Shown piece after piece: positions 1 through 54,799 of a stretch of 54,799 nt of DNA (positions are counted from its first letter, which is position 1; the number at the start of each line of letters is the position of its first letter). Origin of the DNA: a virus (Duplodnaviria; Caudoviricetes); IMG/VR virus record IMGVR_UViG_3300043399_000215, positions 1-54,799 of that record. One strand, 5' to 3'. The position numbers were made by a program, and so were the translations under genes. The notes below the pieces were generated by a model. That model had not been told where the DNA came from and ran no database searches. It saw only the letters and a program-made list of their open reading frames with translations.

Positions 1-33
1 CCCAGGATTTCTCCTAGGGTTACTACTTACACA

Positions 34-312
34 TCAAAAGAACTTATTTGTATAGTCCATATTCATCCAAGCTGGTTTACCTTCAACATCAATCCCAAGG
101 CTGTAGTCAATCCAGTAAGCGTAGTCAGTATCAGTCAATACTTTATCAGCCACTTGTTCCAAGCCTTCTATATCCTCATAAGGGCTTATAAAGAACCTAG
201 AACCATCTGATTCTCGTACTAGGTAGTACCCTCGGTAAGTACCCTTAAACTGCTCTTCAATCGCTTTCTCTTTGCTTCGTTTAGCAAAGTAACTTTTCCA
301 ATTATCTGACAT
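34..312 (-). CDS. hypothetical early protein
   Basis: 92-aa ORF with AAGGAG RBS, co-oriented with neighbours. Confidence 0.7.
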   Translation of the reverse strand: MSDNWKSYFAKRSKEKAIEEQFKGTYRGYYLVRESDGSRFFISPYEDIEGLEQVADKVLTDTDYAYWIDYSLGIDVEGKPAWMNMDYTNKFF

Positions 313-351
313 ATTAACTCCTTGGTTTAACTAAGTTCAAACAGCACAGCC

Positions 352-795
352 TTACAAGCTGTACTCAAACACAGCAACAACTCGCTTGTTAGCTCTGTTG
401 TCGAATGTATCAATAACCTCAGAGTTTACCACAGCCAAGGCATGATCTCTTGTAAGCAATACATATTTTTTATTCTTATCTGCTTTACCAAGGAATGTCT
501 TCAATGTCATACCTTGCTCTTGCTGTACGTATGAATACAAAGCCTTCAAATACCTTGCACCTCTTGTATCACCATGAATACTTACCAAGTTCAACCCAAA
601 GGTTTTATATACAGGGATAAGTATATCAAGTGTTGCACCTCGTTTGTCTTGCCTTCCGTGGTGCTTCAGAGCAGCATGAGCCTTTGCGTAGCCTATACCT
701 GTTGCATTAGCCAATGCTCGTACTGTGCAATCATCGCTTTCATTCTCTTTGGTTGCACCTGTTGCACTGCTCTTGATGAATTGAATCTTACGCAT
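352..795 (-). CDS. hypothetical protein, possible Cys-His-Asp (papain-like) fold
   Basis: DDCTVRALANA...HALAVVNSEVIDTFD pattern; GAGG RBS. Confidence 0.5.
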   Translation of the reverse strand: MRKIQFIKSSATGATKENESDDCTVRALANATGIGYAKAHAALKHHGRQDKRGATLDILIPVYKTFGLNLVSIHGDTRGARYLKALYSYVQQEQGMTLKTFLGKADKNKKYVLLTRDHALAVVNSEVIDTFDNRANKRVVAVFEYSL

Positions 796-827
796 ATAAA
801 CCTCTTGGTTGGTTGCTGAAGGTTTGA

Positions 828-1100
828 TTATATACCTTCTACGATAGCTTTTACATGCTTGTACAATTCTTTTTTAGTCTTGCGATTCAGCACCACCCCT
901 GCTCCTTTTCGCACTATCCCAAGGACATACCAATCTTCTGTGAACAAGGTTATATCATCTTTAGAGATACTTGCAATCAAAAACTGCAACTCATAGTCAG
1001 CTTGCTCATAAGTAAAGCCAAAGCTGTACATCAGGCGCTGACGTATAGCTTCTTTGGTTTGTTGCGTGTTTACAGCCTTGGCTTGTACTACTCGTTGCAT
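828..1100 (-). CDS. hypothetical protein
   Basis: AAGGAG RBS and upstream TGGTATATAAT -10 element. Confidence 0.65.
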   Translation of the reverse strand: MQRVVQAKAVNTQQTKEAIRQRLMYSFGFTYEQADYELQFLIASISKDDITLFTEDWYVLGIVRKGAGVVLNRKTKKELYKHVKAIVEGI

Positions 1101-1330
1101 GTCATCTCCTTGGTTGGTATGCTTTGATTATATACCAAAAACCTCAGTCTTCCCAAAGCTCATGAGAGCAATTCATTGCGACTTTAGAATAATCATAACT
1201 TTTCTTCTTGTTCTTGTGTTTACCTGCACCTGTCTTGTTGTTAATCAAAATCTGAATACGTTGCTTCTTGCGAAGTTTCTTCAGGTTGATTTCAATTTTA
1301 AGGGCTTTGTCTTTCATGCTTTACCCTTTG

Positions 1331-1615
1331 TTAAACAGCAACAGCTTCAACACCAGCAGATCGAACCGAAAGGATTGTATCTCGGTTGATACTGCGGTAA
1401 GCACCTTTCTGTGTATCAAAGATAGTAATGTACTTATCTTCTGGTACGGTCTTTTTACCACCTTTGAGGTGCGAAGTTACACCAAGGCGACCTACTATAG
1501 TGCGAACTGTGTTATCACGTTTTACAAAAGTGCAGGATACAAACCGACCATTACTTTGCTCAATAATCTCAGCAAGTTTACGAGAACCAGAAGCATTGTT
1601 TTGAATATCAGTCAT
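1331..1615 (-). CDS. WYL-like/Sm-SH3 fold protein (DUF2693-like)
   Basis: FVKRDNTVRTIVG...IFDTQKGAYRSINRDTI matches the F-x-K-x-D-x(3)-R ... YFD...(W/Y)RS pattern of this phage family. Confidence 0.55.
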   Translation of the reverse strand: MTDIQNNASGSRKLAEIIEQSNGRFVSCTFVKRDNTVRTIVGRLGVTSHLKGGKKTVPEDKYITIFDTQKGAYRSINRDTILSVRSAGVEAVAV

Positions 1616-1706
1616 GATGTTTTCCTTTCGGTTGGTTATTAGTAAGGCTTAAGTATATAGGATTTTTGAGATATTTTACGAAATTGCTTAGAAATTTTTA
1701 CTTGAC

Positions 1707-1913
1707 TTAATCAGCACGTAGCTCAATAATCTTACGACCAGTATAAGTACCTACTGCGCTCTCTGTGAAATCGTAGAAAGTACAGCAATCCAAATCAATA
1801 TCGTCCATCAGCATGTAAGTTTCGTAACCAGACCGAGATTCTTTACCGCACTCAACCTCTGCATCTTGCGGTTGTGTTTTCAGCCAATCAATCAGTTGTG
1901 CTACTGTCGTCAT
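1707..1913 (-). CDS. hypothetical protein
   Basis: RBS in repeated leader; MTTVAQLIDWLKTQPQDAEV is a common phage small-protein N-terminus. Confidence 0.65.
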   Translation of the reverse strand: MTTVAQLIDWLKTQPQDAEVECGKESRSGYETYMLMDDIDLDCCTFYDFTESAVGTYTGRKIIELRAD

Positions 1914-1937
1914 TTGGTTTCCTTCGTTTGTTGAATT

Positions 1938-2153
1938 TCAGTAAGTGTACCACAAAACATTACCACCTCTGTCTGTAACACAGGCTCGTACAAATGTTAC
2001 TTCTTTACTTGCTGTTTTGTAGTGCTTTGCAGCATCCTTAGCTTCTTCCAAGGTTTCATAGCAATCGTATTTATCACCGTACTGTGTTTCATTTTCATCA
2101 AAGTAAGTCACGTAGTAGTAATCATCATAATTTTCTTGGTACTTATTCATCAT
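1938..2153 (-). CDS. hypothetical acidic, Tyr-rich protein
   Basis: GGAGG RBS; overlaps upstream stop. Confidence 0.6.
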   Translation of the reverse strand: MMNKYQENYDDYYYVTYFDENETQYGDKYDCYETLEEAKDAAKHYKTASKEVTFVRACVTDRGGNVLWYTY

Positions 2154-2367
2154 TTACCTCCGTTACAATACAAACTCTTTCACAAAACCTAGCATCAGAT
2201 GCGTAGCAATTTTTAAGATATTGCTGCATTTTCAGCGCCTTGCTGAAGTCATTAGTATAACCCCAATCTGACTGCTTACCGTTGGGCAGCTTTTCTTTCT
2301 TACTACAAACATAAGCAATGCTGCTGTTTTTACCAAAACCCAGGACTGTTTGGCAGATGTACTTCAT
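2143..2367 (-). CDS. hypothetical protein (start moved to MKYICQ)
   Basis: ATG at 2367 follows the same 24-nt leader/RBS as the gene at 1913. Confidence 0.6.
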   Translation of the reverse strand: MKYICQTVLGFGKNSSIAYVCSKKEKLPNGKQSDWGYTNDFSKALKMQQYLKNCYASDARFCERVCIVTEVNDE

Positions 2368-2473
2368 TTGGTTTCCTTCGTTTGTTGCGATGCCTGTAGT
2401 ATAAAACAAAAACAACCTCTAAGCAGCAGATAAGAACAAATCTTTTCTACTACCTAGAGGTACTTCATAGCTT

Positions 2474-3091
2474 TTAACTATCTTGCTTATCTTTATTTTT
2501 CTTAGCATAAAACACATGATCTTTGTATTGCTGTACTTTTTGCATTGTTTTAATCCATCTGTTCTTTATTCCTGTCTTAGCATACCACAGTACATCCCTA
2601 GGCATAGAAGGCTTTAAATCATCCTTAGAGGCTTTTTCAGCAATAAGCAAGGCTTGGGTGTAGGCCTCATACTCCGAAGGCTTGTAGGGGATTCTAGTGC
2701 TTCCTACAGGTATATTCCAATCGTTTCTATAGCTGAATTGCTTGTCTTGCTTGACTACTTCACAAGCTGAAGCAGGGTACAACCCTGACTTGGTTCTGTT
2801 GTTTATAACTTCAGCTACTTTGTGCATACCAGCATACCCTTGGTTTCTACTTTCGTACCATATGGCCTCAAGGTAGCAATCCTTCTCTGATAGTCCAACA
2901 GGTTTGACTTCTCCTGTTAGTTCTTTTGTTGATCTAGGTTCATAAACTGCTTGCACTGCTATCAATGCAATCACCATACAAGCTGCTACAAACCAGAAAT
3001 AAAGCAAGTAACTAAGGTATCTCTTGATACCTATTTCTTTAATCTTCTGTGTCAGGCTTTGATTCAAGGTATTTGTCATAAGCAATGTCAA
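2474..3091 (-). CDS. SleB-like cell wall hydrolase (Hydrolase_2) with N-terminal TM helix
   Basis: LEAIWYESRNQ...VAEVINNR...YP...CEVVKQ..QFS...HVFY motifs. Confidence 0.85.
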   Translation of the reverse strand: MTLLMTNTLNQSLTQKIKEIGIKRYLSYLLYFWFVAACMVIALIAVQAVYEPRSTKELTGEVKPVGLSEKDCYLEAIWYESRNQGYAGMHKVAEVINNRTKSGLYPASACEVVKQDKQFSYRNDWNIPVGSTRIPYKPSEYEAYTQALLIAEKASKDDLKPSMPRDVLWYAKTGIKNRWIKTMQKVQQYKDHVFYAKKNKDKQDS

Positions 3092-3207
3092 TTTCTTCTA
3101 GGTTGTATCGTAGTTTATCTCGTGTTTGTTTATCAGCATTGTACCAGAGGTTGCTGATAGTATGCAGCATTTGCTCGATCAGTTTGTCTTTCTCTTGTTC
3201 GGTCATT

Positions 3208-3423
3208 TCATTCCCCTAGTAGTTTGTTTATAGCTACTGAAGCATCTAATTTCTTACCCCAATCATCTGTCTCAAAAGCATCCAAACATTGTTTCAGTAG
3301 TGCAATATTATTTCCTTGACAAATCGCTTCAAGTGCCTCGGAAAACTCAGCATAGTTGTCGTCGTCTAAGTTGTTCCGCAAGAAGCTGTCAAGCATGTAG
3401 TATGCATAATCAGTGTTCATCAT
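3208..3423 (-). CDS. hypothetical protein
   Basis: GGAG RBS, coupled to the upstream gene. Confidence 0.6.
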   Translation of the reverse strand: MMNTDYAYYMLDSFLRNNLDDDNYAEFSEALEAICQGNNIALLKQCLDAFETDDWGKKLDASVAINKLLGE

Positions 3424-3697
3424 TCAACTCCATCTCCTTGTAATCAACATCTTCTAACAACTTGGCTATTGTTGATAGGTTGTGTGCCCAGACACCACCT
3501 TCTATTGTTATCCAATGCTCATCTAGCTCGATACTGTCACCAACAATCACCTCGTATTTGATGTTATTAGCACCGGGCAACCCAGCCTCCATAAATGCAG
3601 CAATGAATTTAGCGCATTGTTGGTTGTCGTAGAACCTGAATTGCAAATCCCAAGTACAGATACTGGCTCTGCCGCGAATAGTTGGCCCATATAGCAC
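3410..3697 (-). CDS. hypothetical protein
   Basis: AAGGAG RBS with upstream promoter-like TATAAT. Confidence 0.6.
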   Translation of the reverse strand: MLYGPTIRGRASICTWDLQFRFYDNQQCAKFIAAFMEAGLPGANNIKYEVIVGDSIELDEHWITIEGGVWAHNLSTIAKLLEDVDYKEMELNDEH

Positions 3698-3794
3698 TCT
3701 AACTCCTTGTGTTGATAAATTGTAATACTTAGTATTATAGACAAATTATGCTGCTAATGTCTATAATAGCAAACTTATACTATAAATTCAAAGG

Positions 3795-4013
3795 TTATTT
3801 CTTTACTCCTAACAGCTGCTCAACAATCGAGCAACGGTAGCCATGTTCATTCATGACATTCAATACACGCTGCGTTGTTGCACTATCACATAGAAGCCCA
3901 TATTCAACCTGACCATTTTTACCTACCCATGCTTCAAGAATGAATTCGTACTTTATGAGTTCACGATTATTTAACCAAGCCTCTTTCATTGTTGAATAAT
4001 TTAAGTCTATCAT
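3795..4013 (-). CDS. hypothetical protein
   Basis: ATGA overlap with the upstream ORF; both end LGVKK. Confidence 0.6.
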   Translation of the reverse strand: MIDLNYSTMKEAWLNNRELIKYEFILEAWVGKNGQVEYGLLCDSATTQRVLNVMNEHGYRCSIVEQLLGVKK

Positions 4014-4285
4014 TTTTTCACTCCTAGTACATCTGAATGCAATATATCGCTTACAAAACCCATGTGCGTGTAATGCTCAAGGTGCTTTCGTCGTTGATTG
4101 TACAGCATAAGCATGGCATCTACAACTTGTTGAGGAAAACCTTGCCTAGTATTTTCCCTAGTATCTTGCAGCATGTAGTTCATCCACAAAGCTAGGATTT
4201 CGTCATCTTTCCAGTAAGCTGTGACGATATTACAGAGGTTTTTATAAGGTTTAAATACCTCTAGGTATTCTTCTAAAGTTTGCAT
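4010..4285 (-). CDS. hypothetical protein
   Basis: AAGGA RBS. Confidence 0.6.
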   Translation of the reverse strand: MQTLEEYLEVFKPYKNLCNIVTAYWKDDEILALWMNYMLQDTRENTRQGFPQQVVDAMLMLYNQRRKHLEHYTHMGFVSDILHSDVLGVKK

Positions 4286-4956
4286 TTGATTCCTTAACTA
4301 TTAGTCCTGACTTGCTCTACCACAGCCAACAGATTGTTTTGAATCTCAGGGCTTGACCATTGCAGATTATACACTTCTTTTTGTTCTTTACCAAGGTATC
4401 TTGCAATATAGTCCCCTTGTATAAGACAAAGTTGAATATCTTGAATAACTTGAGGCATTAAAACAACCCTTCTTCAATATCTGACAAGTCATGCTTGGTA
4501 GGTTTGAACTTCTGCTCAAGCAAGGCTTTGCTTTCTGATGTTCTTTCACTGTTGACTACAGGAAAAGGCCAGTTTGTAGGTTTGTCATCAGGTTTCATTC
4601 TTCTCCGCGCTTTTGCTTGCGTTGCTTCTCGTAGTCCTGCTTCTTGTCTTTCTTTTGTTTCTTATCTACAGGTTCTTCGTAACCAGCATCATCCCAATGA
4701 CTTCGTTTGTTAGTCTTCTTGGTCTGAAAGTAACTGCTTTGCATTTTATTCTCCAACTGCTTTAGCTTCGGTAAACACACCGTCACGGATGATTCGGATT
4801 GATTCTTCAGATAGCTCCCACTTCGCTCGCTCGACAAGATCACCATGTTCGTCACGCAGTAACGCTAGGCACAACTCGTTTTCAGTCATCGGTCGGTGCA
4901 GCGTTATCGTTTTGTCGTGTGTGTTGATCGTGTAGCTTTTTTGTTGTTTCATGCTT

Positions 4957-5259
4957 TTATTCTCCAGTTGCTTTTGCAATGGCTGCAAGGGCTTCAATAA
5001 CGTCAGGGTGCTCTTTGTGTAGTTCGCTTGGGAACGATTCGGCCATGTTTGCAAGAGCCTGTAGAGCCTGCAACAAATCAGGCGCAGCGGCAATCAGACG
5101 GGCGTTGGCCCGCCTTTGGTCAGTATCCAGACCGCAGACAGCATCAACAATGTCTAACCCGCGTCCCTTATCACCAACGTCCATGTGAACACAGAAGCTG
5201 GTTGATCTTCCAAGGTATTGCCCGACTTTCCAAGGCCCTGGTGTGTGCTGTGTTTTCAT
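4957..5259 (-). CDS. conserved phage hypothetical protein (HTPGPW...ANARLIAAAPDLL family)
   Basis: hallmark motifs; GAGG RBS before ATG 5259. Confidence 0.75.
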   Translation of the reverse strand: MKTQHTPGPWKVGQYLGRSTSFCVHMDVGDKGRGLDIVDAVCGLDTDQRRANARLIAAAPDLLQALQALANMAESFPSELHKEHPDVIEALAAIAKATGE

Positions 5260-5402
5260 TTTATTCCTCGTACTTAGTTGAAAGGTAGTTGTTGAACTCA
5301 GTGCTGTAATCATAACTCGAAAACTCATCAAAATCGTAGTCTCTGATGAAAAAACTTTCTTTTTTCTCTTTCTTGCTGGGTTTTTTCTTTTCTTTACAAC
5401 CT

Positions 5403-5990
5403 TCAAGAGTTTGCTTTTGCTTTTCCTGCATCACCTTTACCTCCCTTCATTGGTACAGCTATGATTCTATCATGCTCGAACATATCCCAATTATACCTCA
5501 ACAAAGCATGAGTTTTCTTGAACCTGAATATCCATTCTGTAATAATAAAGTTACTCAAGCTGTTTTTCATTGTCGTGATTTCACTGGCTGTCAGCGTACC
5601 TTTACCACTGGCAAGGCATAGCAGCATACCCATTAGCAGCAAATCCTTGTACATCTGCTCTTGCTCTACCTTGCTGAATATTACGCTGCCTGTATCTTTG
5701 GTTTCAACAGCAGATACTACACCATTGAGCATGTTTACTTCCATGTCACTCAAGGTACTGAAGTAATACCCAAGAGTAAAGTAAGGTTTATAGGTCAACT
5801 CCATAGCTACTTTTTTAACAAAATCAGGTAAGCCTTTGGCTTGCAGTACCTTACCTAAATCAATGTTATACAAGTTACTTACAATTTCTTCTTTCTCAGG
5901 TTGAATCAACCTTTGATGTTCAAGCAAGTGCAGTTCTTGTACTTTCAGGAAAGCCCATTTGTTTAGATCATACGCTTCGTTTTCATTCAT
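5403..5990 (-). CDS. hypothetical protein
   Basis: GAGG RBS before MNENE. Confidence 0.65.
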   Translation of the reverse strand: MNENEAYDLNKWAFLKVQELHLLEHQRLIQPEKEEIVSNLYNIDLGKVLQAKGLPDFVKKVAMELTYKPYFTLGYYFSTLSDMEVNMLNGVVSAVETKDTGSVIFSKVEQEQMYKDLLLMGMLLCLASGKGTLTASEITTMKNSLSNFIITEWIFRFKKTHALLRYNWDMFEHDRIIAVPMKGGKGDAGKAKANS

Positions 5991-6015
5991 ATCCTCAACC
6001 TTGCTTTCTTTGCTT

Positions 6016-6450
6016 TTAAATAACTTCTTCAGGGCTTCGTTCATCCAGCGCAGCAATACCTTGTTCATAATCTTTCTGCATTTGAAGGTCTTTCATGGTT
6101 TTCTTTAGGATTTCAGCAGGTTTAAACTTGCATGAGACTATTGTATCAGTTAAATGCAGGCTTGTAATCTTGCTGGTGTAATGATTAGGTAGTTTAATAA
6201 TTCTTGGTTCATAAGTCTTAAGAGCAAAAGAACCAAGGTTATCAATCTGGCTTCTCTTGCCTTCCACCATCCTCGTAGCAATGCAATAGCTCAAGCAATC
6301 CAGAATGTCCTTGACTTGGTACTTGTAGTAACCAGAAGCCTCTACAACGTCCTGAATCAACTCTCTGTAGGCTTTGCTTGTGTACTTGCGGTAAGGTACT
6401 TCAAGTAGTTCCGAATCGTCTTGGTCTTCGTTGTAGAGGTCTTCTTGCAT
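6016..6450 (-). CDS. HU/IHF-family DNA-binding protein
   Basis: ELIQDVVEASG...VKDILD...I...MVEGKRSQIDNLGSF...PR...KFKPA follows the HU fold pattern. Confidence 0.7.
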   Translation of the reverse strand: MQEDLYNEDQDDSELLEVPYRKYTSKAYRELIQDVVEASGYYKYQVKDILDCLSYCIATRMVEGKRSQIDNLGSFALKTYEPRIIKLPNHYTSKITSLHLTDTIVSCKFKPAEILKKTMKDLQMQKDYEQGIAALDERSPEEVI

Positions 6451-6451
6451 A

Positions 6452-7117
6452 TCAACTTTCAATCTTGAATATTTCAGAAATTACTTTAGCAATCTCCACC
6501 GCTAATTCTCGATGCTCTTTCTGTGTTGAAGCATCTGTACGAACCTGAATGTAGTGAATCCAAGAGCGAATTGTACCATTGACGTACATGCGTGACGCAA
6601 TATTGCCTTCAGGAAGAACACAGCGAGCTTGTTCTTTTGCAATACCGTTATTAATAGCCCAAGTATATACTTCTTTTGACAACTCAATAAGTTGTTTTTG
6701 CTTTGCAATCCAACTTTCATTCAAATCAAAATGCAAAGAATTGTCAAGATTTACTTCGATAGAATTTTGACGGTTTTTATTATCTTGTAATCGCAATTCA
6801 CGAATAACAAATTCAAGGTCTTCGACAGGATTTGCATACCGCTGGCTAAACTCTTGAAAACTAAAACTACGATGACGCAAGAACTGCCTTGCAATATCTC
6901 GGGTTGTTTCTATCTCAAGCGTAGCACTGCACATCTCCAGCGGTGACCAATGCAAGTTTTTTACCAAGTATTTAATCAGCTTATCGGCTGTTTCATTGTT
7001 AAACTGATTACTTGGATTTGACACTCTTGCACAAAATGCAATCAATTCTTTTGCGTCAGAAAAAGAGTCTTTAAATTCTTCAGATGGTTGTGTATAACCA
7101 ATTAGTTTTACTTTCAT
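6452..7117 (-). CDS. thyX: FAD-dependent thymidylate synthase
   Basis: HWSPLE, RQFLRHRSFSFQEFSQRY (RHRx7S), EQARCVLP, TQKEHR. Confidence 0.97.
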   Translation of the reverse strand: MKVKLIGYTQPSEEFKDSFSDAKELIAFCARVSNPSNQFNNETADKLIKYLVKNLHWSPLEMCSATLEIETTRDIARQFLRHRSFSFQEFSQRYANPVEDLEFVIRELRLQDNKNRQNSIEVNLDNSLHFDLNESWIAKQKQLIELSKEVYTWAINNGIAKEQARCVLPEGNIASRMYVNGTIRSWIHYIQVRTDASTQKEHRELAVEIAKVISEIFKIES

Positions 7118-7130
7118 TTAATTCCTTTAA

Positions 7131-7337
7131 TCAATTCGTAATAAAAATATACAATTCTTCATCCAGCTCTACTGTACTATCAACATGCTCAAGTAGCATA
7201 GCATAGATAATACCCAACCTATCAATAACAAGTTGACTACCAAGAGTCTGGTTCTTGTTTTGGAACTTTTCATGATTCCATTTTTCATGCACAATGTCTT
7301 TTACTTTTTGAGTAGGTAGTTTAATTTTGAGTTGCAT
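7131..7337 (-). CDS. hypothetical protein
   Basis: AAAGGA RBS. Confidence 0.55.
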   Translation of the reverse strand: MQLKIKLPTQKVKDIVHEKWNHEKFQNKNQTLGSQLVIDRLGIIYAMLLEHVDSTVELDEELYIFITN

Positions 7338-7354
7338 GTTAAATCCTTTCTGTC

Positions 7355-7582
7355 TTAATCATAAAGCAAATAATAATCAGTCTCTACGTACTGAATACCG
7401 TACTCAACGTAGCCAATCTCTTTTTGCAAAACTCTTGCTGCCCTAGATGCTTCAATGTAATCGGTGTACTTTTCTTTGCAACCTTTAGTTTCATTGAGCA
7501 AATAAGCACCTACGTTATAAGGTTGGTGTTTCTCAAACCAATAGAAGTTATCCCATGCTTGAGTATGAAACACTCTAAACAC
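7355..7582 (-). CDS. hypothetical protein
   Basis: ORF in operon context. Confidence 0.45.
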   Translation of the reverse strand: MFRVFHTQAWDNFYWFEKHQPYNVGAYLLNETKGCKEKYTDYIEASRAARVLQKEIGYVEYGIQYVETDYYLLYD

Positions 7583-7676
7583 TTCATAAGGTTCTACGTT
7601 CTGAAAGCAACCAACTCCGCATGATACCTTGTTGCTCCAAGTTCGCAGTACGATAATAGTATTATCTGCACTAATT

Positions 7677-8489
7677 TTAATTCTCCTTTGTTGTTAACTT
7701 TATGAGGTCAGATTTTACGAGAGTGTTTCTAAATCCGATAGCAGCAACAAGAGCGTCTTCTTGATTATGAAAAGAAGTATTTCTCCCCATTCGAGCTTTT
7801 GGATTGAAAGAAAATGATTTTTGTTTTCTGGTACAATTGTCCGTCCAAGATACACAATACTCGTATCTTTTGCTTATTAACCTTATATTTTGAAATCCAC
7901 AATTAGACCCGGAGTGAGTACGATTTTTACAGTTATCAGACTGAGTAACTAATCTAAGATTGTCCGGTGAGTTATTTTTAGTATTTCCATCTATGTGATC
8001 TACAACAAGATTTGTTGAAACATCAATAGAGTGTTTTAAGCAGTAAATTACTCTGTGTATACCAAATGATTCACCATTTATTATGATACTTCCGTATTTA
8101 CTATTCTTACTTAAGCAACCTGCAACACTTCCAGATTTTTTAGCATTTGATTTGTCCACTCTCCATCGTAACCTTGTTGGTGATAAGTCATCATAGAGTA
8201 AAAGTTTTGAAATATCTTGATAACATATCGTTTTTACTTTACCTGCGTTTTTACGTTTATTAAAACGTAATGTATCATAGTGTTTATGTATTAAATTGTT
8301 CTCATAATCAATGGAATCAAATTTAGAAAGATTTTGTTCTATGATGATTTTATCTAATGTATCCCACATAGAGAGATGTTCGATTGTTCTACCATTTTTA
8401 GAATTATATCTAAGTCCGCAACCACTACCTATATATACTATACTGCCATTTAAAACATGCTTGTAAACATAATATTTATCAGCAGACAT
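7677..8489 (-). CDS. free-standing homing endonuclease, GIY-YIG-like N-domain plus HNH domain
   Basis: YVY...YIGSG; HRVIY...VVDHIDGNTKNNSPDNLRLVTQSDN; AT-rich relative to neighbours. Confidence 0.85.
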   Translation of the reverse strand: MSADKYYVYKHVLNGSIVYIGSGCGLRYNSKNGRTIEHLSMWDTLDKIIIEQNLSKFDSIDYENNLIHKHYDTLRFNKRKNAGKVKTICYQDISKLLLYDDLSPTRLRWRVDKSNAKKSGSVAGCLSKNSKYGSIIINGESFGIHRVIYCLKHSIDVSTNLVVDHIDGNTKNNSPDNLRLVTQSDNCKNRTHSGSNCGFQNIRLISKRYEYCVSWTDNCTRKQKSFSFNPKARMGRNTSFHNQEDALVAAIGFRNTLVKSDLIKLTTKEN

Positions 8490-8912
8490 TCAAATCCTTT
8501 CAACTTCTACGTTGTTACGATGCAAGTATTCTACACCAGATTCATCTCTGTATGCATGTCGGTAGTAAACTTTTTTGATACCTGCATCAACAATATCTAT
8601 AGCACAGAACTTACAGCAAGCATGAGTGCAGAATAGCACAGCACCAACTGCACTTTGGTTACTTCTGACAAGACCCATTAGGGCGTTCTTTTCGCTGTGC
8701 CTAACCCTGGGGTCTGTAGTACCGTCTTCTAGCTCGCAAGGGTCACTTATATGCTCTGCATGAGCATTGTAACCGCAAGAAATAATCCTGTTGTCTTTTA
8801 CGATTACACTACCAACCTTTAACCTTGTAGCGTTACTGCACTCAGCAAATGCTTCAGCGCATTTCATATAAGCTAGTTTATGCTTGGGTTTCATAGTCTT
8901 TCTACTTCCCAT
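8490..8912 (-). CDS. dCMP deaminase
   Basis: KVGSVIVKDNRIISCGYN, HSEKNAL, CxxC, IVDAGIKKVYY. Confidence 0.9.
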   Translation of the reverse strand: MGSRKTMKPKHKLAYMKCAEAFAECSNATRLKVGSVIVKDNRIISCGYNAHAEHISDPCELEDGTTDPRVRHSEKNALMGLVRSNQSAVGAVLFCTHACCKFCAIDIVDAGIKKVYYRHAYRDESGVEYLHRNNVEVERI

Positions 8913-9226
8913 CCATCATCTGTTGTGTATTTTACTACAGAAATACCATATGCTTTGATAGCTTCTTGGCATACTCTGCAAGGTTTAGCAAGGGCTGTAC
9001 TTCCGTCTTTGTTGTAGCGTTCTACAGTCAATGTATGCACTTGCTTGTCCCTAGCTTTGAGTATAGCAGAAATCTCAGCATGAAGGTACTCTTTGAAAGG
9101 TATATTTGCTTTTTCACTGAAGTATTTCATCACCGGATGGCTTTTCTTGTAGTCATTCCAAGAAACAGACAAAAGCCTACCTTTGCTATCGTAGGCTTTG
9201 GCTAGTATCAGATACTTCTTACGCAT
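8891..9226 (-). CDS. second cytidine/deoxycytidylate deaminase-fold protein
   Basis: HAEISAI and PCRVC zinc motifs. Confidence 0.75.
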   Translation of the reverse strand: MRKKYLILAKAYDSKGRLLSVSWNDYKKSHPVMKYFSEKANIPFKEYLHAEISAILKARDKQVHTLTVERYNKDGSTALAKPCRVCQEAIKAYGISVVKYTTDDGWEVERL

Positions 9227-9422
9227 GACCCTTAAGTCGCTTAGAAAGCTCTACAATGCGTTTTTGCAACTTGCTGCTACCTCGGTATTCACTAGGTGCT
9301 GAAAGCTGCTCATACGCTTGATTAGATGCCTTGCTGCGAGTGTATTGCTGTTCATTTAGGTAATAATCAGAGTAATCCTCTGAGTTTATAAAGTTCCAGT
9401 AGCGTTCTTTGATTTTACTCAT
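9219..9422 (-). CDS. hypothetical protein
   Basis: AAGGA RBS, overlapping neighbours. Confidence 0.55.
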   Translation of the reverse strand: MSKIKERYWNFINSEDYSDYYLNEQQYTRSKASNQAYEQLSAPSEYRGSSKLQKRIVELSKRLKGHA

Positions 9423-9678
9423 GGTAATCCTTCACTTCATAACCAAGATGGTTAAAGATGGCTTTAAATACATATTCTTGTTCGTAGCTAGTAACACCGT
9501 AGCAACTTGCCTCGGGTAGCAATTCAAGTATTACTTCACCGTTCATTCGTACCACAGCACCATCTGCATAAGCACCACCGCATGTTTCGCAATCAAAGTA
9601 ATCAGCAATCCACTCAATCTCAATCAGGTTGAGGTCATGCACAGCCTGTACTTTGTCTTCATCTGCTAGTTCGATCAT
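9415..9678 (-). CDS. hypothetical protein (CETC motif)
   Basis: AAGGAG RBS. Confidence 0.65.
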   Translation of the reverse strand: MIELADEDKVQAVHDLNLIEIEWIADYFDCETCGGAYADGAVVRMNGEVILELLPEASCYGVTSYEQEYVFKAIFNHLGYEVKDYHE

Positions 9679-9687
9679 GCTATCTCC

Positions 9688-10146
9688 TTATTTACCAAGT
9701 TTACGTTTGATTTTAGTCTGAATTTTACTCATTTTATTGAAGGTACTTTTGTAGCTTCGCATAATATCTTTAAGTTCGTTTAGAGATTTAAACTGAAACG
9801 TACTTGATGGGTCACTTGGGTCGCAATTATTCCATATCTTTGCAATAGTAGCTTTTAGTTGTTTCATGTACGCAGCTTCAAAGCTGAGGTTTTTATTCAA
9901 ATGACTTTTAAGAAACTGCAATTCTTCACGAGTCAATGCTGTTTCATCAGGGGTTGCAGGCTTAAGTACAAACGTCTTCGGGCCTTGAATACGAGGTGCT
10001 TTACCTGTAAGCAAAGTAGGTGTTTGGTTTGTCTTACCTTGCATAGCTTTCTCGCATTTTTCCCAGATAAGAGCAGCAAGATCAACCTCGTGGTCTTCCA
10101 ACCCAAGTTTGTTGATAACCAACCAGAAGTCTTTTTTCATCAGCAT
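9688..10146 (-). CDS. hypothetical protein
   Basis: own promoter (10176-10186) and AAAGGA RBS. Confidence 0.7.
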   Translation of the reverse strand: MLMKKDFWLVINKLGLEDHEVDLAALIWEKCEKAMQGKTNQTPTLLTGKAPRIQGPKTFVLKPATPDETALTREELQFLKSHLNKNLSFEAAYMKQLKATIAKIWNNCDPSDPSSTFQFKSLNELKDIMRSYKSTFNKMSKIQTKIKRKLGK

Positions 10147-10201
10147 AGAAGTCCTTTCGTTTGTTTAGATACCTGATTGTAGCATAGCTTGGGTGTGTTT
10201 T

Positions 10202-10912
10202 TCATGAATTCTTCTCACGTAGTTTGGCTTCGATGGCGCGGGCAAATTGTATCACAGAAGGCTGATATACCATAAATTCATCCCAATCCGCTTGATGCAA
10301 TGTAACACAATCTATTTCTTCAATTTCTTGCTCCGTCAACCCAACCCAGTTATGCTGCGGCTGGGGTGCGGTGCCCGGTGCTGGTGGCAGTGGCATCCAG
10401 TGAGTCGGCGGATACATGGACGCCCATTCGCTGGTCGTGTCCGTAACCCATCCATCGCGGCTGTGGCTCATGCCGACACACATCTCCAGTCGCTTTGCCC
10501 CGTATAGCAGCAAAGTCACATCCTTTGGCGCAGTCTCAATCGGTTGCCACGCCACCGGCTCCCCACGCTCCGCGCTTTGCTTGGGCTGCGGCTGGGGTGC
10601 GGTATGCCTCGCAATTCGGTTCGTGACCCGTTCCAGCAGTCTGGTGTTGTTGGTGCTGTGTCCGCAGTCAGACAGGATCATTTCTGCCAAGCGAACGTCA
10701 TCACATGACGGGTCAGGCTCCCCCGGAGTCAGCGCCTGCTCGATTTCGCGCTCCAGTTCGGGGCTGACTGGGTGGTGGTGCTGTGCCTCCAGCGCCTGCA
10801 CGATTGCGGTGCGGAGTTCTGCCATTGCAGAGTCGTGCTCTTTTAGGTGATGGGGTTTAAATGTGGAGCAGGCTTTTTTAACCAGCTCCATGATGTGTTC
10901 AATCTGGTTCAT
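10202..10912 (-). CDS. DUF551-domain mosaic phage protein
   Basis: WQPIETAPKD...PTHWMPLPPAP; WVGLT..E...FARAIEAKLREKN; GC-rich. Confidence 0.8.
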   Translation of the reverse strand: MNQIEHIMELVKKACSTFKPHHLKEHDSAMAELRTAIVQALEAQHHHPVSPELEREIEQALTPGEPDPSCDDVRLAEMILSDCGHSTNNTRLLERVTNRIARHTAPQPQPKQSAERGEPVAWQPIETAPKDVTLLLYGAKRLEMCVGMSHSRDGWVTDTTSEWASMYPPTHWMPLPPAPGTAPQPQHNWVGLTEQEIEEIDCVTLHQADWDEFMVYQPSVIQFARAIEAKLREKNS

Positions 10913-11136
10913 TTAACTTCTCCTGCCCGTGCGATAGTGGCTTCTGGCAATGGATGGTTGTAACAGGCGCACAACTCTTTCACTATTACTGCAAGCTCTT
11001 TAGCTACGCTACGCAGCGCCTCGTTTTCAGCATGAAGCCTTCGGAGTTCTGCGGCGGCATCTACAAACAGTGGGGCACCGGGTGGTACGTCCAATCTTTC
11101 AGCCAGCGCAATAGCCAGCGGGTGTTTAGTATTCAT
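10909..11136 (-). CDS. hypothetical protein (AAAELRRLHAENEALR family)
   Basis: first gene of the leftward unit; promoter and RBS present. Confidence 0.7.
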   Translation of the reverse strand: MNTKHPLAIALAERLDVPPGAPLFVDAAAELRRLHAENEALRSVAKELAVIVKELCACYNHPLPEATIARAGEVK

Positions 11137-11172
11137 AACTAACTTCCTTTCATTTGTTATTTCGATGATTGA

Positions 11173-11183
11173 AGTGTAGCATA
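11173..11183 (-). promoter_or_regulatory. extended -10 promoter TATGCTACACT, leftward
   Basis: matches the window-wide T(G/A)TGYTAYA(A/C)T motif, upstream of the RBS of 11136. Confidence 0.7.
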
Positions 11184-11248
11184 GTTTTCTTGAAATTTCC
11201 AGAGACTTCTTAAAAATTTATAAGATTTCTTCAGGTTTTTACTTCCTG

Positions 11249-11321
11249 CTGTGTGCAACTTGCATCTGTGCAGAAAGCTGTTGAAATTCTGTTAGCAAGC
11301 TGTGCATAACCCTGTGGATAG
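11249..11321. repeat. phased array of DnaA-box-like 9-mers
   Basis: CTGT at 11266, 11278, 11289, 11300, 11312 (11-12 bp period); TGTGCATAA is a perfect TTATNCACA match; TGTGGATAG and TGTGCAGAA have 1 mismatch. Confidence 0.6.
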
Positions 11322-11677
11322 TGCTTTTTGTACTAAATAAAGATTTTCTAAAGAAAATAAAAAAAGAAAAACTACCTTGGTTAACCTGCTCAGTTTTTAA
11401 GCAATACCCTATAAACCTTCAAAAGCTCTTTAAACGCCCTACAAGGCTTTATTTCTCTTTAGGCTACCTCGGTATCAACCAAGGCCAGAAAAGCTGTTGT
11501 AGAGCATTCTGATGCGTTTTAGAAGTATTCTTGAAGCATGTCAACACCAACTACCTTTAACTTCGTAGTAAAGTCACTTCAGGCTTATGTTTTTCTGTTT
11601 GTCATTAGGTGCAAGCTCAACCTTAGTAGCTAAAGAAGTACTCTTGTAGTACCTAAAGATTTATTTTCTTGAATCTC

Positions 11678-11706
11678 TTGCATAAGGTTTGTATCTGTGC
11701 TACACT
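11678..11706 (+). promoter_or_regulatory. sigma70-type promoter TTGCAT-N17-TACACT with extended -10 TG
   Basis: canonical spacing; near-duplicate at 12032-12058. Confidence 0.75.
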
Positions 11707-11711
11707 CAAGG

Positions 11712-11945
11712 CTTCGGACAGGTTGTTGTGACAGAACAGCTTTGCTTGTGCCAATTAGCATTACGACCGTTAAAGTACACCAATGGTGTCTTGTCTTGCG
11801 GAAGGGGTGATTCGTTTGTCTAGCTTAGGCTACCCTGCGTTTCATTAAAGACAAGTAAGCGTCAGTTTCGAGAGGGATGACTAAACTTTACTGCTTAAAC
11901 CTGTCATGAACTCAAGGGTTCTGGTGGGTAAGGGCAGTATTGCAT
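11712..11945 (+). ncRNA. candidate structured non-coding RNA
   Basis: no ORF >=60 aa; follows a promoter; helices 11717-24/11898-905, 11790-97/11848-55, 11889-96/11932-39. Confidence 0.45.
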
Positions 11946-12031
11946 CTAAATCTCAAGGGATATATTACATATCTATAGGTTTTAACTAAAGGTTACAACC
12001 TAAGTATAGTTAAAATTAATAAAGTAAAGCA

Positions 12032-12058
12032 GCATAAGGTTTCAAACTGTGCTACACT
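12032..12058 (+). promoter_or_regulatory. duplicate promoter GCATAAGGTTT-N4-CTGTGCTACACT
   Basis: near-identical to 11680-11706; precedes the first rightward gene. Confidence 0.7.
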
Positions 12059-12093
12059 ACAAGAACTTTAACAACAGGAAAACAGGAGTTGAT

Positions 12094-12303
12094 ATGAACC
12101 AAGTCAATACCAACAAGCTATCTGCTCAGGCTTATCACAAGAAGAAATCTCAGGAGCATACATGGGTATGTACTTATGTTGACAGCTTGAGTAATAAACA
12201 GGTTAAGTTTACTTGCAGCAATGCTATGAAGAAAAGCCATGAGATGCTGATGCAAGGTAATCAGCATGTTAAAGATGTTTGTTTTGTTAAGGGAGTTGTA
12301 TGA
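12094..12303 (+). CDS. hypothetical protein
   Basis: AGGAG RBS before MNQVNT. Confidence 0.65.
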   Translation: MNQVNTNKLSAQAYHKKKSQEHTWVCTYVDSLSNKQVKFTCSNAMKKSHEMLMQGNQHVKDVCFVKGVV

Positions 12304-12424
12304 CTAAAGAAGAAATCCTAGAAGAACTTGACCGTATTGACTGGCAAGTAAAGGAATTAGCATCAGAGCATAATTATTATTGCGATATGCTACAAGAACT
12401 TGAAGAACAAGAAAAGGAATCAGA

Positions 12425-12682
12425 ATGAACTCAAACCTAATCCTTGGTATAGCCTCTGAAGCTGAAGAACAAGTATGCTTGACTCGTAAGCTATCAGACG
12501 GTTCAACAGAACGCTCTTGGAAACCAGAGAACTTTTACCTTAAGTTTGCTGAGTTGTTGATTCAGGACTTGATGCTGAATGTTCATAAGGTGCATCCGGG
12601 TAGTGTCAATAAAGATTCTTTCGGTGTCTGGGATGTTCAACGAGAGATTCAGAATCGAATCAAAGAGAGGTATTTGTTGTGA
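12425..12682 (+). CDS. hypothetical protein (FAELL family)
   Basis: AAGGA RBS; similar to 13672 and 13971. Confidence 0.65.
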   Translation: MNSNLILGIASEAEEQVCLTRKLSDGSTERSWKPENFYLKFAELLIQDLMLNVHKVHPGSVNKDSFGVWDVQREIQNRIKERYLL

Positions 12683-12957
12683 ATCTAGGTCAACAAACAA
12701 AAAGCAAAGCTATGCAGGATATACTTTGCTACCAGATACTCAAAGGTATTATCTCTAGTGCTATAGCAATACCAAGTAAACAAAACTCCCAAAGTATAAT
12801 CGTTCATCACTACACAGACAAACCAGAAGGTCTTCAGCTTGAGTACGAACTTAGACTGACAGATGGTACTTGTAAATTTGGAAGATATTTTGTAAAATCC
12901 GTGTAAAACTTCAAGTCTTGTGCTATACTTCAGGCATCAAAACACAAGGAGCTAACA

Positions 12958-13233
12958 ATGCAAGTTTATATTGACTACGATGATGATGTAATCCTGCATG
13001 TAGAATGCGGGTGGTCTGGTAAGTACTTTTCTGGTAGCCGTGAAGAACCACCAGAAGAACCTGAGTTTGATATTCACGATGTTAGCTACAGTCTTGATAA
13101 CGTAAAAGACCTGGATAAAGAAGAACTTGCTTGGTACAAGCAATGCCTTGAGAAGTATCTTGATTCTGATAGGTTTTTCAAGGATGTAGAAGAAGCGGCT
13201 AGGAATCTTGCTTTTGATGATTATTATGATTGA
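12958..13233 (+). CDS. very acidic hypothetical protein
   Basis: own promoter TGTGCTATACT (12919-12929), AAGGAG RBS. Confidence 0.75.
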   Translation: MQVYIDYDDDVILHVECGWSGKYFSGSREEPPEEPEFDIHDVSYSLDNVKDLDKEELAWYKQCLEKYLDSDRFFKDVEEAARNLAFDDYYD

Positions 13234-13367
13234 AAAAGAAACATGCCCCTATTGCGGCATCGAAACGGAAGACCCGTGTGATGAGCCACAGAACTCTTGT
13301 GAGAAAGCCATAAATGCTGTCTTTGGCGACTGGCTGAATGATTTGAACAAACCTATGGAGATTCATT

Positions 13368-13652
13368 GTGAACAAAAATGATTTAAAGATTAACGACATA
13401 ATCTTTACAGAAGTAAAAAAACATTTTAAAACGATGAGGTACGAATTAATTAAAACTAATAGAGAAAGTTATGTACCTATTAATGAACTGCTAAATAATT
13501 TACTGGAGTTGCAGAAAGAAAATCCCCATGCTTTGATAGTAGTCACAGAGCATGGGTACTATTCAGGAGGAGATATTGCTACGATAGCCTCAAAACCTAT
13601 TAAAATAGGTGATAATCTATACACAATAGGGCACTCATGGCAAACTTACTGA
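13368..13652 (+). CDS. hypothetical protein
   Basis: GGAG RBS with GTG start. Confidence 0.55.
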   Translation: MNKNDLKINDIIFTEVKKHFKTMRYELIKTNRESYVPINELLNNLLELQKENPHALIVVTEHGYYSGGDIATIASKPIKIGDNLYTIGHSWQTY

Positions 13653-13671
13653 TTTACATAAGATTGAAGAA

Positions 13672-13926
13672 ATGAACAAAGATAAACTTAAAGAACTTGC
13701 TGAACAGGCTCGCAATCTAATAGAACACGATTACGAATATCTTCCCGAGGAGTCTGACCGTACAGAACTAATTCAAAAGAAATTAGCAGAGTTGATTGTG
13801 AAAGAATGCGTTGCTATCGTAGAACATTTCAGCGATGGGAATGAAAAAGATCAATTCGGAAGAACTCTGTATCACTATCGAACTGATATAGGGAAAGAAA
13901 TAGAACAATACTTTTCTATATCGTGA
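13672..13926 (+). CDS. hypothetical protein (MNKDKLKELAEQA...LAELIVKEC family)
   Basis: paralog of the next gene. Confidence 0.7.
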   Translation: MNKDKLKELAEQARNLIEHDYEYLPEESDRTELIQKKLAELIVKECVAIVEHFSDGNEKDQFGRTLYHYRTDIGKEIEQYFSIS

Positions 13927-13970
13927 GCAATGACTATTCAAACGTTGGTGGTAAAATTGAAGGGGTTGAA

Positions 13971-14279
13971 ATGAACAAAGATAAACTTATTGAACTTGCT
14001 AAAGAAGCTGGTTTTGTTATTGATGAAGACAGCAGGAAGCACCAACCTAATTGTATTGTGCATACGCATTATTTGATTGATTCAGAGTTGATGCGTTTTG
14101 CTGAACTTGTTGCAGCAGCAGAGCGAGAGGCGTGTGCAAGATTGATACAGCCGTTTGCCATTGGAGAGTACCCAGCATTTAGCGGTAGGGACGACCCCGT
14201 TGATCTTGCTCTGTGTGCAGCCGCAGAGCGCATTCGAACAGTGAGCAACGGACTGCGCAAGGCACTTGGGGGAGTCTGA
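13971..14279 (+). CDS. hypothetical protein (MNKDKLIELAKEA...FAELVAAAEREAC family)
   Basis: start placed by near-identity of the 5' DNA to 13672. Confidence 0.7.
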   Translation: MNKDKLIELAKEAGFVIDEDSRKHQPNCIVHTHYLIDSELMRFAELVAAAEREACARLIQPFAIGEYPAFSGRDDPVDLALCAAAERIRTVSNGLRKALGGV

Positions 14280-14480
14280 ATGACCGACGAACTCAGAATC
14301 CAAGCCCTGCAAGCGGCACTTGACCAAGCGAACATGCAGATCATCGAACAGCGCGAGGTGATGGGGGTGGCGTTGGATGCGCTGAATGAAGTGTGGTACT
14401 CAAACACCACCTCCATCGCGCATCAGAAATTCACATTGGCGACAGAAGCACTGCGCGAAGCACTTGGAGAAACGGAATGA
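14280..14480 (+). CDS. hypothetical protein
   Basis: GGAG RBS; GC-richer segment. Confidence 0.6.
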   Translation: MTDELRIQALQAALDQANMQIIEQREVMGVALDALNEVWYSNTTSIAHQKFTLATEALREALGETE

Positions 14481-14693
14481 ACAAAATTATTTTGCGTATG
14501 ACACATCGGGTTTGGAACACTGCCATCAGTCGCATCCTTTGCCGCGCTTATTCACAAGGTCACATCAACTCAAGTCAACTGCATATTTTGGCATCAAAGT
14601 TTGACCCAACACAAAAACACGAGGTGTATTGATGGATTGCCCATATTGCCATGCGCCGAACAAATGGAAATGTTATTGCAGAAAGAGGAGCAA

Positions 14694-14876
14694 ATGAAAC
14701 ACCTCAAAACCGCAGCAATCCTGCTGGCTCCATTTGCAATCATGTACCTGCTGTTCGGCTTCGTGTTCTGGAACTGGGACGCGAAAAGCTGGGACGCGAT
14801 GGGTCTGTTTCTGTATGTCGTGCTGGTGGTTCCGCTTGTGATTGGAGCGACTGCTTTTGTGGAGGGGATGAAATGA
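14694..14876 (+). CDS. small two-TM membrane protein
   Basis: GAGGAG RBS; two hydrophobic stretches. Confidence 0.65.
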   Translation: MKHLKTAAILLAPFAIMYLLFGFVFWNWDAKSWDAMGLFLYVVLVVPLVIGATAFVEGMK

Positions 14877-15298
14877 CTTACTACCTACGCAACGCATGGG
14901 AAACACCTGATGGTACAATCATTGAAAGCAAGCATGGTTGGGACTATCAGGCTCATGAAGACAGTATCACCAAAGAATTCTATATGTGCGACAGCATTGG
15001 TTACTACATTCGTACAAGCGTTAACGAAGTACCAGCAAAGAGCCTCTGTGTAACAACAGACGATGACTTTGAAGTTCAGAGAGTTGTTAAATTTTGGGGT
15101 ACTTACGGTAAAGACGGTAAATCTGAGTTACAATACATATCACCAGCGGATATGACACAACTTCATATCAAGGCTGTTCTTAAAACTCAAAGTAAAATCT
15201 CTCCTGAAATAAGGAAAGTCTTTGAGCAAGAGTTGTTGTATCGCAAAGAAAAACGCTTGAATAAATTGAAAGGAAAGCAAGATGATATATACTGCTAA
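14873..15298 (+). CDS. conserved phage hypothetical protein
   Basis: RNAWETPDGTIIESKH..DY motif; ATGA overlap. Confidence 0.7.
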   Translation: MTYYLRNAWETPDGTIIESKHGWDYQAHEDSITKEFYMCDSIGYYIRTSVNEVPAKSLCVTTDDDFEVQRVVKFWGTYGKDGKSELQYISPADMTQLHIKAVLKTQSKISPEIRKVFEQELLYRKEKRLNKLKGKQDDIYC

Positions 15299-15479
15299 AG
15301 TTCTTAAGTTTGTAGGTGAACGTTCGTTTTCATTGCTAGATGCTACCTTGCTGCTGATTGTAGCCAAGTTGGTAAGCCTAGCTGATAATGCAACCTACGC
15401 TGTCTTGGTTGGTGTTGTAGGGTTCTTGCTGGCAGGTCTTGTTGGGGCATGGACTAAGGTTTATTTGCTGAAGGAGTAA
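15282..15479 (+). CDS. small membrane protein
   Basis: AAAGGA RBS; hydrophobic. Confidence 0.6.
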   Translation: MIYTAKVLKFVGERSFSLLDATLLLIVAKLVSLADNATYAVLVGVVGFLLAGLVGAWTKVYLLKE

Positions 15480-15631
15480 CTCATGAGTGACATTGAACAA
15501 TTCTGGCAAGCTATCGCTGCTAAAGCAGGTGATAATCGCAAGTGGAGTGACCTTGCACCTAATCTACAACATGCTGTAATTCAGAGTGTAAACATTCTGA
15601 TTCAGGTTTTGAATACTAAGTAAGGATTGCT

Positions 15632-15982
15632 ATGCTGACCGTACAAGACTGGATTGATGCAGGCTACAAGAAGTTTAAAGAGGTGAAACATGTAAAACCT
15701 TATTCTGCTTTTGGATTGCAAAAACGCATTTCAGATGAGGTAGGTAAGCGTTATTACATTACAGTCTTTGCGTATGACCATGCAGAGCACAAGGCTTCTG
15801 GTAGAATGCCAGAGACTATGCCTGATTTTGGTTTTACACCTGAGGTGCAATTCAGAGGTGAGTTGAATACAACTTGCATTGAGTTGATTATGCACGTAGA
15901 TAGCACAGTCAAGGATGTAGAGATGCACTTTGATATAATGTGGAATGCTTTGGGTAAACCTTATTATGATACTTGGGATTAA
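15632..15982 (+). CDS. hypothetical protein
   Basis: AAGGA RBS. Confidence 0.7.
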   Translation: MLTVQDWIDAGYKKFKEVKHVKPYSAFGLQKRISDEVGKRYYITVFAYDHAEHKASGRMPETMPDFGFTPEVQFRGELNTTCIELIMHVDSTVKDVEMHFDIMWNALGKPYYDTWD

Positions 15983-15985
15983 GGA

Positions 15986-16207
15986 GTGAATATGAACTAC
16001 AGTCAATACACACTAGATGAAATCGAACGAATCTTGTATATCAATAATGACCCTGCTCATGCAGCATTGAAGGTGATGCTTGAGCATGATCGAGAGGATT
16101 ATGATGATGGGTATAGCTACGGTAAAACAGCAGGGTTTGATGAAGGCTATGAGGTTGGTTATGACCAAGCTATTTGTGATGTTAGAAATGGTGTTGTTGA
16201 GGTTTGA
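15986..16207 (+). CDS. hypothetical protein with GYxx repeats
   Basis: DGYSYGKTAGFDEGYEVGYDQA; AAGGAG RBS. Confidence 0.65.
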   Translation: MNMNYSQYTLDEIERILYINNDPAHAALKVMLEHDREDYDDGYSYGKTAGFDEGYEVGYDQAICDVRNGVVEV

Positions 16208-16218
16208 AAGGAAGTAAC

Positions 16219-17970
16219 TTGAGCGTATTTGTAAAGCACACTAATTGTAAATCATGCGGCAGCAAAGATAACTTTGCTTTATACGTAGATGATGAGGATA
16301 ATGAAAGTGGTCACTGCTTTGGGTGTGGTTTTACAATCCCAAGTAAGGAATACATTGAAAGCAAACAGGATAGTAACAGAGTCCGAACAACAGTAAAAAA
16401 GGAATACACAGAGATGGAAGTTAAGTCAACAAAACCTGTAATGACCCCTGAAGAAAATCAGGAGTTGAAGAATTCAACATCTGCTAAATGCAAGGGTTTT
16501 CGTTCCCTGCGTGATGACATTGTTAGTACATTCGGTGTTCGGCATTCCTTTGATGAAGTAACTGGAGATGTAAACGAGCAATATTATCCATGTACTCAGG
16601 ATGGGCAATTAGTTGGATACAAAGTCCGTGAAGTTCCTAAGAATTTTTACTCCAAAGGACGTACTGGTGCAGATTGTGAATTGTTTGGGCAGTTTAAATT
16701 CAATCGTGGCGGTAAGTATGTACTGCTCGTTGAGGGGGAAGTTGACCAGCTCTCGGCATATCAGATGATTCATGATTACAATAAATCCCGAGGCTCTGAT
16801 TTTGAAACAGCAGTTGTAAGCCCAACTACAGGAGCTAATTCTAAGAAGCAAATTGCAGCACAATATAAGTTTTTTGATAGCTTTGAGCAGATTATTTGTT
16901 GCATGGATTCTGATAAAGCAGGTCAGGAAGCCACCGAGGAAATTATTAAGTACCTACCTAAAGGTAAAGTGAAGCTGATGCAGATGCGCTTTAAAGACCC
17001 AAATGAATATCTTGAGCAGGATAAGCAGCGAGAGTTTATCAGCGACTTCTATAATGCAAAGACTTATGTGCCTGCGGGTGTTGTAGGTAGTTCAACTTTA
17101 TACGAGCGTCTACTGGAAAGTGCAGTTGTTGAAAAAATACCTCTCCCGCCTTTTATGTCAAAACTAGATGATATGATCGGCTCGATTGAGCTTGGTACTA
17201 TCGGCGTATTCGCTGCGGGAAGTGGTGCAGCTAAGACAACGGTAGCTAACGAGTTGATATACTACTGGTTGTTTAACAGTCCGCATAAGATTGGTGTTGT
17301 TTCGCTTGAATTAACCTGTGCTCAGTACGCTCAAGCAATGCTCTCAAGACATATTGAGAATAAAATTTCACTGATTAAAGACCCGCAAGAAAAACTAAAA
17401 TTCTTGCAACAAGATAGAATTAAAGATAAAGCACATGAGTTGTTTTTGGATGGTAACGGAGGTGATCGTTTTCTAGTGATTGATGAGCGAGATGGCAGTG
17501 TAGAGGTTTTACAAAATAAAATTGAAGAATTGATTATTTCCTGTGGATGTAAAGTAATTATTCTTGACCCATTAAGCGATGTGTTCGACTCACTAACAAT
17601 TGATGAGCAGGCAAAATTCATGAAATGGTGCAAGAGTATGATTAAGAACTACAATGTGACATTCTTAATGATTGCGCATATTCGTAAATCAGGAAATAAT
17701 AAAGATGCTGCAAGCACTGGCGCTTTTGTACCAGAAGAGGCAATATCCGGTTCTTCTACGGTCTTTAAGAGTGCATCATGGGTTGTTATGATGCAACGAG
17801 ATAAGTACAATGAAGACCCTATTATCAGGAATACAACAAGGCTTGTCTTGAGTAAGAACAGGGCAGCGGGTGAAACCGGGGAAGCGGGTAACCTCTACTA
17901 CTGCAATCAAACACACAAACTGCACGATCTTGATGACTGGAATCAGGAAAACGGAGTAAAGGAGTTTTAA
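16219..17970 (+). CDS. DNA primase-helicase (T7 gp4-like: Zn finger, TOPRIM, SF4 helicase)
   Basis: CKSCGSKD...HCFGC; LVEGEVD, MDSDKAG, KDPNEYL; AGSGAAKTT, IILDPL, IAHIRK, SKNR; TTG start after GAAAGGA. Confidence 0.95.
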   Translation: MSVFVKHTNCKSCGSKDNFALYVDDEDNESGHCFGCGFTIPSKEYIESKQDSNRVRTTVKKEYTEMEVKSTKPVMTPEENQELKNSTSAKCKGFRSLRDDIVSTFGVRHSFDEVTGDVNEQYYPCTQDGQLVGYKVREVPKNFYSKGRTGADCELFGQFKFNRGGKYVLLVEGEVDQLSAYQMIHDYNKSRGSDFETAVVSPTTGANSKKQIAAQYKFFDSFEQIICCMDSDKAGQEATEEIIKYLPKGKVKLMQMRFKDPNEYLEQDKQREFISDFYNAKTYVPAGVVGSSTLYERLLESAVVEKIPLPPFMSKLDDMIGSIELGTIGVFAAGSGAAKTTVANELIYYWLFNSPHKIGVVSLELTCAQYAQAMLSRHIENKISLIKDPQEKLKFLQQDRIKDKAHELFLDGNGGDRFLVIDERDGSVEVLQNKIEELIISCGCKVIILDPLSDVFDSLTIDEQAKFMKWCKSMIKNYNVTFLMIAHIRKSGNNKDAASTGAFVPEEAISGSSTVFKSASWVVMMQRDKYNEDPIIRNTTRLVLSKNRAAGETGEAGNLYYCNQTHKLHDLDDWNQENGVKEF

Positions 17971-17971
17971 A

Positions 17972-18523
17972 ATGGTCTTTGGAGAAGGCGTGAATGACTT
18001 AGATTCAAAAGTCGAATCCTATACTGTTTGGCACAGCATGATACGGCGTTGTTATAGTGCAGTGTACCATCAGTGTAAACCAAGTTACATAGGAACTGAA
18101 GTTTGTAATGACTGGAAATTGCTGTCAAATTTCGACAAGTGGTTTCGTGAAAATGCAGTGACAGGTTGGCAACTCGATAAAGATTTGTTGTCTAATTACG
18201 GCAAGCTGTACTCTGAGAAAAATTGTACATTCTTGCCGAATGAAATAAACTGCGCCATTGGGTATAGCAGTAGAAATGATTTACCATCTGGTGTCAGTTA
18301 TATAAAATCTAAGGGTGTTTACTGCGCTCAATACTCCAGATTTATAGATGGCAAGCGAAAAGGTGTTCATGTTCTCTATAGTACAGACATTGACGAGTGT
18401 TTTGAGGCATATAAAAGATCAAAGGAGAGGCACCTTGTTGAGTTAGCTGAGAGGTACAAGTCAAAGTTGAGCGATAAAGCATACAACGCTTTGCTTAAGT
18501 TTGAGATTAAAAAATACAACTAA
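17972..18523 (+). CDS. putative free-standing homing endonuclease (HNH-like)
   Basis: WHSMIRRCY...VCNDW..LSNF..W...WQLDKDLL...YSEKNCTFLPNEIN...LPSGV. Confidence 0.75.
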   Translation: MVFGEGVNDLDSKVESYTVWHSMIRRCYSAVYHQCKPSYIGTEVCNDWKLLSNFDKWFRENAVTGWQLDKDLLSNYGKLYSEKNCTFLPNEINCAIGYSSRNDLPSGVSYIKSKGVYCAQYSRFIDGKRKGVHVLYSTDIDECFEAYKRSKERHLVELAERYKSKLSDKAYNALLKFEIKKYN

Positions 18524-18527
18524 ACTT

Positions 18528-18554
18528 AGCCAGCCTTGTGCTGGCTTTCTTTTT
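18528..18554 (+). terminator. intrinsic terminator
   Basis: AGCCAGC-cttgt-GCTGGCT followed by TTCTTTTT. Confidence 0.75.
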
Positions 18555-18587
18555 ATGCTATAATGCCTCAAGTTATGAAAGGAAGGT

Positions 18588-21500
18588 ATGAAGTACAACG
18601 GTTTTTCAATTGACATTGAAGCAGATGGTTTTGTGTTTGAAGCAACAAAGATTTGGGTTATCAACTTGGAAGACCTTGACACAGGTGATAAGTTGCAGTT
18701 GCATCCATTCAGAGACTCATTAGCAAAATCAAAGCTGCTGGATTGGGTTTCTAAGTACGATAACCCAAATGTCTGTTTTCACAATGGCTTGGGCTATGAT
18801 ATTTTTGTGCTTATGTTTATTCTCGGAATTGACTACTCCGTTGGCCCAGATAGTATTGAAGGTATTAAAGTAAATTTTGTTGATACTTTTTATTTGTCAA
18901 TGTTTCTTAACCCAGACCGTGAAAAGCACTCTATTGAATATTGGGGTGTTCAACTTGGAATGCCTAAGATTGATTTTCGTGATGCCTTGATCTCTGTTGG
19001 TGCGCTAGATTCCAATGCTCCCAATGGAGCTGAATTTTTGCGTTTCCACTCTATCATGAATGAGTATTGTGAGCGTGACACTCTTGTTGGTAAACTGACA
19101 TTTATTGCACTAATAAATGAGTGGGTTGAGTTGTACAAATCATGGGATTGCACAAAGTGGCCTGAGCATTTTAAAGCCGGTCAAAAAGCCTTCTACCTAA
19201 TGTCTTGCCAAGAATTGTCAGGTTGGAAATTTGATGTAGATGCTGCCAAGGAATTGCAAATCAAAATTGAACAAATGATGGAGGAGATACGTTCAGAGGT
19301 TGAACCTCAACTACCACCACGGAGCCTTAAAAAAACAGAAGAAAAAGAATACTCCATGCCAGCAAAGCCATTCAAACAAGATGGTTCTCTTTCTGCTGTG
19401 ATGGAAAAGTGGATTGCAAAGCATAGTGCAACTTATGATACAGAGAAAGATTGTATTACAGTCTACGGTAAGCAATACAAGATTGTTGCAAAGCAAATGC
19501 TTGATATTAAACTTCCAATGGAAATGGCAAACCAAGATCAGATGAAGGATTGGTTTTTGGAGCAGGGATGGAAACCTACCTTGTGGAATTATAAGCGCGG
19601 CCCTGATAACAAGCCAATACGCGACCCCGTTACTAGACAGCTTATCCCGACAACGCCAAAGATTCAAGAAGCAGGGAAACTCTGCCAGAACCTAGAAAAA
19701 ATTGAAGGCGATCTTGTCAAGAAAGTTGTCAAGTGGTTGTCACTTCGCAATAGGCAGTCTGTTTTGAATGGTTGGCTTGAAAACCCAAGGTTGCAATATG
19801 ATGGACGGATAGGTGCTGGTAGGACTGGTATTGCAGCTACACACCGACAAAAACACAAGGTCGTTGTTAATGTGCCAAAAGCAGACCCGAAGGTGCTACT
19901 TGGCTATGAATTTCGGTCACTTTGGATTACTGAGGATGGTATGTTAATTGCTGCTGGGGATGCTGCTGCACTTGAAGGTAGGGTTCAAGGGCACTATACG
20001 CACAAGTATGACAATGGCACCACTGCTGATGAATTACTGAAGGGCGATGTGCATAGTAAGAACGCTAATGCTTTCTATGGTGGCATTTATGATGAAGTCA
20101 GTAAAATATACAATGCACCTGATTTTGACAAGGAAAACCCAAAATGGAAACCGTACCGCAATAAAAGTAAGAACGGATTTTATTGCTTGCCGATGCATAC
20201 AAAGGTGTTGACAAGTGCAGGATGGAAGCTGTTTGGTGATATAGAGGTTGGTGAAGCATTGCCAACTTTTAATGCAAATACAGGTCTTGTCGAAATGGAT
20301 GCAGTTAAAGCGTTGCATCATTTCGATGACACTGAAGTATTTAAATTCAGTAACAAGTATGATTCGTTTCAATGCACTGAGAATCACCGCTGGTATGGAT
20401 GGAGGCGTTCAAAATCCAAGAAAGGCTCTAAGAAGATTTTTGGATACTTTGAAGCCAAGGATTTTACACAGGAGCATAACTTATTATTGACTGCTGCATT
20501 TACTGGCAATGACGGATGCACAATAAATGAAACAGAGGCTAAATTTATGGGGTACTTACTCTCAGATGGTTCCTACAAGTGGTCAGATAAGTCAAGCACT
20601 ACAAGTTCATCTTTCGGTAAGAAGAAGGCAATTTCAATGCAGGTTTGTCAATCCAGAAATAAGTTTTGGGAGGATATTCAAAATCTAATTGATGCTCTTG
20701 GAATGAAATACAACTTGCGTGAAGAAAAGAAAGAGAATGGGAATAATGTACTTCACTGGAAAATATCTCAACCTGACGCAAGGAGTTTCATAGACAGGGT
20801 TGTTGGGAATAGGCTTAACAAGCATGAAGTTAACTGGTCTGAGTGGGTTATGAAACTTAGTAGGAAATCTCTAGAGGCTTTCTACGAGGGCTTCTATAAC
20901 GGAGATGGTAACACCACTGGAAATCACGAGGTTGTCTCTCAGAATACTGGTAAAGTGCATGAAGGTATTGTCACGGCAATGCAACTGCTTGGGAAAGGTC
21001 GCGTTACCTTGAACAATCATCAAGGGTGGAAAGATAATATCTGTCAAGGCATACGGGTTCAGAAGCGTAAGCATCTGACCATGCAAGAGCAGTCAAAGGA
21101 GTCACTTGGAATTCAAGAGACTTTCTGCTTGACAACAGGGAACTCATCGTTTATTATTTGGCAGGATGATTTTATTGGGATTACAGGGAACTGCATTCTC
21201 TACGGCGGTGGAGCACCGAAGGTTGCATCTACTCTTGGTATTCCAGAAAAATACGGTAAAGAGGCTTTGGAGGCTTTCTGGGAGGCAAACCCAGGCACGA
21301 AAGACTTGAAGGAAAACCTTGAAAAATACTGGGAAGGTGCAGGTAAGAAGAAGTACCTCCCAGCCATTGATGGTAGAATCCTAATGACTCGTAAAAAATC
21401 AGCTTTACTGAATACTATATTTCAAAGCTGCGGCGGCATAACAATGGATTACGCTGGATGTTTTATGGACAAGTGGCTTGGGGGGATGCAGTGGGATGAA

Positions 21501-21713
21501 AAACGTAGGCCCTTCTATTTATACAAGGGTTTTACCGTAAGGAGGATTGGCTATATCCACGACGAATTGGAATATGAGTGCGATGCTGAGATTGCTAATG
21601 AAGTTGCCGGAATGATTGAAAAATCTATTGCAAAGGCAGGTGAATATCTTGGAATCAAAGTGCCACTTGTCGGTGAAGGTAAGGTTGGTAAAAACTGGAA
21701 AGAAGTTCACTAA
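18588..21713 (+). CDS. polA: family A DNA polymerase with 3'-5' exonuclease, intein-containing
   Basis: DIEAD, HNGLGYD, YCERD exonuclease motifs; DAAALEGR (A), RNKSKNGFY/CILYGGG (B), IHDE (C); promoter 18554-18564. Confidence 0.95.
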   Translation: MKYNGFSIDIEADGFVFEATKIWVINLEDLDTGDKLQLHPFRDSLAKSKLLDWVSKYDNPNVCFHNGLGYDIFVLMFILGIDYSVGPDSIEGIKVNFVDTFYLSMFLNPDREKHSIEYWGVQLGMPKIDFRDALISVGALDSNAPNGAEFLRFHSIMNEYCERDTLVGKLTFIALINEWVELYKSWDCTKWPEHFKAGQKAFYLMSCQELSGWKFDVDAAKELQIKIEQMMEEIRSEVEPQLPPRSLKKTEEKEYSMPAKPFKQDGSLSAVMEKWIAKHSATYDTEKDCITVYGKQYKIVAKQMLDIKLPMEMANQDQMKDWFLEQGWKPTLWNYKRGPDNKPIRDPVTRQLIPTTPKIQEAGKLCQNLEKIEGDLVKKVVKWLSLRNRQSVLNGWLENPRLQYDGRIGAGRTGIAATHRQKHKVVVNVPKADPKVLLGYEFRSLWITEDGMLIAAGDAAALEGRVQGHYTHKYDNGTTADELLKGDVHSKNANAFYGGIYDEVSKIYNAPDFDKENPKWKPYRNKSKNGFYCLPMHTKVLTSAGWKLFGDIEVGEALPTFNANTGLVEMDAVKALHHFDDTEVFKFSNKYDSFQCTENHRWYGWRRSKSKKGSKKIFGYFEAKDFTQEHNLLLTAAFTGNDGCTINETEAKFMGYLLSDGSYKWSDKSSTTSSSFGKKKAISMQVCQSRNKFWEDIQNLIDALGMKYNLREEKKENGNNVLHWKISQPDARSFIDRVVGNRLNKHEVNWSEWVMKLSRKSLEAFYEGFYNGDGNTTGNHEVVSQNTGKVHEGIVTAMQLLGKGRVTLNNHQGWKDNICQGIRVQKRKHLTMQEQSKESLGIQETFCLTTGNSSFIIWQDDFIGITGNCILYGGGAPKVASTLGIPEKYGKEALEAFWEANPGTKDLKENLEKYWEGAGKKKYLPAIDGRILMTRKKSALLNTIFQSCGGITMDYAGCFMDKWLGGMQWDEKRRPFYLYKGFTVRRIGYIHDELEYECDAEIANEVAGMIEKSIAKAGEYLGIKVPLVGEGKVGKNWKEVH
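20184..21191 (+). mobile_element. intein (336 aa) with LAGLIDADG endonuclease, inserted in polymerase motif B
   Basis: starts CLPMHTKVLT, block B CTENHRW, FMGYLLSDG / FYEGFYNGDG, ends ITGN before Cys+1; excision restores KNGFY-CILYG. Confidence 0.93.
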
Positions 21714-21728
21714 AAAACAAAGGAAATC

Positions 21729-21929
21729 ATGAAACACCCAAAGACACAAGCCAATGAAATCCTCCTAGGTAACCTAGGTTCAATGCAAGCTGTTAACCTC
21801 TGGTGGAAAACACCACAGGACATTTTGCAAGGTAAGACACCCATAATGCTGTGGGAAGGTAAGACAGAGAACCAGCAGCGAGCTATGCTAGTAGCATTGA
21901 AGAACATGATTGAAAGTACCAAGAAGTAA
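21729..21929 (+). CDS. possible Xre/MbcA/ParS antitoxin C-terminal-like domain (DUF2384-like)
   Basis: AVNLWWKTPQDILQGKTPIML resembles A..WL..P...L.G.TP..LL. Confidence 0.5.
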   Translation: MKHPKTQANEILLGNLGSMQAVNLWWKTPQDILQGKTPIMLWEGKTENQQRAMLVALKNMIESTKK

Positions 21930-22574
21930 TGCAAAAACTTGAAATTTGGTTGTGTTCTGGTAAAGGTCAAAATTCTGTGCTATAATACGTTCTCAAGTTT
22001 ACAATAGGAGATTATTCATGAAGCCTTGGTGTCTGTGGTTGATAAAAAACCATCTAGGATGGTTGTTGAAAGCAATAATAGTTATGTCATATCCGGTGCA
22101 TCTACTGGCGTACTGCGAAGAAGCATGGGATGACATTTCGTATGTTCTCCGTGAAGTTTATTATGAAAAAGAATATATACAGAAAGGCTCATAATATGAG
22201 TTGGGGTGCATTACCTTGGTGGGTGTATGAATGCGAAAATGAGCGTTGTATTGCTATGCAGTCTTGCGCTTTTCCTGAAGAATTTTATTCGGGCACTCTG
22301 AAAACCTTACCAATGCATGTTATACTGATGCACACAGCTACATTCAGTAGCTACAAACCAAACGGTTGGAACTACGAAGGAGAATAAAGTTGAATTACCA
22401 GAACTTCAATTATCACTACTCTCAAGAATTCAAATGCTTGATTCAGACAGATGCTGAAGGTAAAGTTGTGATGGCAATGTACATGCCTGCTGAAGACTTA
22501 GAGAAAGTATCTTTCCTTGCTTGGGTACAATCAGCAGAAAATAATTTTGAGAATCTTGTAAAAGATGAAGAGAT

Positions 22575-22585
22575 TATGCTATAAT
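22575..22585 (+). promoter_or_regulatory. extended -10 promoter TATGCTATAAT for the RNA island
   Basis: perfect TGnTATAAT; a second one, TGTGTTATAAT, at 23147-23157. Confidence 0.75.
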
Positions 22586-22683
22586 GCGAATATAGAGGCA
22601 GTGTAGCACGCTGCAACTCAGTACTGAGATTGAGTACCAATCGGGTGCAAAGCCTGTCCAGTTGTGACTTAAGTGTATTTAGT

Positions 22684-22756
22684 CCGCGCATGGTGAAAAT
22701 GGAGATCACACAAATCTTCTAAATTTGGAGTCCTTGTTCGATTCAAGGTGTGCGGA
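22684..22756 (+). tRNA. tRNA-Arg(TCT), no encoded CCA (CTA follows)
   Basis: acceptor CCGCGCA/TGTGCGG, D arm GTGA/TCAC with GGA, anticodon arm CAAAT-CTTCTAA-ATTTG, T arm CCTTG-TTCGATT-CAAGG. Confidence 0.85.
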
Positions 22757-22774
22757 CTAAGTACATTTTAATTC

Positions 22775-23000
22775 AGCTTGATGGGTTGCCCTGAGTGCCT
22801 AGCACGAGGGAAGGTCTGGTAAACTACATGCCGTTGCACTCATAGTGCAGAGGGGCGGTAGACAGGCGGCAGCAACGCTGTAGTATCCTACGCAGCAGCT
22901 TGTTTACAGCGAGGCGTTTGTCTGAAAGTGCTTCTGTAATAGCACTCAAGAACTAACCTGTTGCATCGTGAGAGCAACGCCGGATTCTAGTAACCGGCAA
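22775..23000 (+). ncRNA. candidate multi-helix structured RNA
   Basis: no ORF; nested helices such as TGCACT/AGTGCA, AGACAGGCG/CGTTTGTCT, CGCTGTA/TACAGCG, AGTGCT/AGCACT, GCCGG/CCGGC. Confidence 0.5.
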
Positions 23001-23089
23001 CTATATTGAAATACTCTATAAAACATCGTCAAGGTTAGGGTTGCTCCAGTTCTAGGTAAAAACCTTTAGAGTATTTCAATATGGTAAAT
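23001..23089 (+). repeat. long-stem cassette, copy 1
   Basis: 18-bp stem 23001-18/23067-84; the 19-mer GTATTTCAATATGGTAAAT is shared with copy 2. Confidence 0.8.
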
Positions 23090-23173
23090 TTATCAAGATG
23101 TACTACCAGATTTATTTTAGTAGTACAGCTAAAAGTAAGTAAGATTTGTGTTATAATGAGTTTGTCCCGCCAC

Positions 23174-23258
23174 GCTTGTTACTCTATATCCCTATGGAGC
23201 CAGCAGCACACTTCGGTGAACCGCACTCACAGCGGTTGGTTAAAATAGAGTAACGAGT
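23174..23258 (+). ncRNA. long-stem cassette with cUUCGg hairpin
   Basis: 14-bp stem GCTTGTTACTCTAT/ATAGAGTAACGAGT just after the 23147 promoter. Confidence 0.55.
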
Positions 23259-23343
23259 TGCGTCGTTACCTACGGATTTCTAGCATGAGGGTCGTCGCCC
23301 GATAGTAAGAAGACTATGGAACCCAGCTTTAGGGAGTTGGGTG

Positions 23344-23439
23344 CCATATTGAAATGCACTAGATTTCTTTTATACTGTGCTGGACGTACTAAGCCACAGG
23401 CGGTATAGATTCCTTTTAGTGTATTTCAATATGGTAAAT
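23344..23439 (+). repeat. long-stem cassette, copy 2
   Basis: ~20-bp stem 23344-63/23415-34 with a compensatory change relative to copy 1. Confidence 0.8.
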
Positions 23440-23499
23440 CAAGTCTTGTTGGAGACTTTAATAACCAACAAATGTTTAACTCAAGAAAGGAAATTGAAT

Positions 23500-24111
23500 A
23501 TGAAAACTCTTAAAGGTACTTTGGTTTATGTAATGCTGGATAAGCCTCGTAACTGCTACGACGAAGCCAAGGGGCAAGAGTGGAAATGCGGTATTGTAGT
23601 GGATGAAGACACAGCAGATGCTTTTGCTGAAATTTACCCAAAGCAAGCTGCTAAGAAAGTTAAAATCGCAGACTTTGAAGAAACTTATAAGTGCAAGCCT
23701 CCAGAGGGAGCAGGTAAGAACGTTTATGTGATTACCTTGCGTAAGAATACAAAGTTGGCTAATGGAGAACCGGTCCCGGATAAGTACAAACCACGAGTGT
23801 TCCAGCGTAAAGGTGGTGCATTGGTTGATATTACAGCAACATCACTACCTGCTAATGGTTCAACTGGAGAAATCAGTATAGACCATTATGATGGGAAAAT
23901 GGGTGCTGTAGCTCGATTGAAGAACGTACTGGTAACTGACCTGATTGAATTTGAGCGCAGTAATTCAGCTTCTTACGAATCAGGTGACGAATTCGCAGAC
24001 GATGGTTCTGGTGACTCTGTCAAGGTTCCAGCCAAGGCTGTAGCTGCTGCAAGCAAGTCCAAGAAAGCTGTCCCTGCTTTGGATGAAGATGATGGTGATT
24101 CACCCTTCTGA
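23500..24111 (+). CDS. single-stranded DNA-binding protein (T7 gp2.5-like)
   Basis: GAAAGGA RBS; NGSTG motif; acidic tail ending DEDDGDSPF; replication context. Confidence 0.7.
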   Translation: MKTLKGTLVYVMLDKPRNCYDEAKGQEWKCGIVVDEDTADAFAEIYPKQAAKKVKIADFEETYKCKPPEGAGKNVYVITLRKNTKLANGEPVPDKYKPRVFQRKGGALVDITATSLPANGSTGEISIDHYDGKMGAVARLKNVLVTDLIEFERSNSASYESGDEFADDGSGDSVKVPAKAVAAASKSKKAVPALDEDDGDSPF

Positions 24112-24130
24112 TCTGAAAGACTAAACACTT

Positions 24131-24258
24131 GTTACAAACTGTCGGTACTTATTAACAAATGATGATAGTTTGTAACTGCTCACAAAGTTGCAGTATGTGG
24201 CACTTACTGATAAGTAACGAAAATTAATTACTTATTTAAAAGTGCTGCATATTGCAAC
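24131..24258 (+). other. two long intergenic RNA hairpins
   Basis: 14-bp (24131-24176) and 19-bp (24187-24258) stems with G-U pairs. Confidence 0.7.
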
Positions 24259-24273
24259 AATTAGAAAGGAACT

Positions 24274-24486
24274 ATGAATAAAACTCTTGAAGCTGTTGGT
24301 TTAATTGGTTTGATTATTATTGCTTTGGTATTACTCCTTGCTCTACCTTTTGCTAATATCTGGGCACTGAATACCTTGTTTGTTGCTCTTGCTATTCCGT
24401 ATAACTTTTGGACATGGTTGGCATCTGCTTATCTTGGTATGCAATTCTTCGGTTCTACCGTAACATCAAAATTTAATAAAGGTTAA
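24274..24486 (+). CDS. small membrane protein
   Basis: WALNTLF...IPYNFWTWLA hydrophobic phage family; AAAGGA RBS. Confidence 0.7.
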   Translation: MNKTLEAVGLIGLIIIALVLLLALPFANIWALNTLFVALAIPYNFWTWLASAYLGMQFFGSTVTSKFNKG

Positions 24487-24490
24487 TCAA

Positions 24491-24709
24491 ATGCAAGCAA
24501 AAGAATTTATCAGTAAAGCTGTAAAAATCCTGACAGAAATCGAGGGTCTGAAAGAAGTTCTGAAGGAACTCAAAGCTGATGCAAAAGAATCAGAACTTGA
24601 CGTAGCAACCCTGAGCGCAGTTGCTAACGCAATCGTTCAAGATAAGTGCGATGAGGTGATTGAGAAATCAGAAGCTGTCATTGAAGCAATTAATCTAGCA
24701 CGAAGTTGA
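24491..24709 (+). CDS. small DNA-binding protein, GapR/DUF2312 or T4 DsbA-like
   Basis: KEFISK...EI..LKE.LKELKADAK...LDV pattern. Confidence 0.5.
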   Translation: MQAKEFISKAVKILTEIEGLKEVLKELKADAKESELDVATLSAVANAIVQDKCDEVIEKSEAVIEAINLARS

Positions 24710-24729
24710 TAGTTAATACTTAGTATCAG

Positions 24730-24805
24730 AAACAAGCCCGAGGTCACAAGCCTTGGGCTTTTTGTTTAGAAAGGCTTGGCTTGAATTTAGTCAAGCCTTT
24801 TTGTT
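24730..24805 (+). terminator. tandem intrinsic terminators
   Basis: AAGCCCGAGG/CCTTGGGCTT+TTTGTTT and AAGGCTTGGCT/AGTCAAGCCTT+TTTGTTT. Confidence 0.75.
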
Positions 24806-24817
24806 TAGGAGGGATTT

Positions 24818-25795
24818 ATGAGTAAGAGAATATTACTGCTTGATCTTGATACTCCGTGCTTTGCAGCGGCAAGTGTAGCTGAAGAAAGAACTGTGCTGGT
24901 TACTCATGTTCCAACTGGAAAGCAAAAAGTATTTAAGAATCGTACAGAGTTTAAAGATAGATTGAAAGAGAAAGAAGCATTTAACAAGTTGAGTGAATAC
25001 TTGTTTGAGGACAAGCAAGAAGCTGAACCAGTATCTCATGCTTGTGTGATACTCAAGAACATTGTAAGTAAAATTGAAGAAGCTGTGGAATCAGATGAAA
25101 CTTGGTTCTTTATTTCAGGTAAGGACAATTTTAGAGATTCCTTACCCTTACCTACAAAATATAAATCAAGCAGAGCAGGTACAATAAGACCTTTGTTGCT
25201 TACAGATGTTAAGCAGTTTGCTATCAATAAATACAAAGCAGAGATTTGTCACTTTGACGAACCAGACGATAGAATCATCTACAGAGCCTATGAGTTAAAA
25301 GCAAAAGGTTTTACCCCTATTATTGCAACCATAGACAAAGATGCCTTGGCTTATTCTGGATTGCTTATCTACAACCAAGATAAACCAGAACAAGGTATTG
25401 TTGAAATACCTCAACTCGGTTCCTTATGGATGGATGATAAGAAGACATTGAGAGGTAATGGATTCCTTTGGTATTGCGCACAAGTCACTAAAGGCGACAT
25501 AACGGACAGTTTCAAGCCTTCTGAATTAGCCAAGGTTAAGTTCGGAGATGCTTCAGCTTACAAACTACTTAAAGATTGCAAGACAGAGCAAGAAGCCTTA
25601 CTAAAGGTTGTTCAGCAGTACAAGGAATGGTATCCTGAACCTTTTGAATACACAGCATGGGATGGTAGAGCATTTCATGATACTACATGGTTGGATGTTT
25701 ACCAGATGTACCACAGATGCTGTAGAATGAAAGCGCATGAATTCGATGGACTATATGTTGTTGAATTCGCTAAACAATACGGAGTACAACTATGA
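24818..25795 (+). CDS. 5'-3' exonuclease (T7 gp6/FEN-like)
   Basis: LLDLD, NFR..L...YK..R, EPDD, TIDKD, GDITD. Confidence 0.85.
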   Translation: MSKRILLLDLDTPCFAAASVAEERTVLVTHVPTGKQKVFKNRTEFKDRLKEKEAFNKLSEYLFEDKQEAEPVSHACVILKNIVSKIEEAVESDETWFFISGKDNFRDSLPLPTKYKSSRAGTIRPLLLTDVKQFAINKYKAEICHFDEPDDRIIYRAYELKAKGFTPIIATIDKDALAYSGLLIYNQDKPEQGIVEIPQLGSLWMDDKKTLRGNGFLWYCAQVTKGDITDSFKPSELAKVKFGDASAYKLLKDCKTEQEALLKVVQQYKEWYPEPFEYTAWDGRAFHDTTWLDVYQMYHRCCRMKAHEFDGLYVVEFAKQYGVQL

Positions 25796-26157
25796 AACTA
25801 TACATTGCGGTCCTTGATGACTTCCCTGACTTCATGACACCTACATTGGTAGCTCATTCAATGCTCGGTGCGCACCTTCAGTTTGCTCGTGAATATATTG
25901 CAACAGAGGATTCAGATGCTTGTACTCATACACCTTGGAAAACATACCTAGATTGGCTTGAGAACTCGTTCAAGAAGTGCGTAGTTAGGGTCAGCCAAAA
26001 AGAGTTTGATAAGATTGCTGCACTACCACGTGTTTACCTTGGACATGAAAACAATACACTTGAAGGTAAGAAATCCTGTGCTGTTGTCTGTCCATACCGC
26101 GATGATGAACCATTACCTAATGTTTTGAAGTTTGCTAAACTATGGAAACCAAAATGA
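25792..26157 (+). CDS. peptidyl-tRNA hydrolase 2 (Pth2)-like protein
   Basis: KLYIAV.DD....LVAHS....W....FKKCVVRV resembles the Pth2 fold. Confidence 0.55.
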   Translation: MKLYIAVLDDFPDFMTPTLVAHSMLGAHLQFAREYIATEDSDACTHTPWKTYLDWLENSFKKCVVRVSQKEFDKIAALPRVYLGHENNTLEGKKSCAVVCPYRDDEPLPNVLKFAKLWKPK

Positions 26158-26173
26158 AATTCACCTTCAAACT

Positions 26174-26692
26174 ATGACTATTGATCTATACACACCAGCA
26201 GACGTATCCAAAGTCAGAAACATACTCATCAAAGAACAAGATCGCAAGTGCGCTATCATTGGTGATTTCCCTAAAGATAGAACATTCGTACTAGACCATG
26301 CACACGATGACGAACAATACGTCAGGGCAGCTTTGGAACGCGAAACGAATGCCTTCCTAGGAATCATTGAGAACGCCTACAAGCGTCATTTGAGTTACTG
26401 GCTACCCATGCATCTACCTGACGTTTTAAATCGCATAGCGACCTATTTAGAGCGTTCTAGCTGTACTCCTGACACCAGATGGAGACACAACGGTTGGATT
26501 AAGAAGATTCAGACCAAGTTCAACACCCTCAAATCCTCTCAACAAGATGAACTACTTGTTGCTCTGGGGCAACAGAAAGGTAAGAACTTGGTTGAAAGAA
26601 AGAAACTTTTTCTTAAAGCAATCAAGACAAAGCAGTTTGGTTATGCTACAATACGCAGCATGATAAACAACTTGAAAGGAACTAACAAATGA
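26174..26692 (+). CDS. endonuclease VII-like resolvase
   Basis: EQDRKCAI...VLDHAH....VRAAL...TNAFLG..EN. Confidence 0.85.
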   Translation: MTIDLYTPADVSKVRNILIKEQDRKCAIIGDFPKDRTFVLDHAHDDEQYVRAALERETNAFLGIIENAYKRHLSYWLPMHLPDVLNRIATYLERSSCTPDTRWRHNGWIKKIQTKFNTLKSSQQDELLVALGQQKGKNLVERKKLFLKAIKTKQFGYATIRSMINNLKGTNK

Positions 26693-26913
26693 CTGAATAC
26701 TTTTTCTCTGCTGTAGACCCAGATGGAAGCCATACAAGAACTTCTTTTGAAGCTGAAAGCTGGTTGACTGTTCTAGATAACTTTGTATTGTTCTTGCGTG
26801 GCAAAGGTTTCTATGTAAGTGACGACAGTATCGGTGTAAACGCAGCGCATCATTGCGTAGATGAAAACGAATGTTACCGCTTCACTACGTTCAACAACGA
26901 AGAGCAAGAATGA
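26689..26913 (+). CDS. hypothetical protein
   Basis: FEAESW..VLDNF..FLRG.GF phage family; ATGA overlap. Confidence 0.65.
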   Translation: MTEYFFSAVDPDGSHTRTSFEAESWLTVLDNFVLFLRGKGFYVSDDSIGVNAAHHCVDENECYRFTTFNNEEQE

Positions 26914-27105
26914 AAATAAAACAATGAAAATCAAAGTAATTAGTTGTAGCAACAAAATACTGTGGTATAGTTCTCGCATCGGAGAAGTCTTTGAAATCTG
27001 CAAGGAAGAAGAAAAGGCTTACTGGTGCCGTGAAGGTGGACAATTCAACTGCCTGAACTGGATACAGAAAACAGACGCTGAAGTTATTAAAGAAAAGGAG
27101 TTTAC

Positions 27106-28059
27106 TTGAAATACGATAAAGATTTGATTGCAGAGATTGCAAACCTAAAGATGAAAGGGTATAAATCCCGAGCTATTGCTGCTGAACTTGGTATCAGTAA
27201 GTCAGGTGTAAACGATGCTTACAACCGATGGGTTGAAGAAGGTAAGCCTGTTCTGTACAACCCAGAAGACGTAGCTTTTAAGCAAACAAAACCTAAGATT
27301 CTTTTCATTGACGTAGAATCAGCAGCAGATATTGCAGCATCATTTGGTCGTTTCAAAGTAAACCTTAGTCAAGATAACATCATTCGTGAAGGTGGTTGGC
27401 TACTTTCAGTAGCTTGGCGATGGAATGATGAAGAGCAAGTAAATGCTTTGACTCTTACCCCTCAAGAGTCCGTTCTGATGCAAGATAGCAGGTTGCTGGC
27501 TACTATTTTTGATTTGATGGAGCAAGCTGACTTTGTTGTAGCTCATAACGCTGATCGCTTTGATATTCCTTTGATTAAAGCTCGTATGGCAATCAACGGT
27601 TTCTCTGCTCCTCGTAAAGTACGAGTAATTGATACCCTCAAGATTGCAAAGCAGATGAAGTTCAACAGCAATAAACTTGATTCCTTGGGTGTAGCACTAG
27701 GTGTAGGTCGTAAACTGACTCACAGTGGTATTCGCTTGTGGATTGATTGTCAATCAGGTGTTCAACAGGCATTGGACTCTATGCGAGATTACAACGTACA
27801 AGACGTAGAATTGCTTTACAAAGTGTATCACCAGATCAAGCACTTTGACAACAAAGCACCTAACATGGCAGCTTACTACCAAGATGACAAAGAACGTTGC
27901 CCTGTGTGTGGTTCTGAGCATGTAGAACTTACGGGTAATACAATCCTTACCAACTTGTCAAAGTTTGAAGAAGTGCATTGCACAAGCTGTGGTGCTCGTA
28001 GTCGTAAACGCACAAACTTGCTTGAAAAAGACAAACGAAAGTCTTTATTGTCTAACTAA
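27106..28059 (+). CDS. DEDD/RNase H-like exonuclease with N-terminal HTH and C-terminal Zn ribbon
   Basis: RAIAAELGISKSGV; LFIDVES, AHNADRFD, IDTL, YNVQDV; CPVC...CTSC. Confidence 0.85.
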   Translation: MKYDKDLIAEIANLKMKGYKSRAIAAELGISKSGVNDAYNRWVEEGKPVLYNPEDVAFKQTKPKILFIDVESAADIAASFGRFKVNLSQDNIIREGGWLLSVAWRWNDEEQVNALTLTPQESVLMQDSRLLATIFDLMEQADFVVAHNADRFDIPLIKARMAINGFSAPRKVRVIDTLKIAKQMKFNSNKLDSLGVALGVGRKLTHSGIRLWIDCQSGVQQALDSMRDYNVQDVELLYKVYHQIKHFDNKAPNMAAYYQDDKERCPVCGSEHVELTGNTILTNLSKFEEVHCTSCGARSRKRTNLLEKDKRKSLLSN

Positions 28060-28147
28060 ACTGTGCTATAATACCTACTCAGAACAATTAACCTAAGTAC
28101 CCCGGACGAAAGTTCGGGGATTCTTTGTCTTAGAAAGGACGTAACTA

Positions 28148-28663
28148 ATGCATCAACAAAAACCTAACTTTCATGAGTTTACGGTAGAAAACTTCATGGA
28201 TAGTTGTGAAGTATTTAATTACATTGCAGGAAAGCACAATCAAGTTTCATTGAATGACATTGCAAGGCAACAGCAACTGATTGAAGAAGAGGTAATTGAA
28301 GGCTCTGATGCTGTAGTGGATAACGATGTAGTTGAAGTTCTGGATGCTTGTATGGATGTACTGGTTACAACCTTGGGGTTGCTTCAGAAGCTGGAATACC
28401 TTGGTGTGGATGTAAGCAAAGCAATGCAAAAGACAGCAGACAATAACCTAAGCAAGTATTGCAAAACAGAACAAGAAGCCTTTGACACTTCAGATATGTA
28501 CTTGGCTAAAGGTATTTCTACAAATATCAAGTACAATTCAGAATTTGATGTATTCGTAATCAAGAATTCAGACACAGGTAAGATTCTAAAGCCTATTAAC
28601 TTCGTACCTAATGACCTCAGTGATTGCGTACCGCAAGAACTTATCTTGAAAGGTTTTGAATGA
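28148..28663 (+). CDS. MazG/PRA-PH-like NTP pyrophosphohydrolase
   Basis: LIEEEVIE...EVLDACMDVLV...NNLSK...GKILKP. Confidence 0.8.
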   Translation: MHQQKPNFHEFTVENFMDSCEVFNYIAGKHNQVSLNDIARQQQLIEEEVIEGSDAVVDNDVVEVLDACMDVLVTTLGLLQKLEYLGVDVSKAMQKTADNNLSKYCKTEQEAFDTSDMYLAKGISTNIKYNSEFDVFVIKNSDTGKILKPINFVPNDLSDCVPQELILKGFE

Positions 28664-29214
28664 ATACAGAAATGACTGATATGACATGGACTCAAGATGA
28701 TAAGCAATATGAGTTTGTTACAGTTCCTGACTTGTCAAGTCCTTTGCAATGCTCTCAAGGGTGTGCATTTAATACGGACACTGCTAAGTGTCCATCTGAT
28801 ATTTACGGATATACTTATTGTGATAACGACATAAACAAAATCTGGAAGGAGATTAAAATTCTAAAGTCCCCGACTCAAGAAGTTAAAGAATTTGAAGTGC
28901 AGCAGCAAGAGGTGAAAGGAACCAAATACGATAGCGGTAAAACTCAATGGTGGTATCTGCCTATTGAACCTATCAAAGAAGTTCTAGCAGTTCTTGAATA
29001 TGGTGATAAGAAATACCCAGATGCTAACGGTACTAATTGGAAGCATGTACCTAATGCTAAGAAGCGTTACTATTCAGCAGCTATGCGGCATCTGACAGCT
29101 TGGTTCGAAGGTGAAAAGAATGACCCTGAAACCAATCGCAGTCACCTTGCTCATGCTTGTACTAATGTATTGTTTTTGTTGTGGTTTGAAATTAAGGGGA
29201 AATTCAATGAGTAA
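28660..29214 (+). CDS. dATP/dGTP diphosphohydrolase domain protein (DUF5664)
   Basis: GTKYDSGK...VLEYGDKKY...NWK...AAMRHL.AW..GE..DPET..SHLAHA. Confidence 0.85.
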   Translation: MNTEMTDMTWTQDDKQYEFVTVPDLSSPLQCSQGCAFNTDTAKCPSDIYGYTYCDNDINKIWKEIKILKSPTQEVKEFEVQQQEVKGTKYDSGKTQWWYLPIEPIKEVLAVLEYGDKKYPDANGTNWKHVPNAKKRYYSAAMRHLTAWFEGEKNDPETNRSHLAHACTNVLFLLWFEIKGKFNE

Positions 29215-29340
29215 TTTTGAAATCTTTTATTACGCTATCGGTGTATTGCTTGGCGCAGGTGTTATAATCCTAGCAGGATTGGTTGTTAAGAAACAACTTA
29301 AAGAACGAAACCCTTACTTTGATTGAAAGGTTAATACACG

Positions 29341-29796
29341 ATGCAAACAGAAGTTAAGCAAACAGAAAATAAACAAAAGACTCTAAGAAAAGTACACCAG
29401 AAGGGATTCAGTTTGATTTCAGCCAAGATTCATGTAAGTGAAAGTGAAATTGCAATGCAATATCCTGACTATGTATCTGACTGGATTGAAACAAAGCCTT
29501 TTAAGTTTCAAGAGATTCTATGGGATTTTGGATTGGATTCAACTCAGGAGTACGTATTGCAAGAGGTTACATCTCATCGTAATCGCTTGGGTGAGCAAGT
29601 AACTTGTGGTAGATACTACGGTAATGAACGATTGGATGACGATTGGATTAAATCAGGTTATGCAAGCCAATCAGCTAAGGACAAAGCATTGAATAATAAG
29701 TTGTTGGATGAAAGCTATCGAGCTAGGTATGAAACAGAAGACACTCAAGATTACCTAGAGCGCCGAGATATGTATGATAAGAGTAATAAGGATTAA
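29341..29796 (+). CDS. hypothetical protein
   Basis: AAAGG RBS, 151 aa. Confidence 0.65.
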   Translation: MQTEVKQTENKQKTLRKVHQKGFSLISAKIHVSESEIAMQYPDYVSDWIETKPFKFQEILWDFGLDSTQEYVLQEVTSHRNRLGEQVTCGRYYGNERLDDDWIKSGYASQSAKDKALNNKLLDESYRARYETEDTQDYLERRDMYDKSNKD

Positions 29797-29800
29797 GAAT

Positions 29801-31839
29801 ATGCAAGATTACAAAATTGAAATTGATTACTCCAAAGACAGTCTTTATGACGAACTAGGTCTTATTAGACTTCGGGAATCCTATATGCGAGAGGAAGAAA
29901 AATCACCACAAGACCGTCTTGCTTACGTATCAAAAGCCTTTGCTTCAAATCAAGAACACGCTCAACGGTTGTATGACTATGCAAGTAATCATTGGTTGTC
30001 ATATTCAACACCGATACTTGCTTTCGGACGAAATAAGCGAGGTATGCCTATTAGTTGTTTCTTGAACCACCTTGAGGATACATCCGAGGGGTTGGTTGAT
30101 AACCTATCAGAAACAAACTGGCTGAGTATGATGGGAGGCGGTGTAGGGGTGCATGTTCGCATACGAGGCACAGATGAGAAATCAGTTGGTGTAATGCCGC
30201 ATCTAAAGGTGTATGACTCTAGCTCATTGGCCTACAAGCAAGGTAGTACCCGCAGAGGATCGTATGCTGCCTATCTAGATATTGACCATCCTGATATTAT
30301 TCAATTCCTTGAAATGCGAAAGCCAACAGGCGATCAGAACATGAAGGCTTTGAATCTCAATCACGGCATTAACATCACAGATAAGTTCATGCAGCTGGTT
30401 GAAAAATGCATGATTGACTCAACAGCAGACGATTCTTGGGATTTGATTCAACCGCACACTGGTAAAGTAGTTGAGACTGTTTCAGCTAAATACCTTTGGA
30501 TGAAGATTATTGAATTGCGGATGCAGACTGGTGAACCTTACTTGTGGTTTATTGACCGAGCAAACGAAGGATTACCTGAGTATCAAAAGAAACTTGGATT
30601 GAGGAATTACGGTAGTAACCTGTGTTAATTTCATGGCACAGTATAAACCATGTGAATTCGGTGGATAGCTAGAACAGCCAATACCGAGCCAAGCCTAGAA
30701 ATAGGAAGGTGTAGAGACTAGGTGCGATGAGTGTAGCACCGTAGGGTCAAGTGACCCGAAGCGCATGGCTTCAGAAATGAAGATGATATAGTCCGATCTT
30801 GGTAGGGATACCAAGCAGCTTGAATAAAGCGGAGTAGATTTAACGAGTCTATTTGAACAATATGAGTGAAATCAGTCTAGCAACAAGTCCTGAACGTACA
30901 GCTGTTTGTTGCTTGTCTTCTGTTAATTTGGAATACTTTAGCGATTGGAAAGACAATGAACTATTCCTGAGAGATATTCTTGAGATGTTGGATAATGTAC
31001 TTGAATACTTTATTAAACATGCTCCTGATACAATCAGCAGGGCGAGATTCAGTGCTTATCGTGAACGATCTGTTGGTGTAGGTGCTTTGGGTTATCATGC
31101 CTATCTGCAACAGAATGGTATTCCATTTGAGGGTGCGTTAGCTAAGTCTCAGAACTTGCGCATCTTTAAGCACATTCGTTCTAAACTGGATGAAGCAAAT
31201 CAGCAGCTTGCTATTGAACGAGGAACTTGTCCTGATGCAGCAGAGTTTGGTATCATGCAGCGTTGTAGTCATGTTATGGCTGTTGCACCCAATGCAAGTA
31301 GTTCTATTATCATGGGTAACACAAGTCCAAGTATTGAACCATTTGCTGCCAATGCCTATCGTCAGGATACAACCTCTGGTGCTCACCTGAATAAGAATAA
31401 GTACCTTGACAAACTGATTAAGGAAAATGCTGTAGGTAAAGAAGCATCGTGGTATGATGATACATGGGCAAGCATTATTGCAAATGACGGTAGTGTTCAG
31501 CATCTTGATTGGATGACAGAGTGGGATAAGGATGTGTTTAAGACTGCACCGGAGATTGACCAACGTTGGATTATTGAGCAATCAGCAGATCGTCAGCAGT
31601 TCGTAGATCAGGCAATCAGTACCAACTTGTTTTTCCGTCCAGATGTAAACATCAAGTACCTTCATGCTGTGCATTTCCAAGCATGGAAACAAGGTTTGAA
31701 AAGTCTTTACTATGTGCGCAGTGCTAAACTACGCAAGGCTGACAAAGTTGGTCAAAGTATTGAGCGCAAGCGTATTGAGGATGATATAGATGTTCAGGCT
31801 CTTGTAAACAATACAGAATGCTTGGCTTGCGAAGGTTGA
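29801..31839 (+). CDS. nrdA: class I ribonucleotide reductase alpha subunit; exons 29801-30625 and 30865-31839 (599 aa spliced)
   Basis: STP, ISCF, GGGVG, RRGS, spliced NLC|SEI active site, APNASS, SLYY, C-terminal CLACEG. Confidence 0.95.
30626..30864 (+). mobile_element. group I intron (IA2-like, 239 nt, no ORF)
   Basis: P1 CTGTGT/GCACAG with U-G at the 5' splice site; P10 ATTTCAT/GTGAAAT; P3 CCATGTG/CGCATGG; P7 GACTA/TAGTC; P7.1, P7.2; terminal G at 30864. Confidence 0.93.
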
Positions 31840-31888
31840 GTGAGGTGAAGGTTGTGCTACAATACGACCTTCTACATAAAGGAGTTAC

Positions 31889-32860
31889 ATGAAACACAAA
31901 CTAAAACTAACAGATAAACGAAACTCTTTCAAACCATTCTCATACCCTTGGGCGTTTGATGCTTTCCTTGCATCTGAAAAGATGCACTGGATTCACACAG
32001 AAGTTCCAATGGTAGAGGATGTGAACGATTGGAAAAATAAACTAACAACTTCTGAAAAAGAATTTCTGACACATATCTTTCGGTTCTTCACACAAGGGGA
32101 TATTGATGTAGCAGGCGCTTATGTCAACAACTACCTTCCCGTGTTCCCTGCCCCTGAAGTGCGAATGATGCTAAGTAGCTTTGCAGCACGAGAGGCAATT
32201 CACATTGCTGCTTATTCTCACTTGATTGAAACCCTTGGTATGCCAGAGACTACTTATAATGAGTTTCTTGAGTACGAAGAAATGAAGGCAAAGCATGATT
32301 ATGTTGAGTCCTTTGTTTCAAACGATCAAAGTAGTGTAGCGCAGCAGATTGCAGTATTCAGTGCATTCACAGAAGGGATGCAGCTATTCTCAAGTTTTGT
32401 AATGCTACTGAACTTTGCTCGGTTCGGTAAGATGAAAGGCATGGGTCAGATACTTTCCTGGTCTCAAACAGACGAGTCATTACATTGTGAAAGCATGATT
32501 AAATTGTTCCGTGAGTTTGTAAAAGAAAATAAACACATCTGGAATGACGAACTAAAATCGCAGTTGTACTCTGTCGCTGAAAAAATGGTTGAACTAGAAG
32601 ATAAGTTTATTGACTTAGCCTTTGGTGTTAACGAAATGCAAGGATTGACCAAGGAAGAAGTGAAACAGTATATTCGTTATATTGCTGACCGCAGATTGAT
32701 CGCTCTAGGTCTGAAAGGTATCTTCAAGGTCAAGAAGAATCCTCTTACATGGGTTGATGGGATGCTTGGCACAACTCATAGCAATTTCTTTGAACAACGA
32801 GTAACTGATTACGCCAAGGGTGCTTTGACAGGCTCTTGGGAAGATGTATGGGCAACATAA
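31889..32860 (+). CDS. nrdB: ribonucleotide reductase beta subunit
   Basis: FFTQGD, REAIHIAAY, EGMQLFSSF, DESLH, NFFE; promoter 31853-31863. Confidence 0.96.
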   Translation: MKHKLKLTDKRNSFKPFSYPWAFDAFLASEKMHWIHTEVPMVEDVNDWKNKLTTSEKEFLTHIFRFFTQGDIDVAGAYVNNYLPVFPAPEVRMMLSSFAAREAIHIAAYSHLIETLGMPETTYNEFLEYEEMKAKHDYVESFVSNDQSSVAQQIAVFSAFTEGMQLFSSFVMLLNFARFGKMKGMGQILSWSQTDESLHCESMIKLFREFVKENKHIWNDELKSQLYSVAEKMVELEDKFIDLAFGVNEMQGLTKEEVKQYIRYIADRRLIALGLKGIFKVKKNPLTWVDGMLGTTHSNFFEQRVTDYAKGALTGSWEDVWAT

Positions 32861-32869
32861 AGGAACCAA

Positions 32870-33130
32870 ATGAAACAGCTATTTATATTCTCAGCAAACG
32901 AATGGTGCAGCGCATGTCAATCATTCAAACCTGTTATTCAACAAACTAACGTACCAGTAGACCAACTTCGTTGCTTTGATGTAGATGAATCCCCTAATCT
33001 AGCAAGGGATTACAACGTCAGAGGTGTACCTACAAGTATTCTTATCGTAGATGGTAAGGAAGTTAATCGTAAAACAGGGATGATGACTTCTAAGCAGTTG
33101 ATTGAATTCTGCGAAAGTCAAGAGAAGTAA
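32870..33130 (+). CDS. thioredoxin
   Basis: WCSAC, DVDE, VRGVPT. Confidence 0.9.
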   Translation: MKQLFIFSANEWCSACQSFKPVIQQTNVPVDQLRCFDVDESPNLARDYNVRGVPTSILIVDGKEVNRKTGMMTSKQLIEFCESQEK

Positions 33131-33146
33131 CTTACAAAAGAATAAA

Positions 33147-33177
33147 ACCCCCGAGGCTTACGCTCCGGGGGTCTTTT
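33147..33177 (+). terminator. intrinsic terminator
   Basis: ACCCCCG...CGGGGGT followed by CTTTT. Confidence 0.7.
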
Positions 33178-33210
33178 ATAATAAAATATTATATACTGTA
33201 GAACAGGAGT

Positions 33211-33990
33211 ATGATGAATAATAAATGCGTGTACATTCATAAATTGGACGACACTGTTGTCTACGTTGGGAGCGGAAATTTAAGCAGGGTCAGGGCTAAA
33301 TATCGGAGGTCGGCTGGACATTTAAAAGTTTTTGACTTACTAAAATTTGAAATAATCTTCAGCAACCTATCGACAAGGGAGGCACTTAGAATAGAAGCTG
33401 ACACTATTAACAAATATTGGGAGTCTGGTAAACTATTTAACAAATTAAAGAATCCTAGGCCGGTAAAACCTATAGATTTCTCTGAAATTTCAAAGTATGT
33501 AAAATATGATGAGACATCTTCAACATTTCTTAGATGGGTAGTTCATAGAAGGTCAGGTGCAAAAGTTGGAGATGAGTGCGGGTCACTTAGCAAAGATGGC
33601 TATTACGTAGTAAGAATAAACGGGAGCCTTTACAAGGGGCATAGAATAGCTTGGTGTTTGTTTCATAAAACAAACGTCAGTACAGAGCTAGTAATAGATC
33701 ACATTGATAGAGATAAGTCAAATAATAAGATAAGCAACTTGAGATTGGTGACTTCGAGCGTGAATGCTAAAAACACTCTAAAAACTCTCCCAACTTCTGG
33801 ACAGCAGAACATAACACACAGAATAAAAAGATCCTCTTATGAGGTTAGGTGGACTGATTGCGGGGTATCTAAATCGACATGGTTTAGTTACTCTAACAAA
33901 AGAGGTGTCAGGACTAGAAATGAAGCATTTGTTTGTGCGTTACTTTTAAGAGACAGACTCGTTGAATTGGGGCTTATAGTTCTAAATTGA
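33211..33990 (+). CDS. free-standing homing endonuclease, GIY-YIG-like plus HNH (paralog of 7677-8489)
   Basis: VYIH...VYVGSG; HRIAW...VIDHIDRDKSNNKISNLRLVTSSVN. Confidence 0.85.
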   Translation: MMNNKCVYIHKLDDTVVYVGSGNLSRVRAKYRRSAGHLKVFDLLKFEIIFSNLSTREALRIEADTINKYWESGKLFNKLKNPRPVKPIDFSEISKYVKYDETSSTFLRWVVHRRSGAKVGDECGSLSKDGYYVVRINGSLYKGHRIAWCLFHKTNVSTELVIDHIDRDKSNNKISNLRLVTSSVNAKNTLKTLPTSGQQNITHRIKRSSYEVRWTDCGVSKSTWFSYSNKRGVRTRNEAFVCALLLRDRLVELGLIVLN

Positions 33991-33992
33991 AT

Positions 33993-34022
33993 AAACCCCA
34001 GCAATCATGCTGGGGTTTTCTT
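33993..34022. terminator. bidirectional terminator between convergent blocks
   Basis: AAACCCCAGCA-atca-TGCTGGGGTTTT. Confidence 0.8.
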
Positions 34023-34537
34023 CATGGATTCAATATGGCAATTGTTTCGGCGTACCTCCTTCTGGTCAGCCCAGGCATCACTCGACCATTTGCTTTGTCC
34101 CATTTTTTACATTGCGACGCAGCTTCAATCCAATCTCTTTCGTCCACCTTACGCCTAAAAGTACTCACCCTGTAATTACCAATACCTAAATTGTAGCACC
34201 AAGATAGTATTGCTGCAACCCTCCTAGGGGGTTCCAATAATAGTTTTGGACTTAGGGAGAGAAGCTGTAATAGAAATCCATTTAAGACGGTTTCTTTTGT
34301 TTTAAGAACTTTCTCAATTGACCACACATCTCCTTGTTTTACTTCCACACCACTCTCATCGAAAGTTAGCCCATACCCAATTGTCCAAGGCTTTCCCTTT
34401 TTTATAGGATCGTTTTTGGTTGCGGGGTCAGGATAAGCAATAAAGAATTGTTTATCTTTAGTCATAGGCCCTGTTCCCTCGAAAGGGACTAGGAATTCAT
34501 TGACGCAGATTTCTTTGATTTCGTCAGCTAAGGGCAT
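34022..34537 (-). CDS. endolysin, GH24 lysozyme
   Basis: FEG...AYPDP...WTIGYG, YNLG, W.KANG..MPGLTRRR; start at MPLADE. Confidence 0.9.
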   Translation of the reverse strand: MPLADEIKEICVNEFLVPFEGTGPMTKDKQFFIAYPDPATKNDPIKKGKPWTIGYGLTFDESGVEVKQGDVWSIEKVLKTKETVLNGFLLQLLSLSPKLLLEPPRRVAAILSWCYNLGIGNYRVSTFRRKVDERDWIEAASQCKKWDKANGRVMPGLTRRRYAETIAILNP

Positions 34538-34538
34538 A

Positions 34539-35027
34539 TCAAACCTTATGTTGATATTTTTCCAACGACCTTCCAACAAACCAGAAACTGAGAATCATGT
34601 TAAGCATACCCCAGTCCTCCGGCCCCCACATGGTAGTTACTACTTGATTCCAAGGTACATCACCAGAAGTTCCGTTGTAAACCATTGTCAGTTTGAAAAG
34701 CACATACAGGCCAAACAATGCAAACGTAATCCCCGGACGAACCAAAGAACTAATAGATGCAACCCATGTGTAAGCCTTGGAATCTGATTCAGCTTGTTGT
34801 TTATAGGCTTCTGATATAGCATTTAGCTGTGCAGTTCCATAATCAACATACTTCTCTTCAACCTTGAAAGAACCTTTAACTTTCTCTAAGCTAATCTGTT
34901 CTTGAAACATAGCAAGCTCATGCTTTCTTTCGCTATGCCTATCCCAGAATTTAAGAACTTCAGGTGCTAGTCTAAACAGACCACCCATAAGACCACCAAA
35001 TAAACCACTGCCTACAAATTCAAGCAT
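34539..35027 (-). CDS. putative holin (GTA 3TM holin-like)
   Basis: HEL.M, WV.S..SLVRP.IT, ILSFWFVGRS; adjacent to the endolysin. Confidence 0.7.
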   Translation of the reverse strand: MLEFVGSGLFGGLMGGLFRLAPEVLKFWDRHSERKHELAMFQEQISLEKVKGSFKVEEKYVDYGTAQLNAISEAYKQQAESDSKAYTWVASISSLVRPGITFALFGLYVLFKLTMVYNGTSGDVPWNQVVTTMWGPEDWGMLNMILSFWFVGRSLEKYQHKV

Positions 35028-35029
35028 GA

Positions 35030-35377
35030 TTACTCCTTATCTTTAATAACATCTTGCAATCTATTAACTTCTTTAGTCAACAGACTGACTTCATTGTGCA
35101 GCTTCTGATTCTCCATACTTAGTGTATTGAGTTGTTTATTCAGAGCTATAATCTCCATCTGAAACTTAGCAAGTTCTTCACCTAGAACCTTGTTGGTTGT
35201 AGCAAGTCGTTTAAGTTCATCATTCATGATGGTCATTACGTTAGATTCAGTTGCTGTCTCTTTCATCCCTTTCAGGACTTTCTGTAGCATAAATACCGCA
35301 GCTACAATAGCAGCAGCAATCATTGTGGTAGCTTGTGCTATGCTACCTGCTGTTACTTCTTGTAAATCTAATATCAT
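35030..35377 (-). CDS. TM plus coiled-coil lysis-module protein
   Basis: N-terminal hydrophobic helix followed by heptads. Confidence 0.55.
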   Translation of the reverse strand: MILDLQEVTAGSIAQATTMIAAAIVAAVFMLQKVLKGMKETATESNVMTIMNDELKRLATTNKVLGEELAKFQMEIIALNKQLNTLSMENQKLHNEVSLLTKEVNRLQDVIKDKE

Positions 35378-35820
35378 AAAACTCTCCGTTTGTTATGCTG
35401 AAAGGAAAGCATTAACCATGCTTCAGCCATTACGGGGACAAGCAACATAGCTTCAGTAGGTGCTACAGGTGTCTTGTCAAATACAGCAAAACTTAAAAAT
35501 AAATACAACCAAGCCCATATACCCATGATAGAATTAAGGGTACTGATTCTATAACTGATGTCTGATACTACACTCACACCCTTGATAAAAGCATAGACAG
35601 CAAACAAAGCAAACCAGAAGTATCTGTGCGCGAATTGATATATCAGGTCATAGTTTGAGTTATTACCTTGACTAAATAAAAATCCAAGGCTTAGTAAAGT
35701 AGCTGTAACACAAAGCACTAATGTACTTTCTACTTTCTTCATTGAAAGCAAGTAAGCTAATTTAAAATCTCTTTTCAGTCTTGAATCATCAAAGGCTTTT
35801 ATTTCTTGAATTTCTGGCAT
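35374..35820 (-). CDS. multi-TM membrane protein
   Basis: about four hydrophobic segments. Confidence 0.65.
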   Translation of the reverse strand: MPEIQEIKAFDDSRLKRDFKLAYLLSMKKVESTLVLCVTATLLSLGFLFSQGNNSNYDLIYQFAHRYFWFALFAVYAFIKGVSVVSDISYRISTLNSIMGIWAWLYLFLSFAVFDKTPVAPTEAMLLVPVMAEAWLMLSFQHNKRRVL

Positions 35821-35823
35821 GGT

Positions 35824-35901
35824 TTATCCGATTGGTACACAACTTGTTAATATAAGTACGGTAACACCGTATGCTATGAAAAAGGCAATATAAGGATTCA
35901 T
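35824..35901 (-). CDS. 25-aa hydrophobic micropeptide with lipobox-like LTSC
   Basis: hand translation MNPYIAFFIAYGVTVLILTSCVPIG*; stop lies 3 nt before the next ATG. Confidence 0.4.
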   Translation of the reverse strand: MNPYIAFFIAYGVTVLILTSCVPIG

Positions 35902-35920
35902 AATCAACTTTCTTACTTAC

Positions 35921-35954
35921 AAAGAAAAACCCAAGCAGGGATTAGCTGCTCGGG
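35921..35954 (-). terminator. intrinsic terminator after the tail-fibre genes
   Basis: CCCGAGCAG...CTGCTTGGG followed by TTTTTCTTT on the minus strand. Confidence 0.7.
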
Positions 35955-36022
35955 TGATAGCCTGAGTATTTAGCTCGGGCTTATAGAACCTGAGTTAAGG
36001 CTCGGGTGATAGCCTGAGTATT
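35948..36022. repeat. three tandem hairpin repeats GCTCGGG-loop-CCTGAGT
   Basis: 35948-70 and 36000-22 identical; 35973-96 has a different loop. Confidence 0.85.
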
Positions 36023-36265
36023 TTATATTTCAGAAAATACTTTAGGTAGTTGCTTCTTTCTGACTTCAGCCATATAAGCTCTATAGCAATGATCTTGGTC
36101 AAAGAAGAATAGTACATCAATCAGAGGTTTAAACACCTTACCAAAGAACCTATCAAGTAACCATGCTCGGTAAGCCCTGCTGCTTAGGGTTTCATCTGGT
36201 GAACCTAGCAGGATTGCATTGGCTAGTTGGTCAAGAGCTATGAGGAGGTTTAAGAGGTAGGCCAT
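36023..36265 (-). CDS. conserved phage protein
   Basis: LIALDQLAN..L.G.PDETLSSRA...ID.LF....DHC family. Confidence 0.75.
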   Translation of the reverse strand: MAYLLNLLIALDQLANAILLGSPDETLSSRAYRAWLLDRFFGKVFKPLIDVLFFFDQDHCYRAYMAEVRKKQLPKVFSEI

Positions 36266-36798
36266 ACAAGCTCCGGTAGGTCAGGCTCAATGTCTTCAAA
36301 ACTCGTCGGTGCAACTCTTGTACCAAGTTGAACTTCTTCAAGGATTTGGTATAGAGTATTCCATGTTGCATCTCTTGCATTTACCCCATACTGACCTTCA
36401 GATTGAAACTTGGGTATTGTGCTCGTCGCGTAAGTACAAAGGCTCAGGATGCCATCGTAATTGCGGGTTCGTGCAAAGGTGTCAAGTCTCATCTGGGTTT
36501 TCATGACTATGCTGTTTTGTATAACTTTAAAAGTCTCAGAAAGTTCCTCTTGAGTCTTTTCTCTTATTGTCCATGCCACAAACCAACCGTCATTGATGAA
36601 CTCACAACCACTAATCTCAGCAGTGTGTGTAAATTCATTGATTGATGGGTCATTTTTAGTGACTGCATACACACCATAACTGTTTAACAGGTCGTTTGTC
36701 AGGGTATCTGGAAAGCTGGTGTCTGGGTTATCTGTTTTAAGATCGTTCGAGGTATAAGGGAACTTTACAACAACAGAGTTGTTTATCAAGGCATACAT
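36250..36798 (-). CDS. tail fibre assembly/chaperone-like protein, cassette 2
   Basis: SFP, Q.RLD.FA...YD, TW..L...L..V..G.R..P...IE..LP.L.W; paralog of 39087. Confidence 0.65.
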   Translation of the reverse strand: MYALINNSVVVKFPYTSNDLKTDNPDTSFPDTLTNDLLNSYGVYAVTKNDPSINEFTHTAEISGCEFINDGWFVAWTIREKTQEELSETFKVIQNSIVMKTQMRLDTFARTRNYDGILSLCTYATSTIPKFQSEGQYGVNARDATWNTLYQILEEVQLGTRVAPTSFEDIEPDLPELVWPTS

Positions 36799-36810
36799 TT
36801 GTTTCTCCAA

Positions 36811-37497
36811 TTAAGGGGCGGGTTTTATGGCTATTGTCGCAGCAGTCCAACAGAATGAGGTAGAGTCTGTACCACCAAAAGAAATAACACCAGGATCATA
36901 AGTACCTGTTGTGTCTCTGACATAACCACCGCAAAGGTTACCTGCGTTAATGGAGTTTTTTGTGAGAAAACTTCTTAGGTATGATGGGTCATTGAAAGGT
37001 GAGGTATTAGGAGAACTACCTGCTGCAAAAACAGCTATCCACGCCCCCTGTGTAACTGGTGTTACTGCTGGAGGGTTGGCATTGGCTGTGTTCAGCCCTT
37101 GAGTAGATACCTGTGCGTCAATAGGGTTCGAGGTATCTACTCCACTCAAGGCGAGAACATAATATACAACAGTCTCAAGTCCTCCTGCATCACGAGTAAA
37201 TGTTGCAGAAGTTTCATCTGCTGTTAAAACCTTGTAAGCAACAATAAAGTTTATTGTATAGGTATCAAAAACCCACCGTTCTGTTATTTGGGTATATCCT
37301 GTGATGTCAAGTACTCTGTCTACTGTATCGTTCATGATCGCAGCAGCAATGATTACAACATCTCCAGCACTAACTGTAGAGCTAAATGGTAAACTAATAG
37401 AAGTTACACCAGAGCCTATCGAAACTGAATCAACCCTGGCTCTTGTAAGCTGTATCTTAGATGCACTTGTTGCTTGCAATAGTTTATGTGTCAGCAT
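36811..37497 (-). CDS. putative fibre-tip/receptor-binding protein, cassette 2
   Basis: beta-rich, S/T-rich; position after the fibre. Confidence 0.55.
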   Translation of the reverse strand: MLTHKLLQATSASKIQLTRARVDSVSIGSGVTSISLPFSSTVSAGDVVIIAAAIMNDTVDRVLDITGYTQITERWVFDTYTINFIVAYKVLTADETSATFTRDAGGLETVVYYVLALSGVDTSNPIDAQVSTQGLNTANANPPAVTPVTQGAWIAVFAAGSSPNTSPFNDPSYLRSFLTKNSINAGNLCGGYVRDTTGTYDPGVISFGGTDSTSFCWTAATIAIKPAP

Positions 37498-38693
37498 TAT
37501 GCATCCCCCACCCTAGCTCCGTAGATTGTGGTACCAACTTTCCAAAGGGTGATTACTGTATATCCCACGGTCTGTAAGGTCGGTGCAACTCCCCCACCCG
37601 TCTTCCATGTAACTGCCAAAGAAGACCATGTTATTGTATAAGCTGTTCCATCATCCACCATTAGTGTAATACTCTGCCCTGCGTTCCATGTCCCTGCTGT
37701 TGGTGTTGAATTACCTGTCAGTGTCCATGTCTGGATGCTGCCATTAGTGGGGGACAATGCTGGTGTTGTGCCCGTAACAGCAAAAACCTCCTCTGTGTAT
37801 CCATCATTAAGTGTAGCACCTGACAATGACGGTGATGTAGCTCTAACAGGAGCACCTGAACCTGTTGCAGCAGTCCAAACAGGTAACGCAGATGCTCCAC
37901 CACCAATCAGAACATCAGTAGTTGCCCCGGCAGCTAAGGTCTGAAGCGCCCCTGTTGCTGTTGTGCCTGCCGCAATTAACCCGTAGGGTGTTGTACTGGT
38001 AGCTCGACCAGTTCCGCCGCCAGCCACAGGCAGCCCTGTGCAGTTGGTCAGCACCCCAGAGGCAGGAGTCCCCAAAGCAGGGGTGGTCAACGTCGGACTG
38101 GTCAACGTCTTGTTGGTCAGAGTTTCAGTCCCTGCCAGTGTTGCAAAGTCACCATCAGACAGCGCAGTATTGAACTGAGCAACAGTACCAGTCAAGGTGT
38201 TGCTGGTGAGGTTGACCGTCTTGTTGGTCAACGTCTGCGTATCTGTAGTACCTACTGCATCGCCCGTTGGTGCAGTCTTACCTGCCCATGCAGCAAGGTC
38301 GGTATCATAACCTTGGACAGTAACACCAATGTCACCAGAGACAAGTACAGTAGGTTTACCTGTAACACCTGTCCACGGTACAGATTCAGCCGCGTCTACA
38401 ATACCGTTGTCTGTAGTATCGTAGACAGCCTTTGTCATGTTACCAACACCATCCAAGCCGTTGTAGACGTTGAATGTACTGGTGCTGCTATCTGAGTATG
38501 TGATGGTGTAGGTATCAGTAGTGCCAGAAGAACCGTTACCTGCCGTTCTACTTATGTCTGTTACACCTCTACCCGGAGCAGTAGCAAGTTTGACAACAGT
38601 TTGAGCAGGCTGGGCAATCTCTAGCTTGCTTATGTTATCACCTTCCTTGACTATCAAAGTCAAGGCTTCGTTAGGTTTTATGACTACTGTCAT
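37497..38693 (-). CDS. tail fibre protein, cassette 2
   Basis: T/G-rich, TLTNKT repeats, LPVAGGGTG; C-terminal TITW...V.W....AP domain. Confidence 0.8.
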
Positions 38694-38696
38694 GTA

Positions 38697-39086
38697 TTAC
38701 CTCGTTACTTCTCGGAAGACCATTACTTTTCCGTACATCACTGGGTTTTTATTCCCAGCAGCATCTATCATTTCCATGTCCCAGACGTACTGACTGGTAG
38801 GTGCATCTTCACCAGAATCATCAGCCAGCAGTGCAGCAGTTTGAGTGTCGCTAAACTTCCAAGTGAATTCACCATTGACTGCACTTGTGATTGTGAAGAC
38901 AGCCGTAGCAGACGCTGTGGGGCTGCTTGGCAACTTGCGAATCTGAGCAGCAAAGGTGCAGCCAGTTAAGTTGTAGCGAGTCCCGTTGGGGTTTATCATC
39001 GTGCCCTCGTGAGGGCCGAAGGTACAACCCTGACGAATCAGCAGATCAAGTTCTGCTCCTTTGGTTCCTAATACTTCAGCCATCAT
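38697..39086 (-). CDS. fibre adapter/collar protein, cassette 2
   Basis: GTKGAELDLLIRQG...NLTG.TF..QIRK...SQYVWD...FREVT; paralog of 41253. Confidence 0.65.
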   Translation of the reverse strand: MMAEVLGTKGAELDLLIRQGCTFGPHEGTMINPNGTRYNLTGCTFAAQIRKLPSSPTASATAVFTITSAVNGEFTWKFSDTQTAALLADDSGEDAPTSQYVWDMEMIDAAGNKNPVMYGKVMVFREVTR

Positions 39087-39659
39087 TTACTCCCAAGACA
39101 GTACAGGCAATTCAGCTTCAATTTCTGAATAGCCACCCGGAACAGGACGCAAGCCTTGCTCCACATCGTGCAGTACACCCGTCAGCACAGCCCAAGTCAG
39201 AGCAGTCTTCACTGCAATCAAGCGGCACTCTGTACGGAATGTTTCAATAACCGTGCGCTCCTTCAAGGGCAGCAGAGCAATTTCATCGTCAGAAATGTTC
39301 TGGTACTTGCTGGTGCTGTTCACGTCATCATAGCCCTTTTCCTTGGCAAAGTTGTCAAGGCGCTCTTGCACTTGTGCCATGATAGCGTTCTTTAGTTGCT
39401 CACGAGCATTGGCAAGGTTGGCTGTCACTTCGCCAGGAGGCAGTGGGAACACCTGCCAGCGCTGCGCACCGTTCACAGGGTTCAACTCTCGCACACCTTC
39501 AACCATAGGGTCGTAGTGCGGTAAGGGTGTTGGCAGGTAGGATGTGATTCCCAACTCTGCATTGGTGATCTCTTCGTTTGACGGAAAGCTCACGCCAGGG
39601 AACCTGAACCGCAAGGCATCAAACGTGAGTCCGTAGTCATTTCCATGTGTATAGAACAT
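39087..39659 (-). CDS. tail fibre assembly/chaperone-like protein, cassette 1
   Basis: paralog of 36250-36798. Confidence 0.65.
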   Translation of the reverse strand: MFYTHGNDYGLTFDALRFRFPGVSFPSNEEITNAELGITSYLPTPLPHYDPMVEGVRELNPVNGAQRWQVFPLPPGEVTANLANAREQLKNAIMAQVQERLDNFAKEKGYDDVNSTSKYQNISDDEIALLPLKERTVIETFRTECRLIAVKTALTWAVLTGVLHDVEQGLRPVPGGYSEIEAELPVLSWE

Positions 39660-39671
39660 AAGAACCTTTCT

Positions 39672-40787
39672 TTAGCCGTACAAGGCTGATGGGTAGTAAG
39701 CCAGTGTGTTTGTAGAACCAGTTGGGATGGCTGACAGACTTGTAGCGTAGCTACTGAAATAATCATCACCTGATTTTGTAAATTTTTTAATATCAGGTAC
39801 AGTTGTGTTATGCAAAGTTATAAATATTTCAGTACCGTCTTTTGAAAACGCAAAGTGATGCTGGTTTGTGAAACTATTGGCTGTTGTAACCACAGCAAAG
39901 GCATCGACCGTGCGTTTGTATAATTTAACAGCACCAGAGCCAACGTTCAAACTGTAAGTAAGATAAACACCATCATAGGAGAATTCTACAAACTTAGCAG
40001 AATAAGCGCCCGAGTCATGCACAGCAGTAAGTAATGTAAAGGTGTCAGCTGTGCGTTTGTAAACTCTGACGACATATCTACTATTACTAGCAAGTCTACC
40101 TGCGATAGCAAGGTAGACACCGTTTGCTCCCCAGGCAGTTGCGTAAACTTCAGAGAACTCAGTGAAAGTAGTCAGCAAAGCTACAGTTGGAAACGATGAG
40201 CCTGTTTCTGTCAACTTATAGACGCCAACTGCTGTACTTGCTACAAGTCCTGTGAAGTAAGACCCATCTTGTGACCATGACATGTCAATTTTACCGATGT
40301 AGGAGTTGCTACCAGTATCAATGTTCAAGAAATTGATGAAAGTATCACCTGATACTTTATACATGCAGACCATCTTGCGGTCAGTACCGCCAAGCGTGTG
40401 GTATGAACTATCGGCAATGTACTGACCGCTGGGGGAAATGATGACGCTTCGTGAGCTGCCACCCATTGCCCCGGAAGGGGCAAGTTCCGCTAATTTAGAG
40501 ATAGCATTGCCGCTTCTTTTGAAGACCGTTACCGTTTTAGTAAAGCCCCCTGGGTACAGGAGAAGAGTGCCATCGTTAGACCAGACAGGTTTTCCATTGG
40601 AGCCATACAACCCGTCAGCAGCACCGAATTGTGCAACTTGTGAAAAACTGCTACCAAGCCTTCCGTAGACCCTGATAACAGGAGTACTGGTGTCAACATA
40701 ACTACTCGACAAAACCAAGAACGAAGGAAATTCAGTTCCAAGGTAGTTATGATTCATCATCATAAGTCGTTGGCTGTTAAAGTCCAT
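39672..40787 (-). CDS. beta-propeller (WD40-like) putative receptor-binding protein, cassette 1
   Basis: repeated WS.DG..L / FS.DG.YL...YKR..D.F blades. Confidence 0.7.
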   Translation of the reverse strand: MDFNSQRLMMMNHNYLGTEFPSFLVLSSSYVDTSTPVIRVYGRLGSSFSQVAQFGAADGLYGSNGKPVWSNDGTLLLYPGGFTKTVTVFKRSGNAISKLAELAPSGAMGGSSRSVIISPSGQYIADSSYHTLGGTDRKMVCMYKVSGDTFINFLNIDTGSNSYIGKIDMSWSQDGSYFTGLVASTAVGVYKLTETGSSFPTVALLTTFTEFSEVYATAWGANGVYLAIAGRLASNSRYVVRVYKRTADTFTLLTAVHDSGAYSAKFVEFSYDGVYLTYSLNVGSGAVKLYKRTVDAFAVVTTANSFTNQHHFAFSKDGTEIFITLHNTTVPDIKKFTKSGDDYFSSYATSLSAIPTGSTNTLAYYPSALYG

Positions 40788-40794
40788 ACGTACC

Positions 40795-41250
40795 TCAGTC
40801 TGTGTAGCTCAACAGAGAAGCAGCGCGCCAACGAGCGCCAGAGTCATCTGTCAAGAATATGAACAAGTGCGTCTTACCTGTAGACATTACAGGTGCAACG
40901 TCAGAGGGCCACTTCACAGAACTGGGCCAAGTAATCGTACCTGAAGTGTGAGTGATTTCTAGGGTAAAGCTATAGGCTCCAGAGGGTACACTGCTGAAGG
41001 TAAACGTGCTGTTACCAGCAATCGTTTTTGTAAAGTAATTACCAGAGCCGCAGTTAATATCAAGAGCAGGAACTGCTACAATCGTATTCTTAATAGCTCC
41101 ATTAATGTTGGTAGTACCTGTAAAGGTACTGCTTTGCATCGTCTTGTTGCTAAGTGTCTGAACACCTGTTTCAGTTAGGCTTCCAGGGATACCTTCGTTA
41201 ACATACAGTGTTATGTCATTTGTTGCTGGATTTAATACAAGTGAAGTCAT
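40795..41250 (-). CDS. short tail fibre protein, cassette 1
   Basis: QTLSNKT; C-terminal TITWPSSVKW...AP domain. Confidence 0.7.
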   Translation of the reverse strand: MTSLVLNPATNDITLYVNEGIPGSLTETGVQTLSNKTMQSSTFTGTTNINGAIKNTIVAVPALDINCGSGNYFTKTIAGNSTFTFSSVPSGAYSFTLEITHTSGTITWPSSVKWPSDVAPVMSTGKTHLFIFLTDDSGARWRAASLLSYTD

Positions 41251-41252
41251 TT

Positions 41253-41642
41253 TTACTCCTTAGTTACTTCGCGGAACAACTTCACAGTACCAAACAGCAA
41301 GGGTAGCACCTTACCGGATGAGAGAGTGACTTCACAATCCCAGACATACTGACTGTCTGCTGATTCTTCACCTGTGTTGGCAGCGAACATCTCCTTGCTA
41401 CTTGCAGCAGGCAATTCAAACGTTACCATACCGTTCGGCGCATCGGTGATCGTGAAGACCAAGCTGGATTGCACGTAAGGTGCATCAGGTGTCTTGCGAA
41501 TCTGCCCACGGAAGGTTGCACCTGTCAGGTTGATGACCACTCCTGTAGCATCCCGCAGCTGCATCGAATTAGGGCCAAATGTTGTCCCTTGGCGAATCAG
41601 AATATCCAATTCAGCCCCTTTTGTTCCAATAATATCTGGCAT
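41253..41642 (-). CDS. fibre adapter/collar protein, cassette 1
   Basis: paralog of 38697-39086. Confidence 0.65.
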   Translation of the reverse strand: MPDIIGTKGAELDILIRQGTTFGPNSMQLRDATGVVINLTGATFRGQIRKTPDAPYVQSSLVFTITDAPNGMVTFELPAASSKEMFAANTGEESADSQYVWDCEVTLSSGKVLPLLFGTVKLFREVTKE

Positions 41643-41643
41643 T

Positions 41644-42996
41644 TTATGTTAATCCTTCTATTTCTAATGAGCAGAGTGACATGGTTGGATAAGGAATCTC
41701 TACATCAAAACCTTTGTAAAATCCATATACAATAGCCCCCGCTTGAAAACTTGGGTCTTCACTTGCAATCCAAACAGCAGGACTTCCTATAAGTTCTCTT
41801 GCCGTTTCAATGGTTCCGTTGTATGCTGTGTTATCAACCATTACACTGGCTGAAGCTCTGATACTGAACTTACCTTTAATGAAGTTAGTATTCCCAAAAC
41901 TATCTGTCTCTTTTTTGCTATAATCAACAACAGAAACTTTAAAGCCGTACTGAGTCTTACCCATTGTAAAAGTATTACCAACAAGTAACTCACCAACTTC
42001 GATACTGTTTGTACTATTTGTTATAAAGAATGAAACTACACTACCTTGAACTGCTTGTGTGTACACGCAATTACCTCTCAAGATACTTGTACTACCCCAG
42101 ACAGGTAATGCAGAACTTGTAATAGGTTTCATACTTTGAGATGTTATAGCTACGTGAAAAGCATCCGCTGTTGTAGACATGATAGCTGCCGAGTTAGCAC
42201 CTTCAGGTAGCACTACAGTAAGAATAGCAATGGTACTTGGATGTACGCTACTTACACCTTTTGACCTATCAAACATTGCAAAGTCATTGGTAGGTTGAAT
42301 GTATATCCATTTATCAATAGGACTTGTCTCAGGTGGGTTATTCAAGTTGTTGGCTACTTGACTTTCGTATATCCCAAAACTTGATTGAGCACGGAATCCC
42401 TTGGTGTAAGTAATACCAGCATCCCAAACAGGTGTTGAATCTTGAAAATCAGAGTACAATATACCAGAACCACTTATATTATCTGCACTTCTTATTTGAG
42501 GAGAACCCGTAGTAGGTATCCAAGAAGTTCTAAAAGAACCCAGTTCAACCTGAGCATGAGTCAGTGAACCAGTAACTGTAAAGGTAATTGATACGTTACC
42601 TGAACCACTGGGTGTCTTAAATGTAAACTCTTTGATTCCAGACCCTACGTTTGAAACAACAGGATCACCAGTGGATAGTCCAAGACCTCCTATTACTACT
42701 TCACCAGAGCCTCTGAAACTTATAGTGTAGTCACTATCTCTTGAGAGGCTTACTGTCTGAGTAACCAAAGCTATTGTGACTGGTGGGTCTAACGAGGAAG
42801 CTGTATTAAGAAACAAGTTAGTTCTAGTCGGCTCTATCAAAGCACCTCTGAACTCTTTTGTAACAGGATCAAAATCATAACGCAGTTGGTCTACACCCGC
42901 TAGAACTAAGTTTCCATACAAGTCATAATAAGTTGCTGAACTTGACCTAGACAGTGAACATTTTGAATTTACATCAAGAGGTTTAATTACTTTCAT
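41644..42996 (-). CDS. tail tip (distal tail-like) structural protein with inserted domain
   Basis: follows TMP; PTN..AMFD, DYS.K..D.FG, VYG.YK, CSLEIEGL; N-terminal part resembles 52932-54752. Confidence 0.65.
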   Translation of the reverse strand: MKVIKPLDVNSKCSLSRSSSATYYDLYGNLVLAGVDQLRYDFDPVTKEFRGALIEPTRTNLFLNTASSLDPPVTIALVTQTVSLSRDSDYTISFRGSGEVVIGGLGLSTGDPVVSNVGSGIKEFTFKTPSGSGNVSITFTVTGSLTHAQVELGSFRTSWIPTTGSPQIRSADNISGSGILYSDFQDSTPVWDAGITYTKGFRAQSSFGIYESQVANNLNNPPETSPIDKWIYIQPTNDFAMFDRSKGVSSVHPSTIAILTVVLPEGANSAAIMSTTADAFHVAITSQSMKPITSSALPVWGSTSILRGNCVYTQAVQGSVVSFFITNSTNSIEVGELLVGNTFTMGKTQYGFKVSVVDYSKKETDSFGNTNFIKGKFSIRASASVMVDNTAYNGTIETARELIGSPAVWIASEDPSFQAGAIVYGFYKGFDVEIPYPTMSLCSLEIEGLT

Positions 42997-43038
42997 AATT
43001 TCCCTTTAAGAAAGAAGGGTATTTCTACCCCTCTGTTA

Positions 43039-46000
43039 TTAAGTAGCAACCCTAGTTGCTATAGCATCACCGTCAGGTGTAACTCTTTCGAGTATCTTAG
43101 CTGTCTTGGAAGTCCAAGAAACGTTAGCCTGCATTTCATATCTAAGATTTACAATCTCTTCTTTCAATGCTTCAACAACCGCTTGCAAGTCAGAAGAACT
43201 ATTGGTAACAGATTCAGAGATACTACTACCAGCAGAACTAGAAGCTACCGGAGCAGAGTTAAGAACTTCAGGTGCAGCGGCTTGCATATCGGAATTACCC
43301 AACAACTTGTTGATTACACCAGCACGAAGTCTCTGTAGTTCAAGTAAACTACCTACATTACTTTCAGCAAAATCTAGCAAGGCTTTACTATCTTCTACAG
43401 AACCTGACTTATTGAACTGCGCCATCAGTACAGCAAGAGAATTACCTTTTGAATCAGCAGCAGCTATATTTCTTATTCTGTTAACTTCTTCAATAATCCC
43501 ATCTGACATTTGAGCATAAGAACCTATCACATAATCCTGAAGATTCATCAAATCAGCAACTACTTGGGTATTGCCAAGTTTCTGCTGTTCAGTTACCAGA
43601 GTTCTAAATTCACTCATTGACTTGGGAAAGGTGATACCTAGTTTAGCAAAGGCATCGGTTCCTTTTTCAATGTAGTTCGTTACTCTTTCTTGTTCTGAGT
43701 AGAAGTTCTGATAGTATTTACTTAGCTTAGAGTTGGCAGCATCAAGACCACCTAATGCAGCAATGAAGTTCTCTGCCGCTGAATATCCAGCAAGACTGAA
43801 CTCATTGAGTTTCCAGCCAAGGTCTTCAAAGACTTGGTTAGTATTACCAATAACATCACTAAGTCTCTTTAATGTAGAGGATGATTTCTCACCTTCTTTT
43901 TGAAACTTCTTCCAATCCCCAAGAGAGTTTAAAGCAGTGCTAGCAAGGCCTTCAGTTAATTCATCCAAGATACCTTTATAGGCTTCAGGGTCAGCAAGGC
44001 TTTGTCTGATTTCTTTTGTAAAACCATCAAGAGCATTTGCACCAACACCCAGAGTCTTTGCAGTATCAAGTACACCAGCTTTAATCAAGTTAAAGTCGTT
44101 GGCAATAGCTTGTCTTTCGGATTCATCCAAGGCAGACAGAGAGGTAGTGTTACCCTTGAACCTCAAGAAGCCATATTTCTTGTCAGTATATTCTTGACCT
44201 TCAAAGCCAGATGCACCACCGAAAGTACCTTGAATACCTGTTGTAGTTTTACTACCGAAGGCTCTGTTGGTAAGACCACCAAGAGCACCACCAACAGCTG
44301 CACCGATTGGGCCAGCAATAACTGCACCGATAGCTGTACCTAGGTTAACTGCTGTATTACCAGACGAACCACCCATTGCTGAATAGCCATTGGATATAGC
44401 ACGACCTGCGTAGTGCCCTGCAACAGCACCTGCTGCGTAACTCGCCCCGGTCATACCAGCACCACCACCAGTAGCACTAGAACCAGTAGTCGTACCAATA
44501 GCTGTTGTACTAAATCCAGCTTCTTGCATAGCAAGAGCAATAGATTGGCTAGACATTGCAGATGTACCGTAGGTTGCACCAGATGCAATGCTACCAAGAC
44601 CAGCAGCACCTGTAAGGGATGTAGCTGCATTGTACATACTAGCTGCACCTGTAACACCATTCATTAGACTACCAGCAGAACCTCCGGTTTGCATACCAAT
44701 TGCTTGTAGCAAGAGGTTAATACCAGTACCAAAGATTTCATTAACAACTACGTTTACATAAGTTGTAATGGGTTTACGGATTGCTTCTACAAGCATATCA
44801 CGAAGTTTCTTACGTCCTGCTTTACCACCTTCAAACAATGCTGTTACAATGCTGTCGGTTATACCACTGGATATTTTATTAAACTCGTCAATATAAGCCT
44901 TAGCAGCTTTGATTGCTGATTCTTTGTTGATTAAATCAATCTCACCAGCAGCCACTTTCTGGGCTTTACCCAGAGCATCAGCGTAGTCTTCAGGGTCTGT
45001 TATATTCTTCTTTATGTTAGCTTCTGTTTCTGCCAATTTTACATTAACAGCAAGTATAGCTTGTTGCTTCTTATATTCTTCCGTTAGTTTTTCTTGTTCA
45101 TCAGAACTTTTACCTAGGATTGAATACTGAAACTCAAGGTCTTTGACTTGGTTTTGCAAAGCAGCATCTTGTTGCTTGATGTTTTCTGTAACATTCTCAT
45201 AAGCCTTTGCAGAATCTACTAATCCTTTTAGGATAATGTCACTATCTGCTATTCTTTTCTTTTCTATAGCAATTAGTTTTTCCTTGGCATCGGTTTCAGA
45301 AAGGGCTTGTAGCACTCTGAATTTAGCAGAAGCATCCAGTTGTTTCCACTGAGGGTCATCCAGAATATCAAGTCTTAGTTTCTCAGCTTTGGATAAACCA
45401 GAAGTTGCTTCAAGCATTTCTTGGTATTCTGACTTCACAGTAATACCTAGGTCACGAACCTTTTCTTCTGTTTTTCCTAGGTACTTTAACAAGGGATCTT
45501 CTTTTGCTTTTTTATCGTCGCCTAGAATAATCTTCTTCCAACCTACAAGTGCTTCAGCAGCTTTAGCTTGAGATATGATACCCTTAGCCACATCACGTTC
45601 AAGTTCAGCTTGCTTGATCGCAAACTGCTGTTCTTTTGTGAGGGACTTCTGCAATGCATTTGAGTTCTTTATTTCCCATTCGGAGTATTCAGTATTCTTG
45701 CGCTTTACATCACCCTTTTCTTTTTCCTTGTCAATCGTAAGTTGATGTGAGTCAACAATCTCTTTCAGATAAGCAAGTTCTTCTTTGTAAGCAGCTTCGG
45801 TTTGATACCAGCTTGCACCCTCTTGTACTCTTTTAGCCAAATCACCCTGAGCATTTTTAAGCTGTTCTACAATGCTACCTTTACGCCCTACATTGAGTAT
45901 GCTATCCCACATGGATTTAGCACCTGCTGAAATAGCATGAAAGAATGTCTCCAAAGCACCACGCTCTGCTACCAAGTTACCAACAGAATTCTTCATAGCA

Positions 46001-48453
46001 TCAGAGTAAGCCCGTACAGCGATAGCTGCTGCTTCTGCTTTCATTCCCTGTTGTTCAAGAGTTGCAACAACCTGAAGAATCTCAGGAGCAATCATACCTG
46101 TCGTCTTAGCAAGTTCACGCAAAGAGTCTGTAGGCTTTTCTGATAGTTTGCTAAATTCTTTTACGGTATCAGCAATAGCAATACCAGCTTCATCTTTCAG
46201 TAAAACAGCAGCAGATGTTACAGCTTCCAAGTTTTGCTGCGTTACTGAACCAGCTTTAGCAGCTTCTGTAATTGCTTCAGAAAAACTAGCAATGTTTCCT
46301 CTGGCTCCAGCAAGCTCCTTAGCCATGTCGCTTGCTATTTGAGCAGTCATACCGATGGAACCACCTGTTAGGTTAACAGCCTTGTTGAGTTCTTCTTCTT
46401 GTTTACTAACTTGGTATAGAGCAATACCATAGGCGGTAAGGGCAGCAACTGCTACACCACCTGCAATTTTAGCAAAAGTCCCTAATGACTTTGCAAGTTC
46501 AAGATTTGCAACTGTTTGAAGACGACTTTTCCTTAAATTGCTCATCCCTTCAATGTCGGTTTCAAATAGCTTCTTGGCTTCTGCCAATCTCTTATAAGCA
46601 TTGATAGGCTCAAGCAATGACTTACCAAGGTAAGCCAAAGCACCGCCCATAAAACTAGTAATAGCAAAGGCTGTATTCTTAAAACCACTTGCAATCTGCG
46701 CAGCAGCAGCGTTCATTGCTGTTGTAAGTTCTTTACCCTTAGCACCTGTTTGGTCAAGCACACCACGAATCTGGTCGCCTTGTTGGATCATAACCAACAA
46801 AGGGTTCATACCACTAGCAAGAGAAATAGCTACGTCACCCATCTGAACAGAAATAGCTCTGCTTAGGTAACGAAGTTCATCTGCTCTTTCCTTGGCTGCA
46901 ACTTGGTCAAGTTTCTTTTTGAATGTATCAAACTTAGCTCCAGCAACATCAGCAGATAGGCCTGATTGCTTCAAGGCTTTCTGGTAAGCTACCAACTGGT
47001 CTGTACTGCGTTCATTCAAACCAGCGTTAGTCCTATCAAGGGCTGCATCCAAACGTTGCTCTGCTTGCACCAAATAGTCAACAGCTTTACCTGCTTCTTT
47101 TGTTGCTTTCTCGTACATAGCACGAGTAGGGCCAATCTGTACTGCTGCCATCTGTTTCTGTGCTTCATCGGATTTAGCTTCAGCTTCAATTCTTTTCTCA
47201 ACAGCCTTTATTTTCTTTTGCTCATTCTGATAATATTGAGCAACCATTGCATCACCAGCAGTTGCTTCAAGTTGCATTTTATTTTTCAAACTTGCTGCAT
47301 GGTCATCAGCAGCCTTGTTCCATTCTTTTTCAAGCTGCTTCCTATCTTTCTCTGCTTCTTTTCTAATGGTTTCTTCCTCAGCTAATGCTTTTTTCCATGC
47401 TGATTTTAATTCAGCATCGTTTCTAGCTTTCAAGGCTCTTTCTGCTTCCTGTAAAGCCTTGGCCTCTGCTGCGATTCTTTTTTCAGTAGCCTTTATCTTC
47501 TTTTCTTCATTTTTGTAGTATTGAGCAACCATTGCATCACCCGTAGTTGCTTCAAGCTGCATTTTATCTCTTAAAGTTTTCACATGGTCGTCAGCAGCCT
47601 TATTCCATTCTTTTTCAAGTTTATTACGCTCTTTAAGTTCTTCAGCCAAGGCTTGCTTGGTAAGTCGAACTTCTTCTGCAATTACTGCTTTCCTTGCTTT
47701 TTCAAGTTCTTTTGTTGCTTTAAGTTCTTCAGCTTTAGCTTGTTTAAGAATTTTCTCATTTTCTTTTATTAACTTAGCTTCTTCAGCTTTAGCTTGTTTA
47801 AGAATTTTCTCATTTTCTTTTATTAACTTAGCTTCTTCAGCTTTAGCTTGTTTAATAGCTTTAAGTTCTTCAGCTTTAGCTTGTTTAATAGTCCTAGCTT
47901 CTTCTTTAGCTTTCCTTGTACTCTCATCAGCTTGAGCAAGTAGCTTATTCTTAACACCAGCAGTCTCAACATACTCCGTTGTCAGCCTACCAATAGCTCT
48001 ACGCAAAGCCTCAGAAGATTTACCTTCTTCTGCATAAACCTGCGTCAGTCTTGTATGCTCTCTGGCTAGTTCGATTACTTGGTCTTTGGTTAGATTATAA
48101 CCTTTAGACATTAGTTTATTTACATTCTCTAAGTCTTTTACATCTTGCTTCATGCGAGCAAGACCGGAAGCTGACTTATCAAATGGATTCTTACCAGCCA
48201 TTGCATTAAATTGTTCAAAGGTCTTGGCAAGTGCTTGCATCTGAGTTTTGGTAGCACCAGCCATTTGCAGCATAGCCAATTGACCAGCTTGCATCTTGGT
48301 GAAGCCTGTGCCAAGTTTAACAACACCTTTTTCTAGTTCAACAGCTTGTCCACGAAGAATTTGTAAGGTCTTGCTGTGCTTTTCTACAGACCTTGTGGCT
48401 GCATCAACTTCTGAGTGGTCTACTTTTAATTTACCAACTTCAATTTGTTCCAT
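43039..48453 (-). CDS. tail tape measure protein
   Basis: 1804 aa, helical and Ala-rich, lambda-type DVAISLASGMNPLLVMIQQGDQI motif; follows the chaperones. Confidence 0.93.
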   Translation of the reverse strand: MEQIEVGKLKVDHSEVDAATRSVEKHSKTLQILRGQAVELEKGVVKLGTGFTKMQAGQLAMLQMAGATKTQMQALAKTFEQFNAMAGKNPFDKSASGLARMKQDVKDLENVNKLMSKGYNLTKDQVIELAREHTRLTQVYAEEGKSSEALRRAIGRLTTEYVETAGVKNKLLAQADESTRKAKEEARTIKQAKAEELKAIKQAKAEEAKLIKENEKILKQAKAEEAKLIKENEKILKQAKAEELKATKELEKARKAVIAEEVRLTKQALAEELKERNKLEKEWNKAADDHVKTLRDKMQLEATTGDAMVAQYYKNEEKKIKATEKRIAAEAKALQEAERALKARNDAELKSAWKKALAEEETIRKEAEKDRKQLEKEWNKAADDHAASLKNKMQLEATAGDAMVAQYYQNEQKKIKAVEKRIEAEAKSDEAQKQMAAVQIGPTRAMYEKATKEAGKAVDYLVQAEQRLDAALDRTNAGLNERSTDQLVAYQKALKQSGLSADVAGAKFDTFKKKLDQVAAKERADELRYLSRAISVQMGDVAISLASGMNPLLVMIQQGDQIRGVLDQTGAKGKELTTAMNAAAAQIASGFKNTAFAITSFMGGALAYLGKSLLEPINAYKRLAEAKKLFETDIEGMSNLRKSRLQTVANLELAKSLGTFAKIAGGVAVAALTAYGIALYQVSKQEEELNKAVNLTGGSIGMTAQIASDMAKELAGARGNIASFSEAITEAAKAGSVTQQNLEAVTSAAVLLKDEAGIAIADTVKEFSKLSEKPTDSLRELAKTTGMIAPEILQVVATLEQQGMKAEAAAIAVRAYSDAMKNSVGNLVAERGALETFFHAISAGAKSMWDSILNVGRKGSIVEQLKNAQGDLAKRVQEGASWYQTEAAYKEELAYLKEIVDSHQLTIDKEKEKGDVKRKNTEYSEWEIKNSNALQKSLTKEQQFAIKQAELERDVAKGIISQAKAAEALVGWKKIILGDDKKAKEDPLLKYLGKTEEKVRDLGITVKSEYQEMLEATSGLSKAEKLRLDILDDPQWKQLDASAKFRVLQALSETDAKEKLIAIEKKRIADSDIILKGLVDSAKAYENVTENIKQQDAALQNQVKDLEFQYSILGKSSDEQEKLTEEYKKQQAILAVNVKLAETEANIKKNITDPEDYADALGKAQKVAAGEIDLINKESAIKAAKAYIDEFNKISSGITDSIVTALFEGGKAGRKKLRDMLVEAIRKPITTYVNVVVNEIFGTGINLLLQAIGMQTGGSAGSLMNGVTGAASMYNAATSLTGAAGLGSIASGATYGTSAMSSQSIALAMQEAGFSTTAIGTTTGSSATGGGAGMTGASYAAGAVAGHYAGRAISNGYSAMGGSSGNTAVNLGTAIGAVIAGPIGAAVGGALGGLTNRAFGSKTTTGIQGTFGGASGFEGQEYTDKKYGFLRFKGNTTSLSALDESERQAIANDFNLIKAGVLDTAKTLGVGANALDGFTKEIRQSLADPEAYKGILDELTEGLASTALNSLGDWKKFQKEGEKSSSTLKRLSDVIGNTNQVFEDLGWKLNEFSLAGYSAAENFIAALGGLDAANSKLSKYYQNFYSEQERVTNYIEKGTDAFAKLGITFPKSMSEFRTLVTEQQKLGNTQVVADLMNLQDYVIGSYAQMSDGIIEEVNRIRNIAAADSKGNSLAVLMAQFNKSGSVEDSKALLDFAESNVGSLLELQRLRAGVINKLLGNSDMQAAAPEVLNSAPVASSSAGSSISESVTNSSSDLQAVVEALKEEIVNLRYEMQANVSWTSKTAKILERVTPDGDAIATRVAT
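47160..47892 (-). repeat. internal TMP repeats (54-nt exact tandem; 285-nt-period duplication)
   Basis: KQAKAEEAKLIKENEKIL x2; LEKEWNKAADDH...GDAMVAQYY x2. Confidence 0.9.
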
Positions 48454-48522
48454 AATTTTCTCCGTAAGGATTTGCTATTTAGCTTCTCGTATTTGTGTTA
48501 TAGGTTCTATCTAAGAACGCAT

Positions 48523-48547
48523 AAAACAAAGCCCTCGTTAGAGGGCT
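48523..48547 (-). terminator. intrinsic terminator
   Basis: AGCCCTC-taac-GAGGGCT followed by TTGTTTT. Confidence 0.7.
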
Positions 48548-48552
48548 AGGGG

Positions 48553-48951
48553 TTATTTCTTTTGTTTAGCTTGCTTTGCTCTTTCAGCTTTCTCCTGTTG
48601 TTCAGAATAAGCATCAAGAGCTACACCATCAAGTATGTTTATTATTTCTATTTCCCATGCTTGAGGTATATAGCTTTGTAACCTAAAGAAAGATTCTATC
48701 TCGGAGTATTGCAAAGGGTTTACACCAAAACCATTGGATGATCTTTTGTTATGAAGTCTAAGGAACCAACCCCATACTTCATAAAACATATCATCAAGTT
48801 CTGGTTCGTTTAGCAATTCTTCAACAACCCTACCTTGCCTTTGTAATGCTTCTAAGTTTTCTCTCAGAGTGCATCCATCGGTTTGTCTTGATTGCATCTT
48901 GAATTGCCACTTAGCAAATTCTTTTAAAGCATCTATATCAGCTTGTACGAA
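48553..48951 (-). CDS. tail assembly chaperone T part, probably reached by frameshift
   Basis: W.WF..L...R..NGFG.NPL.YSEI...WE...I..LD (DUF1799-like); frame stays open back into the G gene. Confidence 0.75.
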   Translation of the reverse strand, partial: FVQADIDALKEFAKWQFKMQSRQTDGCTLRENLEALQRQGRVVEELLNEPELDDMFYEVWGWFLRLHNKRSSNGFGVNPLQYSEIESFFRLQSYIPQAWEIEIINILDGVALDAYSEQQEKAERAKQAKQKK

Positions 48952-49342
48952 AATTATAGATGTTATCAGAATTCTCAGTTACTTGGTCACGCAAGAAAGG
49001 ATAAGCCATCATCAGGCGTTCAGCTTCGTCTTTGCTAAACTTAATCTCTTTACCATCCTCAGCAAAACCTTTCCAGTCAATGATACGAACAGCAGCACTG
49101 CGAGCAGACAACTCTTCAGCTTCTTCAAGTTCCATTTCGTATTCTTTGCCACGGCGTTTAGCTTGTTGTTCTTTTACTTTCAACTCTTGATAAACCTTGC
49201 GGGAGTAATTCTTAACAACAGGAGAGTTAGCACCACGGACAGTAATCTGAGCCTCTGCTTTAGTACCATCTGGGAGGGTTACATCAAAGGTGTAGCCAAC
49301 TTCAGCAGCAGCAGCAGGGTCATTCTTTTTCAAATCAAACAT
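48938..49342 (-). CDS. tail assembly chaperone G
   Basis: lies between tail tube and TMP; I.VRG..S...IIDWKG...FS..EA..L...YP. Confidence 0.8.
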   Translation of the reverse strand: MFDLKKNDPAAAAEVGYTFDVTLPDGTKAEAQITVRGANSPVVKNYSRKVYQELKVKEQQAKRRGKEYEMELEEAEELSARSAAVRIIDWKGFAEDGKEIKFSKDEAERLMMAYPFLRDQVTENSDNIYNFRTS

Positions 49343-49461
49343 ATCAAGTTCCTTTCATTTTGTTAATACACAACAGGACAATAGATAACTATTAATCCTA
49401 TCAACGTAATACAAGTATAGCATTGAATTTATTATTAGTCAATATCTAGGAACTATGCTAG

Positions 49462-49490
49462 AAACAACAAAGCCTCCCCGAAGGGAGGCT
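49462..49490 (-). terminator. intrinsic terminator after the tail tube gene
   Basis: AGCCTCCC-ttcg-GGGAGGCT followed by TTGTTGTTT. Confidence 0.85.
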
Positions 49491-49507
49491 GAGTTAATTA
49501 ACTAAGA

Positions 49508-50722
49508 TTAGACTAGTGTACTGTCCTGAATTGCAATAGTAGTTGCAGGCAAACCACCTGTGGTTACATCATTCAACAGAGCTTGGAAGGAGCAAGAAGC
49601 TACCAAACCTAGCTCAGCGTCATTTTTTTCGAAGCTGTTAATCTTGATCTTAGGCAAGGTGAAGGATACGAAATCAGCAGTAGCTGTAGAGTTCGTAGTC
49701 AAAGCCATTACCAAGCTGACAGGGGTTTCAGAATCAAAGTAGTCACGAACCGTAGCATCTTGGAAGTAAACACTCAAGTTGCCACTTACACGAATACGAC
49801 CAGTGAAAATATCAGCAATGCTATTAGAACCAACAGCAGTTGCATTTTCCAAAGTACGTTCAACACTGAAGTCAGCAGAAGTAACCAATGCAACAGGAGC
49901 ACCGTTCACAACCAAAGCACCTTGCACAGCAGCAAAGATACCGTCAGTACCTTGAGCAGTAGGAGAGGTGAAGTATTGAGTAGTACCTTTGCTTGTCAGG
50001 TCTTTACCTTGGAAGCTGAAGTCAACGGTAGTCAAACCAGTTGCAGGCAGTTGCACATTCATGCTACCAACCTTCATACCGGTGTACACTTCAGATTGCG
50101 CAATATCACTGTACCATTCTTCAATGGTGTAGCTATCGTCAGTGTGAGCAGTTGCAGGTACATAAGTAGCCTTACCAGTCACAGCAATAACACCAGCAGC
50201 GGTGATGGAGCTACCAGTAAATGCAGAACCGTTCAGAACGATAACAGTCAGAACCAAAGTTGTCATGCTGATAATCAGCAAGTTCTTGTTCAGGTTGTTG
50301 GCGTTGGCACCAGTACCAGCAGTGATACGAATTACTTGACCGACTTGGAAGCCAGAGGCAAGCCAATCGCCAGTAGCACGAGTGATGGTGTAAGTAGGGC
50401 CAGAGCCAGCGGTTGTGAATGTCGCTGGAGCAGTTGCACTCACAGCAGCAAAGTCACGAGCAACCAAGGATTGCATGAAGTCAGAGTAAGTCTTGGGAGA
50501 CAACTCACCGTTCAGACTACCTGCTGCACTCCTTACCCCATGCCTTACGTCCGCAACTTGACGGTCCGTACGCAATTCGTTTGACTCGTAAGTTTCTTTA
50601 GCCAAATTAAATTGACCCGTAACTCTACGTACCTGTTTACCACTAGCTGCTCCAGCCAAGGTGCCCCATGTGCTCTCTTTTTTATAGCTCAGGGTCTTGG
50701 ACGTACCTTTTGAAATCGGCAT
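49508..50722 (-). CDS. major tail (tube) protein
   Basis: YKKESTWGT, ESNELR.DRQ..D.RHG, GELS, G...YF.D, TLP.IK. Confidence 0.85.
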   Translation of the reverse strand: MPISKGTSKTLSYKKESTWGTLAGAASGKQVRRVTGQFNLAKETYESNELRTDRQVADVRHGVRSAAGSLNGELSPKTYSDFMQSLVARDFAAVSATAPATFTTAGSGPTYTITRATGDWLASGFQVGQVIRITAGTGANANNLNKNLLIISMTTLVLTVIVLNGSAFTGSSITAAGVIAVTGKATYVPATAHTDDSYTIEEWYSDIAQSEVYTGMKVGSMNVQLPATGLTTVDFSFQGKDLTSKGTTQYFTSPTAQGTDGIFAAVQGALVVNGAPVALVTSADFSVERTLENATAVGSNSIADIFTGRIRVSGNLSVYFQDATVRDYFDSETPVSLVMALTTNSTATADFVSFTLPKIKINSFEKNDAELGLVASCSFQALLNDVTTGGLPATTIAIQDSTLV

Positions 50723-50803
50723 TTTGTATTTCCTTTAAGTTAACTTAATTTTTACTTTGCAAAGTATTTCAGTTTTATGAAGGACTGAACGAACCTTCTA
50801 GGC

Positions 50804-51217
50804 TTAGTTATAAACTTCACCAACCACTTCAATAAGAACAGGAACCACTAACCTGTCCTCTGTTATTTCTGCATTAGCAATCCTAGGCGTAGTCAAGATG
50901 TGAATTGTTGTACCTGATTCACTGAATGTACTACCCTTTGAAAAATGACTCCTGATTGCTTCTGCTTTTGCTATTGCTGTACTTGTACCTTTATTTAATA
51001 CGTCACAAACAAATACCTGAAAGTTCATTCTTTCTCTGTAGTATGTATCCCCTATTGTTGGGTCATCTGGTTGAGATATGACAAACTGTGTATGAAGATA
51101 CATCTGATTCTGCGGAGGTGTAAAACTTACACCTTCATAAGCAATAGGAACAGATGGTGTTAGAGCAGCTAAGTGCCTTTCCATTGCTCGTTTAATGTTC
51201 AATATAGGTGTTGGCAT
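50804..51217 (-). CDS. tail terminator (DUF4128-like)
   Basis: IAYE.V.F.PP...FQV.V.....GT......AE.I..HF..G. Confidence 0.7.
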   Translation of the reverse strand: MPTPILNIKRAMERHLAALTPSVPIAYEGVSFTPPQNQMYLHTQFVISQPDDPTIGDTYYRERMNFQVFVCDVLNKGTSTAIAKAEAIRSHFSKGSTFSESGTTIHILTTPRIANAEITEDRLVVPVLIEVVGEVYN

Positions 51218-51810
51218 TATCTAGCCCTTCTAGCATAAGCTGCTTGTAAATCTGCTTTGTACGAACTCATAATGCTTTGTATCGTAGGTTTAACAACACC
51301 ATCCGGTGCAGAATCAACAAAACCTTTTTCAAAGAAGCCGTAAGCTGGCCCTTTAGCTCCGATGTAGAATACATCACCTAGTTCAAATTGTTCTGTAAAA
51401 TCAGCCTTGAGGTCAGATAGCATCTGGTCAAAACTTCTGATTTCTTTCTTGAAAGTGGGAATAGAAGTTTCACCGTAAGAGTAAGCGCCAGCATGGAAAC
51501 CTGGAATCATTGCAATACCGTACTTATTTCTACGGTAAGCATACATTCTTCTGTAACGAGCATCTTTGACTATTTTATCGGCATCACCAACTGGTGTATT
51601 AGCGTAAGCATTACTTGCTATGTTTAAAGCCAAAGCATACGCTACATTCTTTAGTTTTCTAATTGCGTTTCTTCTAAAGTTAGGCATCTCAAGAGTTTGT
51701 TTCTTGCGCTTTAATTTACTCAGTGCATTACCAAGTGCTTGTAGGCTTAAATCACCTGAAAGCATACCAGAGGTATCAACCTTAAAAGTAATCCTAGAAA
51801 TCATTATCAA
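51217..51810 (-). CDS. neck/tail completion protein
   Basis: synteny; TPVGD motif. Confidence 0.5.
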   Translation of the reverse strand: MIMISRITFKVDTSGMLSGDLSLQALGNALSKLKRKKQTLEMPNFRRNAIRKLKNVAYALALNIASNAYANTPVGDADKIVKDARYRRMYAYRRNKYGIAMIPGFHAGAYSYGETSIPTFKKEIRSFDQMLSDLKADFTEQFELGDVFYIGAKGPAYGFFEKGFVDSAPDGVVKPTIQSIMSSYKADLQAAYARRAR

Positions 51811-52163
51811 CCCCTACAAGCAAGTATTTTATAAATAACCTTTTCTTGCATTGCGTAATGCTCAGATACTTGCTCAATGCTATAAACATCGCCAGATAGA
51901 GTAATCTTATCCCTTGGGTTTGGCTTAGTAACAAAGTCAGAAGCAAGTACCAAGAATTCAGTAACTGTCTTACCTATTAGATTTGGATAGTTATATTGAT
52001 TAACTTTTACTTGCTTAGGATAAGCAATGATTGCCGTATTAGCTTCTGTATTGGTTACTGAACCTGTTTCAACATCATAAGTACCTTCGGTTACTGTAGT
52101 ATAAGTACAACTAACTCCATGAAGGTTGATAAGTTGTTTAGCTGAACTGATAAAAGGATTCAT
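51807..52163 (-). CDS. head closure / head-tail joining protein
   Basis: G.YD.ETG, P...D.I....Y.I; synteny. Confidence 0.65.
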   Translation of the reverse strand: MNPFISSAKQLINLHGVSCTYTTVTEGTYDVETGSVTNTEANTAIIAYPKQVKVNQYNYPNLIGKTVTEFLVLASDFVTKPNPRDKITLSGDVYSIEQVSEHYAMQEKVIYKILACRG

Positions 52164-52171
52164 ACAAATCC

Positions 52172-52585
52172 TTAGACAGTAAAGAAGCTACTTGTACTTA
52201 CTTCAGAATCAGCAGCAGGAACTACAACGATATTGTTGTCTAGGTTATCTACGTTAGCTTGCATATCTGCTATACTGATACCACCAGCGTAGCCTGAAGC
52301 ATTCTGCAAGACAGTATTCAAGTCAGGGTTCTTAATGTATAACTGAAGGGCTAATCTATAGGCTTCAGCAGCCTTGGAACCCTTTACAGACAGAATATCT
52401 GTACTGTGGTCACCTTTCATACTCAGCTTAAAAAGAATCGTCTTAGCAGCGTCTAATGCAGCCCTGCGTACTGAACTGTTGTTCTTTTCAAGAAAGTATT
52501 CGTATTCCGTATCAGACATGATAGGTAATGCAACATCCACATCACCTAGTTCATATCTGATTTGTTGTAAAGTAGTCAATGGCAT
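52172..52585 (-). CDS. head-tail adaptor
   Basis: IRYELGD......SD.EY.YFL; synteny. Confidence 0.65.
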   Translation of the reverse strand: MPLTTLQQIRYELGDVDVALPIMSDTEYEYFLEKNNSSVRRAALDAAKTILFKLSMKGDHSTDILSVKGSKAAEAYRLALQLYIKNPDLNTVLQNASGYAGGISIADMQANVDNLDNNIVVVPAADSEVSTSSFFTV

Positions 52586-52607
52586 TTGTATCCTTTATCC
52601 ATTTTAC

Positions 52608-52922
52608 TCAAGCCCAAACCCGAATCGGTGTTTCAGGCTGCACTTCAAACTCCAGCAAAGCAGAAGCATCCTCATCCGGCATCAACCTTGCGTTTACATG
52701 CCATCCGGGAATTGCTTGCATTTCTGGGTAGCTTCCAAATTCACCTTGAAGCATTTCACCTGTAGGTTTGTAAATAACTCCTATTACATCTATATATCTG
52801 TAGTTGGGTTTTGTTACAAACTCAATAGGCTCTTGTTCTTCGTTGAATTTTACAGGTACTTTAGTGCCAAGCAGGTTGTTGGCTTGAGCTTCGGATTCAA
52901 AAGAGAAGTATTTGTCTTGCAT
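52608..52922 (-). CDS. hypothetical fibre-associated protein
   Basis: IDVIG.IY..TG...GWHVN.R...P.TP.RVWA. Confidence 0.6.
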   Translation of the reverse strand: MQDKYFSFESEAQANNLLGTKVPVKFNEEQEPIEFVTKPNYRYIDVIGVIYKPTGEMLQGEFGSYPEMQAIPGWHVNARLMPDEDASALLEFEVQPETPIRVWA

Positions 52923-52931
52923 GTGAATCCT

Positions 52932-54752
52932 TTAGGTTGTTAGGGCTTGGATGACTGTGTTGGATAGGCGAGAGGGGTAGTAGGCTATTTTCTTGATGGT
53001 GCTGTTGAGGTATGCCGAAGAACCTAAGCTACAACCTATATCAATCCTATTTACGACAGGCAACAACCCGTCTGTGTCGGTAGTAGGTACTGAACCATTC
53101 AGACTATGGGCAAAATCATTAACTCGATAAGCTGCTGAAGATTTCACGAAACTACTAGTAACCGTAGCAACAGTAAGTGCCACTAGGCCAGTACCGCCAA
53201 CAGCAACGTAGTATCTATTGGCGTGTGCGCTACCGTTGTAAATAAGGTGACGATTACTGTTTGTTCCGTCACTTATTTGCAACGCTGCCCTCCCACTTGA
53301 TGCCAACCCCGACCCATAGTTGTAATTATTCTCAATAAAAATCGTACCTTCGTCCTGCCTATACCAACTACTAAAATTACTCCCCGTCATACTTGCAGCA
53401 TCAGCAGATCGAGTAACCTGCGCTGTTGTCGTTGGGATGTAGCTTGTTGGGAAGGAGTCCGCTTCTAGTTGAGCGCCCCAGATGTAGATGCCGGAGTAGC
53501 CATCGCCTGTGTAGTTGTTGCCAGACCCGTTATTAAGGTGAATCTGTACCGCAAACGTGTTTGCACCTGTTGTTGTTTGAGTAAACTGCTGACTGACTTT
53601 GCACCACCCATTACCAATATGAACTATTGAACCGCTGCCACTGGTAACAGTGTAAGAATTCAAATTGAAAACAGAAATAGTGTCTGAGGCTCCATTGTAA
53701 GAAACGAGATTCACGGATGATCGCTCTTTCGCCTTCACATATACAGATGCTGTATAGGTAGCTCCAGATGTCAAGCTAACACTACCGAAGCGAACGTAGT
53801 GAACCCCTGCAATAGCAGCCTCTTGGATTAGGTCAGCACTTAAAGTCCCGTCAGGTGCAACTACCTGATTTGCAGATACTGCTGCACTACTCTTCACCCA
53901 CGCAGCATCATCAAACTCCTGACTCCTAGTCAACAAATTCGTCCTTTGTTCCTCAATCAACAACCCAAGGCTTTCACCTGTCGTTGGGTTGTGGTCGAAC
54001 CTAGGAATGCCTGATGCTGCTGTTTGAAGTACAGGTATGTAGTTGGTAATGGGTTGTGAAGTTGTTGGTGTGTAGGCTGTTGCACTTGAACGTTGTTCTA
54101 GTTGAGCGCCCCAGATGTAAATGCCAGAGGTTCCGTCGCCGGTGTATTGAGCGCCGTACTGGTCGAGGGTTGCTCCTGTGTCGGGGTAGCCACCGAATTC
54201 AGGCGCTCGGGTTGCTGTCTCTGTTGAAGTAAATGTGATAGAACAACGGTAGAACCCGTTTGCAACAGCGACAATGCTTGCACTCTTGTTGGTGTAGGTG
54301 CCTCCAGGTGTTCCTGCCGTACCTGCACCAATGTCAAAGCTGCAATAGAAACGACCGCTATTGCCCTCTGAAATATAAAACTTTGTATATTCAGCAGATT
54401 TGACGTACACGCTTAATGTGTACGTAGTCCCGTTTTGAAAGCCAGAAGACCCTATATAAACACCGTGTGCAGCTGCTGTTGCAGATGCTACTAATTTATC
54501 AGCGGTAGTAGCCCCATCTGGTGCCGCTGTAGCATTTGCAGTTACAGTTGAGTTAACTTTAGCCCACCCAGCATTATCAAACTCCTGCGAATAACTCAGC
54601 AAGTTCTCTTCAGCTTTTGCGAAGGTTTTCCCGTCGTAATATGTTGCTGTGCTTGCTCGGCTGAAGGTGATTCTTGGGTCTAGGGTTTTGGTGTTAGCGA
54701 AGTCAAGGAGAAGCGAGGGTTTGGTGCTCGGGTAGAGTGCTGCGATTGCCAT
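52932..54752 (-). CDS. virion fibre/spike protein with two tandem carbohydrate-binding-like domains and a LamG-like end
   Basis: duplicated NLL..SQEFD.A.W...APDG...YTGDG.SGIYIWGAQLE units. Confidence 0.75.
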   Translation of the reverse strand: MAIAALYPSTKPSLLLDFANTKTLDPRITFSRASTATYYDGKTFAKAEENLLSYSQEFDNAGWAKVNSTVTANATAAPDGATTADKLVASATAAAHGVYIGSSGFQNGTTYTLSVYVKSAEYTKFYISEGNSGRFYCSFDIGAGTAGTPGGTYTNKSASIVAVANGFYRCSITFTSTETATRAPEFGGYPDTGATLDQYGAQYTGDGTSGIYIWGAQLEQRSSATAYTPTTSQPITNYIPVLQTAASGIPRFDHNPTTGESLGLLIEEQRTNLLTRSQEFDDAAWVKSSAAVSANQVVAPDGTLSADLIQEAAIAGVHYVRFGSVSLTSGATYTASVYVKAKERSSVNLVSYNGASDTISVFNLNSYTVTSGSGSIVHIGNGWCKVSQQFTQTTTGANTFAVQIHLNNGSGNNYTGDGYSGIYIWGAQLEADSFPTSYIPTTTAQVTRSADAASMTGSNFSSWYRQDEGTIFIENNYNYGSGLASSGRAALQISDGTNSNRHLIYNGSAHANRYYVAVGGTGLVALTVATVTSSFVKSSAAYRVNDFAHSLNGSVPTTDTDGLLPVVNRIDIGCSLGSSAYLNSTIKKIAYYPSRLSNTVIQALTT

Positions 54753-54799
54753 GTTGATTCCTTACCAAGTGCTCAAAGCAGAGCGTTTCCAAGTGTTTG

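Follow-up and report, generated by a model that had tools for sequence, protein, structure and literature searches.

A shared-stem family of short RNA cassettes in the tRNA islands of uncultured phages

RNase III cuts the helices, some two turns long, that border the rRNAs and lie between the early mRNAs of phage T7, and the enzyme recognises the shape of a helix, not its sequence. The Correia elements of Neisseria carry terminal inverted repeats and give transcribed hairpins that are RNase III substrates, and the species 1 RNA of phage T4 is reportedly cut by RNase III in vitro. Y RNAs and bacterial YrlA join a terminal stem, built from both RNA ends, to a variable or tRNA-like module; integron attC sites are bounded by a conserved core at either end and, once the strand is folded, carry extrahelical bases; and the hairpins of the murine gammaherpesvirus 68 TMERs are said to be freed through tRNA 3'-end processing. 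Phage tRNA islands themselves are at present taken for collections of tRNA genes whose role is to compensate for codon usage or for host attack on tRNAs. Small stable RNAs are also found beside such genes, as T4 RNAC and RNAD (species 1 and 2) lie directly after a phage tRNA-Arg and have no assigned role (PMC3014915).

The window, by which is meant the whole 54,799-nt stretch analysed (IMG/VR virus record IMGVR_UViG_3300043399_000215, Caudoviricetes), holds an island at 22590-23440 that an earlier note had described as a non-coding RNA island of several units behind two extended -10 promoters, and this description of a multi-unit island behind sigma-70-like promoters is supported by the present data. 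The plus-strand ORFs within it reach at most 55 aa, and the frame of the 55-aa ORF is lost in the syntenic close relative L005, in keeping with the claim that the island lacks a credible ORF. Both promoters are present as consensus matches, of which promoter 1 (22556-22585, plus strand; TTGTAA-18-TATAAT with a preceding TG) agrees at 10/12 positions. The second, the promoter-like TGTTATAAT at 23149-23157 on the plus strand, was read by eye and is missing from the promoter-scan list because it has no -35 match. Promoter 2 probably also serves the gene at 23500 (23500-24111, plus strand), which would then be co-transcribed with the end of the island; this gene encodes a 203-aa protein matching phrog_3877 (E 5e-6), whose relatives led to the syntenic loci L005-L010. 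The island folds at -306.9 kcal/mol (z -8.7) on the plus strand versus -250.4 kcal/mol (z -5.9) on the minus strand.

All units of the island are read on the plus strand. A leader RNA (22593-22670), with two small hairpins in the whole-island fold and several substitutions in L005 that are not clearly compensatory, lies 5' of a tRNA-Arg(TCT) (gene 22684-22757, unit 22671-22770; Rfam tRNA match of 53.7 bits) that has no encoded CCA. The tRNA is caged as had been claimed, its acceptor stem being lengthened by 13 pairs, AAGTGTATTTAGT / ACTAAGTACATTT (arms 22671-22697 / 22742-22768; fold z -6.5), two of which are G-U pairs compatible with the plus strand only. The 5' arm of this cage resembles the 3' arm of the cassette family described below and its 3' arm the family 5' arm, so that the arm order is swapped. 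There follows a GC-rich structured RNA of about 230 nt (22772-22999), which is defined by its fold, has no Rfam match, and ends in a GCCGGA..CCGGC hairpin and then AACTA. The same terminal hairpin stands in L062 before AACCA and a cassette, and in a metagenome contig the equivalent of 22772-23106 sits directly 3' of the 3' end of another tRNA. As a candidate tmRNA piece this RNA was rejected, ARAGORN and Rfam (E <= 10) having given nothing for it. A small hairpin, found as an inverted repeat (23096-23106 / 23120-23130), belongs to a unit at 23096-23157 that includes the promoter-like TGTTATAAT. RNA-2 (23165-23346) comprises a third stem and a terminal hairpin, the loop of which reads CTTTAGGGAG; its last bases are GCCA (CCA = 23344-23346). 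The third stem (23174-23258; arms 23175-23187 / 23245-23257, 13 nt, 92% complementary, fold z -3.7) shares TACTCTA/TAGAGTA with the first cassette, as had been noticed before, and is weaker in L005 through a T-to-C change and two 1-nt deletions at the loop end; L005 also has 52 nt in place of 18 nt at window positions 23291-23310. The terminal hairpin of RNA-2 followed by CC recurs 5' of cassettes in three other loci (L035, L064 and L075), and its L037 counterpart runs into CAT and then a variant stem.

Two cassettes with a shared stem and a TAAAT tail, the core of the earlier claim, are present at 23000-23089 and 23344-23439 on the plus strand. Cassette 1, recognised as an inverted repeat, by its fold and by the covariance model R1, has a 19-bp stem (arms 23000-23018 / 23067-23085, 19 nt, 95% complementary) around a 48-nt insert and folds into a single long closed stem at -28.3 kcal/mol (z -6.0; 0/200 shuffles as stable), scoring 56.6 bits with R1 on the plus strand versus 47.7 on the minus strand. 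Cassette 2 has an 18-20 bp stem that opens at the CCA of RNA-2 (arms 23344-23361 / 23417-23434, 18 nt, 94% complementary) around a 55-nt insert, and again forms a single long closed stem (-40.0 kcal/mol, z -8.0; 0/200 shuffles as stable; R1 scores of 59.7 bits on the plus strand versus 49.2 on the minus). Placed in the 5' leader of the 23500 gene, it separates RNA-2 from this gene. Between the two, the 3' arm and tail form a 25-nt direct repeat (23065-23089 / 23415-23439, 96% identical) and the 5' arms (23003-23018 / 23346-23361) are 88% identical; the differences noted earlier, a compensatory exchange of T-A for A-T and G-U wobbling, can be read directly in the sequence. The insert of cassette 2 has a homologue in L003 (2711-2786; E 1.8e-11, 79.5% over 78 nt), with compensated changes in the outer stem there. 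The tRNA-Arg is the only tRNA near the two cassettes.

A fourth long hairpin, which was not part of the earlier description, occupies the next intergenic gap at 24187-24258 on the plus strand. Its stem of 19 bp includes three G-U pairs and is separated by a 3x3 internal loop from an inner stem of 9 bp. Among all inverted repeats in the window this one ranks first (-35.6 kcal/mol, z -8.6) and, apart from its weak match of 11.4 bits, R1 finds no copy in the window beyond the two cassettes. All four of the strongest hairpins in the window's 54.8 kb fall within 22.67-24.26 kb, between RNA units or genes.

The cassettes belong to a widespread, undescribed RNA module family of uncultured, apparently freshwater, phages. 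A pattern of the two stem arms separated by a gap of 45-75 nt matched 58 loci in IMG/VR, of which 50 pair beyond the searched bases and lie almost all in phage tRNA arrays, and the remaining 8 look like chance or coding matches; among 185,579 prokaryote genomes the pattern gave 56 matches, three of them real and all three in tRNA arrays on MAG contigs. A looser scan over all loci gave 106 sites with 83 distinct sequences in 50 loci, a tRNA lying within 1.5 kb of 105 of the 106, and R1 at a cut-off of E <= 0.1 returned 232 matches spread over 45 loci, with both strands counted and diverged copies included. The stem is thus a family signature in dozens of uncultured phages, an observation that goes beyond the single locus from which the work began. 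The exact 19-nt arm with its tail occurs in three contigs, one of which (L004) is a chance match inside a coding stretch; a pattern search allowing 2 mismatches in the records of three relatives did no better than a reversed-pattern control and was dropped. No match to 22400-23600 was found by blastn among 50,697 phage records, and blastn of a stretch with three cassettes (L028 2990-3745) at E <= 10 returned only T-arm matches to tRNA genes or chance matches, the arms being found in no cultured phage. The family looks new. Rfam at gathering thresholds reported only the tRNA over the window, and over 14 loci the best 150 of 181 matches were to tRNA, permuted or beta tmRNA and a group I intron, with none over a cassette; a further Rfam search gave only tRNA above threshold. 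A search of the literature, supplementary files lying outside it, for the arm strings and for hairpins or RNAs in phage tRNA clusters found no description, and the suggestion that the locus matches no described family therefore stands. Some islands, such as that of L040, run for more than 2 kb with no known RNA family except one tRNA.

The stem is 18-19 bp long and nearly fixed in sequence, with the consensus CCAUAUUGAA(G/A)UACAUU in the 5' arm and AGUGUAUUUCAAUAUGG in the 3' arm, and it contains no bulge or internal loop in the family alignment. Over the 19 aligned pairs 97% of cells are paired, a share that is partly by construction because members were gathered by exact outer 8-mers and a pairing filter; controls with slid alignments are 29-50% paired. 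The pairing has an orientation, taken as the strand that needs only G-U pairs rather than A-C mismatches, and this coincides with the tRNA strand at every one of the 89 sites where a decision could be made (13 ties, one site without a nearby tRNA and three undecidable sites making up the rest); the helix is therefore one of sense-strand RNA, as had been proposed from the two cassettes. Across the family R1 scores the sense strand above the antisense strand. A U-G occupies one fixed pair in 68 of 82 rows and a G-U another in 41 of 82. Changes on both sides are found at 9 of the 19 pairs, in 60 cells, which none of 500 shuffles reached, in further support of an RNA helix. Variant stems of different sequence and the same fold occur in L006, which is syntenic with the window, and in L037 and L003.

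These features bear on the idea that the hairpins act in single-stranded DNA, as integron attC-like sites or as a replication origin close to replication genes. The element size of about 65-145 nt is comparable to the attC size range, the contents behave like cassettes, and the DNA polymerase and exonuclease genes stand on either side of the island. However, the stems are uninterrupted and have none of the bulged bases that define attC, and their arms end in ATATTGAA / TTCAATAT, with no attC core; an origin is made less likely by the occurrence of the elements within transcribed tRNA arrays of many unrelated phages; and DNA hairpins accommodate G-T pairs less readily than RNA does G-U pairs. 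This explanation is accordingly regarded as highly improbable.

The position of the helix relative to tRNAs is precise. The helix begins at the CCA end of an upstream tRNA or tRNA-like hairpin, or one base further on, and closes just 5' of the next RNA: the first stem base is the terminal A of the upstream tRNA in 21 of 83 cassettes, NCC precedes the element in 57 of 83, and in 11 of 83 a tRNA starts immediately 3' of the last conserved stem base. Neither this abutment on CCA ends nor the exchange of inserts between phages had figured in the earlier note. The reading we prefer, and to which we would give about an even chance, is that an RNase III-type enzyme cuts the stem, which would thereby act as a double-stranded signal of punctuation, and that the stem arms serve also as recombination junctions. 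This model proposes that the cassette helix punctuates polycistronic transcripts of tRNAs, small RNAs and mRNAs, where a double-strand-specific endonuclease, most plausibly host RNase III, would cut the stem and so separate the flanking units; the short tails left over could be trimmed by the ordinary tRNA-end enzymes, and the insert would be freed as a short hairpin RNA. Within the window such cuts would release the tRNA-Arg, both of the larger structured RNAs and the mRNA for the 203-aa protein, and at the DNA level the same arms may act as junctions at which phages exchange inserts. The window contig, which is 66% complete, encodes no RNase III (PF14622). As RNase III reads shape, the conservation of stem sequence and of the U-G across very different phages is left unexplained by it. 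Moreover, most tRNA spacers in the carrier islands have no cassette (L003 has 32 tRNAs and 2 R1 matches), and release of tRNAs therefore does not need one.

The inserts are far more variable than the stem that frames them. They measure 27-101 nt and fall into 66 classes among the 83 sequences, and across these 83 their folding is barely above that of shuffles (mean z -0.61, 7% below -2), so that the description of the inserts as structured holds weakly across the family. Inserts pass from phage to phage, with the conserved arms as the likely junctions: several insert classes are found in 10 of 20 recurrent upstream contexts, 9 of 18 recurrent insert classes occur in more than one context, and one metagenome contig follows 23196-23353 with 4 differences before passing, inside the 5' arm, into another insert. 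Some inserts are nevertheless kept between distant phages, namely that of cassette 2 and L003 and a T-arm-bearing class of 5, so an insert can matter in its own right. Two candidate functions were tried and rejected. As CsrA/RsmA sponges the inserts would be rich in GGA, and neither GGA (z -1.4) nor A-N-GGA (z -0.9) is enriched; as antisense regulators of the phage's own genes, a possibility raised with the proposal to search the inserts for complementarity, the window inserts show runs of only 10-12 nt to the window's own transcripts, within the shuffle range. The weak folding and the lack of excess complementarity to window transcripts give no support to the effector role proposed in the earlier note.

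The shuffling also invites a reading in which the cassettes are selfish or recombinational DNA, palindromic elements with terminal inverted repeats that are moved by recombination or by a transposase not so far found, like miniature inverted-repeat elements or PeSL modules, and that are tolerated only where an RNA hairpin is harmless. Conserved inverted terminal arms around unrelated interiors would be expected of such elements, as would the same context with different inserts, the same insert in different contexts and the natural contig breakpoint inside an arm; a target duplication of 2 bp would be indistinguishable from the stem, since the outer ATAT is palindromic. There is also precedent for conserved stem-loop cassettes driving modular shuffling in phages (PMC2839356). 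However, the strict strand asymmetry and the wobbles at fixed positions are unexpected for DNA that inserts either way, and the near-universal presence of a tRNA nearby, the single-base precision with which the stem starts at CCA and the lack of further R1 copies in the window all speak against it; no transposase appears among the recurrent island proteins of 50 loci, in a survey that was non-exhaustive. This alternative is considered unlikely.

Another possibility, somewhat more plausible and still well short of an even chance, is that the stem is a handle and each cassette a stable small RNA whose ends come from ordinary tRNA-end processing, the 5' end being left by 3' trimming of the CCA upstream and the 3' end being made by RNase P. 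By a logic like that of Y RNAs, the conserved, near-blunt terminal helix would shield the RNA and serve as the binding site of one sequence-specific phage or host protein, and the inserts would be payloads such as decoys, sponges or tRNA mimics. The conserved stem sequence with its fixed U-G is typical of protein recognition, and since tRNA boundaries coincide exactly with the helix ends, tRNA processing alone would free a near-blunt hairpin. The inserts kept across distant phages fit as well, as do the T-arm-like hairpins that adjoin the 3' arm in about 10 of the 66 insert classes, and because most tRNA spacers have no cassette, the cassette looks like a gene of its own. However, the diversity and weak folding of the inserts, the lack of GGA enrichment and of excess complementarity between window inserts and window transcripts count against this possibility. 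Many cassettes have no following tRNA, so that RNase P could not make their 3' end. In addition, no candidate binding protein common to all carriers is found among the recurrent island proteins of 50 loci: the commonest are a metallophosphoesterase (20/50), PF04308, an RNaseH-like family (13/50), and WYL_2 (8/50), and PF04308, the one of these sought in the window, is absent from that 66%-complete contig.

A more speculative synthesis, which we hold to be rather doubtful, combines parts of these readings into an RNA cassette library in which the terminal helix is both a handle for a dsRNA-binding protein or nuclease and a recombination junction, payload RNAs being swapped within tRNA islands among phages that share a habitat. 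If this is true, the payloads could include tRNA mimics or decoys against host defences that attack tRNAs, and the whole would be in effect an integron-like system for non-coding RNAs. The tRNA islands of many uncultured phages are more than collections of tRNA genes and hold a second organised layer, in which a shared stem recurs through the arrays, abuts CCA ends and frames a very diverse, exchangeable set of putative small RNAs beside larger, unclassified structured RNAs. The covariance model R1 provides a new RNA family that can be searched for, and the finding points to how non-coding modules move between phages. Should the stem be read by a specific protein, it might possibly serve as a tool to release designed small RNAs from polycistronic transcripts.

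Compared with described systems, the cassettes share features with several and differ from each. Miniature inverted-repeat elements have the same terminal inverted repeats; the cassettes differ in keeping to one orientation (89/89) and to RNA islands, in their unrelated interiors and in having no known transposase. With Y RNAs and YrlA they have in common a terminal stem joined to a variable module, but their stem has no bulge or internal loop and Rfam gives them no match. The TMERs likewise place hairpins after a viral tRNA-like unit; however, they belong to a eukaryotic virus with other transcription and processing machinery, and their hairpins are not known to share a stem sequence. The intervening segment of two-piece (permuted) tmRNA, as in the phage tmRNA of L040, is also a hairpin placed immediately 3' of an encoded CCA and reaching as far as the 5' end of the RNA piece that follows, but it has a different sequence and is present in single copy, not as a shared module. 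The L040 tmRNA is of the beta type, which hints weakly at a betaproteobacterial host. T4 RNAC and RNAD resemble the cassettes as non-coding RNAs beside phage tRNA genes, and the fold of rnaC includes a T-arm-like hairpin of the kind found in some cassette inserts; their folds, by contrast, have no long conserved terminal stem, and R1 finds nothing in the tRNA region of T4. The PeSL cassettes of T4-type phages (PMC2839356; PMC4122927) are alike in being short conserved stem-loops that are repeated and between which recombination shuffles content, and module exchange between repeated motifs is what context shuffling and the breakpoint inside an arm reveal here. However, PeSLs are a promoter and a terminator flanking protein ORFs, whereas the cassettes consist of the two arms of one hairpin around a non-coding insert, lie in tRNA islands, covary at the RNA level and have no promoter in their arms. 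The processing stems of rrn operons and T7 early mRNAs differ in that the cassettes keep their stem sequence across unrelated phages with a fixed U-G, enclose short variable inserts instead of a functional RNA and start at CCA, and in that cleavage is here a proposal drawn from the helix. Both nonetheless place a helix of about two turns, formed from the flanks, at the boundaries of units in polycistronic transcripts that include tRNAs, and the near-uninterrupted flank helix of RNase III stems is found in the cassettes as stems of 18-21 bp in the window and as the almost complete pairing of the family.

The two cassettes of the window's RNA island share a stem that pairs as sense-strand RNA, and they belong to what looks like a new RNA family, whose function we infer. 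The window itself is a 54.8-kb IMG/VR virus contig (completeness estimate 66%) whose T7-like replication module encodes a primase-helicase, a DNA polymerase and an exonuclease, and by DNA polymerase its closest cultured relative is the marine Pseudomonas phage vB_PsaM_M1 (Ounavirinae; 60.8% identity, 68% of the protein). Family similarity in the 1041-aa polymerase (18588-21713) is split between residues 6-532 and residues 870-1041; the roughly 340 residues between them are unexplained by the family and are possibly an intein or other insertion, and the closest cultured phage has a gene for an HNH endonuclease after that for the polymerase. GC content rises to 0.52 at 10001-11000 and 0.49 at 14001-15000, against about 0.40 elsewhere.

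The earlier note had described an island lacking any credible ORF, and within 22590-23440 no plus-strand ORF exceeds 55 aa, the frame of the 55-aa one being lost in L005, a relative 96% identical to the window. The structures that the note described there are real. Cassette 1 (23000-23089, plus strand) has a 19-bp stem around a 48-nt insert, cassette 2 (23344-23439, plus strand), within the next gene's leader, an 18-bp stem around a 55-nt insert, and 3' arm and TAAAT tail are almost the same in both; the third closing stem (23174-23258, plus strand) is weaker, and the CCA-less tRNA-Arg(TCT) at 22684-22757 is caged by 13 further pairs that lengthen its acceptor stem, which continues as a 20-bp helix. 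The island folds at -306.9 kcal/mol on the plus strand versus -250.4 kcal/mol on the minus strand, and the Rfam search that the note had proposed recognised the tRNA as the sole family.

The 19-nt 3' arm with its tail recurs exactly in the close relative (L002/L005) and in L003, a 32-tRNA locus from a different phage; the hairpin that it closes there starts at the tRNA-Gln CCA. A search of IMG/VR with both arm cores at a 45-75 nt gap returned 58 loci, in 50 of which the helix extends through positions that the pattern does not constrain; the other eight show random pairing or fall within coding sequence. The same search of 185,579 prokaryote genomes gave 56 matches, only three with an extended stem, all on MAG contigs, where they stand among densely packed tRNAs and are most likely mis-binned phage. 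Seven prokaryote contigs from unrelated bacteria and archaea (L077, L079, L084, L093, L104, L115 and L117) carry the pattern at a fixed 93-nt spacing without the stem, probably a conserved coding motif. A looser scan of the collected loci (outer 8-mers, with seven or all eight of the inner positions paired) yielded 106 sites, or 83 distinct sequences, in 50 loci. The covariance model R1, built from 57 of these cassettes (alignment A2), matched 232 times across 45 loci (E <= 0.1, both strands counted), many further diverged copies among them; in the window it found the two cassettes and nothing else. None of the cultured phages searched has a cassette, R1 has no match in the examined loci of the Pseudomonas phage record, and no description of the element was found in the papers searched.

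That the stem pairs as RNA, as the earlier note proposed, is borne out by its strand. Cassette orientation was set by pairing alone and then checked against the strand of tRNAs within 1.5 kb: the two coincide at 89 sites, and no site clearly contradicts this, the remainder being 13 that pair equally both ways, one without a nearby tRNA and three with one tRNA on each strand. The commonest stem form has two wobble pairs that would be A-C mismatches on the opposite strand, and U-G stands at one position in 68 of 82 rows, G-U at another in 41 of 82. In A2, 9 of 19 pairs (60 cells) are altered on both sides, which 0 of 500 shuffles reach, and slid controls are only 29-50% paired; the 97% pairing of A2 itself is partly by construction, because entry into the alignment required exact outer 8-mers and passing a pairing filter. 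Among the helix evidence it is the strand test, together with the double changes, that is informative. The architecture also persists where the stem sequence has changed: L003 2700-2795, which contains a homologue of the cassette-2 insert (79.5% over 78 nt), has other outer stem bases on both sides, so that the helix is kept at 21 bp; L006, which shares the window's synteny and lies ahead of the same gene (protein 72% identical), has a 19-bp stem of other sequence; and L037 has another variant stem. Roles in single-stranded DNA are very improbable.

A fourth hairpin (24187-24258, plus strand) occupies the next gap between genes, which follows the gene at 23500-24111. Its 19-bp stem, three of whose pairs are G-U, leads through a 3x3 internal loop to an inner stem of 9 bp; the hairpin is the window's strongest, folds at z -8.6, and matches R1 weakly (11.4 bits). 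In a whole-window inverted-repeat scan it ranks first, the tRNA cage and the two cassettes coming next among the closest-matching pairs; it is thus in one stretch, 22.67-24.26 kb, that the window concentrates its long sense-strand hairpins.

Some cassettes directly adjoin tRNA ends. In 21 of 83 an ARAGORN tRNA shares its terminal A with the start of the stem core, as the core's first A, and the CC ahead of it pairs with GG behind the 3' arm, and in 11 of 83 a tRNA starts directly after the last conserved stem base; NCC precedes 57 and GGT follows 58 of the 83. A cassette without a tRNA ahead of it is often preceded by an RNA whose end is a small hairpin and NCCA, as with the window's own two: one ends in GCCGGA..CCGGC plus AACTA (AACCA in L062), and the other, RNA-2, in GCCA after a hairpin whose loop is CTTTAGGGAG, a hairpin seen again in L035, L064, L075 and L037. 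A cassette is not required for every tRNA (L003 has 32 tRNAs versus two R1 matches). Many islands alternate promoters, cassettes and GC-rich RNAs of 100-400 nt without known family; L040 5500-7750 (minus strand) runs for more than 2 kb without ORF-like content, with several TATAAT promoters, at least five cassettes and such RNAs, and Rfam matches nothing there except one tRNA (7615-7689). Small proteins also recur in the tRNA islands of the 50 loci, namely a metallophosphoesterase (20), an RNaseH-like PF04308 protein (13) and a WYL_2 Sm-like protein (8) (examples at L003 5786-6433, L003 3463-3948 and L013 2399-2695); a radical SAM protein and HNH endonucleases are present too. At L062 4150-4348 (minus strand) a phage tRNA island contains a group I intron (58.8 bits), and L003 596-690 and L006 3700-3800, one after a cassette and the other after tRNA-Met, are tRNA-like, with T-arm and terminal CCA or acceptor-like stem, and were not called by ARAGORN.

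We favour reading the stem as a double-stranded punctuation signal and would give this about an even chance. An RNase III-type enzyme would cut the roughly two-turn helix, the cut would separate tRNA, small-RNA and mRNA units, and ordinary tRNA-end enzymes could complete the unit ends. How long the helix is and that it sits at unit boundaries both fit, as do the caging of the CCA-less tRNA, the place of cassette 2 in a gene leader and that of the fourth hairpin between genes; RNase III processing of rRNA operons and of T7 early transcripts supplies the analogy by which cleavage is proposed. The earlier note's observation is confirmed and much extended, and its interpretation is borne out in part. 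The main rival, unlikely but less so than any other, holds that tRNA processing releases small RNAs for which the helix is a handle, binding a protein and protecting the ends, and it accounts better than punctuation does for the conserved stem sequence, for the wobble's fixed place and for those inserts that are conserved.

The inserts differ, as the note had said, the 83 falling into 66 similarity classes; its "structured" holds only slightly, with folding barely above shuffles (mean z -0.61). GGA motifs are not enriched in them, and the window's two inserts are no more complementary than shuffles to transcripts of the window itself. About 10 classes carry a T-arm-like hairpin beside the 3' arm, and one such class of five has compensated stem changes. 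More than one insert class occurs in 10 of 20 recurrent upstream contexts (one has seven classes in eight loci), and 9 of 18 recurrent insert classes occupy more than one context. A freshwater metagenome contig matches RNA-2 of the window at 23196-23353 with four differences and then, from inside the 5' arm, carries a different insert; another metagenome contig places 22772-23106 behind a different tRNA. The conserved arms therefore also serve as junctions of modular exchange. Recombination at the arms is real, as a selfish cassette mobile at the DNA level would have it, but strict strand asymmetry disfavours a purely DNA-level element, and we regard this explanation as improbable.

Comparable logic exists elsewhere. 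The PeSL cassettes of T4-type phages shuffle ORFs via recombination between conserved promoter-stem-loop motifs (PMC2839356), a similar principle with different parts. L040 8258-8602 (minus strand) encodes a two-piece (permuted, beta-type) phage tmRNA (111 bits), which hints at a betaproteobacterial host; like the cassettes, its intervening segment places a hairpin between CCA and the next 5' end, that of the coding piece. T4 has two small RNAs of unknown role directly after its tRNA-Arg (PMC3014915). Unlike the cassettes, these have no long terminal stem, and R1 has no match in the T4 tRNA region; yet the fold of species 1 RNA (rnaC, L131 1909-2047) has a T-arm-like hairpin near its 3' end, which makes this RNA resemble a tRNA, a likeness shared by some cassette inserts.
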